A stretch of DNA of 64,000 bases from Vermamoeba vermiformis (Eukaryota), in the NCBI GenBank assembly GCA_045837725.1, contig JBEWZL010000266.1, forward strand, positions 558,001-622,000, written 5' to 3'. The position numbers were made by a program, and so were the translations under genes. Of this stretch, positions 1 through 64,000 are shown in pieces. Every line of letters starts with the position of its first letter. Position 1 is the stretch's first letter. Under the pieces are notes generated by a model. It made no database searches, was not told where the DNA came from, and worked only from the letters and a program-made list of their open reading frames with translations.

Positions 1-1583
1 CCTCTTGAATCTTCTTAGCGTGTTTAATAGGCTTGCCGTCTTCACTTTCACCGTGAACTGAACTGTAAATCGGACGATGACCAGCGACCAAGATCCAAGG
101 GTAGATGTCGCGCATGCTGTTGGCAATTTTCAAATCGTTTTCTAACCACGCCAATTGGTCACCGAAAGTAGAGGGCTCGGGAGCTCCAGGAAAATCTATG
201 AATAGAGCGTGAGTAAGCGTTACTATTAGTTCTGAAATGACGATCGCGTGCACTTTTTCTTACCAGTCTCCGTAGAAATCGATACAAAGTGAATATTAGC
301 ATAGTTATAGCTGTAAAACATGTTCGTGTTGCTGCCACTCTCTTCTCCGGGCATTTTGAATCGATGGTTGTACGCCGTAAAATTTCTTGAAAACTTGCAA
401 CCTTCGTGCTTGCAGTCTTCCTCGTGATTTCCTAATAAGGCAAAATTAGCGCTTCACGTTACGTGTCCATGTTACTTACCGGGCAATACCATGTACGGCG
501 CTACTCTCATCGCTGGCTCGACGAGTTTGAACCACTGATCCCACACTTCTTCGTACAAACCACCAGGATAATCATCAGCATAACTGTCCAGTGCACGTTA
601 GATTTAATAGGATATTATACTATAATATAAGGTGGTCAGTAGTACCTGATGTCTCCGATGTGCCACACAAAGTCAGCTTCTTTGTTCACGATGCGGCTGA
701 CGGCACGAGGGATGGTGTGCTGCGAGTTCACAATGCCCATGTCACCGTACACCACGACTGTCGTGTTCAGCGATGACTTGGAGGAGGTCGGTGTGGCTGG
801 AGCGGACTGAAATAAAAGTTAGATCAAGCTCGAGGTGTCATCGCCCAGCACGTGACATTTAAATTTGACGGTAAGAATATATTTATAATTATAAGCCGGT
901 ATTGGTTTACTCACGGTAAAGGAAAATTCGTCGCTCCATCCAGCTTTTTCGTCGCCACAAATGTAATAGTACTTCGTGCTTGGCTTCAGCTGTGTCATCT
1001 TGACGTGATTATGATACATTACGACGTCACCTCCATCGCTCTATCGATCGTTAGTAATTGAATACATCGCAGGTAAAAAGCCCGATTGAGGCTAAATTTA
1101 GAAATTTAGCATTTCAATGTCTTTTGTGGTTGCTTACTTTCAAGTAATTCACGCTTTCGCCAGTAGCTTTGTACGTGTATTGATTGGAGGCCAAGCCATA
1201 CTTCACTGTAACGGTGTGTGGCAGTCCGATGGTTAAGTAGCTTACCACCATTTCGCTCGGTGAACCCGAAACTGATTGAAACGTGAGTCATTGCATTAAT
1301 CATTATTATGCAGTACGACATAGATTTATCAATAAATTAAATTAAGATTCAATTTCAAATCCGTTTTTCACCAAAAAGTCTGAAATTATGATCATATTGA
1401 TAATAAATCGTGTAGTTTAATTCCCAATTTAATCTTTTAACAGTATGAATGAGCCTTACGAGCTAAATGAATGTTTTGTGGGATGCAATTCATTGATCCG
1501 CAGATTGCAGGGTAATCTTTCTCTGCCAGCACAGCGTGCGCGAGTAGCGACAACAAAATTATGAAGGCACTACCACGAAGCAT
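1..1583 (-). CDS. Purple acid phosphatase (secreted metallophosphoesterase), multi-exon, 3' end outside the window
   Basis: Signal peptide MLRGSAFIILLSLLAHAVLA, FN3-like N-domain (YHNHVKMTQLKPSTKYYYICG), and metal-binding motifs GDMG, GDI(S)YADD, GNHE and GHRP across exons. Confidence 0.9.
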
Positions 1584-1656
1584 GTTTTGTGAGCTCGCTT
1601 TGACAGATCAGTGTTCGTGCGATTGAAAAATTTGTCAGTTTTGAAACTCGATCAAA

Positions 1657-2416
1657 ATGTTGCAAACAACGCTGACATTTTTCAGGCAGAAATCTGCTAA
1701 TAAAATATTGTTAGCTATGAAGAAACGAGGGTTTGGTATTGGCAAATGGAACGGTGCGTACCTTGTCAAGATTAGATCGAGTGACAAAATTTTTTGCTGA
1801 GAAAACAGTACTACTTGGCAACACGCTAATTATTTCGATAATTATTTACTAACTATAAATAATTTGGTATTTATTTTAATTTTTGATCTGCAGGTCCTGG
1901 CGGGAAAGTTGAAAAAGGCGATTCTTGCATAGCTGCAGCTGCTTCACGTGAATGCCAGGAAGAAGTTGGTTTAAAACCAAAATTTCTATCATTAGTGTAC
2001 GTTCATTCAAAAATTTAACATTTTCTTGCTAGATCTTTTTTTGTAACGGCTAATTTTATTCAGTGGCGTGTTAGAGTTTTATTTTGAAGATAACGCAAAG
2101 ATGAACAATCGATGTCACATATTTGTAGCAGAAGAAAACGAATGGGAAGGCCAGGTGACAGAAACTGAAGAAATGAAACCTGCGTAAGATCCGATCAGCG
2201 TGCAATTTCTGCTAATCTAACGCTTGTATTCTTAGGTGGTTCGATATTAATGCCATTCCGTATGATTCTATGTGGCCTGATGACAAAATATGGGTGCCAG
2301 AGATGCTGCGAGGCGAGCAAGTCAATTATCAATTTTATTTCAAAGAGAATCAAATTACCAACTATAAGAAAGGAACGGCTACATTAGCGAGCGAAGAAAT
2401 AATAGGACGATTATAA
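1657..2416 (+). CDS. NUDT1: Oxidized purine nucleoside triphosphatase (MTH1/NUDT1-like Nudix hydrolase), 4 exons
   Basis: LLAMKKRGFGIGKWNG-PGGKVE, Nudix box AASRECQEEVGL, ETEEMKP-WF and IPYDSMWPDD. Confidence 0.9.
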
Positions 2417-2474
2417 ATAAGAAGCTTAACGAAGACGGCATCCAGGTCGAAAGTTTTATTACTCTGCTTGCTGG

Positions 2475-3038
2475 CTACATATTATAGTTATCGTCATTAT
2501 TTACCAGTTCCGACATGGAGTTAGGAAAAATTATATATGACCCGTTATCATTGAAGTTGGTGTTGGATCCTTTTTTCTTCTGATCACGTTTTGGTTCTCC
2601 TTGGTAAACTAAGATAAGCTCCATCCATTTGGATTTCTCACCAATAGGCTCTTCTATCCAGTAAGTACGTAATAAATACTGCGGAATGCAATTCTGATCC
2701 TTCATGATGTAGTATTTTTTTCGGGATGATGATGGATCTCCCGCTTTGTTCGACTGTGGGCCAGTTCCACTAAAAGGGAATATAGACCGATCAAACTTCT
2801 CGTTTCTTCGTTTTATATAAACGCCTTCGTTCAAAGAGTTGTCGTAGAGGCCTAAAGGTACCTGATCTTGGATTACTCGCAAAATTTCTTCGTTATTAAT
2901 GGCTCGTAGTATTTTGTGCCGAGTCTCTGGTAATTCTTTTTCAAATAACGGTGGATTTGATTGATATTTTTTCAGATGGGATGTTACAAATTCGATTAAT
3001 TGTTGCTCTTGTAAATTAGTCGCATAATTCTTCTCCAT
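2475..3038 (-). CDS. Hypothetical intronless protein, possible CG-1-like DNA-binding domain
   Basis: Open 187-codon ORF from ATG at 3038. The pattern GVYIKRR...KKYY...LRTYWIEE...LILVY loosely resembles CG-1 domains. Upstream exons are not excluded. Confidence 0.5.
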   Translation of the reverse strand: MEKNYATNLQEQQLIEFVTSHLKKYQSNPPLFEKELPETRHKILRAINNEEILRVIQDQVPLGLYDNSLNEGVYIKRRNEKFDRSIFPFSGTGPQSNKAGDPSSSRKKYYIMKDQNCIPQYLLRTYWIEEPIGEKSKWMELILVYQGEPKRDQKKKGSNTNFNDNGSYIIFPNSMSELVNNDDNYNM

Positions 3039-3138
3039 CAAATAGGGATTATGACACGATAAGCATTGAATTTGGTATAAACAAGAACTGTTGTGCAAGC
3101 AAATAGATATTTTTGCGCAGTCCTTTTTAAGCGCTGTG

Positions 3139-3190
3139 CGACACGCCGTGTCCGAGTCACGTTTTTGAAATTCCGCTCGACACGCCGTGT
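3139..3190. promoter_or_regulatory. Two copies of the near-palindromic 13-mer CGACACGCCGTGT upstream of the 2475-3038 ORF
   Basis: Identical 13-mers at 3139-3151 and 3178-3190. The first forms the dyad GACACG-C-CGTGTC. Confidence 0.4.
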
Positions 3191-3941
3191 GGAGCCTTAT
3201 TATGCGCGAATAATTATCTTATCAAAATGGTAATCATGTGTATTGCTCGTGCTAAAGTAGTGTAGCACGAAGCTCTTCGTTGAGAATCAGGCGGATCAAG
3301 TTCACCTTTGTACATTATGATGAAGTTTTAATTGTGGGGATTTATAAATTAGCATTAATATTCGGGAAAATAAGCTTGAAATTCTTCATTTAAAGGTTTT
3401 CGTACCGACGGTTTAAGCTGGCTCCCTTTTCCCGCGCGTTAAAATAATTTGTTTGCCGTCGTGATTTGACATTTGAAAAAAGCAAAAGAACATACGACTA
3501 CGACTGTACAAGACAGTAGCAGATGAAGCTCGGATTATAATAATCCCTCCATCGATTCGTTGGGTGCAACGGTAACATGAACGAGACTTGATCTTAGTTT
3601 AGTTCGCGTTGTTTACAATGTTTTCCATTTTATTAAAATTTGTAGTATTATTTTCGCGATAAGGGTCCTTCTCCTGGGCTTTGTTTTACATCTAAAAAAT
3701 CAAGAAAAAATATTTTAATTCATTACTAACTCCAAAGCCTGTCAATCCCTAAATAACGAATAATTTATGACTCTAGGGACGTATTCATATTTTAGTTCCC
3801 TCTTTGCGTGGTTCTGCGCGCGAAATAATTAATTATTTGCGCACGTTATTTTCTGAAACTGTGCGACTTATGAAGCCACACCTATAATATTATTTAGCAC
3901 GGCATACGTTATTAGGAGATTAATTGCTAGTAAGACGACGA

Positions 3942-6900
3942 ATGGAGCGGAATCTGGTTTCATCCCACGACCTCTGCCTTTTGGATAGCTTGCTCGATGA
4001 ACTAGTGCTAACGATATTAGAAAAACTAGAATTAAGCCAATTGTGTACGTAACTAACTAAATAATTGGTAGATCCAATAATTAATTTAACTTCCCGTTGA
4101 TCTCGCCTTCGTTATCTTAATTAAACCTCTTATATAACATTAAATATCCTCATGTTGCATTAATTATGCGCATAATCTAATTTAATTGTTGTATTACAGG
4201 GAATTTGGCTTGCGTGTGTACCAGATGGCGCCAGTTAACTCTGAAGCAAGAATTTTGGCGATTTCATGCCATCAAAAAATGGGGCGAGTCTATAGTGCCT
4301 AATAGCTATGCGTTTACAAGTGATTCAGTCCGAGTCGATTTCACGAAGTACTTGATCCCAACTTACGAAGGTACGTGGATTACGTATCCATCAATAGTTG
4401 GGTACAACTAATGTTTTATATAGTTGGAAATAACACAGCCGTAGATTGGCGAAAATACTTCAAGATCAGGTAAGCCATTTGCGGATTCGCTTTCGAGATT
4501 CGCGTACTGACCGGATGTGCTTTTAGATACTTCTTCGAACCCGTTAAATTCGCGTTAGACAGACACTATTTTTTTGTACGCGAAATAGCAGCTAACCCAC
4601 TGGGGCTGGACTACGTGCTCCCCAAAGAGCGAAAAATTATGCTACCAGAAGGTTATGAAATTGATACCGCGGTGCCAGGAAGTCTAGAAGTATTTGACGA
4701 TGTGTCTTGGTCTGACGATAGTGAGTCGGAACAAGAATTGGGCGAGTACTTGAACGATGAGGATTGGTTCAACGACGAACTCGTTACGGGGGAGAATATT
4801 CATGACAACAAACCAATGAAAGATTACGTACGTATAGGTTATACTATAGTCACTATTATTGATTATTATTGAACTTAAACAAATTTTGGCCGGACAAAAG
4901 CTTTTGTTGTGGATTTGCGGATTCGCATCCACAAATTACTCTTTTTCTAGCAATTCCTTTTTAATATACTTTTAGACCTCAAATCTGTAATAATATTATT
5001 TTTAGAGCGAAGATTTATATACAAGCTCGATTTCAACGTTCTTCATTCGTTTACCTCAGCGTAAAAAAGCGAGAATCAGCATTCCAGACGGATTTCCGAA
5101 ATTATTATGGTCGTTCGCCATGGAAATATACCCGTTATTATTAGAGGCCAAGTTATATGCCGAGTTGATTGTTGCTACAAACTTCTTGGTCAGATCCACA
5201 GTTTTATTCTTCGGTATTCGGGATTGGTAATTAATAACCCCTATTTCTATAACTCTTTAATTAATTCATATTTTTTTTAGGCTTTGTAAGCAATTGCATG
5301 ATATTTGTTTGTTAGTCGAAGACAAACCTCGATTAATGCTCCCGCTACTATTTCCGATCTGCACCGTGCTCGATCAATCTCAAACCATCTCTCAGTACCA
5401 ACTAGACATTCTTAAGAGCGTATTGAACAAGTTATTAGATCTTACCAATTCTAAGAAATTTGCGGCGGCCAATGAACGCTTCAACGAGGAGTTACGCGAG
5501 TACGTTGCGAATTTCAGCGAAGATTCAGTTCAGCATGAAATTATTGCATCGTTCTTTGAGTATATCGATCCACATATATTGAATAAGGAGGAAGCAAAGA
5601 GAAAAACCCGTTCAATGATGAATTTTGTGGATCCCATCAAAACGTACGAAATGTTTGGAGTTCAGGTGCAGGAAGGAGTTGTTGTTCCTAGAGTACCTAT
5701 TTATTTTACTGCACATGAAGGTATGTATACGAATGAATCAAAACGTTACCGATTTAATCGCAATTCTATTATTCAGAGTTTGCTCAAGTTATCATTGATT
5801 TTGTTGTCTCAAAGTTCCACGAAACGAACAGTGACAAGGAGAAAATCATGTTGCTGACTCTCGCTGATATGATCAACGGAAAATTAATGAGATTTTGCAA
5901 CGGTCTCTTTCCGTAAGTACAAGATGCGTGACACAAAGTCACTGAACGCCAAATTTACGTATTTTTGCAGATTGGCGTGTGAAGCTACAAAACACGAGAA
6001 CGACGACGTGGCATTTGCAGCATATACTTTGTTGTATCGCAAAATGAGTGCCAAGCTATCGAGTCAGTTCGCTGAAACCTTAGTGCACACTGTGTTTGAC
6101 GCGTTATTGCGTGGTCTGGATCGATTCCCTGAGAACTCGTGAGTCAATCTAAATTTCCTTATTTGTATTATTAATACTAACTAACATTGCTTATTCAAGA
6201 CTGTGCATTATTGTTGCGTTGACGAAGTTACTGCAAAATAACGGCAAACTTATCACGGACAAGCAGCTCGAAGAATTGAACACAAAAATTCTTGCAAACA
6301 TGTCAAAACCAGCGCAATTTTTCGATCGCAATGTGTTATTGGCCTCAAAAGTGTACCCGTTCAACAACTTTTACAAATTAGGCAAAATTTTTGGAGAGCG
6401 AATGAAACCCGTACGTACAATACGTAATTTATAAATAGTAGTATTATTTATTATTTTCACAGTATTTGCCGAAATACAGGCTCGCCATATTTGGCTTGGG
6501 CTCGGCGGATCTGGAAGTTGTCGTGAAACTCAAAAACGGAGTGGATTTAATGATGGAGACTAATACGTCGCCGCAAAGATTTATCCAGTACTCCTTATTA
6601 GGTAATACTAGCAATATATAATTGAACGGGTCTAATTTTGGCTCCCAGGAAAATCGAGTATTGGTGAAGAATTCGACCACGAAAATTTAGATTATGCGCG
6701 GGAACTACTGAAATATTGTGACAAGATGGACGATGATATGATATGGAGCACTAGGACTGTGCATGAATTACGTGCCTTATTTGGCAATGTCTTTGCAAAG
6801 ATTCTTCAATCCGACAACGCCCAAGAAAAACTTCGATACCATGTCGAAGCCGTTCTGAATTCTTTTTCAAGTGAAGTCTTTGAACTAGGACGAAAGTATT

Positions 6901-8584
6901 ATACAGGACCTATGACGATTCCAACAGACCCTAACCATCGAACACCAATTCCTCCGACTTCATTACAATTTGTGTCTGCTATGCAAGTCTGGCGCCAACG
7001 AAAAGAAGGAAAAGTCGACGGAATAACTCAAACGGATGAAGAATTCTTTAATTTTTCGTACTCGGATCTGGTAATGGAAAAAATGCTCGATGAGCAACCG
7101 AAGGACAACAAACTTTACTCGGAACAATTCAACGATATCATATGGGATGACCTTTCAGGGGCAGAATATGCCCATTATAGAGCTGTGTCTGCGGTATGTA
7201 CAATAATAATTATTTAATTTATTTATTTTTTTCTTGGTAGACTTTGCAACAACTTTCGTTCCAGATTATCAAAGACAATTTACTCAGCGTACTTGATTTA
7301 ATTACGCAAGAAACTGACCTGTTAGACGCATTTCATGTGTTATTAGCCTACGCTAAGAACCATGAAGTTAGCGGATCCGTCATTTTGGCCATTTTCAAGA
7401 CGTACCGCTTACTGAAAGAAAAATTCAGTGAAGAGACACAATGTTTTTACCTGAACACTATGGCTAGCATATTAAGCGTTAGATTGAACGGAAAAAATAT
7501 CGACTTGGAATTAGCTAATACGATACGGGACTGCTCGTACGAGGTAAGTTCTGAAGAATTTAAGTAAAATTTCTCCGAATTATTAACGCTATTATTTTCT
7601 CAGGTTATTTTCGACTATGCGAAGAACAATTACCCTAAGCACGATGTTATGATGGGTATACTCGCATTTTCTATTCTTTTGGACCATCTGCCTATTACTC
7701 GTGACTCATACCACATTTCGGTACGTGTTAATTTTTTTGGACAATTAGTGCCGATAGTATTTTAATTAATTACTAATTTTGATGTTTTAAATAGACGTTT
7801 GATGTGCTTTATATGTTATTAAGAAAAAGTCCTCTTGGAGTGTACAACGCAATGTTCCGAATTTGTGAATCAAGCCTGCTGTTTGCTAATCACCCAAGAG
7901 ATGTAAGGAATAATTTATTTCTTTTATTTTCGTTAATGAATAACTCTTCTATTGTTGTACAGGACCCGTCGGATCGGCATTACGAGATGCGTTTACATAC
8001 TTTGGCACTGTTGGGGTATCACTTTGGCATGCACTTTATAAAAGTAACTAACTAATTAACAACTGCTAGCCCGCGCAACTAATATTTTGCTAGCAAATTG
8101 GCATTCAAAAAATCTTCTCGGATCCGAACGGCAACCAGATCCAGCACATAAGCCCAGAGCGTAAGTTTGATAATGTACTTAATATAACTGTATTAATATA
8201 ACAAATATAGTACTTCCGTATAAGATAATGTTCTATTTGGATACCGTTGACAGATCTGCCGTTCAACCGCACCTCATCGAACGAATGGAACGATTCTACG
8301 TGTTGTGCAAAGTGTACGCAAGTCACAAGCAAAAATCAGAAAGCGAGCTTAGATTTCTCAATTTATACAACGCTGCGTACTTTGAGACCGAAACAGTCAA
8401 AGAAATTCTGCGCACCAACGACAAACTTATGATTATGTTGCCGGATCTCGAATCACGAGTGAAGACATGGGACGGTATTTATGACTTGAACAGCAAGCAT
8501 GTATTTTTGGATGTCAAAGAACCAAATGAAGAACCAACGCGGACCAACGATGTAATTGATGACAAAGACTTAATGACCGATTAA
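3942..8584 (+). CDS. Large N-terminal F-box protein with long alpha-helical (HEAT/ARM-like) body, many exons
   Basis: F-box LLDSLLDELVLTILEKLELSQL/NLACVCTRWRQLTLKQEFWR, followed by a chain of same-strand ORF segments separated by GT..AG introns to the stop at 8584. Confidence 0.75.
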
Positions 8585-8606
8585 ATCGTACTGTGTAAAA
8601 TATTTC

Positions 8607-8648
8607 AACTATCAAAGTATTTATAAATGAAAATCCATTTTTTTATTG
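8607..8648 (+). repeat. Left target-site duplication (AACTA) and left terminal inverted repeat
   Basis: AACTA at 8607-8611, TIR core at 8612-8632, then a 9-nt gap and TTTATTG at 8642-8648, mirrored at the right end. Confidence 0.8.
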
Positions 8649-8666
8649 TAAATTAACGAAATAACA

Positions 8667-9566
8667 CTATTTATCATTCGCACGATGATGGTCATTCAAC
8701 AATGAGAATAATTCTACCATCATTTTCATATTGGCAGCCCATAGCTCTTTGAATTCTTGCATAATCATCTTGTGGTGGATCTCGTCTTTTTCATGGATCT
8801 CGCCGATCACGCTGCGGAACTGCTTCGCAAAATCTGATAAAATTGGAGTGACTATAGCTTGCACTAGATGTGATATCTCGTGCGCATTGAGTCCTGAGAT
8901 TGTTCGTCGCGATGTTGTGTGCGGCGAAGATCTGGTTTGGTGAGGTTCGGATTTCTGTTCGTTTTCTTTTTTCATTGATTCCAGCCACGCGTCACATGCA
9001 GCATGATCCCATGAGTCATTTTCATGCACTTCTACTATGGAATCAATGTCTACCGTGTAAGGAAGTTGGTCTTTCGTGCAATCTGACGGATTGACAAACA
9101 CTGTAAACTTTTTGCCGAGGTCAGACGCCACGATTCCATAAACCATCAAGTTATCCGTATCCATGCGTCCTATTCGTGTCTTGACTTTACTTCCAGGGTG
9201 AATTTTGACGACATTGTTTGAATTTTTCGGGTCTGAAAGTGTGAGATCGGCAAGAATGATTTTGTCGCCAATAACTGTTCGGGATTCACTCGCAAGTTTT
9301 TTCCAACTGTGATACGGATGTTGTAGAGCACGTCCCGATGGCTCTGTTCCTGTTTTATGCTTTTTCTTGGGCCGCTCGTCACCATCTCCATGGAAGCCAA
9401 ATTTTGTGTCAAGATCTTGACTTGGGGCAGGTCGCAGCATGCCACCTTCTGTTGATGCAGCTTGAAGATCGATATTGTTGCTATTATTGTCGCCATCAGC
9501 CCCACCACCCTCTTTTGCAGTGCGGGGCCGTTTAGTTTTGGATGTCTTGTTGTTGGATTGACTCAT
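8667..9566 (-). CDS. Transposon accessory ORF (~299 aa): basic NLS-like N-terminus, central beta-rich domain, C-terminal amphipathic/coiled-coil helix
   Basis: Intronless ORF inside the TIRs, first ATG at 9566 (MSQSNNK). Contains KTKRPR and RPKKKHK. AATAAA on the minus strand lies just downstream, near the left TIR. Confidence 0.75.
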   Translation of the reverse strand: MSQSNNKTSKTKRPRTAKEGGGADGDNNSNNIDLQAASTEGGMLRPAPSQDLDTKFGFHGDGDERPKKKHKTGTEPSGRALQHPYHSWKKLASESRTVIGDKIILADLTLSDPKNSNNVVKIHPGSKVKTRIGRMDTDNLMVYGIVASDLGKKFTVFVNPSDCTKDQLPYTVDIDSIVEVHENDSWDHAACDAWLESMKKENEQKSEPHQTRSSPHTTSRRTISGLNAHEISHLVQAIVTPILSDFAKQFRSVIGEIHEKDEIHHKMIMQEFKELWAANMKMMVELFSLLNDHHRANDK

Positions 9567-9773
9567 TCTTGGCACAATGATGGAATTAAGGTACGGCGAT
9601 AATTTTAAAAAATCATACGAGTATCTAATATTGTCACCTTATATAGAATATCCTGTAAAAATCAAGCTTGAATTATTTTAAATTCAATTCGAAAATTCCG
9701 TCAAATCCAGTCCCACTTCATCTTGGTAAGTGTTCTGATAGTATTTATCCATTTGCCACGAACATTATAAATT

Positions 9774-11243
9774 ATGTCTACTAATTTTATTATTAAATTA
9801 TTAGTATTGAAGACTTTCTCGCACTGCACTTGGAAAGAGTGGCGATTTCTGCGCCAATCCAACAACGAACCAGTATATGAGCATCAAATACGAGAGTGTC
9901 AAAAACAATTGATTAAAGACTATGCTAGCCGTCCTCTCCGTGCTACTCATGGAGCTTATTTCCCTCTGCATTCGTTTTTTCAGCGGATCTTGGATTGGAA
10001 ACTCGGCGAGCACCACTTAGCCCTAATGCCGACCAGTGGAGATGAGCTGCACATCAAAATTTCGTGGGACGGGTACAGTCACTTCCACCAGAAGCTAGAA
10101 TCATGGTATATGGTGTTCTACGATGTGCTGCACAGCCAATCGTCGATGCACGCGCACTGTTTTGCAATCTCACGCATGTCTGAAAGCTCAGCCAACTTTC
10201 GCACAGTATGCACAGAAATTGACCTCAATGGGTTTGTCCAATGGTTGCAATCATTCAATATCAGCATCAATTCTCAGCTTTATCGAATCAACTTGATGAC
10301 ATCAGCGGATTGGATTGGCTATGTTGTCGAGCTTGGTGCACCCCGACCTGGCACTCGTTCATTAACAGATATAGTATGTCCCTCTTGTGGCTGTGACAAA
10401 CATTACCTACGTCATTTATGGTTAGAACATCCTTGGGCCATCAAACACCCGCAACTCTCAATCGTCAATTTTCCAAGTGCAGCGATTCAAACATTGCCCC
10501 TTCACAAGCGCCGCTATGATTGGATGCACGGATGCACATTATTATTACACCACTGCTTGATGAATATATACTTGGATTTTAGTCCACGGACTGCCCAGAA
10601 GGGTGTATTCTACAAGTTCGTCGAGAAATTTCGATAAAAGTGGTCCGTCAAGAATTTGCTCGAGCCTATTGGAATGAAGAAGTGGTGGACCAGTGATTGG
10701 ATCCAGCACTTTGAAGAGATATTCAGCAGCCACCCAGATCAAAACAGCATAGCATGGAGCGATGGAAATTCTTGGATCTGTTCAATTTACCAAATGTGGA
10801 CTTTGCTTGTCGATTCTTGCAGAGTCTATTATGAATTTGCATACACCCGAGATCCAAATCAAGAGAACTTCATTCCTCTTTATTATGCCCGTCATGCAAT
10901 CTGCTCAATCTTTGCATTCAAGAAGTGGTGCCTGGATCCAACCACTCATTTCATGCTAAATGAAGCTATCATCTACGCTATTCAAGACAATGGTGCTTAT
11001 CAAACTCTACAAGAGAGTGTCGAGCATGCCAACCATGATGTAAAGGAAGATTGCCGATGCACTTCAGCACGTGATTTGACAGAAGCTTTGAACCACCAAG
11101 AGCTCGAGCGACGGTTGATGGAATTGAATTATTATACAGCCCCAAGCAAGCTAGATTCAGACATTACAATCAATCATAGTTCAACAATAGCATTTGCAAA
11201 ATACACTCCCCTAGCATACAGTGTTGTGTCATTCCAGGACTGA
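9774..11243 (+). pseudogene. RAG1/Transib-like DDE transposase (~489 aa if read through) with one in-frame TAA at 10635-10637
   Basis: ORFs 9774-10637 and 10656-11243 are in the same frame. Motifs are KISWDG (D 10068), SQSS..HCFAISRMSES, SADW (D 10308), CPSC, DWMH and THFMLNE...QESVEHAN (E 11022). The His-to-Glu spacing of 25 aa equals RAG1 H937-E962. Confidence 0.85.
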
Positions 11244-11393
11244 ACATATGAAATTTTAGCGGATCGTGACAAAACAGATCTTCAAATTTATTTCTGAAGG
11301 ATAAAACCAAACCACATCAATAGTAGGAATTCAATAAGGCCCTACCATGTATTATATCGCTCAAGTGTGTGCACATTGTATTTTGTCTATCGT

Positions 11394-11435
11394 CAATAAA
11401 TATTTTAAATTTCATTGATCAATACTTTGAAACTA
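11394..11435 (-). repeat. Right terminal inverted repeat and right target-site duplication (AACTA)
   Basis: CAATAAA at 11394-11400, TIR core at 11410-11430 and AACTA at 11431-11435. Confidence 0.8.
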
Positions 11436-11443
11436 TTTTATAT

Positions 11444-13480
11444 TTACAACTTTACTTTTGAGGTAGTGTCAGGTGCGTACAAAGTAATAAATAATACAGC
11501 TAAGTAACTGATCGCGAAATCGACTGCCGCTTTTTTGTTCCATTGTCGAATTGTTGTCGACAACGCTTCCAAGTTCTGCAATGACACCATGAATGCATTA
11601 TGGACCATCATGATGACTCCTAGCATCAGATATAATCCGGTGTTGTACGCTAAGACCGTAAATATTTTTCCGGATCTGATGACTTTCACATTCAAGTTCC
11701 AATCGAGCATAAATATTACTAGTAGTGACGAGAAAACTATTATGTGCTTAGCATAGCGATGATTTTTGTTGTATAAATCGAGTACCATGAAGAAATAACC
11801 AATGCATCCAAGAGCGGATCCGAACAAAAATCCGAGCTCCCATGTACCATAGTTATAATAAAGCACCAAGAACGATGCGAATACTGATCCTGCTACCAAG
11901 AACACTCTTCGACGCGGTCGATCAATGGTGTTATAATTATTAATTCGATATTGATCGAAAAGTAATCCAATCATCACCAACACCAAAGATAGCACTGAAA
12001 TAACCGCAAAGATTAAATTGACCCAGTAATGGACTGACGAATTCAACTTCCAATAGTCGTTGAGCAAGCACGGTATAAATAATGCTCCCATAATGTTAAA
12101 TAGTGATCGATCCAAAGACAACCCTACAAAAAAATTAAATTAATACCATATTGTCATTTGTATTCTTATATTACCGATTATGCGGTAAATAAACAAAAAT
12201 AATTTTCAATTGCAGAATTTTTATTAAAAACGGATCATGAAACGTACCTAACCAGGGTGATTTTTCGTTGATATAACGAACTCGATGAATTTTTGTAAAG
12301 CCGTACGACTGCAGATTCATTTCAGCCAAGTCTACGAAGAACTCGCAGTCAGCGTTGTGTTTGAAGGTGAAGTACGGAGGCATCAGTTTTTTGCGCACTG
12401 AAAAGCCGAGAATGTAGTCGTCACGGTCAGGGATTTTGTTGTTGATTGGTTCAAAGACCCATTCGTCCTTCAAACTTGGCAGCGTTTTGGCACGAAATTT
12501 CACCAACCACCTGTAAAAAAAACATTCAAGTTAAACCTTAAGAACGCCTACACGTGATAGTCTCGAAATATATTATGTCATTACTCGTAGCAATAAAATA
12601 TATAATAATTAAGGATAAAAAATAAAAGAAACTAATGTTAATCAAAAATTTTCGTACTTATGCATTGGATGCGGCATTTTTCTATCGAGCGGAATATCTA
12701 GTGCTTTTTGAATGTACTGCGCGGTATTAAAATCAACATCGATCAATTTCTTGCCAAGTTTTCGCGCCAAAAGTTGATCTTGGTGCTTCCATTCCGGATC
12801 GTACGATTCCTGCCATAAAATTAAATATTAATACGTAGTTAACTATTAAACATCAATTGCTATTATGGATGCATTGTTTAAGACACGTACGGGATATTCA
12901 AGCCAATTTAATTTTTCCAAGAGTAATTCGCGGCGATTGTAGTTCCAGTTTTCTAATAATTCGTACGGATCTATCCTCCAAGTAGTACTATATATGGAAA
13001 TTTAATATATAAATTGAATTAACCTCTTAGGAATTCGAGCGATCCGGATCTAGTATCAGCAGCTACTTACTCGAAAGTGAAGAAGCGATTGCGGAACTGC
13101 TCGCTTGATGTGATATACCGCCAGTATTTATTGACATTAGAGCACTTAAGAAGCGATTCATAATCCAGGTTGAAGAAGATGTGCTCGAGAATTTCCTGAA
13201 CGAAAAATATTTGCTTTAATTACGCACGAAAAAATTGGCTAACAATTTGCTGTTAATTAAGTAGCTTCAAGTAACCAAAACATTGGTGTATTAATTTTTT
13301 TAAAATTGGTAAGACCAAATTTAAATTATTGATCTGCAACCAAAGACCTACCGGAGGCAAAACTTGATCAATCAACCCATCTGATGGATATGCTGGTCTT
13401 TTGATTTGTGCTACTATTCGTCCAATCAGCTTTGTCACGAATAACGCTGTAATTCCCAAGATCAACGACAACGTCCACAT
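11444..13480 (-). CDS. Membrane-anchored F-box protein with C-terminal multi-TM domain, paralog 1
   Basis: MWTLSLILGITALFV (TM), then YPSDGLIDQVLPP/EILEHIFFNLDYESLLKCSNVNKYW (F-box-like), a soluble domain (LLARKLGKKLIDVDFN, WLVKFR) and about 6 hydrophobic helices. Confidence 0.8.
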
Positions 13481-13630
13481 GATCTCCTCGCTCAAGAAAG
13501 ACGGTTATGAACACAAATTAATATACGCTACCTATTGTTGCTTTTTTATCTACATTTGTAAAAGATTGTCCGTTTTACAAATGATAATATTTTGGACCGG
13601 TCAATTCACACACGAGCACGCGGATCGGAG

Positions 13631-16237
13631 TTAGTCTTGCGGCTGATCTTGGTGAGGGTACTGAGCATAAATATCGGTCCATGTAATATGGTCGTTGATC
13701 AACTGCCACAACACGTTGGCAACTTCTTCGATCTGAGAAGTAAGGTTTGTGTCAACAACTGTCATTAGCCATATAATCCCATATAAATACTTACACCAAT
13801 GCGAATTTGGTCCGTTGAATCACGTTCACGAAGCGTGACAGTGTTGTCATTCAGTGTGTCGAAGTCGACGGTGAGACAGAAGGGGACACCAAGCTCGTCA
13901 GTTCTCGCGTATCTATCACCATTCAAATTAATTTGACAGCCTTAGATTAATATGATAGTCTTAGATATGACTTGCATATTGACTTTTACCTTCGACCGAG
14001 ATAGCCGCTCTCGTCAGTCTTGCTCGAGATACCACGAGCAGTTAAGAGTTGAGCTAATTTTGAGCTATATTAGACCCCTGCTTAATAACGACATTCACGT
14101 GCTCATGACTTACATAACTTGTAGATGACAGGAGTGAATTGAACGTGTTGACTGATAGGCAAAATACAACACTTGATGGGTGCAACAAGAGGCTTAATAG
14201 CCAACACAGCGCGATGTTCATCGCCTTCGCGCACGTAATACGCGTGCTCGAGCAAACAGTACACAATGCGGCCAATACCGAATGCAGGTTCGATGACGGA
14301 TGGCATGACATTTCGGCCTGTAATCTTCTTTTGGACCTTTTGGAGCTTGATCATAGCGTGGGTGACTTTTAAGCCTTTAATGGTCGGCTCACTAAACGAG
14401 AAGTGAGTACGAGGCGTGAGAAGTATTTGAACTTACGGATCCGCTTCGAATTTGGCCAAGAGTTGAGCCAGCTCTTCTTGGTCGTTTTGAATGTTATCTA
14501 AGTACGCGACCAAAGCGTTGGCTGCACCCTGATAAGCGGCTCTGATACTCTTCTTATCGACTTCCATTTCAATAGCCTCGATCATTTTCTACCGAAACGT
14601 TAGTACTTTGAAACCACCAACTCGTACACGACTTACAGGACCATCAGGGAACTCGACAAACGCTACAAGAGACTCACCAGAGTGCTCGCTATGCACACTC
14701 AAATCGTGTGTGGATCTGTCAGCAATACCCACACATTCAATCCAACCCTGTTAGTCAAAATGTCAGTCATAACGTGTCAAGGGTGTGTGACGTACGTAAG
14801 AAGTTTCAATTTCCGCGTCCCAACAGTCACAGGCGTAGAAAGCCATTTCAGTCTTCAAGTGCTGTCTGAATCTTAGCCGTGCAGGGTCAATACCGATCTT
14901 CAACAAAAACAAGTGCACACGTGCAATGAAGTAACCGAGGGTCTCGCTGTTGACAACACCTTGGGCCACCATATCACCGATAGTACTAAGAACGGGGTCC
15001 TTGTTCTCGAGTTGTAAGTCCCGAGGTAAGAATCGTATCACAGTGTCCGCGACCGCGCTGAACTTGGCGTGGTTCTTTTGGTCTGGCAAAACGAAGTGTT
15101 CGATTTCAGCGAGGGTAAATTCTCTGCGCAAGTGTCAAAACCGAGATAAATTTAGATATATTTGCGTTGACGTACCTAACACGCAACAAGCCAGAACGAG
15201 GAGCAATTTCGTTTCGGAAGGCAGGACCGATCTGCGCAGCAGCGAACGGCAGTTTGCCGTTGTTGTACTCCAACAAACGCTTGAAATTGACGAACATGCC
15301 TTGTGCAGTCTCGGGGCGGAGGTAACTAATAATAAAATTGATAAAATTAACAAAATTGCACGAGTGTTAATGTAATCGTGCGACGTACCCAGGAATTTTG
15401 CCAGTAGGACCGATTTGAGTGGAGAACATCAAATTAAATGGTTTGGACTCGCTCAAGGTGTTGCCAGTTTTAGGAGCCTTTATATTGTAAGCTTTAATCA
15501 TCGCATCCAACTCGGCAGCGGAAAGCAGATCGACCTTGACTCGATCCATCTCCAATTTTTCTTGATCGGCTGGTTTAATATATTTCTTTTTGAGCAATTT
15601 ATCGATGTGCTCCTTGACTAAATGATCAGCTCTGAAGCTCTCACCAGTCTGGTCGTCACGAACAAGCAGATCGCTAAAATTGGCAACGTGGCCAGATGCA
15701 CTAAATTAGCGTTAAAAATTAGCTTAAAAATTCGACAAAATATAATATTGTAAATAACCTACATTAAAACGGGTGCTGGAGTTAAAGCACTGCACTCGAT
15801 CTCAAAAATGTTGTCTTCCAAAATGAAGAATTGCCTCCAAAAATTAAGCACGTTGGTTTTAACAGCGCTACCTGGAGGACCGTAATCGTACAGACCCTTA
15901 ACACCTGAAATAATAAAGTCAGAAACAAAAAAATTGAAAAAAAAACCAATAATTTGAATTTAATTATTTTACAAATAAAAGCGCTATATAATAGCTATTA
16001 GTAATTTCCGTAGCTGCATGTTAGTAAAAAAAATTATTTACTTACCACCGTAAATTTCAAAAGATTGGGCTATGAAGAATCTTCTTCGGAGAAGCTCATC
16101 GAACATCAATCGATCGAAGGCTTTCTCTTTCTTAGCGACCTAATTATAATTTAATTTAATATTAAACGGTTATTAAACTCGAGTTTAACAGAGCACCCAG
16201 ATCAGCTTACCTTCGCTTTCTTATCGTTTTTCTCCAT
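13631..16237 (-). CDS. GARS: Glycyl-tRNA synthetase (eukaryotic alpha2 type), multi-exon
   Basis: [64 protein letters not shown] and [11 protein letters not shown]. Confidence 0.97.
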
Positions 16238-16668
16238 TGTATATTAATGAATGCCATTCAGTCCTCGTAGTTAATATAAAAAACTTTCTATCTGAGTTTT
16301 TTAACAAAATTCCGTCGCTTCCCTCGATGAAATTTGACAGCCAAACGTTTATTTTGACGGGCAAACTTTGTACAACCACTCGCTGACTATTATGCGGTAA
16401 GGTAGCAATATTAAGCGATTATTCTCGAAAATTACCTTGCGCCGACATTTACAACCCAGCGTCGGATCGGTATGGCTAGATCCAGATAAATTTCCAGCTG
16501 GCTTATCTAATTGCTGTAACGAAGTATAAACAATATTAAGGGCTATTGGTGTATCGCATACAAATTGGTGGCGTCGGATCTCCACCAAATAGAGTGTTCA
16601 CAACAAAAATTCAAGCTCCGTCCAATAGAAGCCTGAATTTTATTTCTGCTTCGTTCGCTTTCATAGAA

Positions 16669-18583
16669 TTAAATCGCCAGTTTTGCCGACGTTTCGGGTG
16701 CCGCTAAAGTGATGTACACTAAGCTTGCCATGCCGAAAAGGCAATAGGTCTTCATAGATGTTTTATCCAAAGTACGGAACATATTTTTGACGAACGGCTC
16801 GGAGTTGACGAATGATTCATGAATCCCCATGACTATAATTAGCAGCGCTCCAAATAATAAGTATAATAGCAAATTATATCCAAACGTTGCAAAAATTTGT
16901 CGGGATCCGATAATCAGTCTCCAATCGATTGTCAGTAGGACCAGTATTGATGATAGTCCAATGAAATACTTCGCATATTGATGATTTTTGATAACCAAGT
17001 CCTGGAGCAGTAGGAAGTAAATCAAGATGAAATAAATACATCCGCACAAAAATGCAATCTCCAACGCCCAATTGTAGAAGTATAATACGGGCAATAATAC
17101 TGCCAGCGATATTGCCATTAGAGACGATCCACGGCGTCCGTTTTGTTTTCGGTGTTGTTTGAATGCACTGAGTGTAACGATTCCTGTTAAACCAACTGTG
17201 CTACCAACGATTATAGTAGCGAATACTAAATGGATCCAATATTTCGTTGACGGATTTAGCTGCCAGTAATCAACGAGCAGACAAGGCGCGAAGAGTCCGC
17301 AACCAATGTTGAACAACATGTAATCTAAGACAAATGAGTAACGGTTTAAAAGTCGATATTAATATAACGCTATTATAATAATAGATATTATTATTAGTAA
17401 TTATTATGGATAAAAAGGAGGTTTGAGCTAATTTTTGCAAAATTTTATACCATTATTTTATAATTAGTCACGGAACTTACCGAGCCACGGCGACTTGTCG
17501 TTGATATACCTAATTTGGTATACTTTTGAGAATCGTGACGAGTACTGTTTGACGTCAGCCAAGTCAACAATGAGCTCACACTCAACGTTGGTTCTAAAAG
17601 CGATGTTCTTGGGAATACTTCGTCGTTCGATCTCTAAAAATCTCGACCCCTTTTCAGTGCTGAAACGCCAATGATTGTCGGAATATGTGTTAGGCTTGCA
17701 ACGAAATTTCACCAGCCACCTGGTAAAAACGTTCTTAATAAAATAAACCGTAGAAAGCGGATTTGAAATTTGAAATTTACATAGACGATGGAGGCCCTTG
17801 ACTCTCAAGTGGTATATTTAGTGCTTCTGCAATATATATAGCGCTGTTGAAATCAACGTCAACGAGTTTCTTGCCGAGTTTTCGCGCCAAAAGTTGATCG
17901 TGGAGCTTCCATTCTGGATCGTACGATTTCTGCCGTACTTAGTTAGTATCCATTAGTAATTAAGGAATCCTTTTGATTTACACTAAAAATAAATATTATA
18001 AAGCTTACGTTGTATTCGAGCCAGTTTAAACTTTTAGGATCAAAGGAACGACGGTTGTGATTCCAATTCTTTAATAATTCGTGCGGATCTATCCTCCAAG
18101 TTTTGCTAAAAATGAAAAAATCAACATTAAGCAAATGCAACGTTCCAACAAAAGAGATCTAATCCGAATCGGACACTTACTCGGTGTTACACAGTCGATT
18201 TCGAAGCTGCTTGTCCGATGCAATGTATCGCCAATATTTATTAACACTATGGCACGTTATCAATGACTCATAGTCGGTATTGATGAAGATCTGCTCCAGT
18301 ATTTCCTAAAAAGATTTTAACTTCAGTTCGAAGGCACCACAAAATATATTAATATTAATTATCATAATTAATGAGGTAATAAAATTCAGGAGATGTAGAA
18401 TCCATTTAAAATATTAATTTAAAAATTAAATTGGACGAACCAATCACAAAGACCTACTGGAGGGAGAACCTGATCAATTAATGCTTCTGATGGATAGACC
18501 GCCGGCTTTGTCCGTACAGAGCTCTGTATTATCGTAGTCATAACGAACGCAATAACACACAAAATCAACGCCAATGTCCACAT
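16669..18583 (-). CDS. Membrane-anchored F-box protein with C-terminal multi-TM domain, paralog 2
   Basis: MWTLALILCVIAFV...YPSEALIDQVLPP, with the same exon layout and motifs as paralog 1. The C-terminal TM exon ends ..AAPETSAKLAI. Confidence 0.8.
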
Positions 18584-18788
18584 CCGATTGAAATTAGTGA
18601 AGCTACTCGATTATATTGTAAAACTATTCGTTAGTTCATGAGTGTATTTTAATCATAAAGATTCCATTAAAAGAATTTTCGGGCGGGTTGAAGAAACCAC
18701 TGTGGTCCGCAAAAATCCATTCTTTTTTTATTTTCGAAACACAAACCCAACAATTCTGACGCTGCATTGTAACCTTGCACGATTGTCT

Positions 18789-20719
18789 ATGCTGCGAATT
18801 CTTTCTTTCCCAAAGGCGAAAGATCTTTGTTCTGTTGTAGTGGACTTGTTGGCTCTACGCAAACCGGGCAATAGACAATTTGGTACTAGGTACGTCATTT
18901 TACCTGCTTTAATTCACTATAATTAGGTTTTATAACTTACAAACAATTGTCATACAGGTCTAACATTTCTCGTTCTAGATCTCCAACGCAGAAACCAAGG
19001 GATTTACGCACCACAAGATCAGTTTCTAGTAAATTATTTCGTATTTTAATTTAAAACTAATATTATAGCAGCCTTATTGTGCAATAATAGTTTAATTGGT
19101 CTGAGTTCGCTCAAGCCACTTTTCCTTTATCAATGCTACTCGGCCAAAGCTGCAAATGAAGATGATTCAATCAAAATAAACTACAAAACAAGGAAACGTA
19201 CGTTATGTATTCAAAGGCCAAAAAAAAAAATCATTTGCAGACAATTTGTAATCATTGAGTAATTTTGCTTTCGTTAGCTCTCAGATGGACTGAAACAGAT
19301 GTAATTGAGTGGGCAAAGTCAGAGCTTCAATTTTCTAATGAAGATCTTGCTGCCCTTAAATGTTGTTGTTCTCCACTGGATGGTAGCCACTTGTTGAAAA
19401 CCTCAATACAAGACCTTGTTGAGGCAGGAGTTGCTGGTGGTTTGGCTGGACAACTGCTGGATGAACTCATGATAGCAAATGCACCTGCAATCTGTGAACT
19501 TTTGCCACGTGATGCTGAAGAGTTTCAGTACTTAACTAATGAAGAGAGAATGAGAGCAAGCATCAACACCTTCAAGCCCCTGCCTCAAATTGGGCACTTT
19601 GCACCTGTGAAAGGCTATACTAGTTCAACACACATCTTCATCACAGAAGAGCAATATAAGGTTTGGAAAATGTACTTTGACAACAGCAATGCAAACTCCA
19701 CAAAGTTACTTGTACCTTCTGGCCCATACAGAATTGGCAAATCTGGCATTGGGTATCTGGTTGCTCTAACTGCTTATCTTTTAAAGAAACCACTGTTTTA
19801 TTATGTAAGTTACAACTTAAGCAACCTTTTACTCATTGAGTTTAAGCCAAACTGCAGCAAAGTGATAACAAAGAAAAACATGGAAGAAGTGCTACTTCTA
19901 TGGAACAAAGATCTTATGGATACAAATCCAGATCTAACAGCAGCTCTTACAACTCTGCAAATTGATGAAACAACTGGTGCCTCTGCATTTTGGTCTGCTT
20001 TCACAGGAATACCTGGAGCTGTAATCATATTTGATGAGCACAATGAGTTGTACAGGATGCAAGAATACTCTAAAGCATGGTACAGCATTTACACATCCTT
20101 TCAGACATTTCAAGTAAGGCCATTCAAAGGTGCTAAAGTGTTAACTAATTGCTTCAACCAGGCAGCAAACTTTGTGTCATTCATTGGTTCAGCACACTCA
20201 AAACTTCCTGATGGATACAGAAACAGTGCAATTTACTTGCAGCCTGAACATTTGAGAAGTAAAAATTTTATTAAAATTTAATTTTTTATTTAGCCATTGA
20301 GTGATTTCTTGTGGGAAAAACTGCCAGGAAAAACTCAAGACAACAAATTGAGGAAGTTATATTCAGCTGTTGGAGGAGTCTATCATCTTCTTTTGGAGCT
20401 GCATGAGCATATGAAAAGAGGACTCTCATTTGACAGTTTTCTTATTTCTCTGAAAACAACTTATTCCAATCGCTTGGAGCAGTCAGAAAAAGAATTTCTT
20501 GGGCATGATAAGGAATATTTCTTAGCCTTCTTGAAGTCCATTGCCAACCACAATGCACATTTCATCACACTGGAGGCCAAAGAAGCCTCAGTAATGTATT
20601 ATGATTGTGGAATGGTGTATATCAAATGTAACTCAGTCTTTCCTGTTAACGATACAGCTCTTGCTGTAATCAAGGCCAAAGCCAAAGGAGCAACTGTTTT
20701 GATTGACAGCACCCTTTAA
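18789..20719 (+). CDS. SAM-like domain + P-loop NTPase (Crinkler/STAND-like), 5' end uncertain
   Basis: SAM-like WTETDVIEWAK...LDGSHLL..SIQDLVEAGV, Walker A GPYRIGKS, Walker B IIFDEHNEL and GSAHS. Putative introns at about 19805-19846, 20113-20161 and 20259-20293. The core from about 19278 is well supported; upstream exons are tentative. Confidence 0.65.
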
Positions 20720-20764
20720 TTCCATTATAGCCATGTTATTCTACATTCTATTTACATTAGTGTG

Positions 20765-22556
20765 CTATTTCAGCACTTTTTGCATAGATTCAGGTGCAAA
20801 TAAAGTGATGAATGGAACAGTTGCAAGAAAAAATCGAACATAATCTTTGGCTACTTGCATCTTCCATGGAACTGTGTTTTGTGTTGGCTGCAGCCAATCT
20901 ATAACACCATGATAAATTGCAAAAAGTAAGCCAAAAAGCAAATATAATGTAGTGTTGTAGAGTAGAGTATAATAGATTTTTCCTGATCCAATTGCTCTTA
21001 CCACCAGTTTCCAATCAAGTGTTAATATCACTAGCAGGGCTGAAATTATTGCTACGTGCTTTGCATAGGGATGATTCTTGGCACGTAAGTCGTCAATTGT
21101 AAAATAGTATGCAACACAGCGAATGACACATCCAAGTAAAAATCCAATTTCCAGCATCCAATTGTAGAAATAGCACAATGCCAATACGAGTGTTATCAAC
21201 ATGAATAGAATATCTGCACGCCTTCTGACTTGTTGTGCGTGTCCATCCAAGAGATTCACAACGCCAGCGAATACTATCCCACCAGTAACAAGCAGAGCGA
21301 CGACCAAATTGATCCAGAAATGGAGTGAAGAATTCAATTGCCAATAATCAGCCAGTAGACACGGTGAAAACAATCCCACGCCAATGTTAATTAAGGAATA
21401 GTCCCATGGCAGTCCTGCAAACAAAAATTAGAACCAAGGAGTTGATAGGAACTCCGTACCTAACCATCCAAGGTTTTTCTTATTCAGATATCGCAGTCGA
21501 TGGACCTTCTGAAACTGTTCAGAACTCACGTCGGTCAAATCAACGATGAGCTCGCATTCAGCGTCGTGTTCAAAGGTGATGTTGTTTGGTATTGCGTGTC
21601 GTTCTATTATCAGTTCCACTTCTTCAATCCAATATGCGCCTTTGTGAATTGAATCAAAAAACCACTTCGAGGCATCGTAGCGCTGCGTTTTGCAGCGAAA
21701 TTTTGCGAGCCACCTGAAAGTTTTGCATTAGCGATTAATGTGGACGAAATTAAACTTACTTCGTGTTAGGAGGTTGCAAAGCTTCATCGAGTGAGACGTC
21801 CAATGCCGTTCTGATGTATTTAGCGCTGTTCAAATCGACATCGACAAGTTTCTTGCCGAGCCTTCGCGCCAAAAGTCGGTCTTGATGATGCCATTCTGGT
21901 TTGTAGTTTTCCTTTACAATTTTATAAATATTTAATATGATGTAACCCTATATGATTGGCTCTATAAGTCTTATTCTAAAAAGACTTACCGGATAATCAA
22001 GCCACGTTAATTGTGTAAGATCAAATTCGCGATAATAATTGTAGTTCCAGTTTTCTAATAACTCGTGCGGATCTGGTCTCGAAATGTTGCTTTTTTGAAG
22101 TATTAGAGGGACGTGAAATACCATGGGATTCTTACCTGTTCTGGCAAACTTGATTTCGCAGTTTCTTGTTTGAGCTAAGATAATTCCAGTATTTATTGAC
22201 CTGATTGCACGCTATAAGTGCCTCATAGTCCAAATTGACGAAGATCTGCTCGATTATTTCCTGATCCAAAAATTCATTTCGTTAGAAATGCACTTAAAAA
22301 TCGGAGATAATTTAAAACTAACAGAATAGCTAGATTTAATTCTATGGTTGGTCAATTCGATTTTTCAAATGCAGTGGTGCCAATATAAAATTAATGTAAA
22401 TTTGGTTCCGCATTATAAATAACTTACCGACGGAAGAAGTTGGTCAATAAACGCTGTTGAAGGGTATACTGGCTTTTTTATGCTACTAAATACGCTTTCT
22501 ATTGCCTTTGTCACTATAAAACCGGCGATGCCTAAAAGTAAGACCAAAGTCCACAT
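20765..22556 (-). CDS. Membrane-anchored F-box protein with C-terminal multi-TM domain, paralog 3
   Basis: MWTLVLLLGIAGFIV...FIDQLLPS/EIIEQIFVNLDYEALIACNQVNKYW, with the same downstream exons as paralogs 1 and 2. Confidence 0.8.
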
Positions 22557-22687
22557 TAAGCTTATAATCGTGCCTACACTTGTTTTAATTCAACTTGTCA
22601 ATATATGAATGCGCACATAAGCGTGTTCATCAGGAAAAAATAATTTACGTAAAGAAATTTTTGAACATCCGTTTTTATTATTTTAAG

Positions 22688-24456
22688 TTATAACATAACA
22701 AGATTTGGCAATTGACTTAAATTTTCTGAACTAGCTCCTTTGAATGTCAAATAATGTAATTTCGTAAATAAAGGCAAATAAATGCCCGTCATACTCGTGC
22801 TTGTTTTTTGTATTTTGAGGCTAGAAAGGTTCGTCATCATTGCGAGATTTAGCAGTTCCTTATCATCGCTGAGCTCATATAGATCCAAATAATTTAAATT
22901 CGTCAATGCTGTCAAGTAATTAATCGCGTCGCTCGAAACGGCAGTCAGATCCAAGTGCATTAACTTAGTAAGATTCTTCAAATATGACATTTTCCGATAA
23001 GTCTTGTCTTCCTCTTCGTCACTAACAAGCGATAGATGCGTCAAATTTGTTAAACAGCCAAATCCTTCGAAGGCGGCTGCGCAGATCTGTAGATCCATCT
23101 TTTCCAAGTTTGTCAACGGAGATAGATTGACCGGCATTGCTGTCGTTGTCACTTGTCCATAAAGTAATGAGCGTAATTTCGTTAGTTTTGGCAAGTACGG
23201 CAACAAGAAGCTGTCATCTTGGTCAAACATTCCATAAAAGCCTAAATTGGTCAAGTTGGTCAGCACAAGCACGTGATGATCGCAACTAGTGTTCATTATT
23301 GACAATTCGTGAATAGATCCGAGTCGAGACAGGTACTGCCAGTCCACTTTATCATGCAATGACACTCCAATCAATAGCGTTATTTTACTCGACGTGATAT
23401 GTTTGAGAATTGGATTCTCTCGCTCTTCCGGGCCCATTATTCCGCCGTCTAACCACAGCCGCTCTAACCCAGTGAGACGCGACATAAACTCCATGTTCTT
23501 CACGACTTTGAGTTCTCCGAGGTCTTTGAGCTGCGGCAAATAAGCGAACATTTGTTGATCTCGTTCAGTGAATGTTTTTCGCTCGAGCAACGTCAATCGC
23601 GAACAATTTTCTGCGTCAGCGATCGGAATGCTAGAACGGAGTGATTCGAGAGCTGTCAAATGCCTCAATGATAGTGATCTGTCTGCTGCATAATTTCGAT
23701 TGTTGGCTACAATGAACTCGAATTTCTTTAAGCGCCGAAGTCTGTACAAATCTGCGTCGGTCCAGTTAGCGACGAAGCTGTGATCTACTCTGAGCCAAGT
23801 GAGCTTTGAATGGGCCTCTGTAATGCTCTCGAAAGGATTGTCGATGGAGGTAAATGACTGCATGAGTAACTCTCTGAGATTCGTCAATGTTGAAATGACA
23901 CCTGTCAAGTCGCGCCAGAGTGCTTTTTCGTTCACGCTGAATCGGATATTCAATGTCTCTATTTTCGTTAACTTCTGCCAAACACGATATGACGCCTCTT
24001 GCATAATATTGTAAGAAAGGAACTTCAAGTTTGTCAGGCGGGTGAAGCTCCAAAGCAATTCTGTGGTAACGCCGTCGATCCAACGAGCATCGAAGCTCGT
24101 CAAATTTGTTAAACGAGTTAACTGCTCTACTATGTCTGACAAATTTCTCATGACATTCTTCTTGAAGCTGATCGATATTGGCCTTTCATACTTCTCGAAT
24201 CTGTCTCCGATCTGCTTCCACTCCGATTTTTTTGTTAAATATAGCGTAAAATGATTATAATCAATCAAATTAAACCATAGTAAGCTCGCTAATCTAAGTT
24301 GCCGCTTTTCTTTGTCCGCTAAGTGAAAAATAACTAATTGCTTGATTTCTATCGGCAGATCTTCCTAATGAATAAATATTACCACCATTTTTGTAAATTA
24401 ATACTTGCATAATTTTTGGAATTATTTGACGCATTGTTTTTGCAAGATCTTACCAT
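22688..24456 (-). CDS. F-box + leucine-rich-repeat protein
   Basis: Probable ATG-only first exon, then EDLPIEIKQLVIFHL..LRLASLLW (F-box) and many LTNLxxL repeats in a single long exon. Confidence 0.85.
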
Positions 24457-24589
24457 TCTTGAGTTTACGTCCTGCCGCGGACTAAAGTTTATACAAAGGC
24501 CCAGTATTGATTTTCAATTAGCAATAGTTCATAGTAAAATATTGAGGTGTTGAAACAACAAATTTACTAATAAATAACTTCGCAACTAA

Positions 24590-27500
24590 TTACATTTTAC
24601 CCTCAGCGGGCTTTTTTTTCTCCGAGTCCCAATTACTTTCTGATTTGCTTCGTGCATGCTTTGGCTTGTTTGGTTTTCTCGGGCTAGACAAGCGCGACTT
24701 CTTTTTCTTTGGGCTCAGATCTTTCGCCGCTATCAAGCTTGCTTCTTTGATCTGAGGCATAGAGAGCGATGGAAGCGAGGCAATCGTCTTACTATTACTT
24801 TCCAATGTATGAGGAACGGCAGTATTGGCGCTCTGCGGACCATCGAAGTGCAAATCTGATTCCGTCAGAACCTCAACTTTATGCTGCAACGATGGCGTTT
24901 CGGTTGAGATTGAATTGCGACGAGGAGCGCTCAACATAGGAGTACTTTGAGGAGACTCCTTCGGGGAAGTCGGTGCAGATGCGGATGTAGGATCGGGCTT
25001 GTTGTTGTCCACAATAGTGACTGTCATCTTAGTCGAAGGCTTTCTGAAATCTGCAAATGAGAATGGATTGTGATAGATCGTAGCCATGGACTTTTTGTGC
25101 GGCACTGGAATAACTTTGGACAAGTTGAATGAATGCGGAGGATCTGTAATGTACGAGTCAACAGTGGGCGGAGTAAACGTTGAAACATCAATAGGCAGTT
25201 TCTTTATGTGCTCCAAACCTACGTGTATAGATTAGCATTCATTCTCTTTGTAAAACAGGTTGCGGATCTTACCTCCGACGCTCTCAAAAACGGAGCTTTG
25301 AAGCCACACATTAGCATCCTCAGGAACCTTCTCAACGACTGGAGGTGGATGATAGCACGTGCTCGTAAATACACGCAAAATTCCGACGTGTTCGTGACTC
25401 TTAACTGGCGGAGTTGTGCCTTTAGGATACACGTCGCTAATGAAGATAGGTAACTTCAGCTTTGTTTTGCCACTATACCCTATTCATTGTATTAGCATAA
25501 GACTATATGATCTATTATAAGTGCCATTACCTTTGTATTTCAAGGTGATTCGAACTGAATAGCGAATATTGATTAAAGGAGAATGGTTCTTGGGAAGCGA
25601 CGGCGCGAGATCCGGTGGGATGCCGACAAGATATGATTTTGAGCTCCTAAATAATACAATAAGCTACACGAATGCAATAGTGCTCGGTACTTACGTGGAG
25701 TGAGGTAACAAAGGAAATCCATCCTTCAATCTTTTGCTCCAAACCATGGTTTTGAAGTAGCACGAGTGACCCTCGGCCATGTAAAAAGTCTTGCGCATAA
25801 CGCTCACTTTAGTCTCAGTAACGGTCTTAGTTGATGCGTTATCAATGTCCTATTGGTGAATTACGTAAGTTCAAGTAAATCTATCGCTTTTTTGGATCGA
25901 CTTACGCAGTCAACTTTGACAGTGTTACCAACAAAACTGACTCGAGGGCATTGTGCGGTAAGCTTGGTCTCGCCTTCTCCTTCCTTAAATTTCTATAAAC
26001 AAGTGTTAGACTTCATACTGCTTGTGAATGTTGACACTAGATCGCATCTTACCGTGAAAGTTTGAGCTGAAGAGATCGTGTCTTTTCTTGTCTCAACGAC
26101 TTTAACATCAAAAGGCACTTTGATAATCTTGTCTGTGGCCCAAGGAATGTCGATTTGAACTTTGCACATGTACGTTGTGGTGCCGGATCCACCCTTGAAG
26201 CTCGGCGGAATGTTATGTGGCAGCGTAAATGCGAACGGCCACAAATAAGAACCCGAAGCTAACGTGATCTATCATAATAATGCTCATAATCAGTAAAATA
26301 CTTCGCACAAAACAATAAAATCAATCGACATACCGGATCGCCAAACTTTTTGTCGCCGCATAACGTGACAGTATTGTTGAAGAATATATGTTCCTCATTG
26401 TATGTCTCAGTATAGCTATCATCGCCGCTACCAAAAGTTTCAGACCAATTGACTTCTTGGACTCCCTGGACAAAAGTCACGTGTGTGAGTTCCGAATGTC
26501 CACCACTAAATGACACCTGTCATCGCGCATCGTTTCGATACGTACCCTTAACTCGAGTCTCATAGATCTGATCTTCTTAGGCACGCCAACGTTCAATAAA
26601 AAGCAGCCTTTTAGTGTCTAAAAAAACATCATTAATTTACCCTGTTGCACGATGTGTTACTTTTGTCGCACAATTTAATCGTTTTTAATGTTATAAATAG
26701 CAATTATTTTACCTCGCCAGGATACCACGTAATCTTCTCCAAGATGATTCGCATATTCGTGAGTCTCAAGTTGATCTGCTCGGATTTTCGCTCCGAGATC
26801 GGCGTTGCTGAAAATCGAATTACGATGCGGATCTCACCGCCGCTACCTTCCTAACGTGTAAAATCGTCAGAATATGTGTCTTTACATCCGGATGAAGCAA
26901 ATGTAATCAAAATCGGCAAGTATGAAAGTGTTTCGACAAATCACATTTTTTTTACTACGCTCGTTCATGAAACCGGTATATTACTGAAACGGCGTTGGAT
27001 CGCGATAAAAATTAAGCGAGGCTTACTTGTAGTGGGTACCAAGCATCTACGGCGTGATCGTTTTGCAGCTTTGTGAGGTCGATCAACACAAATCCAAACT
27101 TTTTGTTGGCGGTGATAATGTTGTGACCCTACATCGATTATTAATCACTAAAATATTGTTTTAATCGTAAACATCGCACTTACGTAAACTTTTAAGCGCA
27201 ACGGTACACTCCTGTTAAGTACTGTCATGATGAACTCTTCGTTCCACTGAATTTCGCAATTTTTGATCAGTCAAGGCTAAGTATGGCACTAATATAATTT
27301 ACAGAGCTAAATAAAACATAATTGGATCGCTTTTCGATTCAGTTTAGTTGATTTTGCGTGATCCAACACTGAAAATCGGGTAATTCTGAATTAATTTCTG
27401 CTTACCTTAGGGTTGTTAGATTTGGAAAAGGTGCGTGTTTTGAACGTGGGCATGTTTTTAGCGTTCAGTTTAATTTTTACAAACGCATCTGTAAAATAGT

Positions 27501-27688
27501 TAACGAATAGTTCCATTATAATTCACAGTTTACTTACCTTCCAAATTATTTTTATCGTGACAGGTGAGATTACGAGCTTCTATTACTTTAATATAGAGCT
27601 GCCCCCGTTCTGGTGCCTCGATCGTGCTTGACGCACGAGATTCGACGGAACTACGAGGGGTTTTGTTGAGCAGTTGGTCTTGCTCCAT
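24590..27688 (-). CDS. C2 domain + arrestin-fold protein (Dictyostelium AdcB/C-like) with low-complexity tail
   Basis: C2: GQLYIKVIEARNL, DAFVKIKL, WNEEF. Arrestin-N: TWYPGE, GVQEVNWSE, YLWPFAFTLPHNIPPSF, IDIPWATD. Arrestin-C: INIRYSVRITL. Confidence 0.8.
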
Positions 27689-27824
27689 GACTTAATACTG
27701 CTACCTTTGTATGTTCATTTGCTAACAATAAAATGAAAAACAACAAAAAACTCTCCAAGAAACAGCACGTATTTTCTAAATAAGGAAATGCAGACCTGCA
27801 ACATTGTGAGTTAACTTGTGATGT

Positions 27825-29714
27825 TTATTGTGAAAACAGCGACAAGGTAAACGGTTGATTATCTCCTACGAGGGTCTCCCAATATGATTTTTTGTTCCTT
27901 TCGTCTTCTCGCTCTTGCACAACTTTTTCAGCCTTGGCGAGCTCATCCGGCTGTTTTTCGAGCATTACTCGTCGGAACTCACGCCACAATTCTGGTTTTT
28001 TCTTCTTCTTCAAAAATTCAACGACGTTAGCAAGGTTATACCGATTAACGACGTTCTGTGTAACAGCTATTGATTCTTCGAGGTTCAGCGCTAAATGCCA
28101 CCAACCATTAGGGATAAACACGAGGTCTCCAGGTCTCTGAACGCATTCATAGGGCTAATAATGCTAAATTAGTATTGTGCTCGGGACCTACTCAAACTAT
28201 TGGCATACCTTAACCTCGCCCTTCATCGCCTCATTGTAGAAATTGACGAACCATTCGATGACTGACACGGATGTTGTGACCTTAAATCAACGTTACTCAA
28301 TGTCATAAAGTCATATAATATTAATTACCTTCATGCCATCGTCGCTGGGAATAACACCAGGTGGAGTGACGTCGGGTGGAAACATGACCCATTTCTTGGC
28401 ACCGCTGATAAGTGCATTCCATGCAGAGGTCGAGTTTGGATCTTTGTGAAAGGTCGAGCCCGATTTAGGCGGACCAACGAGAATCCATCGAAAACTCGGT
28501 CTAGCTTTGCCTTCAATCAACGAGAAATAATCCTCTAAAACGCAGAGTTAGATCAGGATCGAGATCCGATTCAACCACGTACCTTTAAAATAAACAGGGA
28601 CTTCGTAATCTTTGAGAAATTGAGGTCCTTTTTCGCCGAAATCGTTGTCAAACAAATATAGCGGCTGTTCTTCGGTTGTTTTTTCGCAATACTGGATGTA
28701 CTTCGCCATGGTCGTTGAAACGCGGCCAATTTGAAACTCGATGTCGCCATAATTAGCAACAAGATTTTGTTTGCTCCATTTTTCAACTAATAATAAGCCA
28801 TTAGTACTGACAGAAAAAAATTAATTTGGATCTGCTTACAAATTCCGGGCCATTTGTCAATAACATCGGTGATTACTACGGGCTTATTCGGTTCTAGATA
28901 TTCTTTAGCAAAGTCTTCGTAACTTAAATTATTCCTTCGATCAATTGTCTCGTGTCCGTTGTCCCATTGTTTGATATTTACAGCCGTGCATTGCCACGTA
29001 TGGAACAGCAGATCTGAATAAAATCCTTGCACTCTAATGGCATGCTCAAATTGCGGTATAACAAAATTGGGATTTTTCCTGAAAGAACGAAGATAAGCAA
29101 ATTACGAAATCCTCGATCGAGATCAGATCGCGATCTTACCGTTTAATGTAAGTGTCTCTCCAAGTGCCTTGAAACCACCAATCGCCTTCAAATTCATCCA
29201 TGCAAAATTCTTTCCATAAATCTTCATCGCGAGTAAATATATACAATACTTTGCTCGATTGAGCTAATTTACATAATTCAGTTGGTTCGAAAAAATTCAT
29301 CAGATCGATCAATAATTCATCGCTTAGCATTGATAAATAGCCTAAGCTTAATGTGCGCGTGTCTTCTTGGCCTGCACCAGCGCCATACAAGAAATAATTG
29401 CCGAGTGGTTGAACTCCGTGTGGATGCTTGCCTAAAATGCCAATTTAATTCAAATACATTATATTATAATCGGGTCATAATAAAATATAATTATATGCAT
29501 TTTTAAAAATTGACGTGAGAAAAGAGCTTGGATCTGATCGATCGAACCCGTTTTCTTTGATTGGAATCAACTTAATAATATTATAATATTTCTATATTAT
29601 TAGAAGTATTATTTCTCCTAACTTACGGCCTAAAACCAAAGCTGACGTCTTGATGCGTTTCAGATCTGATCCTCCGTTTGTAGGGGCTCTCTTTCTCTTT
29701 TTGTTTCCAAACAT
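27825..29714 (-). CDS. F-box + JmjC (JMJD6/JMJ22-like) 2OG oxygenase
   Basis: HPHGVQPLGN, F-box LSDELLIDLM..LCKLAQSSK, RWILVGPPKSGSTFHKDPN and FIPNGWWHLALNLEESIAVTQN. Confidence 0.9.
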
Positions 29715-29911
29715 TGTTAACCGTCTTCTGTTATGCTACTTTGAAGTCGATTAATAGGCACAATTTCAGAAAAGCGGCTTTTATTTCAGTGAACTAACAT
29801 ATTACGAGATACGCACCGTTTTCCACCATTGACGTGAATACAGTACGACAGTTCGCCGAATAAAAGAATAGAAGAGTCCGTTCTACGGTATTTACGACGA
29901 GAAAGATACCA

Positions 29912-31193
29912 ATGTGGACTCGCTGCTTATTTCGAGGTGATTGCCACGACTTCAACTACCGCAAAAAAGGATTTGACGCGGCACAACCGATGAAAGATTT
30001 GAAATGCGCTGGAAAACTGATAAAAAAATGGGCCGTCGAGCGGAATTGTTTTGCACAGTTCGAAGAGCTCGTGAATGCATTGGTTAGTTTCTTCTATTAT
30101 TTATTGCTAGGGCTAATGGCGTTGATTTCAGACGAATCCCGACGCATTTCAAAGAATAACAGCACTACAAGCGTTGGACATGTTGAACGGCAATCCAATC
30201 CATAAGCCTAATTTCCTCGAAAAGCAAGTTACCATCGATGCGTCTATGTCACTAATTTCTGACTTAGTGATTCGGTATTCGTGCAATACCCGTATCAACA
30301 AGTGATGGCACAGTTTGTTGCCCAATTTGAGAATGAATTAAAACCTGCACTGCAAGACGTGTCAAATTTTGACGCGTGTCAATGGCACACTGAAGCAAGC
30401 AAAAATCGTACGACGTCACTGAAGTTCGGAACAAGATTAGGCCAAAAAGTGTTCGCCAAGATCAGATATGACTTTTTGCACTTAATTGGTATGCGATATA
30501 TACTTAAAATAGTCGTCGTTGACATAAGGCGTACCAGCCAAAGAATACTACGTCACCAAAATGATGAGTGGAACATCAAAACATCTGCCAACGGTCATTG
30601 CGTCGAGTGCACTGCAACCATTGGACAACGAAGAAGCAGGATTTATTCTCGTGATGCCCGAGTACCACACAGAACCGAAAGAAAAGAACTTGTTGAAGAC
30701 CTTTTCAGAGCTGTTGAGTGCATTGAACACATTGCAGCGATATGGATTGGTGCACGGTGATATCGCACCACAGAATATCATGTGGAATGATAACGACGAG
30801 CTCGTTGTAAGTCGGTCACGTCCATTAACGATAATCATGAGTTAAACTTATTCGCTTGTTTAGTTGATTGACTTCGGCAGTGCATTTATGGTGAACCACA
30901 AAAGTATGGGTCTTGAGCCAGTGTGCGCCGGTCACGAAGGCTACATGGCTCCTGAGCATGTACCAACACTTGCGTCAGATATTTACGGTGTTGCCAGAGT
31001 GATGTTTTATTTCATGAATCAGTGGGGGGTGAGGGATGCCAAAATGCTGGAAATTATGCGGAAAATGGTTAACGGTAGTAGTTTTATTTACGATGCATTA
31101 ACACTTTTGCAGATACGAGTGAACTGGTACAAACGACCGACACTTGAGCAGATCTTAGAAGCCCGTCCCGATCGAGATCCGTTGCAATATTAA
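29912..31193 (+). pseudogene. 5'-truncated copy of a tandem (pseudo)kinase-kinase gene
   Basis: Begins in the C-lobe of kinase domain 1 (WTRCLFRGDC, equivalent to WRFCQLRGDC in the 32517-34493 copy). The second domain has VFAK, HGDIAPQN, DFG and GYMAPE. It may still encode a single-kinase protein. Confidence 0.55.
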
Positions 31194-31613
31194 TCACTCA
31201 TTTAGGGACGACGATCTGGTCGAGGAACTGAAACAGGCTTCGAGACTAACAACAATAACAATAATGAGAAAAACGGCGAAGACGGTGAAAACAGCATTAA
31301 CCTATCGACGAAGTTTATTTACTGGATAGGAGAGTAAAATCAGATGAATATTTTTGCAGAGTAAAGTAATTAGGTAGAAATATTTTTAGTATTGTAAGGA
31401 GTTTAGTTTGTTGCGGAATTAATACTACAAAATAAAGTCTTTCTAAAAACAAAATCGGATGCGTCGTAAGATCTGACATGGCTGCTGGAGTTAATATTGG
31501 AAGAGTACGAGGTCATGCATTTCAATCCTTGAATTGGAATTGTACTAATAAGGAAATGGTGTAGCGTCTTGTACAAAATAGCCGAAAAATTTTAGTTTCA
31601 TCAAATATACAAC

Positions 31614-32327
31614 ATGGGGCACAATAATACTATTTTACTATTATTATGGTTTATAGCGGCATGTAATGCAGATTGGCTGGTTTGGCAACAATGCTACGAT
31701 GGCGATAACATGGTCAATTTCCAAACGTATCCAGTGCTAATGTACATGAACGGCAATTGCGTACCGGATATAACTTCAGACAAAAATACGTATTTAAAAA
31801 TCAATCAGAGCTCACCAGGCTATTGGAGCGAATGGAGTTGTTTCGAGCTTAATTGTAACTCTTGTTTATTGAAAGGACACCAATGGAATAAGCTTAGCAA
31901 CGATACATATAAAAAGATGCCGTGCAAGGATCGTGCTGAAAAGAAATATTGGATTTATTTGGATCAGAACAAATTTCCAGACCATAACGATTATTCAGAG
32001 CCAATAGACCCGAAAATAAACCACTGGCACTTGCAAGTTAATTACCCCCTTGGAACGACGGTATGTGATTGGAATACAGCGCCTATTGTTCACGCGCACC
32101 CTCCTGGTCACTCGATCATTATCAAGGAAGAACTAAACACTTGGTGTGAGGCTGCAACATGCTTTGATTATAATTCCATAGAGACATTTATTTCTAGGGG
32201 CAGCACAACGCCTTGCCCGATGCGTCCTTTTAGGCCACATCATATGTTTATGGAGCCGAACATGTGTATCGTTCATTCCGACAGCGTCACGCTTGAACAG
32301 TGTACTGGAACTTCGCCTAATAAATAA
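31614..32327 (+). CDS. Secreted Cys/Trp-rich hypothetical protein, intronless
   Basis: 237-aa ORF with signal peptide (ILLLLWFIAACNA) and many Cys and Trp residues. Confidence 0.7.
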   Translation: MGHNNTILLLLWFIAACNADWLVWQQCYDGDNMVNFQTYPVLMYMNGNCVPDITSDKNTYLKINQSSPGYWSEWSCFELNCNSCLLKGHQWNKLSNDTYKKMPCKDRAEKKYWIYLDQNKFPDHNDYSEPIDPKINHWHLQVNYPLGTTVCDWNTAPIVHAHPPGHSIIIKEELNTWCEAATCFDYNSIETFISRGSTTPCPMRPFRPHHMFMEPNMCIVHSDSVTLEQCTGTSPNK

Positions 32328-32516
32328 TCACTTAATTAATACGTTTGTTCCTTTCTATCGAGCTGAATTGTGGTGGTTGATCTCGTTTGAAGAGCTGCAA
32401 CAACCACAACTGTGGGGTTTTTTTTTTTAAAAATTTTGGGTGCGGTAAAAAACTTGCTGCCTTTGTTTCCGACTGAAGGTTAGTACCTTTGTGACGTGTT
32501 CACACTCAAACGTCGG

Positions 32517-34493
32517 TCAAGGTTCCAGTAGCGCGCACTGTATTTGCTCAATTGTGGGTCGTTTAAACCATTGCGGATGAACCTGGCACATGTCAGTTAG
32601 TTTTTTCTGTAGTTGTTTCAGCAGTTACCATTTTTTTAACCAAATCGATTAAATTAGCATCCTTCTGCTTCCACTGCGCCATGTAATACAGCATCACTAC
32701 TCCGGTGCTGTATATGTCCGATGCAAGTGTTGGGACATACTCGGGAGCCATGTAGCCTTCGTGACCTCGGTACAGCGGTTCAGGGCCGATGCACTCGTGA
32801 TTGACCATAAATGCACTGCCAAAGTCAATCAACTAAACAAGCGAATAAGTTTTACTCATGATTATCGTTAATTGTTATGATGGACTTACAACGAGCTCAT
32901 CGTTATCATTCCACATGATATTCTGCGGTGCAATATCACCGTGCACCAATCCATATCGCTGCAATGTGTTCAATGCACTCAACAGCTCTGAAAAGGTCTT
33001 CAACAAGTTCTTTTCTTTCGGTTCTGTGTGGTACTCGGGCATCACGAGAATAAATCCTGCTTCTTCGTTGTCCGATGCTTGCAGTGCACTTGACGCAATG
33101 ACCGTCGGCAGATGCTTCGATGTGCCGCTCATCATTTTGGTGACGTAGTATTCCCAGGCTGAATAACAGGTTACTATGGCAGACGCGATAAGAATTTACA
33201 TACCTATCAAATTAATGGCATCTCGTTTAATCTTTGCAAATACCTTCGCTCCATTTCTTACACCAAACTTCAGCAAAGTCGATGGATGTGTACTCGCTTC
33301 AGATTGCCACTGGCACGTGCCAACACTTGACTCGGCATCAGTAGTAGCTGTTTGTAGCTCGGTTTTAAATTGAGCGATGAATTGATCGGTGACGCGCTGA
33401 TACGACTGTTGAACGAAGATTGAGTCGCTACGAAGCTTCAGTGAGTAACACGTGCAACACTAAGGCGACAATGCTTACTTCTCGAGATAATCTGGCATCA
33501 GAACTTCTCGGCCATTCAACATAGCAAGCGCTTGCATCGCCGTCAATCGTTGAAAAGGGTTGGGATTGCTCTGATTAGTGTTAACAATTGCTACCTTATT
33601 ACAGGAGAGCAACATACCAAGGCGTTTATCAGTGCTTCGAATTCTTTGACGCAATTGCGCTGCGTGGCCCATTCTTGAATTATTTCGCCCACCGCAAGCA
33701 AATCGCTGAACGGTTGTGCCGTGTCGTACTTGCCTCCGTAAAAAGAATTGCAATCACCGCGTAGTTGACAAAACCGCCAACAAATCAACTGAAAAGCATT
33801 ATTAGCAAAATTATTACTATTGCTGTTGCTTACTATAATTTTGTCGCAGTCCCACTCAACGCAGCGAGAATTCAAATTCCGGTGCACGAGTCCTTGTTTG
33901 TGCACGTTGTGCAAGGCATAAAGCAATTGTTCCGCCATTTGATTCACGGTGAGTGATTCAGGCAGCTCTTTAGGACATTTCTTGCGTATTATCAAGATGC
34001 AACGCGGTCGTTTTTCGTAGCCCAGGAGTGTTGGAATGCCCGGCTGACCTTGTAACTCCGTATACACGTACAACTCGAAGCAATCTATCCGAGTGTTTAA
34101 AACAATGCGATTTGACTTACGAACTCACTCGTAGTTTCGCAGGTTACAGGCATTCCACTTAACTCTCCTTCTTTGACAAGCCAGTCGGGATCTCCAGGTT
34201 CAATCCACTTGTAGTCCGGATTTGAAGCCACTTTTCCGCATTGACTTGGGTATGTATCGCATAAAGGTATTATATCTTTTGTATACATATTGAAGAATTT
34301 TGCTTTTGGCGACAAATAAATAAAATTCAATACACCGAATAGCTCATCCCGCTCGGAACTTGAAACTAAAAAACAAGAGTTGCTAATTAACTATAATATT
34401 TAAATAAGTGTTAATAATTTTATATTATTTAATATTTTAAATAAGAATTCAAAAATCGAGCAAGTAAATCTATTTACCAGCGAAAGTTGCCAT
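32517..34493 (-). CDS. Tandem pseudokinase + protein kinase
   Basis: Domain 1 has VHRNLNSRCVEW (no catalytic Asp, no DFG). Domain 2 has KVFAK, HGDIAPQNIMW, IDFG and GYMAPE. Exons are joined by GT..AG introns. Confidence 0.75.
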
Positions 34494-34812
34494 GAAGAAT
34501 TCATACTCTTACGTATAAACGATGATTACCATTCATTCTACAACATTGAGAGTCTTTCCAAAATGCGCTGCTTTCTATCACGAAACGAGTTCAACAAATT
34601 AATTAAAAAAACTGCAATTTTTGCTTTAAAGCGGGCTCATTCAATCGGCAATTAGCAAGCGCCAGTCAATCCACAAAAAGTATTGTCAAATCGGCATCCC
34701 CTCTGCGATCCTATATTTCCTTCAGATTACCCAAAGATTCAATCTTGCTTAGAAAGGTCATTGGATCGAGCACGGCATAATCCCAATGCATTTACTAACA
34801 AGTAACTGTACA

Positions 34813-36051
34813 TTATTTAATCTCAACTACCATCTCCTTGCGATAGCCCGTGTGCTCTTTGTGCATAAAGTAGCCGTGCTGATTCGACACTACGCGCACT
34901 CCGTTGAAGTTCTGATCGTTGCTGTAGTGCGTGTGGCCGTAGAACCACGCTCGGACTGGCGCTGCAAACAAGTGGTCCAAGTCCGTGGCAAAGGCGCAGT
35001 TGATCGCACTGCCCTCGTACTCTGGCGCACTCGTCCTTTTCGTCGTCGGGGCGTGGTGCGTCATCACAATCACTTCTTCACCTGCCTCTTTGGCTGCTTT
35101 GATCTGTTCGTCGACAGTATTAGTATGATATGATAGTCCAAAAACATAAAGAATACGCGCAATACGCATATTGTTGCGAAAAATTATTAACGACAGATCT
35201 CGTTCTTATTGGCAGCACCAAGGTTTTTTAACGAACCCAACTTGCCATAATAATATTAGTGAATCCTTACCTCGCTTTCCAACCATGCAATTTCGTCTTT
35301 GAACCATCTGTTCGTGTCTGCAATGCGAATTTTTCTCGTTTTGCCGTCTTGTTCGCGTGTTGAAATCATCGCGTAGTCGTTCAAACTGCGCTGAACTTGT
35401 TGGGCACTTTCATCAGGCACGTAACTATATTACTAATGATTAGGAAGGATACTAGATAGATTCAGAGGCGAGGTCGAACTGATCTAGCCTTTAAAGAGCA
35501 AAAAAGGAAAATTTTATGACGATTACCTCCACAAAGTAGTGCCTAATATTCTGAATTTTCCGATCTTGACGCTCTTCTTTTGCATGAAATGAACGTTTGG
35601 AAATTTGGCGCAGATGTCGACCATCATTTTTTGTGCGTCTTCGTAGACGTTGGTGTAATATTCATCTGCGGAATTTTAGATATAATAATTTAATTATTTA
35701 TTACTTACGATTGCCTGCTAGAACAAAGACTTCTTTAAATAGCTTCGACTATAAATTTCCAAAATTAAATTGATTTCAAACGACCGTTCTTGTAGACGTA
35801 CCTGCTCTTCTATAAATTTCTCATACAACGGTCGTTTAGGATTGCCAATGTCTCCAAGCAGAGCGGCATAAGGAGCCTTTGGTTCCCACTTCTCGATCCG
35901 AATCTCATCAACAAAAAATTCTATTGCGTAATTAACATCACAATATAGCGTCCAATAAATATTATAACTTCTTACCAATATGAAGATCGCTCATAATTTG
36001 GAATTGGATCGGCTCCTGGTTGCCCTTAGAATTCGTTGCGTCTTTTTCCAT
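34813..36051 (-). CDS. Calcineurin-like metallophosphoesterase
   Basis: QIMSDLHI, LLGDIG, GNH, GTTLW, MTHHAP and YGHTH. Confidence 0.88.
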
Positions 36052-36127
36052 TTTAATTTGATCTTTCTTGCTTGCTATATTAAATAATAATAAATAATGT
36101 GCTTGTCCGAAAGATTTTAGGTCACGA

Positions 36128-38195
36128 TTAAAGACTATTTCCTCGTCGTGTTTTATGCGAAATTAGTGTAATTTCCTTTCTGCAGCGCGATGGATTTTAA
36201 TTACTTACCATCTCTCGGACGCTTGGTAGTAAACAATCTCTTCATTGACAATGTTAATTTTGGACGAGCGAGTAGTACATTGACCGACGTAAAGCTCGCG
36301 TGAGCCGAGATGCGACCACCGGGCTGCAATAAATTTATTTAATTGTTATTCTATCCCAATTCGCTAAAAAAATTTGTACTAACTCCTTAATATACTTGGG
36401 TTTAGCACTATAACTGAAATCGAGAATAATAAATAAAATATATTATTGCTGAGTTCACTGGATATTTTCTAGTTTAATAATTACCTTGTGGTGAGTTAGA
36501 GTGGAGACACTGCGCTGTGCAGTGATGGCACACACGGAGCTCTTCGTTGCATTCAATCTCCTGCAAATGTCATGGTGATGAGCGCGTTGTTAATGGACGG
36601 TCGGTAGCCACTTACAGCACCGACGAAGAAAGGAGTCTACAAACAGGAAGCATTGTACGATGTAAAGAAAGCCAACAACTACGCAGTGCGACAAATGTTA
36701 TTATTTTCTGCAATGAGCCACGTGTAAAAACGGCCAATGTCGGTGTCTGTGCACCGACCGCTCGTGCCAGTACATTTGACGGGAGTTAACAATCATTTAC
36801 AGTTCACTGTCCGTGAGATACAAAGGTACGTCTGTTGGACTTACATGCAGATCGTTCTAGTTATAGTTTTTCAAACTTTGAGTGCCGTTTTTGCTAATAG
36901 TCAGCACAACAGGCACTTTCGACTACCAAGGGCACAATCACTCACGATACCAAACACTGCAGTGGTGAATTCATATCCTGCAGTGACATGACTAACGCTT
37001 GAACGGGATATTTCGTCTTACAAAGTCATTGCTGGACTTGCTATCTATTGTATTGATATTTAAGTCCTCCATATTCTGATTAGCTTCTTCTTTGGTAGAT
37101 TCTTCTAAGAACGCAAAAGCAGAGATCAGATCTGATTCAAACTCGGTCTCTGCAAGGCTCTGTAGGCTTCCACAGATCTCAATGCAGTTTTTGTTGTGAT
37201 CCATCTAAACAGGTTAGGTTATTTTCATCGGTTAATATTGCGCCGCTGCAACTTACTTTAACAAAGACATTATCGAGTCTCCAATACTTGTCGCTACTTA
37301 GCAACAAACTTTTGTTTTGCGGTAAAAACGTTATCCACAACGACACGTCGAAGTCTGCATCAAGTTCAGGCGGCTGGTCAACACGCAAGAGCTTGTAATA
37401 TTGTCGACTATCTCCAGCTAGATTCATTGGGTAATACGCTACTCGACGATCCCAATACTCGTCAACAAAATTCATGTGTTCCCACTCTGCCATCAAATAA
37501 GGATCGAGCAAGTAGGTTAGGTTCTTTACTTACCGCTTCTTGATATTGGGGCTTTGAGCGAAACAAACTCGATAAATTCTTGCAAAGAAACACACAGGAG
37601 CTCCATTCCCTGTATAATACCCAATAAAGCAGTGCATGCTTCAGTATGAACAGTTCTATTAACTGCTAGCTGAGGGGCGAAATACTCAACGCTTGAATGG
37701 AAGGGACTTAAAAAAAAACATTAATAATTATGACTGCAAAATTAATATTTACTAACATAAGTTGGTTGCATTTGTCAACTAGAATCTTATTTCGCTTGCG
37801 GAGTTTGTAGATTTTTTTTGATCTGATTTTAAAATAAGTGCCGCGAAAAATCCAATCATCTTTGCTGTCGGTATTTCAGCAGCCGTGAATGCCTCTGCAA
37901 AAGTTAAATATCCTAAATTCATCCATGTTGATTTAGACGACATTACAGCGCGGATCCTAAGTTGAAAATACTTAATTATCGCCTGCGATCTGGCAATTTA
38001 CCTTTTGTTGGTACTATAAAGAATTATTAAAATTTTAGGTCGGTTCAGTAAATAACTCAGTATTTTTTCGACTAGCTCTTTGATCTCGAATACATTCGGT
38101 TGATCTGCTCTTGCATTGCCTTGGTGCTCTGTTTTTCTCCTCTTATTTGGGCCTACTTCTTCTATACTGTCAATATTTCGCTTTAATGTGGCCAT
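36128..38195 (-). CDS. Hypothetical protein with NLS and F-box-like N-terminus; exon structure and 3' end uncertain (may be two genes)
   Basis: MATLKR..NKRRK, then VFEIKELVEKILSYL (F-box-like). Downstream minus-strand exon-like segments have GT/AG ends. Confidence 0.45.
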
Positions 38196-38280
38196 TCTGG
38201 CTGAAGATTTGAAACAAATGACGCATCCATCAGGGCAAACCGTCTTGGCGAAACGGCGCCGTAATTTCAGTACTGTTAAA

Positions 38281-40706
38281 ATGGCTACAGCGGAGCAACG
38301 TCGCGCAGAGTATCAGAGACAAATTGATAATGCTCCTAAATGCACCAAATGCAGGGAGCCGCTTTCAGGTTTGGAAGATTTTTGTGGATCGACAAAATCT
38401 TTTTTGACCGTTATTTAATAATAGGCATGTCCTTCGAATTTGAGGGCAGAGAATTTTGTAAGAACTGTTTCAAATGCCAAGGTTGCGGTGCTTCATTTTC
38501 GGGTAAGAAAATTGGAATAATCGTAATTGATCTGTATTCCCAATTTACTAACTTTTTAAGACCAATCACCTCGAAAATTTAATCAACCAATTATTTTAAT
38601 ATAATAATAATTATATTATTATTTTTAGGCGGTGAGGCTATCAGTGTCAATGACTTGCCGTACTGTGACGGATGTGGCCGCCAAGCTTTTGTCCTGAGGT
38701 ACGTGCCTTTGTTCCTTAGATTCATCTGTACAACAAAAAGTTTGAGATAAACCAACCTGTCGATCTGACACGTCACCAGAAGGAAATTTCTGGATGCGAT
38801 AAATTTAATCCACCGGCGTTCATTTCACCTGCATTGTTTACAATAGTAACACATTAATATAGCACGAAGAACAAACGTGCCTCCGTTCAAGTCGAGTCCG
38901 CCGCAACGGATACGCGAGAGAAGCTTTCTTTTAACGAACTTCAAAAGAAACAACGCGAAGAGCAACGCAAAGCCGAATTAGAACGTGAAGAAAAACAAAT
39001 TATTCGTGAAGAGAAGCAAGTAAGTCGGAGTAATACGCTTTCAATAGGAGGCGCGTCTATTAAAGCGAGCTTAAACTAATTCATTTACAGCGTATGGAAA
39101 TGGAGCGTGCAGAAAAGGAAAGAGAAAAGTATGAGCAAGAAAAGGCTCGAATTGCTGCAATGAGAGAATCTTCGTCAAAGGACGAATCTGGATCCACCGG
39201 CGTCGTTAATTTCCGTGAGCTTGGTACGCATTTTATCAAATACGTTCTCTAGTCCAATTTATTTTTAAAATTACATTATGTTTCGACTACATATGTAAAT
39301 TTCTTATTTTGACATCCGAATTTACAGAGCGCAAGAAACGAGAGGAACGCGAACAAATGCTGAAAAAACTTGCTGAGAAGCAAGGTACTTCAACAACGAC
39401 CTCGTCAAGCACGACAGCCGCTCCCAGCTCTGGTTCACCGACGAAACCGATCGCATCAGCTCCTTCAAAGAGCGGATCCGACTTTGGTAAGCCAAAACTA
39501 TTCCTTATCGAATACTTATGTTAATTAACCGTATTTTAGGATTTACTGTGACGCTTAAAGGTGACGGCAGTAAAGCGGCAAAGGTTAACGACTTGACCGT
39601 GTTCACCGTCCAAGTTCAAGAGAAGGGTCGCTTGGCTAAAGTGAAGAAAGACGAAGACTTGCAGATTGTATTTGAAGGTCCCGATAGCAAGGTAATATAG
39701 GCCTATTCTGAACATATCAATTATTAACTTCTGTGGCAGATCAAACCCAAGATCAAGTACGTCGAGAAGTTGGGCTCGTTCACCGTGGGCTACAAAGCAA
39801 CCATTCCTGGTCACTATGAAATGCACATTAGGTAAGTACTGTAGGAGTTTGTAGTACCGTCCTTAAACTCACCGTGTCGTCAATCAGATTCGATGACATG
39901 TCACTCGGCACGTTCCCCTTGGCAGTATCGAACGAATCTGGCTCCGTGCCTGGTGCTGCTCCATCGCAATCTACAGCCACAACCTCGCCTCCTACTACAA
40001 CTAATGCTGCTCCGTAAGTTCTTTCAGTTTAATATGAGCGAAATTGACCGGTGTCAACAGCACTACCAAAGCACCAGAAAAGATTGAGCCAAAGCAGCAC
40101 GAAGTCAAGCCTGTACAGCCAGTGGAGACTAAAAAAGAGGAGCCTGTGGCCGTTAAAGAAGAACCTAAGCCTGAGCCTATCAAAGAAGAACCCGTGCCCA
40201 AGTTATCACTCGCAACCTCTCCCGAGTCTGCCTCACCGACGGACGGTCTCTCGCGCGAAAACTCGATGGCTGGTTTGACCAAAGAACAAAAATTGGCTAT
40301 CATTCGCGAACGAAAGGCTAGGTTGCTTACTCCACGCTCAGCAGCTGAGGCTGAAAAAGCTGAAAGCACATCCAGTTCAGCTTCGACTACCGAGACTGCT
40401 GCAAAGACTGAAAGTGAATCCGCTGATGATATTGCAAGTGCTGTGATAACTGAAATTAGAGTCACTTTTAAAGCTTTGAACAAGCATGGCAAACCAAAGT
40501 CAACGTAAGTAGCGCGGATGTGCCTTTCGTTTCACGCTTCTAACCTTAAAAATGTTAGTGGGGGTGACGCTAAGAAATTAGAGACAGCTCCTCATCATGA
40601 AGTCGTCGATAATAATGACGGATCGTACACAGTCAAGCTCAGCAAGCCTGAACATTTCGCAGTTAAAATTGATGGCAATCCTGTGTTGAGAGCTGAGTTT
40701 ATTTAA
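38281..40706 (+). CDS. LIM-domain cytoskeletal protein with coiled coil and filamin-like Ig repeats
   Basis: Cys pairs CTKC..CKNCFKCQGC..YCDGC, a charged coiled coil, and filamin-type FTVQVQ..FEGP, FTVGYKATIPGHYEMHI and VVDNNDGSYTV. Confidence 0.8.
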
Positions 40707-40949
40707 TGTGCATTAATAGATATTCATCCTATTTATTCGCTTGCCTTGTAGAAATAGAGCCAGTAAAATGTAAAGACCACGTGCTTCGTTTGTCCGTTCG
40801 AACTGCAGTCTTGCGCGCAATTTTTTATCTTGTTAAAAGCACTAAATAAGACACAGGACATAACAAATAGATACCGAAATAAGATTTGCATTTTTGTGGC
40901 CTTATTGATCGAGATAATTGGATCGAGCGTTCTTCATTCAACTTGCATC

Positions 40950-42973
40950 ATGGAAATAATTAAATCAGTGGATTTTACCGAAATATTACCAACAGAGGTA
41001 CGCAATTATGCATAACTAATGGTGTAACCTACTGATCTTTAAATAATTTTTCATTATTTTCAGGTGTTATTTCAGATTTGCTTCAATTTAACCAGGGATG
41101 AACTTGCAAAATGCGCATTTATATGCAAAAAATTCAAACCAGTGTGTATGTACGTTTTAGAACACAAACGAAAAATTCGATTGGTGGATGACTTGCTGAA
41201 TGTCGTCTTTGTATCTTTGCCCGAATCTGGTACGTCAAAATTTATTGATAAAGATATTGAATTAATAAATTGATAAAAGGCAAGACGACTCTAGTTGAGA
41301 CTTTGGCGGGAACTAGATATCGAAAACCTTACGTGGGCGCTCAGCGTACTTTTTATATTAAATTGGATACTAAGTCGATGCGGGGAAATAATCAAGTCAT
41401 TGGGTTAATCGATGCGCCTAATGGTAGAAATTACAGGAAAATGAACTGGATCTGCGCTTCTCAAGTAGCTACTTGCAAATAGATTATAGCATTCCGTACT
41501 AATAATTCCATAGTCTGATTTGTGCGTTTTTGTCGTGAACGCTTTGTCCCCTGAATCAGTAGCATCATTCGACAAGGCGCAGATCCAAGAACTGATACTC
41601 GGAGTGACGCATATGATGAGTTCCCGCGACGTAATTATTGCCGTTAATATTCGAGACACGAATTACAACAGTTCTACGCCGGAGAACAGTAACTATAATA
41701 TTGATTGTACGGGTCTGATCTAAATATTTTCCATTTTAGGATTTCGACACACGGAAAGGTTAATAACGCCTATACTTAACAAATCCATTGGCCCGTGTTT
41801 TGATATCGTGCCAGTGGATGCACTGAAAAATGTCGGAGTATTTCCGACAGCTCCCTTCCCTTGGTTCAAAGGACCATCGCTGTGGACACTCTTAATGGAC
41901 AGTCAAAAGCACAGTAATTACGATGCAAAAGCTGTTGAGCAATTGCGTCAAGCTCCGTTTGAATTTCAAACAGTTAACAAAATGTTTATTCGCGGCGTAT
42001 CTTCAGGGCTAGCAATAGGCAGAGTACTGTGTAAGTAGCCTGGCAATATAATAGCACTATCATTGACACTAACGAATGGCTTATATAGCTGGTTCTATCT
42101 CTGTCAATAAGGATCCAACAAGGCCAAACCAAGTACGTCTAATTCCGCATCGGGAGTCATACGTTAGAAGTATTCAAATGGGCGGTAATCGCATCAATAC
42201 AGCGGTGGCAGGTAATTATATACTTAAGCAAGCGAGAAATGAAACTGTATAATTAACGGATCTGACAGGTGATTACGTGGGATTCGACTTGAAAGGCCTG
42301 TCCACGACAGAATTGAGAAAAAGATATGGATTTATATGGACCTATATTGATCCCGTTACGAATGAACAAGTTCCTATCGACATCACTTTGGCATTCCGAA
42401 TGCAATTTGTTGTTGTTGATCCCAAACTGCTCGCTCTCCGCAACGTTTACTACGTTCATTATGGTGCACATCGCATTCACTGCGTATTACTTTGGATATT
42501 TCCTTCACAGACGTACAAAAGTCCTACGGACATCAAAAAATTAAAGCGAGGTGAGGCAATCATGGTACCGTTAGAACGAGTGCCAATGCGCGTGTACAAA
42601 GCGAATGCATTTCAAAAGAATGTGCACGGCAAGGTCATGTTGACCCAAAAATACGGTACAATAGCCGCAATTGGCCGAATAGACAAAGTCCTATCTAAAA
42701 AGATGGATCTGGTTACGATGCCAAACGCGCAAGGTAAATGATAACCATTTTGTGTATACAGAATAATTTACTAATACTAATTTTTTAGATTACATCCAAT
42801 TGTATGAGACAGTTATGAACGAGGCCCAAGCGTTGTTTGGTAGCTCGCTGGAAGAAGAAAAATTGTTGGCAGAGTTCGTTGCATATATGAAAGACAATAT
42901 GCAAGCAAGACATAGCATTGCAGGCTGTACAAAACGATTTAGTGATCGCCGGTACTACGAACGTAACGAATAG
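40950..42973 (+). CDS. F-box fused to a divergent eEF1A/HBS1/eRF3-like translational GTPase (domains I-III)
   Basis: ILPTE/VLFQICFNLTRDELAKCAFICKKF, LNVVFVSLPESGKTT (G1), IDAPN (G3), IIAVNIRD (G4), PWFKGPSL, GRVLSG, VRSIQM, AVAGDYVGFDLKGL and GTIAAIGRI. Confidence 0.8.
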
Positions 42974-43047
42974 TTCCGTCCAAAAACTTGAAAAACAAAA
43001 TAGTAAACGAATTAAAGTATCTTTCGAGCAACACAACTATTATTATA

Positions 43048-43645
43048 ATGTCATTGTTATTAGAACAAGTTCACCCAGCTCCAATGCAATCAGGAGTGGG
43101 AGTGCCGATCAAGACTGAACACTTTGCTTGTTTGCTTGACGGCGTGCACACAGAGTTTATTCTTAATGTCCTTGATGACCACCTATTTTTTGTTATTACA
43201 CAGCTTGGCAAATTTGGCACCATTGTAAGTTTGTGGCTGATCTGACACGCAATAATTATTTTTAAAATTTTCTAGCCATCTTCTTTTCGAATTTGACCAC
43301 CAAAGACGCCGTACATGATATTTTTAATTATTAAGAAATATTTTAAAATTAAACTGTATTTTTCTAGTTGAAAGCGCGAAAAGAACAAAATTACAACTTA
43401 GAGGGAGCCCCAATTTACGAGATTGAAACCATCTTAGGTAAATATTCAAATAACGCCCACATTTTCTAACTCTTTCAGGCAAACGAGACGATCCTACTTT
43501 GGAGATCTTTGCGCGTCAATTAATCGAAATTACATCAGCTCAGTGCCCTAAGCCGCTAGTACTCGCATTAGGACTCAAGTCTAAAATGAGCCCAAAGCTG
43601 TTGAAGAGTATTTTAACTATCATTATGATGCGGAGAGTTTGGTAA
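43048..43645 (+). CDS. PSMG3: Proteasome assembly chaperone 3 (PAC3)
   Basis: DGVHTEF..FFVITQLGKFGTI, ETILGKRDDP..IFARQL and PLVLALGLK. Confidence 0.88.
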
Positions 43646-43760
43646 AGCCATGGCTTGAAAAATAAAGGCTGATCCAAACTAAAACATTTAGCATAACACT
43701 ATTGATGCAAGTAATAATATAGCTATGTCATATATATTTTTATGCAATAATAACTCGAGT

Positions 43761-45468
<1,708 letters not shown>

Positions 45469-45581
45469 CCAATGGTAGAAAAGCTAATTGTACAAAAGCT
45501 TTTTGTTCATTGAATTGACGCGAATTTTCTTTATTTGTGCTTTATTAATAATAAAGAGCCTGATGTTACAAGTACATAAAA

Positions 45582-46398
45582 TTAAAAAAAGGTCACTAAT
45601 GCAGCTAAGGTTGCCAAGATAAATGCGGAAGCAAGCAGATTGGAACTGGAAGATTTCACCATCGTAGATGCAGGTTGCTTGGAACCGCTAGGAGTTGATA
45701 CAGCTGCTGGTTGTTTGGAACCGCTGGGAGTTGAGACAGCTGCTGGAGTTTGAGCAAGAGGGCTAGATCCGTATGGATTCACGGCCGTAGGACTGCCTGC
45801 AATTGGACAAGCAGTAACTTGCACGTATCTTGCTAAAACTGAAAACGCAGTACACGCCTTAGATAGGGCGGTCGTTCCCTGTACGGTCGTGCAATTGGCA
45901 TCCTCATAGCTATTTTGATTCAGAGCATCACCCGTGCAACTGCTAATTACCATGGCTGAAACTGAACCCGATGTCACATCGAAGACGACGCACGTGTCGG
46001 CAAGTGCTGGTGAAGAGTTAGTTTAAATCTGAGTGCAGCTCAAGATTGGACGTACCTCCAGTCTCTCCGTTTACCGTGCTGCAATCCTGGGATGTACTTG
46101 ATTTGATGACAGAAAATCCGTCTTGATATCGTGGCGTAACTTCTGTGCCACAGACTTCTTTCACCCAAAATTTACCTGGATACAGCTCTGCGCACCCGTT
46201 AACAGTGCAAGGAGTCTACGAACGATAAGAAGAACGTTCGTAATTAATAATTTTACTCACGTCATAAGTACTGTAAGAATAGGCCACATGAAAACCAGAG
46301 CAGTCAGCGTTATTGTAGATCAAGCGCGTGTAAACTGCCTCGGACTGGCTCACGCACACGATTACTAACAATACTGCTGCGAGGAAGATTTTTGACAT
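45582..46398 (-). CDS. Secreted, probably GPI-anchored Cys-rich surface protein with S/T/P stalk
   Basis: Signal peptide MSKIFLAAVLLVIVCVSQSEA, tandem AAVSTPSGSKQP x2, and a hydrophobic C-terminus SSSNLLASAFILATLAALVTFF. Confidence 0.75.
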
Positions 46399-46612
46399 TT
46401 GTGAAGGCAAGTCGAGGTAACACAGAGTAATTAAATAATTAAAGCAAGCACAAATTCGACTCTTATTTAACTACCTCTAAATTTCTGTTTTGGTCCGATT
46501 ATGTTCCTTTTCGGTAGTTGCGGGACGGGTGCGTCCCAATGAAATTTCGTGTAAGGAGATTCTGATAACTGACCGACTGAATGAGATATGGTATTATTAT
46601 GAATAGCGGCCG

Positions 46613-47981
46613 CTAGACGTTTATTTCAAACTTAGCTTTTTTCAGTGCATCATACGCTCGCTTCGTGTCGGCTTCTGAAACGAACAAATAATCAGTGCTG
46701 AAGGCGCTAATGTAGAATAAATTGATCTTCGACTTAGACATAGGGTCACTAATGGAGTAGACGATACCGCATTCATCTGTAAGCAGATGTGGTCAGTTGG
46801 AAGCACGATCTCGTCGAGAATGATTCCTGTACATACCGAAACCCAAAGGTCCATCAGCGACACGAATAATTTTCCAAACACCTTCTTGCACTGGCCAGTT
46901 GTATTCTTTCAACGCTCGTTCGTCCATCAAAATCGAGATCTCATCGTCGATCTCGGTGTACGAGCAGAAATAATCTCTGTGTAGCCGTTGTTATTATTGT
47001 CTTCGTAATATCAATGAAGTTATGGATTACTTACGTATAAAATAGCAGTTTAATCAATTGAATGCCGAATGTTTCGAGTTCATCGCGCTTCATTGCCAGC
47101 GACTTCATGTTGATGGGTGGTGAAGCCAAAGGATGTTTCTTGACGGTCGTGAGCGCTGTTTTGTTTGCAGGCACGGCTTGTTGCGGACTCAACTCGTGTT
47201 TGAGCTCTTCGAGACCTTCAGTCATCACGCCAACACTCTTTTCCAAGCACTCTAGTGCTTCGAGTACTCTGTTGTCTGGCACCTGTTTAATGTGTTAACA
47301 AGATATAATGAATAGCTTAATACGTACCAATACGAAGTCGTTTTCATTGGTGCTCAAATAAAAGATTGTAATTCCCGCGTGGAACAACGGTTCTGAGAGA
47401 GAATGTACTACACCAGTGGGATCTGCATTGTAATGTTAGTAAATATGTCTAACAATATTAGCAGTATTTTTATAAGGTATCAATAATGACGGATCACATA
47501 CTGAACCCTTGTGCACCCTCGTTGACCTGGATCGCGCGCCAAACTATGCCAGAGGACTCGAGAGGTAATCCTCCCTCTGTGATTGACTTGTGCATATCCT
47601 CTTCTAATATTAGCGATATTTCATCCTCTGTTCGTGCAATGGAGATAAACTGTGTGGATCTGATCGGCGATCGGTTAATTACAAAAACAAAAAATGCAAA
47701 ATAAAAATCTTGATATTCTATATTTATTATAGCAATAGTAATATCATACCGTAATTGATTTGTCGCTCGAAAAAATTTAAAGAGGTCTGAAATTATTGCT
47801 GTACGTGCTAATTGGCTACAGCCTCTCAAAGCACGTTCTAAACTTAGATTATTACTTACTTTTCCAAATAAAATATTTGCTTAATTAATCGGTGAGAAAC
47901 TGTCTCGATCTTGTCTTTTCTGACAGATGCGATCAGCAGCTTGTACGGCATGATCGTTAAATGCATTTGAACATCCTCCAT
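46613..47981 (-). CDS. CASTOR/GATS-like ACT-domain protein
   Basis: Two ACT-pair repeats: FISIARTEDEISLIL..WRAIQV..GVVHSLSEPL..IFYLST..DFVLV and YTEIDDEISILMD..GPLGFDECGIVYSISDP..FYISAFSTDYLFV. Confidence 0.85.
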
Positions 47982-48160
47982 CTTGCTTATTGTGCAATAA
48001 TATTGGCTTTGAGTGGATTATTATCTTCAATCGTGCCGAAAACGGCTCTTTGATTCACAAAACTTCGACCAATCACAGCACGCTTATTTTGTATGTATGG
48101 AACTTGCTTGCCAAAAACACGTTGCTCTTTGTATACTTAAACAATAACATACGACTGAAC

Positions 48161-50293
48161 ATGGAGAAAGATCAAGAACGCCCACCTCAGCAAATTATAA
48201 CTGGTAATAATAACACATTCATCACTTCTAACGCACCAGCTGCTGATTCTCTTCGTCAGACGTACATATTTGGAATGAATTGGCTACTACTGGAATCCAT
48301 CCGGCTCCTCGTCATGGTAAGTCCCTTTAACAGGCAAATTAATTTTAAATTCAATTTCACCATCTCCTTTCTATAAGCGAAATTAGCCTCATTTAATTGA
48401 CCAAACTATATTATAAAATTTACCTGATTTTTTTATGCAGTGCACAACTGTTACATGCGACAAGATAAAATGATTGTTTTCGGCGGTTACACGGACGGTT
48501 CTACTTACCTGAAAGACATTTACGAATATGATTTTGGTAGGACACTACATATTAATATGCATTTAAACTAATTTTTTGGTTGAAGAACGTAAACGGTGGC
48601 GGAATATCAAAGCACTAAAAGGAGGTCAAAACATTGTTGGCAAGCATTCAGCCGCGTACGTTATCGCTATATTAGCGCCATGATGTAGACTAACACTACG
48701 TAGTATGGTTATTCACAACGATAAGATGTATGTCTTCGCTGGGGTCAAGCATCTCGCGGTCAAAACGAACGAGCTAATCGAATTCGACTTTGGTAAGCTA
48801 TCAAATTACTATAAATGGTATCTAAATACCCTGAAATAGAAAAGTTTACTTGGCGCGAAGTTGAACAAAAAGGCGATATACCGGCTGAGCGTTGGGGGTA
48901 AGTTTTCAATCATGCACGTGGTGGATCCTAACCTCGATACCCTCCGCAGTCACACAGCAGTAATGTACAACGGAGAAATGATCGTATTCGGAGGATTCGG
49001 AAGCTCGTTCATGAACGACATTCACGCGTACAATTTCGAAACGGAGACGTGGCGAAGAATATTCGCTAATGGCCGACAACCTAAACCGCGTCACCTTCAC
49101 ACAGCCGTGGTGTATAAAGATAGTACGTTAGTAGAAAACTGCTTTATTTGCTATTCTAACGGCCAAATTTAAGCAATGATTATCTGCGGTGGTTACGCGG
49201 GAAGTATCACTCTTGCAGATCTTTGGGAATATGATTTTAGTAAGTTAAACAATTGTTACATTGTAATCGCTAATATGAGTGTTGTAGAGGACAACAGTTG
49301 GACGCACTTAGACGAGTACAACGAGGCCACAAACAGACGAGGTCACAGTGCAGTTGTGTACAAGAACAAAATGATCGTGTTCGGCGGTGCCGCTGACTCT
49401 CAGAGTGTTAATACCGTGTACCAATGGCATCTAGGTAAGATAAAAGCTCCAACTACCGCAGCTAATACAATTTTCTTCTCAGAACGAAAGAAATGGAAAA
49501 AAATAGAAGTTTACGGTCCTGAACCTAGTAAGACTTGAGTTTCAACGAAAAAATCTTGGTTTAATCATTTTTGTAGCTGTTAGACATTTCCACACCGCGG
49601 TTTTGCACGAAGACTCGATGTACATCTTTGGCGGCATTTTCAAAAGCAGCAATATGAACGACATTCACGAATTCCCCTTAAGTAAGTCATTTTATTGAAT
49701 TAATATCCTTGCGTGTGGATTTGCTTACTCTGGCACGCTAGAGCGAAAAGGAATCTCGGATAAACCAACAGGAGCTTTTGTGGATCTGTCCAAATTACTG
49801 GCGGACAAGAAGTATTGCGACGTGACTTTCATACTCGAAGACGGCACTACATTTCAAGCGCACAAAAACATCCTCGTTTGTCGCAGCGAACACTTCAAAG
49901 CGATGCTAGAAGGAGGACTTAGAGAATCCGGACAAAATATGATAAGAGTGCCTGGTGTCAGAGAACCCGTTTTTAAAGCAATTATGCAGTTCATATATAC
50001 AGATACAGTTACAGTTACCGACGATATTGCCGTGGATCTGTTCATCACGAGCGACAAATTTTTATTACCAAAGTTGAAGTGCCTAGTTGAAGATGCATTG
50101 CTTCGAGGTAATTTAATAAGAATGAAAGTATATTAGTACTAATCCTATTGCAGCAATCGACTCAGAAAATCTGCCGTCGTTGATGGAGCTCGCAACACTT
50201 TACTCCGCGCCAACACTGAAACTAGCTTGTGAGATGTTCACAAAGGGCAAACAACGTAAAAAGGAACGCAAGAATAATCGTCCCTTGGAATAA
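48161..50293 (+). CDS. Kelch-repeat + BTB/POZ protein (LZTR1-like)
   Basis: Repeated HTAVxY..MIVFGG kelch units and BTB CDVTFILEDGTTFQAHKNILVCRSEHF. Confidence 0.88.
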
Positions 50294-50406
50294 TTCTTTG
50301 TACAATAATAAATGTTAGTTCGGCTGGTCGCGCAGGTCGATCGAATTCTTGGAAATGGCCAAAAGTCTTTTTTGTATTCCTTCGGTTCCAGCATCGTTCC
50401 TTTGCC

Positions 50407-53400
50407 ATGAGTACCACAACAGAAGACGTTACTGGGCCGCATCTGACTCTTTCAGAGAGCACCCAGTCGGGGTAAGATCCCGTCGTTCTTTGCTTTGCGT
50501 CAGAACTAATTTAGTTTATGTAGAACGTTGACTCCTAAAATAATTAGAATCAATAAAGATGAAATTAAGATTGGACGACAACCGGACATGGTGGATGTGT
50601 AAGCGATTAATTGCAAAAAATTACCAATAATTTTAAAACAACAATATAATGTTCAACATATCGTACTATGATATGGACATAATTTTAGCATCATTATAAA
50701 ATTTTTTCGATAGCCCTATGGACTGCGCCTTAAAACCACAAATGATCTGCCGAATCCACGCTAAATTGCTGCGCGTTAACATTAATGGACAATCCAAAAT
50801 TAAATTAGTCGATAACAAGAGCACCAACGGACTGATAGTAAACGGGATCAAGGTCGAAGAAGCAATTTTGAAGTAAGTAACAGCCAACTCCTTAACTACG
50901 CAGAGCTTTAATAACTGTCGTGCAGCAATGGTGATACAGTTATATTCGGTGGTGCTCACGTTAAAGTTCCGACTGGAACACCTATTGCCAAGCCGTTATC
51001 AGATCTAATTTATACTTTCGTGGATCCGCCAGAAGAACCGTCGCATGGTACGCCGTGATCTTTAATACCATCACACTATTAACACTAATTAAAGCAGATG
51101 ATGATCTTAACAAAAGCATGGAATTAGATGGCACACAGCCCTATGCCGAACAGCACGCCAACAACGCCACTACCGAAGACAAAACAGCGAGCACACCACC
51201 GCAACTCACTCGTGTCAATTCATCGTCAAATCTCAAAGAATCAGTGGCTACTTTACAAAAACAAGATACTATCCCAATTGCATCGCAATCACTGCGCAAG
51301 AGCGGATCAGAACTCATCGCACCTTCATTACTGCCCTCACAAAAACCTATGAGCGAGTGGAGTGTTGATGAAGTAGCTGAATGGTGCGCCTCAGTCATAA
51401 ACACTGACGAATATAAGTAAGTACACTAAACCACTGATTATAGTTGATACGGATTAACTGTTTTCGTTTAGAGAGAAGATTAAATCGTCCAAAATCGATG
51501 GAAATCAATTGAAAACGCTCGACGAACAAAATTTAGGAGAAACATTAGGAATCACAAAATTCGTCCTCAAACGCAAGTTATCGCTCGCTATCAAAAAAGC
51601 ATTGGCACAGCCAGTAATGCCTCGATCATCCTCCAATCTAGAAAATTCTCCTGCGTCGAGCGAAGACAGCACACCCAAGTCTAAGGAGGTGGCTTCAGGG
51701 GTCGTAACATCTACACCCGAGAAGAAGGGAGAACCAACTACTTCACCTTTGACCACCCCTGCAATGTCACCCATCAAAGGCGATGCACCCGAAATGTCAC
51801 TTGATAGTACAATGCAATACTCAATGCCTGAACAACCTTCGAACAAAAAACGCAAACTCGATGAGTCTGACAGCTCCACAGATGTAACCCCACCTGCAGC
51901 AAAGCGACTCAAATCAAGGTATGTCCACTGCTGAGAAACTCATTGACTCTAATTTCTTTGCTCAGTATGGATATGTCTCGCGAAGACGTATGTCGCCTAG
52001 CTCTAGCAGCAGTCGATCCTGTGACATTAGGCCGCAAAGTGTGGCTCAAACCTGGTGTTAACAAACTTGACGGAAAGTTCTTAGGTCTCTCCGATCCAGC
52101 ACTGAGCAACGTTCAAGCCTGGGTTATTCACTCCGCAAACAAAGGATTTTTCGGCACTCACTTGGCAGTGGTAGGCAACGCTGCAAGTCAAGTACTGCAA
52201 TTTGACTCGGGCAAGATGATCAGCGTGTCCAAGGGACAAAAAATCCAGCTGAGGACGGGCGACATCGTCTATTTAATTGAAGAGCGGCATCCGTTTATGG
52301 TGTTACACTTGGCAGTGAACGAGACAGGCACCTCTGCCTCAACTAACCAAAGCACCAGTGGCAGCTCTATTCTTGATGATTCAAAAGTAGTTGTGCAAAC
52401 ATCTGTCAATAATACAAATGCAGTCAACGATACTCCGAACGTTGAAGTTCAATCGACATCTACGTCCAATGCCAACGACTCAATGGTTGTTGAGCCCAAT
52501 CTGAGTGCCATGACAGTATTAGATAGCAACGTATCGACCTCGACTGCACAGGAGCAAACTGCATTAGCGCCCTCCAAAGAACCAGAAGAAAAGAAGGAAG
52601 AGAAACTGGTTGAGAAACCGCAAGCAATTCAAAGGACTTATGAAGAGCGAAAAGAAGACACCAAGCGAAAGATTATTGATTCGCCAATATACAAGTCTTT
52701 GAGTGGTCTAGACTTGGTGGACTTCGTTTCCAAATATGGCGAACCTTTGACTTCGCGTAAGTTTAAATCAAATCAAATTTGACCATTTTTAACGTGATTC
52801 AAAGCTCCCGCCAACGAACTATTGGAACCCGCAAAATTAGCCTTATTGAATAAGCCAGTCTGCTATTGGATGGAGACGGGCATCTCTTCGATATACAGAC
52901 GCAAAGGCACGTCAGTTTGTTCGCTATGGATCAACAATGCGAACAAGATCAAATTCAACTGCCACATGTGCCCCGACTTTTCACAAAGAGGCGTGTGCAC
53001 GCATGTCATCCTAATGATACACATGTTGAAGACTGAGGTACTGATTTAACTTTCACTTTGACAAACCGTAATAATGCTAACGATACTTTAGCCGCAAAAC
53101 TTCACGGACTTGGAAGAAATCGTCTCGAACTACAAAAGCAATGATTTCAAGCAATTATTTTCGTGCCTGCGGTACTTTGCCCTTCAAGATCCCCAAATAT
53201 TCGTGCACGCAACAATGCGCATAGCCGCTGGTTTTGCTGCTAGCGATAACGTGGATCCCAGTAAAGTCACGGTCAAAATTTCACAACGAGCTTGGTACAA
53301 CGCTCTCGAAGAATTTTTCAACGTAAGAAAAGAATAATTTGTATGTTGTTCTAACTCCAATTACAGGGTTTTGACCCCGAAGGACGCCAGAGACAATTAC

Positions 53401-56400
53401 CCGATGACATTGTTATTCCGTCATTCGATATCGTACTGGAAAAGATTGCCTGTTTAGGAAGTATGCAAGAGAGTGTTCGCGCTTTGATGTGCGTTGCAGA
53501 AGCGATTGCTGACCACAACGATCAAATGACCAAGAGAGGACTTAACCTTGTCACCGACCTGGTCGTAGGTGCTTTTGAAATCTACTTCCTGTCCATGGAC
53601 GAAATTCTCCGAAAGGAAGTGTTACGATCGCTTGCACTCATTCACGAAGACACCCCACTATCATCATCTTTCAAAAAGAAGCTGCAAGCCAGCTGCACGT
53701 GGGATGATCCAGCCTTGGTTGAAGTACTCGCTGGACGAGGCAATGAAGCTTTCATTGAAGACGCGGAGATTGTCCAGTACCGCGTTACAACACTGCTCAA
53801 TCAAGACCGGCACCAAGAGACGGAGAACTACGCGAAACACTTTAAGTTACCTTTTGTGGTGGCTCAAATGCAAGCCATGTAAGTTAATTTTATCGCCTTC
53901 GTATGAAATCTAATCAATTGCAGTACCGAGCGGCATGCTGAAGCGATGGAGACATGCAAAACCTCGCTCCAATCAACACACATCGTGGCGCACCCAGATG
54001 TATATCGAGTATGTTATGTTTATTAATTTGATAGTTCGCTAATAATGTTAGCAGGTCAAGACGATTGTGGACATGTTTGCGGAGACTGATATCAACAAGT
54101 CGATTGAACTGTTTTCATTCGTTCAACCTCTTCAGAACCTGGATTTGACCAACAAAGCGCTCATCATTTCACCGTTGATCGCTCACGCCGGTTTGCTCAA
54201 TGAAGAAGAGCTACAGAAGGTCATAGCGATCATCAAGTCAGTCGGTTTCAGCTTGCAACAAATTGCGGACATGTTTAAAGACACTGCTACACACCTATGT
54301 GCATTCAAGACAAAGCCCGATCTCACAGTCGCTAGCGTGCAAGGAAAACTACTTGCGCGTGAGTGCTTGTTCAAGCCATTCAGGGAGGCCAAATTTGAAG
54401 AGACTCGCAACGGCATTGATTCAATTTTTGCCGCTGCTGTACACTTCTTGCCAGGTACGCGATGCCATTCCTAAATGTTCAATTAGCTCCGACTAACCTG
54501 TCGTAGAATCATTGGACAAGATCGCACTGCTCTGCTTCGAAAAGTTTGAAGAACCAGAAGCCCTATTCTTCTTGATTACAACATTGCAAGAGAAGTATAA
54601 GAACAAGGGTGTCAATGCGATGACCATTCTCGAGCTCTATAACAAGTGCTTCATGAAGCTGTCGAAGAATCCTACTCCGGTCGTTGATTTAGTCAAACAA
54701 GAGAAAGGTACTCAGCCACTGCCAGCCATCAATTTAAGCAAGTTCTACGAGGGCTACTTGAAACAAATCAGTGAACTGCCATTTGAACAGCTGACCACAA
54801 AACTGCCAATTACGACACAGATCGTGGCGTCGACAGTCCAAGGTGAGAATGACTACCCTTTTTGATTGTACCACATATGCTTACATCGATATTTACAGAT
54901 GCAGACATTTTAATCCATTGTGCCAACGCCATGGCAAAGATGAATAATCCCGAGAAGAAGATTGATTTCTACTTGAAAGACTGCGCTGTGGCGTTGATCA
55001 CCGCTGCCTTAAAGATTGTTGCCAAGAACACCTCTTGTAAGTTACATTTATTTTTATGTCAATGCTCTGACTCCTCCTTTAGCCAAACCACAATTGAATA
55101 CGCTTTCTGTAAATATTACTGGAAAATGCAATTGCAAGGCCTGCGGCCAATTCCTGCAATTTGCGCACGACTCCGTGCAAACAACATTGAACTTGTATAA
55201 TGTGTCAGCGGACCACTTCCGAAACAATAACATGGTATGTTACCACTCGATCATCTTAATTTGGCATTAACCACAGTATTAGGACCCACTCTTGATGAAG
55301 TTCTTCACGTTTGCAGAGAGTCGAAACAGAGGTTCTTACATGATGACAGTGAGTAAGTTAGTTGGCTCGTACAGCGCACACGTCAAGACATTGGTGCGCC
55401 AATACGAAGTCGCGATGGAGAAGAAAGAGATGTGCACTAAGTGGCTCATGTTGTGGACTTATCAATCACAAGTTGCATTGGCGTACATCTCAGCTTATCC
55501 TTCAGAACCCGAAATCGTACCGAAAGATCTCGTTGAGGAAATGATGACAAAGCTTGCAGCGCACATTGACAGCGCTACACTTCTCAGCGTGATTCAGTTC
55601 TTTGTTGAGAACAACGAAGAAGAGGCTGCCATTTGTCTCGCTCAAAAAGCTATCACCACGATTGAAACGAACAAAAAACTTGAAATTATGAATGTGAGTA
55701 TCATGTGCAATCTCAAAGTGAGGTTAAAACTAACTTTCTCGACAGTTCATTGCACCAATTTGCATGAAGCATCGAGGAGCTCGACCAATGCTCGACATTG
55801 CCACTGCTATTTTCAAACTTCAACCGAGCATGCAACTGCTGACTAAGATCCGAGAATATCACACGGCAGCACAGAACAAAAACAATAACAATACAAATCA
55901 AGAAGAGCGAAAAGAAGAGGGCGAGAACGATGATGATCTAGATATTACTAACAATAACAAGCCATCGGAAGAATTACCAACGTTTGAAGAATTGATTGAA
56001 AAGTTGTTAAATGAAATGCCTGATTCGGACTTCAAACTCGAAGTAATGGCTGCTGTGAAGTGAGTAGTACGACTTGACATTACCATGAACCTTGTTACTT
56101 ACACTTCTACAGACTGTTCAAAATGGCCGCTGCCTACGTTACAGCCAGACTCACCAAAGTCACCGTGTTTCTCAGCGTGTGTCCGCAACACTCTGTCGAC
56201 GAGAAGTCGTTAATAGACGCGGGATTTGTGCCTATTGTACAAACTATTGCAGCCATTCAGTACGTCCCTACTAACACCATCTTGTTGAATAACCTATCCG
56301 AGGCCGGTAAGAATTGTGTAAATTAATCTTAGGTACTTTCATTTCTAACTTGCACCTTGATCAGATCCGCTTTTGAAACCGCTTCACGCCTATCCTAGGC

Positions 56401-56951
56401 TGTGGTTCATTGCTTCTCTTTGCAAACTCACAAAGTAAGTACCGCTCGTCGTTGTGCAATAACCCTGATCGTTACTTTAAGGCTGTTCCAATTGAACATG
56501 GTGACGCAGAACAAGTTCATCTTGCAAATGTTCACGTGGTTGAAAACTTCACGAAGATTTTTGCTCGACAAAGGTCTATTGGATGAGTGGGACTATATGT
56601 TATACCACATATATGCCTTAAGTGATGGCGGGCTTAAGACTGCTATTCGAAACGATGTCATGGTACGTAATGTCAATTATCAAGTGTCAGCCCGAAGCTA
56701 ACTGTTCATGCTTACAGTTCCGTTCTTCTACCGGCGTTATCCCCGATACACCTCCTCATCTGTGGTACTTGCCACCCCCTCAAATACCAAACAACCCAAG
56801 AATGATCCCGCAAGTTCCTCCGCTGCAGGTAGCCACCAATAGAGGCACCTTGACAAGGGCTTGCTCGCTGTGCAGAATTTTGCTGTCCTATCCTTCTGAT
56901 GCTACACAAATAGAATGCCCTCAATGTAAAAATAGAATGACGTTAATGTAA
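50407..56951 (+). CDS. Large multidomain protein: FHA + SAM + second FHA-like + SWIM Zn finger + helical region + C-terminal LSD1-type Zn finger
   Basis: FHA: IKIGRQ..ICRIHA..DNKSTNGLIVNG..GDTVIFG. SAM: MSEWSVDEVAEW..IDGNQL. FHA-like: VTLGRK..LRTGDIVYL. SWIM: CHMCPDF...CTHV. LSD1-type: CSLCRILLSYPSDATQIECPQC. Confidence 0.75.
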
Positions 56952-57089
56952 ATATAAAATAAACCCGTCTTGAAGATCGGATCTTGATCTGCGAAAAACT
57001 GGAGAACGTGGCATTACGCGGGTAAGACATTTTGCTGAAAATCAAAATATCTATTTAAAAATAAAGAATACAACATCGCTGAAGTAAAC

Positions 57090-58287
57090 ATGTCATTCGG
57101 TGGACCAAAAAAAGGTTGGGGCTCGGCAAATCCAAAGTTACAAATTAAATACGTCAAGGAAGCACCAAAGCCCAAACCAGAACCAAAAGTAGAGTTAAAG
57201 AATACATCAGAAGATGAAATATTACCATCACCAATCATTAGCGACACTACACAAGGCGGAAGAAGAACGATTTTGCTCGAAGGTATTATCTTTTTGGTCT
57301 AAAATTTCGAAAATTATTAATTGCTTGAATAACTTTTTGTTCGTGCAATATTCTTACCGAATTTAATTGTTTGATTTTATTTGAATTTTTCTGCTCGAGA
57401 TCGCAACTAACCAGGTCTTTTTTCAGATGGAGCGGTGATTGAATACTTCCCTGATTTCCTAAACGAAACAGATGCCAATGCCATATTTAAAGAACTCGTG
57501 GACACAATGCCATGGGGTGAACACAAAATATTTAGCAAAGCTTCACAGAAATGGGTACGTGCTCGATCTGCTATCATTTTCTGTATTACGCTTGTTAATC
57601 AAAATATTCTGGTTCGATAGGTCGATCAGCCTCGCCTCGTAGCATGGATTGCGGCAGATAAAACATTTGACTACACCTACAGTGGCCTTACATTGAATCC
57701 GTATCCAATGACTCGAGCGATCTTAGATCTGAAACAACGCATTGAAGCAGTGACACCTGGCAATCGATACGACGGTGTATTAGTCAACAATTATCGCAAC
57801 GGCAAAGATTCAATCAATTGGCATAGCGATGACGAGACAACACTTGTCAAAGGTAGCACGATCGCGTCCATCTCACTTGGTAAGTCCAACGTTCACTTAC
57901 GATGCATCCAAAGGCCTCAAATCATATAATATGATGCATAGGATGTGTGCGCGAATTCGTGTTGCGACACAAGAATAAGAAACTTCAGCACTTAGTCTTG
58001 CCACTGAAGCACGGCAGTCTCTTGTTGATGGCGCGTAAGTCTTAGAAAGCTAATTATAGCCGTATTTTATACGGAACTAACGTGTCAATGCCGTCACAGA
58101 GAATGTACAAAAGTTTTATTTGCATGCAGTGCCTAAGCAGCTGACATTATGCCCCAAACACAACGAGCAAGACAACTACGGCCTGTGCACGTGCAAAACA
58201 TCGCAGCGACTGAACTTGACTTTCAGACACTATCAACGCGAGGAAAATGCAACGCAAAACCAAAATAACAATCAAGATATTGAATAA
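57090..58287 (+). CDS. AlkB-family (ALKBH2/3-like) Fe/2OG dioxygenase
   Basis: QPRLVAW, YTYSG, NNYRNGKDSINWHSDDE, IASISLG, LKHGSLLLM, HAVPK and RLNLTFR. Confidence 0.9.
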
Positions 58288-58362
58288 CCAGGGTGAGTCT
58301 TGATTCAGATCTGAAATAAGGTATAGCGCAAACTTTTGCGAAATTTAGTATCACTTATCTCT

Positions 58363-60739
58363 ATGGACGAAAACGACAAAGAAACAGATATCGATAAAGA
58401 AATACGAGAGCTACTCGACGAGAATGAGTCCAACTTAAAACCACTGAAAAATCATTTGCCTCTGCTACGCTATTACTCGACCTGTATTAGGTATGTACGA
58501 ACCAATTTAATTTATTATTTTCTTAATCCAGATTAATTTAGTTCCTACTAGACATGTATGAATAACGTATTTCAAAATAGAAGTGCAGAGACCGAGCTAA
58601 CAGCTGAGTTAAGAGAATTAGCGCCGTACGTAGTGCAATCTGTAGTTCCCGGCAATCGCTCTCGCGTTGGACTGAACCTAAGTAACAATAACTATTTCGG
58701 GCAATTCTGCGCACTTGAAGACTGGACGCGCGAACTTATGGCACACAAAGTACTCGATCCGTTCAATCATCCGCACGTTATAAAAATATTCGCCAAACAC
58801 TACTTGAACATCAAGTCGGTAGAAGGCATTATTATAACACCTTTATACAAGCCCTTTGCTTGGACCATTCTTGCTCACGTGAAAGAAGTGATGAAACAAC
58901 TTTTGGAGGTAAAAACGAGTTTTATTTGCAGATTGCGTAATTCATTCTTGATAGGCTCTAGCATTCTGCCACTCTCTCGGCATATACCACGGCAATATTA
59001 AACCCGAGAATATCGTATGGGAATGGGACGAAGAGAAGAACAAGCCGCACATCTACCTGATCGACTTTGCAAGTTGCTACCGGAACGAAGCTGATTATGA
59101 ACTCGTCCGTTCGCTTGGCAATATACTATACCAATCACGTGAACGCATACTTTGTCAGAGGTTTGAACCACTTTGGGTCGATGACATGTGGGCTGCAGGA
59201 ATAACTTTCGCTGAGATGGTATTCTGAGCCGCAGTACAATCATTATGAAACTTAATTGTTCTAGCTATTAGGCATTAAAGAAGGTCACCTACTAGGAAGT
59301 AAAGAAGCTGTCTTACAGTTCGACTGCAACACAGAAATTAGATTCAATGATTTGGATCCGCAAGCTCGAGATCTACTTTCAAACTTGTTGGTTGACTACA
59401 CGCGCAGATCGAGCGCGAAAGAGGCATTGTCACACTCATATTTCGCTGATAAGGGACAAGTGCCTTCTAGTAAGCGAAAATTGGATGACACAGAAGAGGG
59501 TACTGAGCCACCAAAGAAACGGCCGAACGTAAATAAGGAGTAAGCAATTGTTGCCTTGCGAGAGTAAAAGACTTAAACAGTAAGCTTCTTAACAGAGCTA
59601 CTACAGATCTGAAAGACAGTTATGTGGAAAACAGCAGCACCGAAAGCGCTGAACTGGACGAAACCGGACTGACTCCGCTCGATAAGCCAATGAACTTAAT
59701 GGTCTACGGCAAGGATATTCTGGGGTAAGCCTCGATGAAGTTTAATTTAGAGCTATCAATATTGATCATGCCCAAGAATTGTTGGGCAAGAAGTGACTGA
59801 AGACGTCAGAGATCTGTGTCAGTACGAAGTAGTATCCATGGTGGCAAGCAATCCAGATCACTTTGGCCTCCAAATTGACGGCAAATACTATTTCGGTAAA
59901 TTTTCTCAGCACGTTGAATGGACAGCTGAGGTCAAGGCCCACGACGTGCTGGATCCGTTTAATCATCCGCACGTCATCAAATTGCATGCAAAGCACGAGA
60001 TCAAAGTCGCAACTCTCGGCGGCATTACTATAACTCCGCTCTATGAGCCATTTGACTGGGACCGCCTTTGTCCTCACGTTAAAGAAGTCACGAAACAGCT
60101 GTTGGAGGTAACACCTAATACCCCAATTGTCCGTTAGTACTCGTGACTCATTCACTAGGCCCTAGCATTCTGCCACGCTCATAGTGTGTATCACGGTGAT
60201 GTTAAGCCCGATAATATCGTATGGGAATGGGACGAAGAGAACAACAGGCCACACATCTACCTGATCGACTTCAACGGCAGTTACATGAACGAACTGGACT
60301 ACTTGGGAGTGTTCATGTTCGGCACAGAGCCATACAAATCACCACAACGCGTTCACCTGCGACGAACAGAGCTGTTGTGGGTCGAAGACATGTGGGCTGC
60401 GGGGATCTCTTTTGCCGAGATGGCACGTACACGATCGAGCTTAGAAAGGACTAATATCATTGTTAGTTATTACATATGAAAAGAGGCCATCTACTATATG
60501 ATTCTGAAGACATAGATGCGTTTGACAGTACCACAGAACCTCGCTTTAGTGACCTGGATCCTCTCGCTCGAGATCTGCTTTCAAAGCTCCTAAACCCCGA
60601 CTACAAAACGCGAATTACCGCTGAACAGGCGCTACAACATCCGTACTTCGCAAAATCTGATTACGACCAGCCTATTCAAAAAAGAGTGCAGGATTCGGCA
60701 CATCCGATCAGTCAGACGAGTAAATCCGGAGTTCTCTGA
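58363..60739 (+). CDS. Tandem pseudokinase + protein kinase (internal duplication)
   Basis: Domain 1 has YHGNIKPENI..IDF and domain 2 has YHGDVKPDNI..IDF..DMWAAG. An in-frame linker exon (59581-59723) joins them via introns 59540-59580 and 59724-59775. Both share VLDPFNHPHVIK. Confidence 0.75.
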
Positions 60740-61812
60740 TTAACTGCAGTTAGTATGATAAGTGGGTTATATCCTTAGAGTTAAATACCTATTTATTACA
60801 TCTATTCCACGTTCGGCGAGCATTTACTGCTCCGTAGCCCAAGCACAGATTTGTGACATCCGATCCCAACGTGTTGCTGCGAGTGTACTCTGAATAGCCA
60901 TAGCACCAACGGCCATTGACACAAGCCGAGTGCGAGAGATCAACGTGCGCGTCTGCATTCGCGCCGTTAATCTCGTAATTGAGGACAGTCATGCAACAGA
61001 AGATCTTCTCGCTCATGCACCGCTGTAGGACGAAGCACCGCTAGAACAGCCATAAATGAGGGAAGGATTGAGAGTCTTCTCTCAAGTGGCTCGTTATCTA
61101 AGTTCAGCTACGCTCTTCTTGATCGACCACAGTCAAGAGTTCAAGCCTAATCCACGCGTGAAAGCTCGGCTGTCAAGATTTGCAATTTAAATGACTAAAT
61201 ACTACAGTCCTTTCTAATTGATTCTCCAATATGAAAATAACCCATTTGCACGAGTTCATTTTATGCTCCAATCCGTTTGAATAAAATGTTTGAAAAAAGG
61301 CTGCAGAATCTGGATGGCTAGTAGGTAGTATGGGACTGTAGGCACTTCGATTTCATTTTTATAATTATTGTATTTAAATGCACATATTTGCTAAAGAAAG
61401 GCAGAAGTTGGCAACGAGTGCCTTTGTTTATCAAAAAAATTGCAGATTAAATCAAAAAATTATCCAGCGCTTACAGATCGAGACGTATCTAAATTTCGTC
61501 CGTCATCGTGCAAAATAATATTGTAAGTGATATTATTATGAAAATAATTGCAACGGAAGTCTAGTTAAGCTGATTAAGCAAGTTACCGTTACGCGTTCTT
61601 CACCCTTTTGTAGAGCACAGAAGCATATCTTGTTCCTCAATGGGCCTGATTGTGCGATGGCATAATTACCTACGAGATGGGTGTCAGGGATTGTAGGTAT
61701 GTATTCTGGTCTTTTTCTGACTGGTTTTGCTGAAATTAACCGTGTGATCCAAAAAAAGACAAAACTCTCGCGGATAACCATTTTGTTTATCAATTTAATA
61801 ACAACAACAACA

Positions 61813-64000
61813 ATGTGTTTAGGAGGAAGAGTTCACGGCCGATGCTGCGACGGACCTAAGGTTATCAAGCCTCAAGTAACCGTTCCACTCATCGGTGCAT
61901 CTTCAAAAGTCACTGTTATCGACTTTGTAGCTCAAGTAGAGCTAAAACAACGATATGAGAATCAAGTAAGTACACTATTTCATAGCAATATCGCTTAATG
62001 ATGCTCAATTTGGCGATGAGTTTTTTACCTACGATTTTTAAACTACGGATGTAGGCTCAGTTTCTTAATGATCTTACTATAGGACTCATTTCCCATCGAG
62101 GCAACTTATGAATTTCCACTGCCCGAAGGAGCCGCTGTAACGGCGTTCATAATTGAGGTGGACGGTAAAACAATCCACAGCAAAATTAAAGAAAAAGAAG
62201 AAGCCAAAGAAATCTTCGACGACGCTATTGCCGAGGGTCATGGTAAGTCAGATTTAATATCCGAAAAATATTCAATGCAATCTAAAAATAAATCACGGAT
62301 GTGGCTTACGGTTTATTTGTTTAGGCGCTTACTTGCTCGAAGAAAAAGAAGACAACTGGTTCACTACTTCAGTTGGAAACTTACCACCCGGCAAAGAAGT
62401 GTTGATCACCATTGTCTACGTTCAAGAACTCAAGTTCAACGCGGATGGCGTTTTAGAATTCGTTATGCCCACTACCAAGTTTGCCCCCAACGGTGTCGGT
62501 GCTACTGCTGCATTCACTAAGTCACAGACCAATACTTACGAGAAAGTTGTGCCTTACGGTGTTCAAGTAAGTGTGACAGAACGTACATCCGTTAATTTCT
62601 TTAAATTTAAATTACTTGCTTCGACAATATTAAATTTGATAATGCGACTAACGGCTGATATTGTAGATTAATGCCGAAGTTAGAATGCCCGTCAAGATGA
62701 AGAAATTGGCTTCAAGCTCACATCCGAGCACGGTCGTAGCGGACGGCTATCAAGGCGCGCAGACCGGTCAAGCACGCATTGTGCAGACTGACGGTGCACC
62801 GCTCACTGAACACTGGCAATTGCAAATTCAATTGGAACAACCTCACGAGCCCTTCGCTCGCGTGCAAAAGACGGACGAATCGACCGTGGCCATGGTGTCA
62901 TTTTATCCGCAAATGAAAGAAGACAAAGTTTTCACTGAAATCGTGTTCGTGGTCGACAGATCTGGTTCCATGGGCATCAGAGGAAAAATGCAGAAAGGTA
63001 ATGATTTTCACTTCTATGTTGTAGTAGCCGACGAGTATTAACGTAGTTCCTATCAATAGTCAAGGACACTTTGGACATCTTCTTGCGCTCGTTGCCTGAA
63101 GGCACCATGTTCAACATTGTCAGCTTCGGCACTTCGTTCAGCAAGTTGTTCGACAAGTCCGTCGAGTACAACGAAAAGAACTTCAACGCTGCCAACGCAC
63201 ACGTGCAATCGATGGCCGCGAACATGGGTGGCACGAACATCATCAACCCAATGAAATCAATTTTCAGTGAACCGTCCATTGATGGTGTTCCTCGTCAAAT
63301 CTTCCTGTTGACTGACGGTGAAGTCAACAACCGCGACGACTGCATCAACACCGTCAAGAAGTTCGCCAAGACCACGCGCGTCTTTACTTTTGGTATTGGT
63401 CAAGAGGCCGATCGCGAGCTCGTCAAGGGCATGGCGATCGCCGCTCAAGGCAACTACGAGATCATTCTCGACAACGACAACATGGACGACAAGGTGCTGC
63501 GGCAATTGAACCGTGCTTTGAAGCCTGCCTTCGTGGACATGAAGATCAACTGGGGTGAGTTGAACGAAGTCGTCGAACAAACGCCGTTCCACTGCCCGCC
63601 AATGTTCAGCGGCGGTCACATCATTTTCTACGGTGTGTTCCCTAAGAAGACCAAAGGCACACACGATATCTCGTTCAATGCCAAGACCCCCGAAGGACCT
63701 TTCAAGACCAAGATTTCGATCAACTTTGACGACCCAATCGAGGGCGAGTTTGTGACCAAACTAGCGGCCAAGTCATTGATCCGCGACTTGCAAGACAGTC
63801 GCAGCTATATGCACAGCGACAAGGGTGACTTGTTGTCAAAGTACAAGCAAAAACAAGTCGATGACAAGATCATTGAAATCTCGCTCAAACATCAAGTCAT
63901 GTCCAAGCTTACTGCGTTTGTCGCTGTGGAGAAGAGAAAAGAAGCGACTGTTGGCACAATGCAGCGCATTGATATGAAAGAGGGGTCGGTGTCCCCTCGA
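61813..64000 (+). CDS. VIT + von Willebrand factor A domain protein (VWA5A-like), 3' end outside the window
   Basis: VIT: FVAQVELKQRYEN..PIEATYEFPLPE..SVGNLPPG. vWA MIDAS: FVVDRSGSM, GGTNI, LLTDGEV and FTFGIG. The start codon is uncertain. Confidence 0.9.

Follow-up and report, generated by a model that had tools for sequence, protein, structure and literature searches.

The question raised by this locus is why about 95% of the CG steps have gone from some 1.8 kb of DNA that takes in a gene together with the end of the gene next to it. The whole stretch analysed here (the window, 64 kb of Vermamoeba vermiformis) holds 3039 CpG, with an observed-to-expected ratio (o/e) of 1.15. The CpG desert, which is bordered by its flanking CpGs and has no strand of its own, extends from 19273 to 21054 and contains 4 CpG in 1782 bp where about 76 (76.3) were expected (Poisson P of at most 4 given 76.3, 1e-27); its o/e is 0.06, whereas the window outside it has 1.18. 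On comparison with the other non-overlapping segments of 1782 bp (mean o/e 1.19, SD 0.15, minimum 0.74), it was found to lie about 7 SD lower, the outlier that a sequence-only reading of this DNA had led one to expect. That reading had also counted only four CpGs between 19281 and 21050 and none from about 19510 to 20470, with abundant TG and CA there and common CpG elsewhere; the recount gave exactly four (at 19508, 20471, 20650 and 20835), none from 19509 to 20470 and, over 19281–21050, a CpG o/e of 0.063, TpG of 1.49, CpA of 1.46 and a GC content of 0.38. The five longest gaps between CpGs in the window (963, 236, 220, 185 and 179 bp) all fall inside the desert, the next longest being 148 bp and the median 15 bp. 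The 272 bp immediately upstream (19001–19272) retain 7 CpG. Among the 57 open reading frames (ORFs) of at least 110 amino acids, an o/e below 0.7 was observed only for the pieces of the desert (0.05 and 0.12), an exon of the neighbouring gene P3 (0.56) and 10638–11240 (0.48).

The desert is not an assembly chimera. Contig pieces from a public DNA run (X1), which may be the sample from which the window was assembled, span its left and right edges (19168–19857 and 20636–21420) with 0 differences, and the left edge is spanned as well by a relative from a water metagenome (X4, 18760–19409). In this last piece, which is mostly intergenic but reaches ~140 nt into the desert gene, 37 of 637 letters differ and there are 15 gaps; within the desert, which X4 has in common, the identity is 97–98% (4 differences in 255 letters and 11 in 363). 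The depth of X1 is not raised in the desert (300–588, flanks 286–540) and its variant contigs point to haplotypes; hence, P0001, a 98%-identical relative of the desert protein located on a separate 1843-bp contig, probably represents another allele or a strain variant. An X1 joint from 17934 to 22038 was also recorded, the short side of which has just 37 letters and is out of register with the paralog alignment.

The base composition of the desert carries a deamination signature, namely a loss specific to CpG with an equal gain of TpG and CpA. TpG was counted 152 times against 113 expected and CpA 157 times against 116, symmetrically between the strands, and the joint surplus of about 80 matches the CpG deficit of about 72. 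The loss hit all NCG contexts, the survivors being two ACG and two TCG, and TpA is not elevated (0.62 versus 0.77). When 95% of the CpGs in the rest of the window were converted in silico to TpG or CpA, the mean distance of its 16-dinucleotide profile from that of the desert fell from 0.218 to 0.083. The codon usage (RSCU) of the desert coding sequence behaved similarly; its correlation with that of 14 native ORFs was 0.27 when these were unaltered and 0.88 after simulated CpG decay, while each native ORF compared with the others, likewise decayed, gave r of 0.43–0.86.

The desert gene lies on the plus strand in two parts. The first (19265–20245) would encode a weak SAM-like N-terminus (SAM_PNT, E 0.02, below the cut-off) followed by a P-loop NTPase with a Walker A motif, GPYRIGKS (19721–19744), and a Walker B-like FDEHNE; the codon at 19265 is TTG, at which position P0001 begins with Met. 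The second (20294–20719; 141 codons plus stop) matches residues 144–270 of the relative P0003. Between them, an AT-rich interruption of 48 nt (20246–20293) with the in-frame stops TAA (20279) and TAG (20291) occupies the place of 30 residues of P0003, and further X1 and X4 contigs break there. A simple intron over the two stops was considered and rejected, since the only GT..AG pair (20259–20293, 35 nt) would lose the frame. The nearest solved relative of the family profile is the mitoribosomal protein DAP3/mS29 (PDB 6yw5, E 3.3e-7), and the Pfam families DAP3 and nSTAND3 were each matched by 2 of 13 family members. As judged from its Walker A (GxxxxGK[ST]) and Walker B motifs and from this profile similarity, the predicted product is a DAP3/mS29-like (STAND-related) P-loop NTPase. 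The earlier designation as a Crinkler-like gene was not borne out: no Crinkler Pfam domain was found at E ≤ 0.1, and searches by regular expression for LFLAK, LFLA and HVLV, after the LxLFLAK and HVLVxxP motifs of the N-terminal Crinkler header, were empty. The gene is single-copy, its protein has no Pfam family of its own, and the family is rare and patchy: a search of 1.84 billion representatives gave 21 matches at E ≤ 0.001, of which 6 are short and involve bacterial YDG-repeat proteins. A metagenome scan with the desert protein gave 102 pattern matches and 0 relatives, and a scan of viral contigs with the family alignment gave 50 pattern matches and 0 confirmed relatives. As to a C-terminal module in common with Crinkler/RHS-type NTPases, the neighbours proposed by a protein language model (among them NACHT/DAP3/IstB-like clusters and trypanosome RHS proteins) all scored 0.82–0.88, which is below 0.9 and makes them leads only; the AlphaFold2 model of the first ORF was too poor for a fold search (mean pLDDT 53.8).

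Comparison with the relatives suggests that CpG decay is still running at this gene. Of nine amino-acid differences from P0001 over 327 aligned residues, two are CpG to TpG/CpA changes with the window in the derived state (binomial P 0.002, calculated on the basis that the aligned part holds only 2 CpG). One of them appears to have struck the Walker A glycine, which is kept in 11 of 11 relatives covering the motif and is replaced in the window by Arg (19730), the codon context changing from C-GGA to C-AGA, that is, from CpG to CpA. The share of CpG-type changes in such protein comparisons (2 of 9 for the desert gene, 13 of 73 for a second CpG-depleted gene described below) is not clearly above that of a CpG-rich control LRR gene (3 of 22). 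The NTPase gene seems to have lost its function in the window allele, and further CpG transitions account for at least part of this.

The desert continues beyond the NTPase gene. After a CpG-free spacer of 45 bp between the convergent stop codons (20720–20764), it enters P3, an F-box/transmembrane gene on the minus strand (F-box at 22135–22281; PF12937, E 6.9e-8, above the cut-off), of which P1 and P2 are tandem paralogs. The P3 tail (20765–21052; the last 285 coding nt plus stop) contains a single CpG, in an Arg codon CGA at 20835. On codon-aligned comparison of the last ~95 codons, P1, P2 and P3 were found to have 14, 16 and 1 CpG, respectively (o/e 1.27, 1.34 and 0.11), a deficit in P3 with P = 5e-6 (at most 1 given 15). 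In the remainder of the last exon (21053–21427 in P3) the counts are 18, 21 and 13; for P3 this corresponds to an o/e of 0.81 and a possible shoulder that is not significant (P 0.08). The last exons of P1 (11444–12139) and P2 (16669–17358), also on the minus strand, have o/e values of 1.29 and 1.34. Thus, a spill-over of the depletion by about 300 bp into the 3' end of P3, with the paralogs CpG-rich in the same region, was upheld. The codon pair that had been quoted in its support is present (GCA CCC GAA in P2, GCA CCT GAA in P3), but P1 also has CCT, so this single site gives no direction of change. With an identity of only ~41%, the three paralogs allow little to be learned from polarising their CpG to TpG changes; where P1 or P2 has a CpG, the P3 tail has TpG or CpA at 11 of 29 sites versus 5 of 31 in the reciprocal controls, a borderline bias (P 0.05), and the upstream part of P3 itself is no different (9 of 34, P 0.24).

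The codons in which CpGs persisted suggest that loss proceeded under constraint. Positions 1–2 of Arg codons hold three of the four surviving CpGs, versus 21% of native CpGs (P 0.03), and the Arg codons of the desert are 10 AGR and 2 CGN, while 75% of those in native ORFs are CGN. No TGA stop was seen in the desert where about 2.6 were expected (P 0.075). The Arg-codon survivors and the absence of TGA stops suggest a slow decay under purifying selection, signs of which are present for both proteins, the NTPase and P3, while their CpGs decayed. The lower divergence of the X4 relative inside the desert than in the piece at its left edge is in keeping with this.

A second and milder case was observed at 9771–11243 on the plus strand, in a gene convergent with P1 whose o/e is 0.89 in the 5' part and 0.48 in the 3' part. 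The o/e is 0.47–0.89 in this gene and in its ortholog from a related species (L001/L002; 79% nucleotide identity), with flanks at 0.9–1.5. Between the two, transitions were found at 44 of 131 CpG sites and at 117 of 591 other C/G sites (P 7e-4); no significant difference was seen for a control gene next to it (35 of 130 versus 90 of 363). The depletion, limited to the gene, is conserved in the related species, with CpG sites changing faster. The single in-frame stop of this gene, TAA at 10635, corresponds to a Lys codon of the ortholog. This, and the use of TAA as terminator by the paralog ORFs, led to the rejection of a variant genetic code.

It is proposed that the desert is the mutational scar of long-standing local CpG methylation, i.e., of an island of 5-methylcytosine (5mC) eroded by deamination, and from the sequence evidence a probability of about 0.6 was assigned to this reading. 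Some 1.8 kb of native single-copy DNA would have been densely CpG-methylated in the germ line over a long time, in a domain starting within ~70 bp of the NTPase start codon and ending 335 bp beyond its stop, inside P3. Spontaneous deamination of 5mC, the presumed cause, would then have turned ~95% of the CpGs of the domain into TpG or CpA. The domain may have begun on the NTPase gene and spread to P3 for want of a promoter between the convergent pair, and its left border may have been set by the divergent promoter region shared with P2 (18.4–19.26 kb). The mark is of a known kind, here in unusually clean form. The sequence-only reading had further taken the footprint to be one of genome defence, for which no support was found; the usual triggers of methylation are absent at the target, with no terminal repeats found, no viral relatives, no raised X1 depth and no foreign codon usage. 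This absence, like the CpGs kept just upstream, counts against the methylation proposed.

Other origins of the desert have to be weighed against this. RIP-like mutation, a repeat-triggered burst of C to T changes at the CpGs of a duplicated NTPase gene that leaked a few hundred bp, is brought to mind by the sharp edges and short spill-over, since RIP leakage has sharp edges and a short reach into flanking DNA, as well as by the inactivating changes of the window allele and by P0001 on its own contig. However, the X1 depth and the probable status of P0001 as an allele or strain variant speak against a duplication, and for the adjoining LRR gene a counterpart of 95% identity came from a similar source. 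The loss fell on every NCG context without a rise of TpA, and the X4 relative shares the desert. The absence of TGA stops, the recoding of Arg to AGR and the survivors in constrained Arg codons point to slow decay under selection. A duplicated target, context-specific C to T change and frequent nonsense mutations, by which RIP is recognised, were not found at the desert, and such a burst is quite unlikely. Import of the NTPase gene from a CpG-poor donor (a methylated eukaryote or a virus), its composition being inherited, would suit the rarity and patchiness of the family and the missing Pfam family, but would leave the CpG loss in the tail of the native P3 unexplained. The desert codon usage agrees more closely with that of decayed native genes than most native genes agree among themselves, which makes a foreign donor unlikely, no viral relatives were found, and at the nearby gene 9771–11243 the CpGs have decayed in place, a feature also present in the related species. 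The earlier judgement that import alone would not account for the spill-over is shared, and this origin is regarded as very unlikely.

Gene-body methylation of the animal or plant type, tied to active transcription of the NTPase gene, would make the desert a transcription unit whose 3' UTR runs antisense into P3. This would agree with the retention of upstream CpGs, with a desert that begins near the start codon and ends past the stop, with the purifying selection on the NTPase and with the depletion of the gene at 9771–11243 chiefly toward its 3' end. In animals and plants, however, such methylation marks many broadly expressed housekeeping genes and usually leaves an o/e far above 0.06; here only one or two genes among the 57 ORFs are depleted, none recognisably housekeeping, and the o/e of the desert is far too low. 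Furthermore, the sole AATAAA downstream of the stop lies at 20799, about 250 bp before the right edge, two RNA runs (X17 and X19) are near-empty at the locus, and, in the available text of PMC12344493, the protists studied are reported to lack gene-body methylation; this explanation is considered unlikely. Least probable of all, and hardly to be expected, is that selection rather than mutation removed the CpGs, for example to escape a nuclease or RNA sensor directed at CpG. The deficit is matched by a gain of TpG and CpA, the desert spans two opposite-strand genes and their spacer, and the retained CpGs are the non-synonymous ones, the opposite of what would be predicted.

If the methylation reading is followed further, it may be, though this is rather doubtful, that a functional single-copy NTPase gene of the STAND/DAP3-like (death/immunity) type was held under constitutive, heritable CpG methylation within fixed borders, so that 95% of its CpGs were erased with the protein under purifying selection. 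In that event, 5mC would serve to keep a costly conflict gene switched off at this one locus over the long term, in a protist genome that is otherwise unmethylated, and the borders would be passed on epigenetically, with neither repeats nor transcription setting them. The RNA runs, whose strain and growth conditions may differ, placed only 20 (X17) and 10 (X19) reads, mostly 90–95% alike and lying only partly on the stretch; depth is near zero over 16284–24500, and the emptiness is uninformative on silencing of the NTPase gene because CpG-normal neighbours are equally empty. Should 5mC be confirmed at the desert, targeted CpG methylation of an unstudied microbial eukaryote would be readable from sequence, and such a mark could persist on one gene-sized domain for very long and damage a neighbouring native gene by spreading. 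Methylated, silenced or conflict-related genes could then be found cheaply, by scanning for CpG deserts, before a methylome is at hand. With its clean borders, the locus is well suited to studying how a methylation domain is started and stopped.

In vertebrates, methylated DNA has a CpG deficit, an excess of TpG and CpA, a shift of Arg to AGR codons and CpGs that survive at constrained sites, and the depletion is genome-wide with unmethylated islands. The desert shows the same four features, yet the arrangement is inverted, since here the island is what looks methylated and the genome around it is rich in CpG; the depletion is also deeper (o/e 0.06). It resembles the leakage of RIP in Neurospora in its sharp domain and short spill-over into adjacent sequence, but differs in lacking a duplication and a CpA to TpA signature and in its preserved reading frame. 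In the available text of PMC12344493, in which the phrase "CpG depletion" occurs 0 times, sparse repressive CpG methylation is described in protists whose genomes are for the most part unmethylated; it lies densely over a small number of gene-sized or kb-sized regions with silent genes. The desert is like the methylated regions reported there for protists such as Acanthamoeba castellanii, with one gene in ~64 kb bearing such a mark, although what is seen here is a mutational footprint and not 5mC, nothing marks its target as viral or as a transposon, and its upstream region escaped, whereas methylation in Acanthamoeba includes promoters (PMC12344493). In Cryptococcus neoformans, CG methylation patterns are copied faithfully by Dnmt5 and have been kept by selection for millions of years, according to the part of the preprint that was available (bioRxiv 10.1101/149385). 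There, the targets are centromeric and subtelomeric repeats rich in retrotransposons, while that of the desert is a single-copy protein-coding gene; stability of this kind is nevertheless what would be needed to erase 95% of the CpGs inside fixed borders.

The sequence-only reading had counted only four CpG dinucleotides in 19281-21050, and the recount gave exactly these (19508, 20471, 20650 and 20835), with none between 19509 and 20470. The CpG observed/expected ratio (o/e) of this interval is 0.063, that of TpG 1.49 and that of CpA 1.46; the whole 64-kb window holds 3039 CpG at an o/e of 1.15. Delimited by its flanking CpGs, the desert covers 19273-21054 (1782 bp) and is an outlier within the window, as other 1782-bp windows have a mean o/e of 1.19 (SD 0.15, minimum 0.74). 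With 76 CpG expected, the probability of finding at most 4 is about 1e-27. The desert contains the window's five longest inter-CpG gaps, the next longest being 148 bp and the median 15 bp. An assembly chimera, a possibility raised earlier, is ruled out by contig pieces of the public DNA run X1 (19168-19857 and 20636-21420), which bridge both edges with 0 differences, X1 being possibly the source sample of the window. The water-metagenome relative X4 (95-99% alike) has the same arrangement over 18760-24119, desert included, and the desert as such is confirmed.

The plus-strand desert gene consists of two ORF pieces that share a reading frame (19259-20281 and 20294-20719), both of which are found in one protein in the relative P0003 (residues 4-113 and 144-270, respectively). 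At E<=0.001, 21 proteins among 1.84 billion representatives matched the family, six of them being short matches to bacterial YDG-repeat proteins; the real relatives have in common the motifs VPSGP[HY]G[IV]GKS, FDEHNEL and GSAHS...YLQP. Against the PDB, the family profile found mitoribosomal DAP3/mS29 (6yw5, E 3.3e-7), and Pfam DAP3, nSTAND3, NACHT and AAA_16 each matched single family members only. Language-model neighbours (NACHT/DAP3/IstB-like clusters and trypanosome RHS proteins) serve as leads only, because every score was below 0.9, and the N-terminus matched SAM_PNT only weakly, at a sub-threshold score. These profiles support identifying the product as a member of a rare family of DAP3/STAND-like P-loop NTPases. 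The label 'Crinkler-like' was not borne out, since Pfam and motif searches found no Crinkler domain or motif.

The window allele of this gene looks damaged. A protein 98% identical to its product, P0001, comes from a 1843-bp NCBI contig and is probably an allele or strain variant; its initial Met is TTG in the window and one of its Arg residues is Cys. The Walker A motif has Arg in the window versus Gly in 11 of the 11 relatives covering it. The Gly>Arg change corresponds to CpG>CpA and the Arg>Cys change to CpG>TpG, the window state being derived in both. Where P0003 has 30 residues, the window has an AT-rich stretch of 48 nt that contains two in-frame stops, and further X1 and X4 contigs break exactly at this place.

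The last 285 coding nt of the convergent minus-strand gene P3 also lie in the desert, as does a 45-bp spacer. P3 belongs to three tandem F-box/TM paralogs on the minus strand (P1, 11444-13300; P2, 16669-18400; P3, 20765-22400). Its N-terminus is an F-box (PF12937, E 6.9e-8), and no Pfam family matched its C-terminal multi-pass membrane region; this architecture is unusual, with about 41% identity among the three copies. P1 (last exon 11444-12139) and P2 (last exon 16669-17358) share 41-42% protein identity with P3. In a codon alignment, the part aligned to the P3 tail contains 14 CpG in P1, 16 in P2 and 1 in P3, the remainder of the same exon 18, 21 and 13, respectively. The spill-over proposed earlier is therefore real, and a weak shoulder of CpG loss may continue past the P3 tail (P 0.08).

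A junction of 17934 with 22038 occurs in one X1 contig, the short side of which has only 37 letters; the 4103 bp left out comprise the desert gene, the 5' part of P2 and most of P3. Either a deletion haplotype or a graph artefact arising between the paralogs could explain it. Alternative X1 contigs at 18859-19165 and elsewhere, with many single-base differences and about half depth, suggest that the sequenced material contains two diverged haplotypes.

The composition of the desert bears on whether its gene was imported from a CpG-poor donor. The surplus of TpG and CpA (39 and 41, about 80) matches the CpG deficit of about 72 and shows strand symmetry, and TpA is not raised. When 95% of CpGs outside the desert were decayed in silico, the mean distance of the dinucleotide profile from that of the desert fell from 0.218 to 0.083. 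The correlation of desert codon usage with 14 native ORFs rose from 0.27 to 0.88 after these had been decayed, above the 0.43-0.86 of native ORFs against the rest. The desert DNA thus looks native save for its CpG loss, and a donor is unnecessary; nor could one account for the loss in the P3 tail. Neither terminal repeats flanking the desert nor viral relatives of the protein family were found, and X1 depth over the desert is not raised; hence there is no sign of a mobile or repeated element.

Of the four surviving CpGs, three occupy Arg codon positions 1-2, which account for only 21% of native CpGs (P 0.03). No TGA stops have arisen versus about 2.6 expected under neutral decay (P 0.075), and desert Arg codons comprise 10 AGR and 2 CGN, native ORFs using 75% CGN. 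X4 diverges less from the window in the desert (4/255 and 11/363 letters) than in the piece 18760-19409 (37/637 plus 15 gaps), which is mainly upstream intergenic yet takes in about 140 nt at the start of the desert gene. These patterns point to gradual CpG loss with both proteins under purifying selection. A sudden RIP-like burst is disfavoured by the Arg-codon survivors, the absent TGA stops, the AGR bias and the low X4 divergence. Decay in the desert gene seems to be still under way: 2 of 9 amino-acid differences from P0001 lie at CpG sites within a stretch retaining only two CpGs (P 0.002).

The best reading is that a putative 5mC domain, long maintained on the NTPase gene, accounts for the desert; the earlier interpretation is partly supported. 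The domain would extend from the gene across the promoter-less junction into P3, and on the left the divergent promoter region that the gene and P2 have in common would halt it; 7 CpG survive there in 19001-19272. A variant in which methylation is coupled to transcription is less probable; the sole AATAAA downstream of the stop is at 20799, and the right edge lies about 250 bp beyond it.

The strongest indirect support for such putative local methylation comes from a milder case, the plus-strand gene 9771-11243, which is convergent with P1 and has an o/e of 0.89 in its 5' part and 0.48 in its 3' part; a Pfam scan gave no family match. Its counterparts on two metagenome contigs from a related species (L001, 497-1963; L002, 2458-3924; DNA 79% identical to the window) have an o/e of 0.47-0.57 throughout, with flanks at 0.9-1.5. 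The ortholog P0023 shows 87% protein identity and has Lys at the position of an in-frame TAA in the window copy (10635). In the alignment, transitions affected 44/131 CpG sites versus 117/591 other C/G sites (P 7e-4); the adjacent CpG-normal gene gave 35/130 versus 90/363, which is not significant. This excess and the conserved depletion thus indicate that gene-limited CpG hypermutability occurs in the lineage and is conserved between species. Protein-level CpG-type changes (13/73) did not clearly exceed those of a CpG-rich LRR control (3/22). Similarity to the related species stops at about 11430, where the F-box/TM cluster of the window begins. Downstream of this point the relative has minus-strand ORFs (L001 2154-3095) that by their motifs may be an SNM1/PSO2-type DNA cross-link repair gene; they are without counterpart in the window.

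Adjacent to the desert neighbourhood, a minus-strand LRR gene (22688-24364, one long ORF) combines an F-box-like start with leucine-rich repeats (PF23598). It is 95% identical to P0024, from a source similar to that of P0001; the next relatives are just 37% identical, a sign of fast divergence in the family. On the plus strand, 48840-50133 encodes Kelch repeats and then a BTB domain, and 62083-64000 a protein with VIT and von Willebrand A domains; most remaining window ORFs of at least 110 aa matched no Pfam family.

In a eukaryote that has not been studied in this respect, the desert may offer a very clean natural case of targeted methylation and a means of predicting it from sequence alone. 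The putative domain would match the sparse repressive methylation reported in Acanthamoeba and other protists (PMC12344493), and its stability recalls the Dnmt5-maintained methylation of Cryptococcus (10.1101/149385). Unlike those cases, the target here is not recognisably viral or transposon-derived, the region upstream was spared, and the CpG loss is unusually deep.
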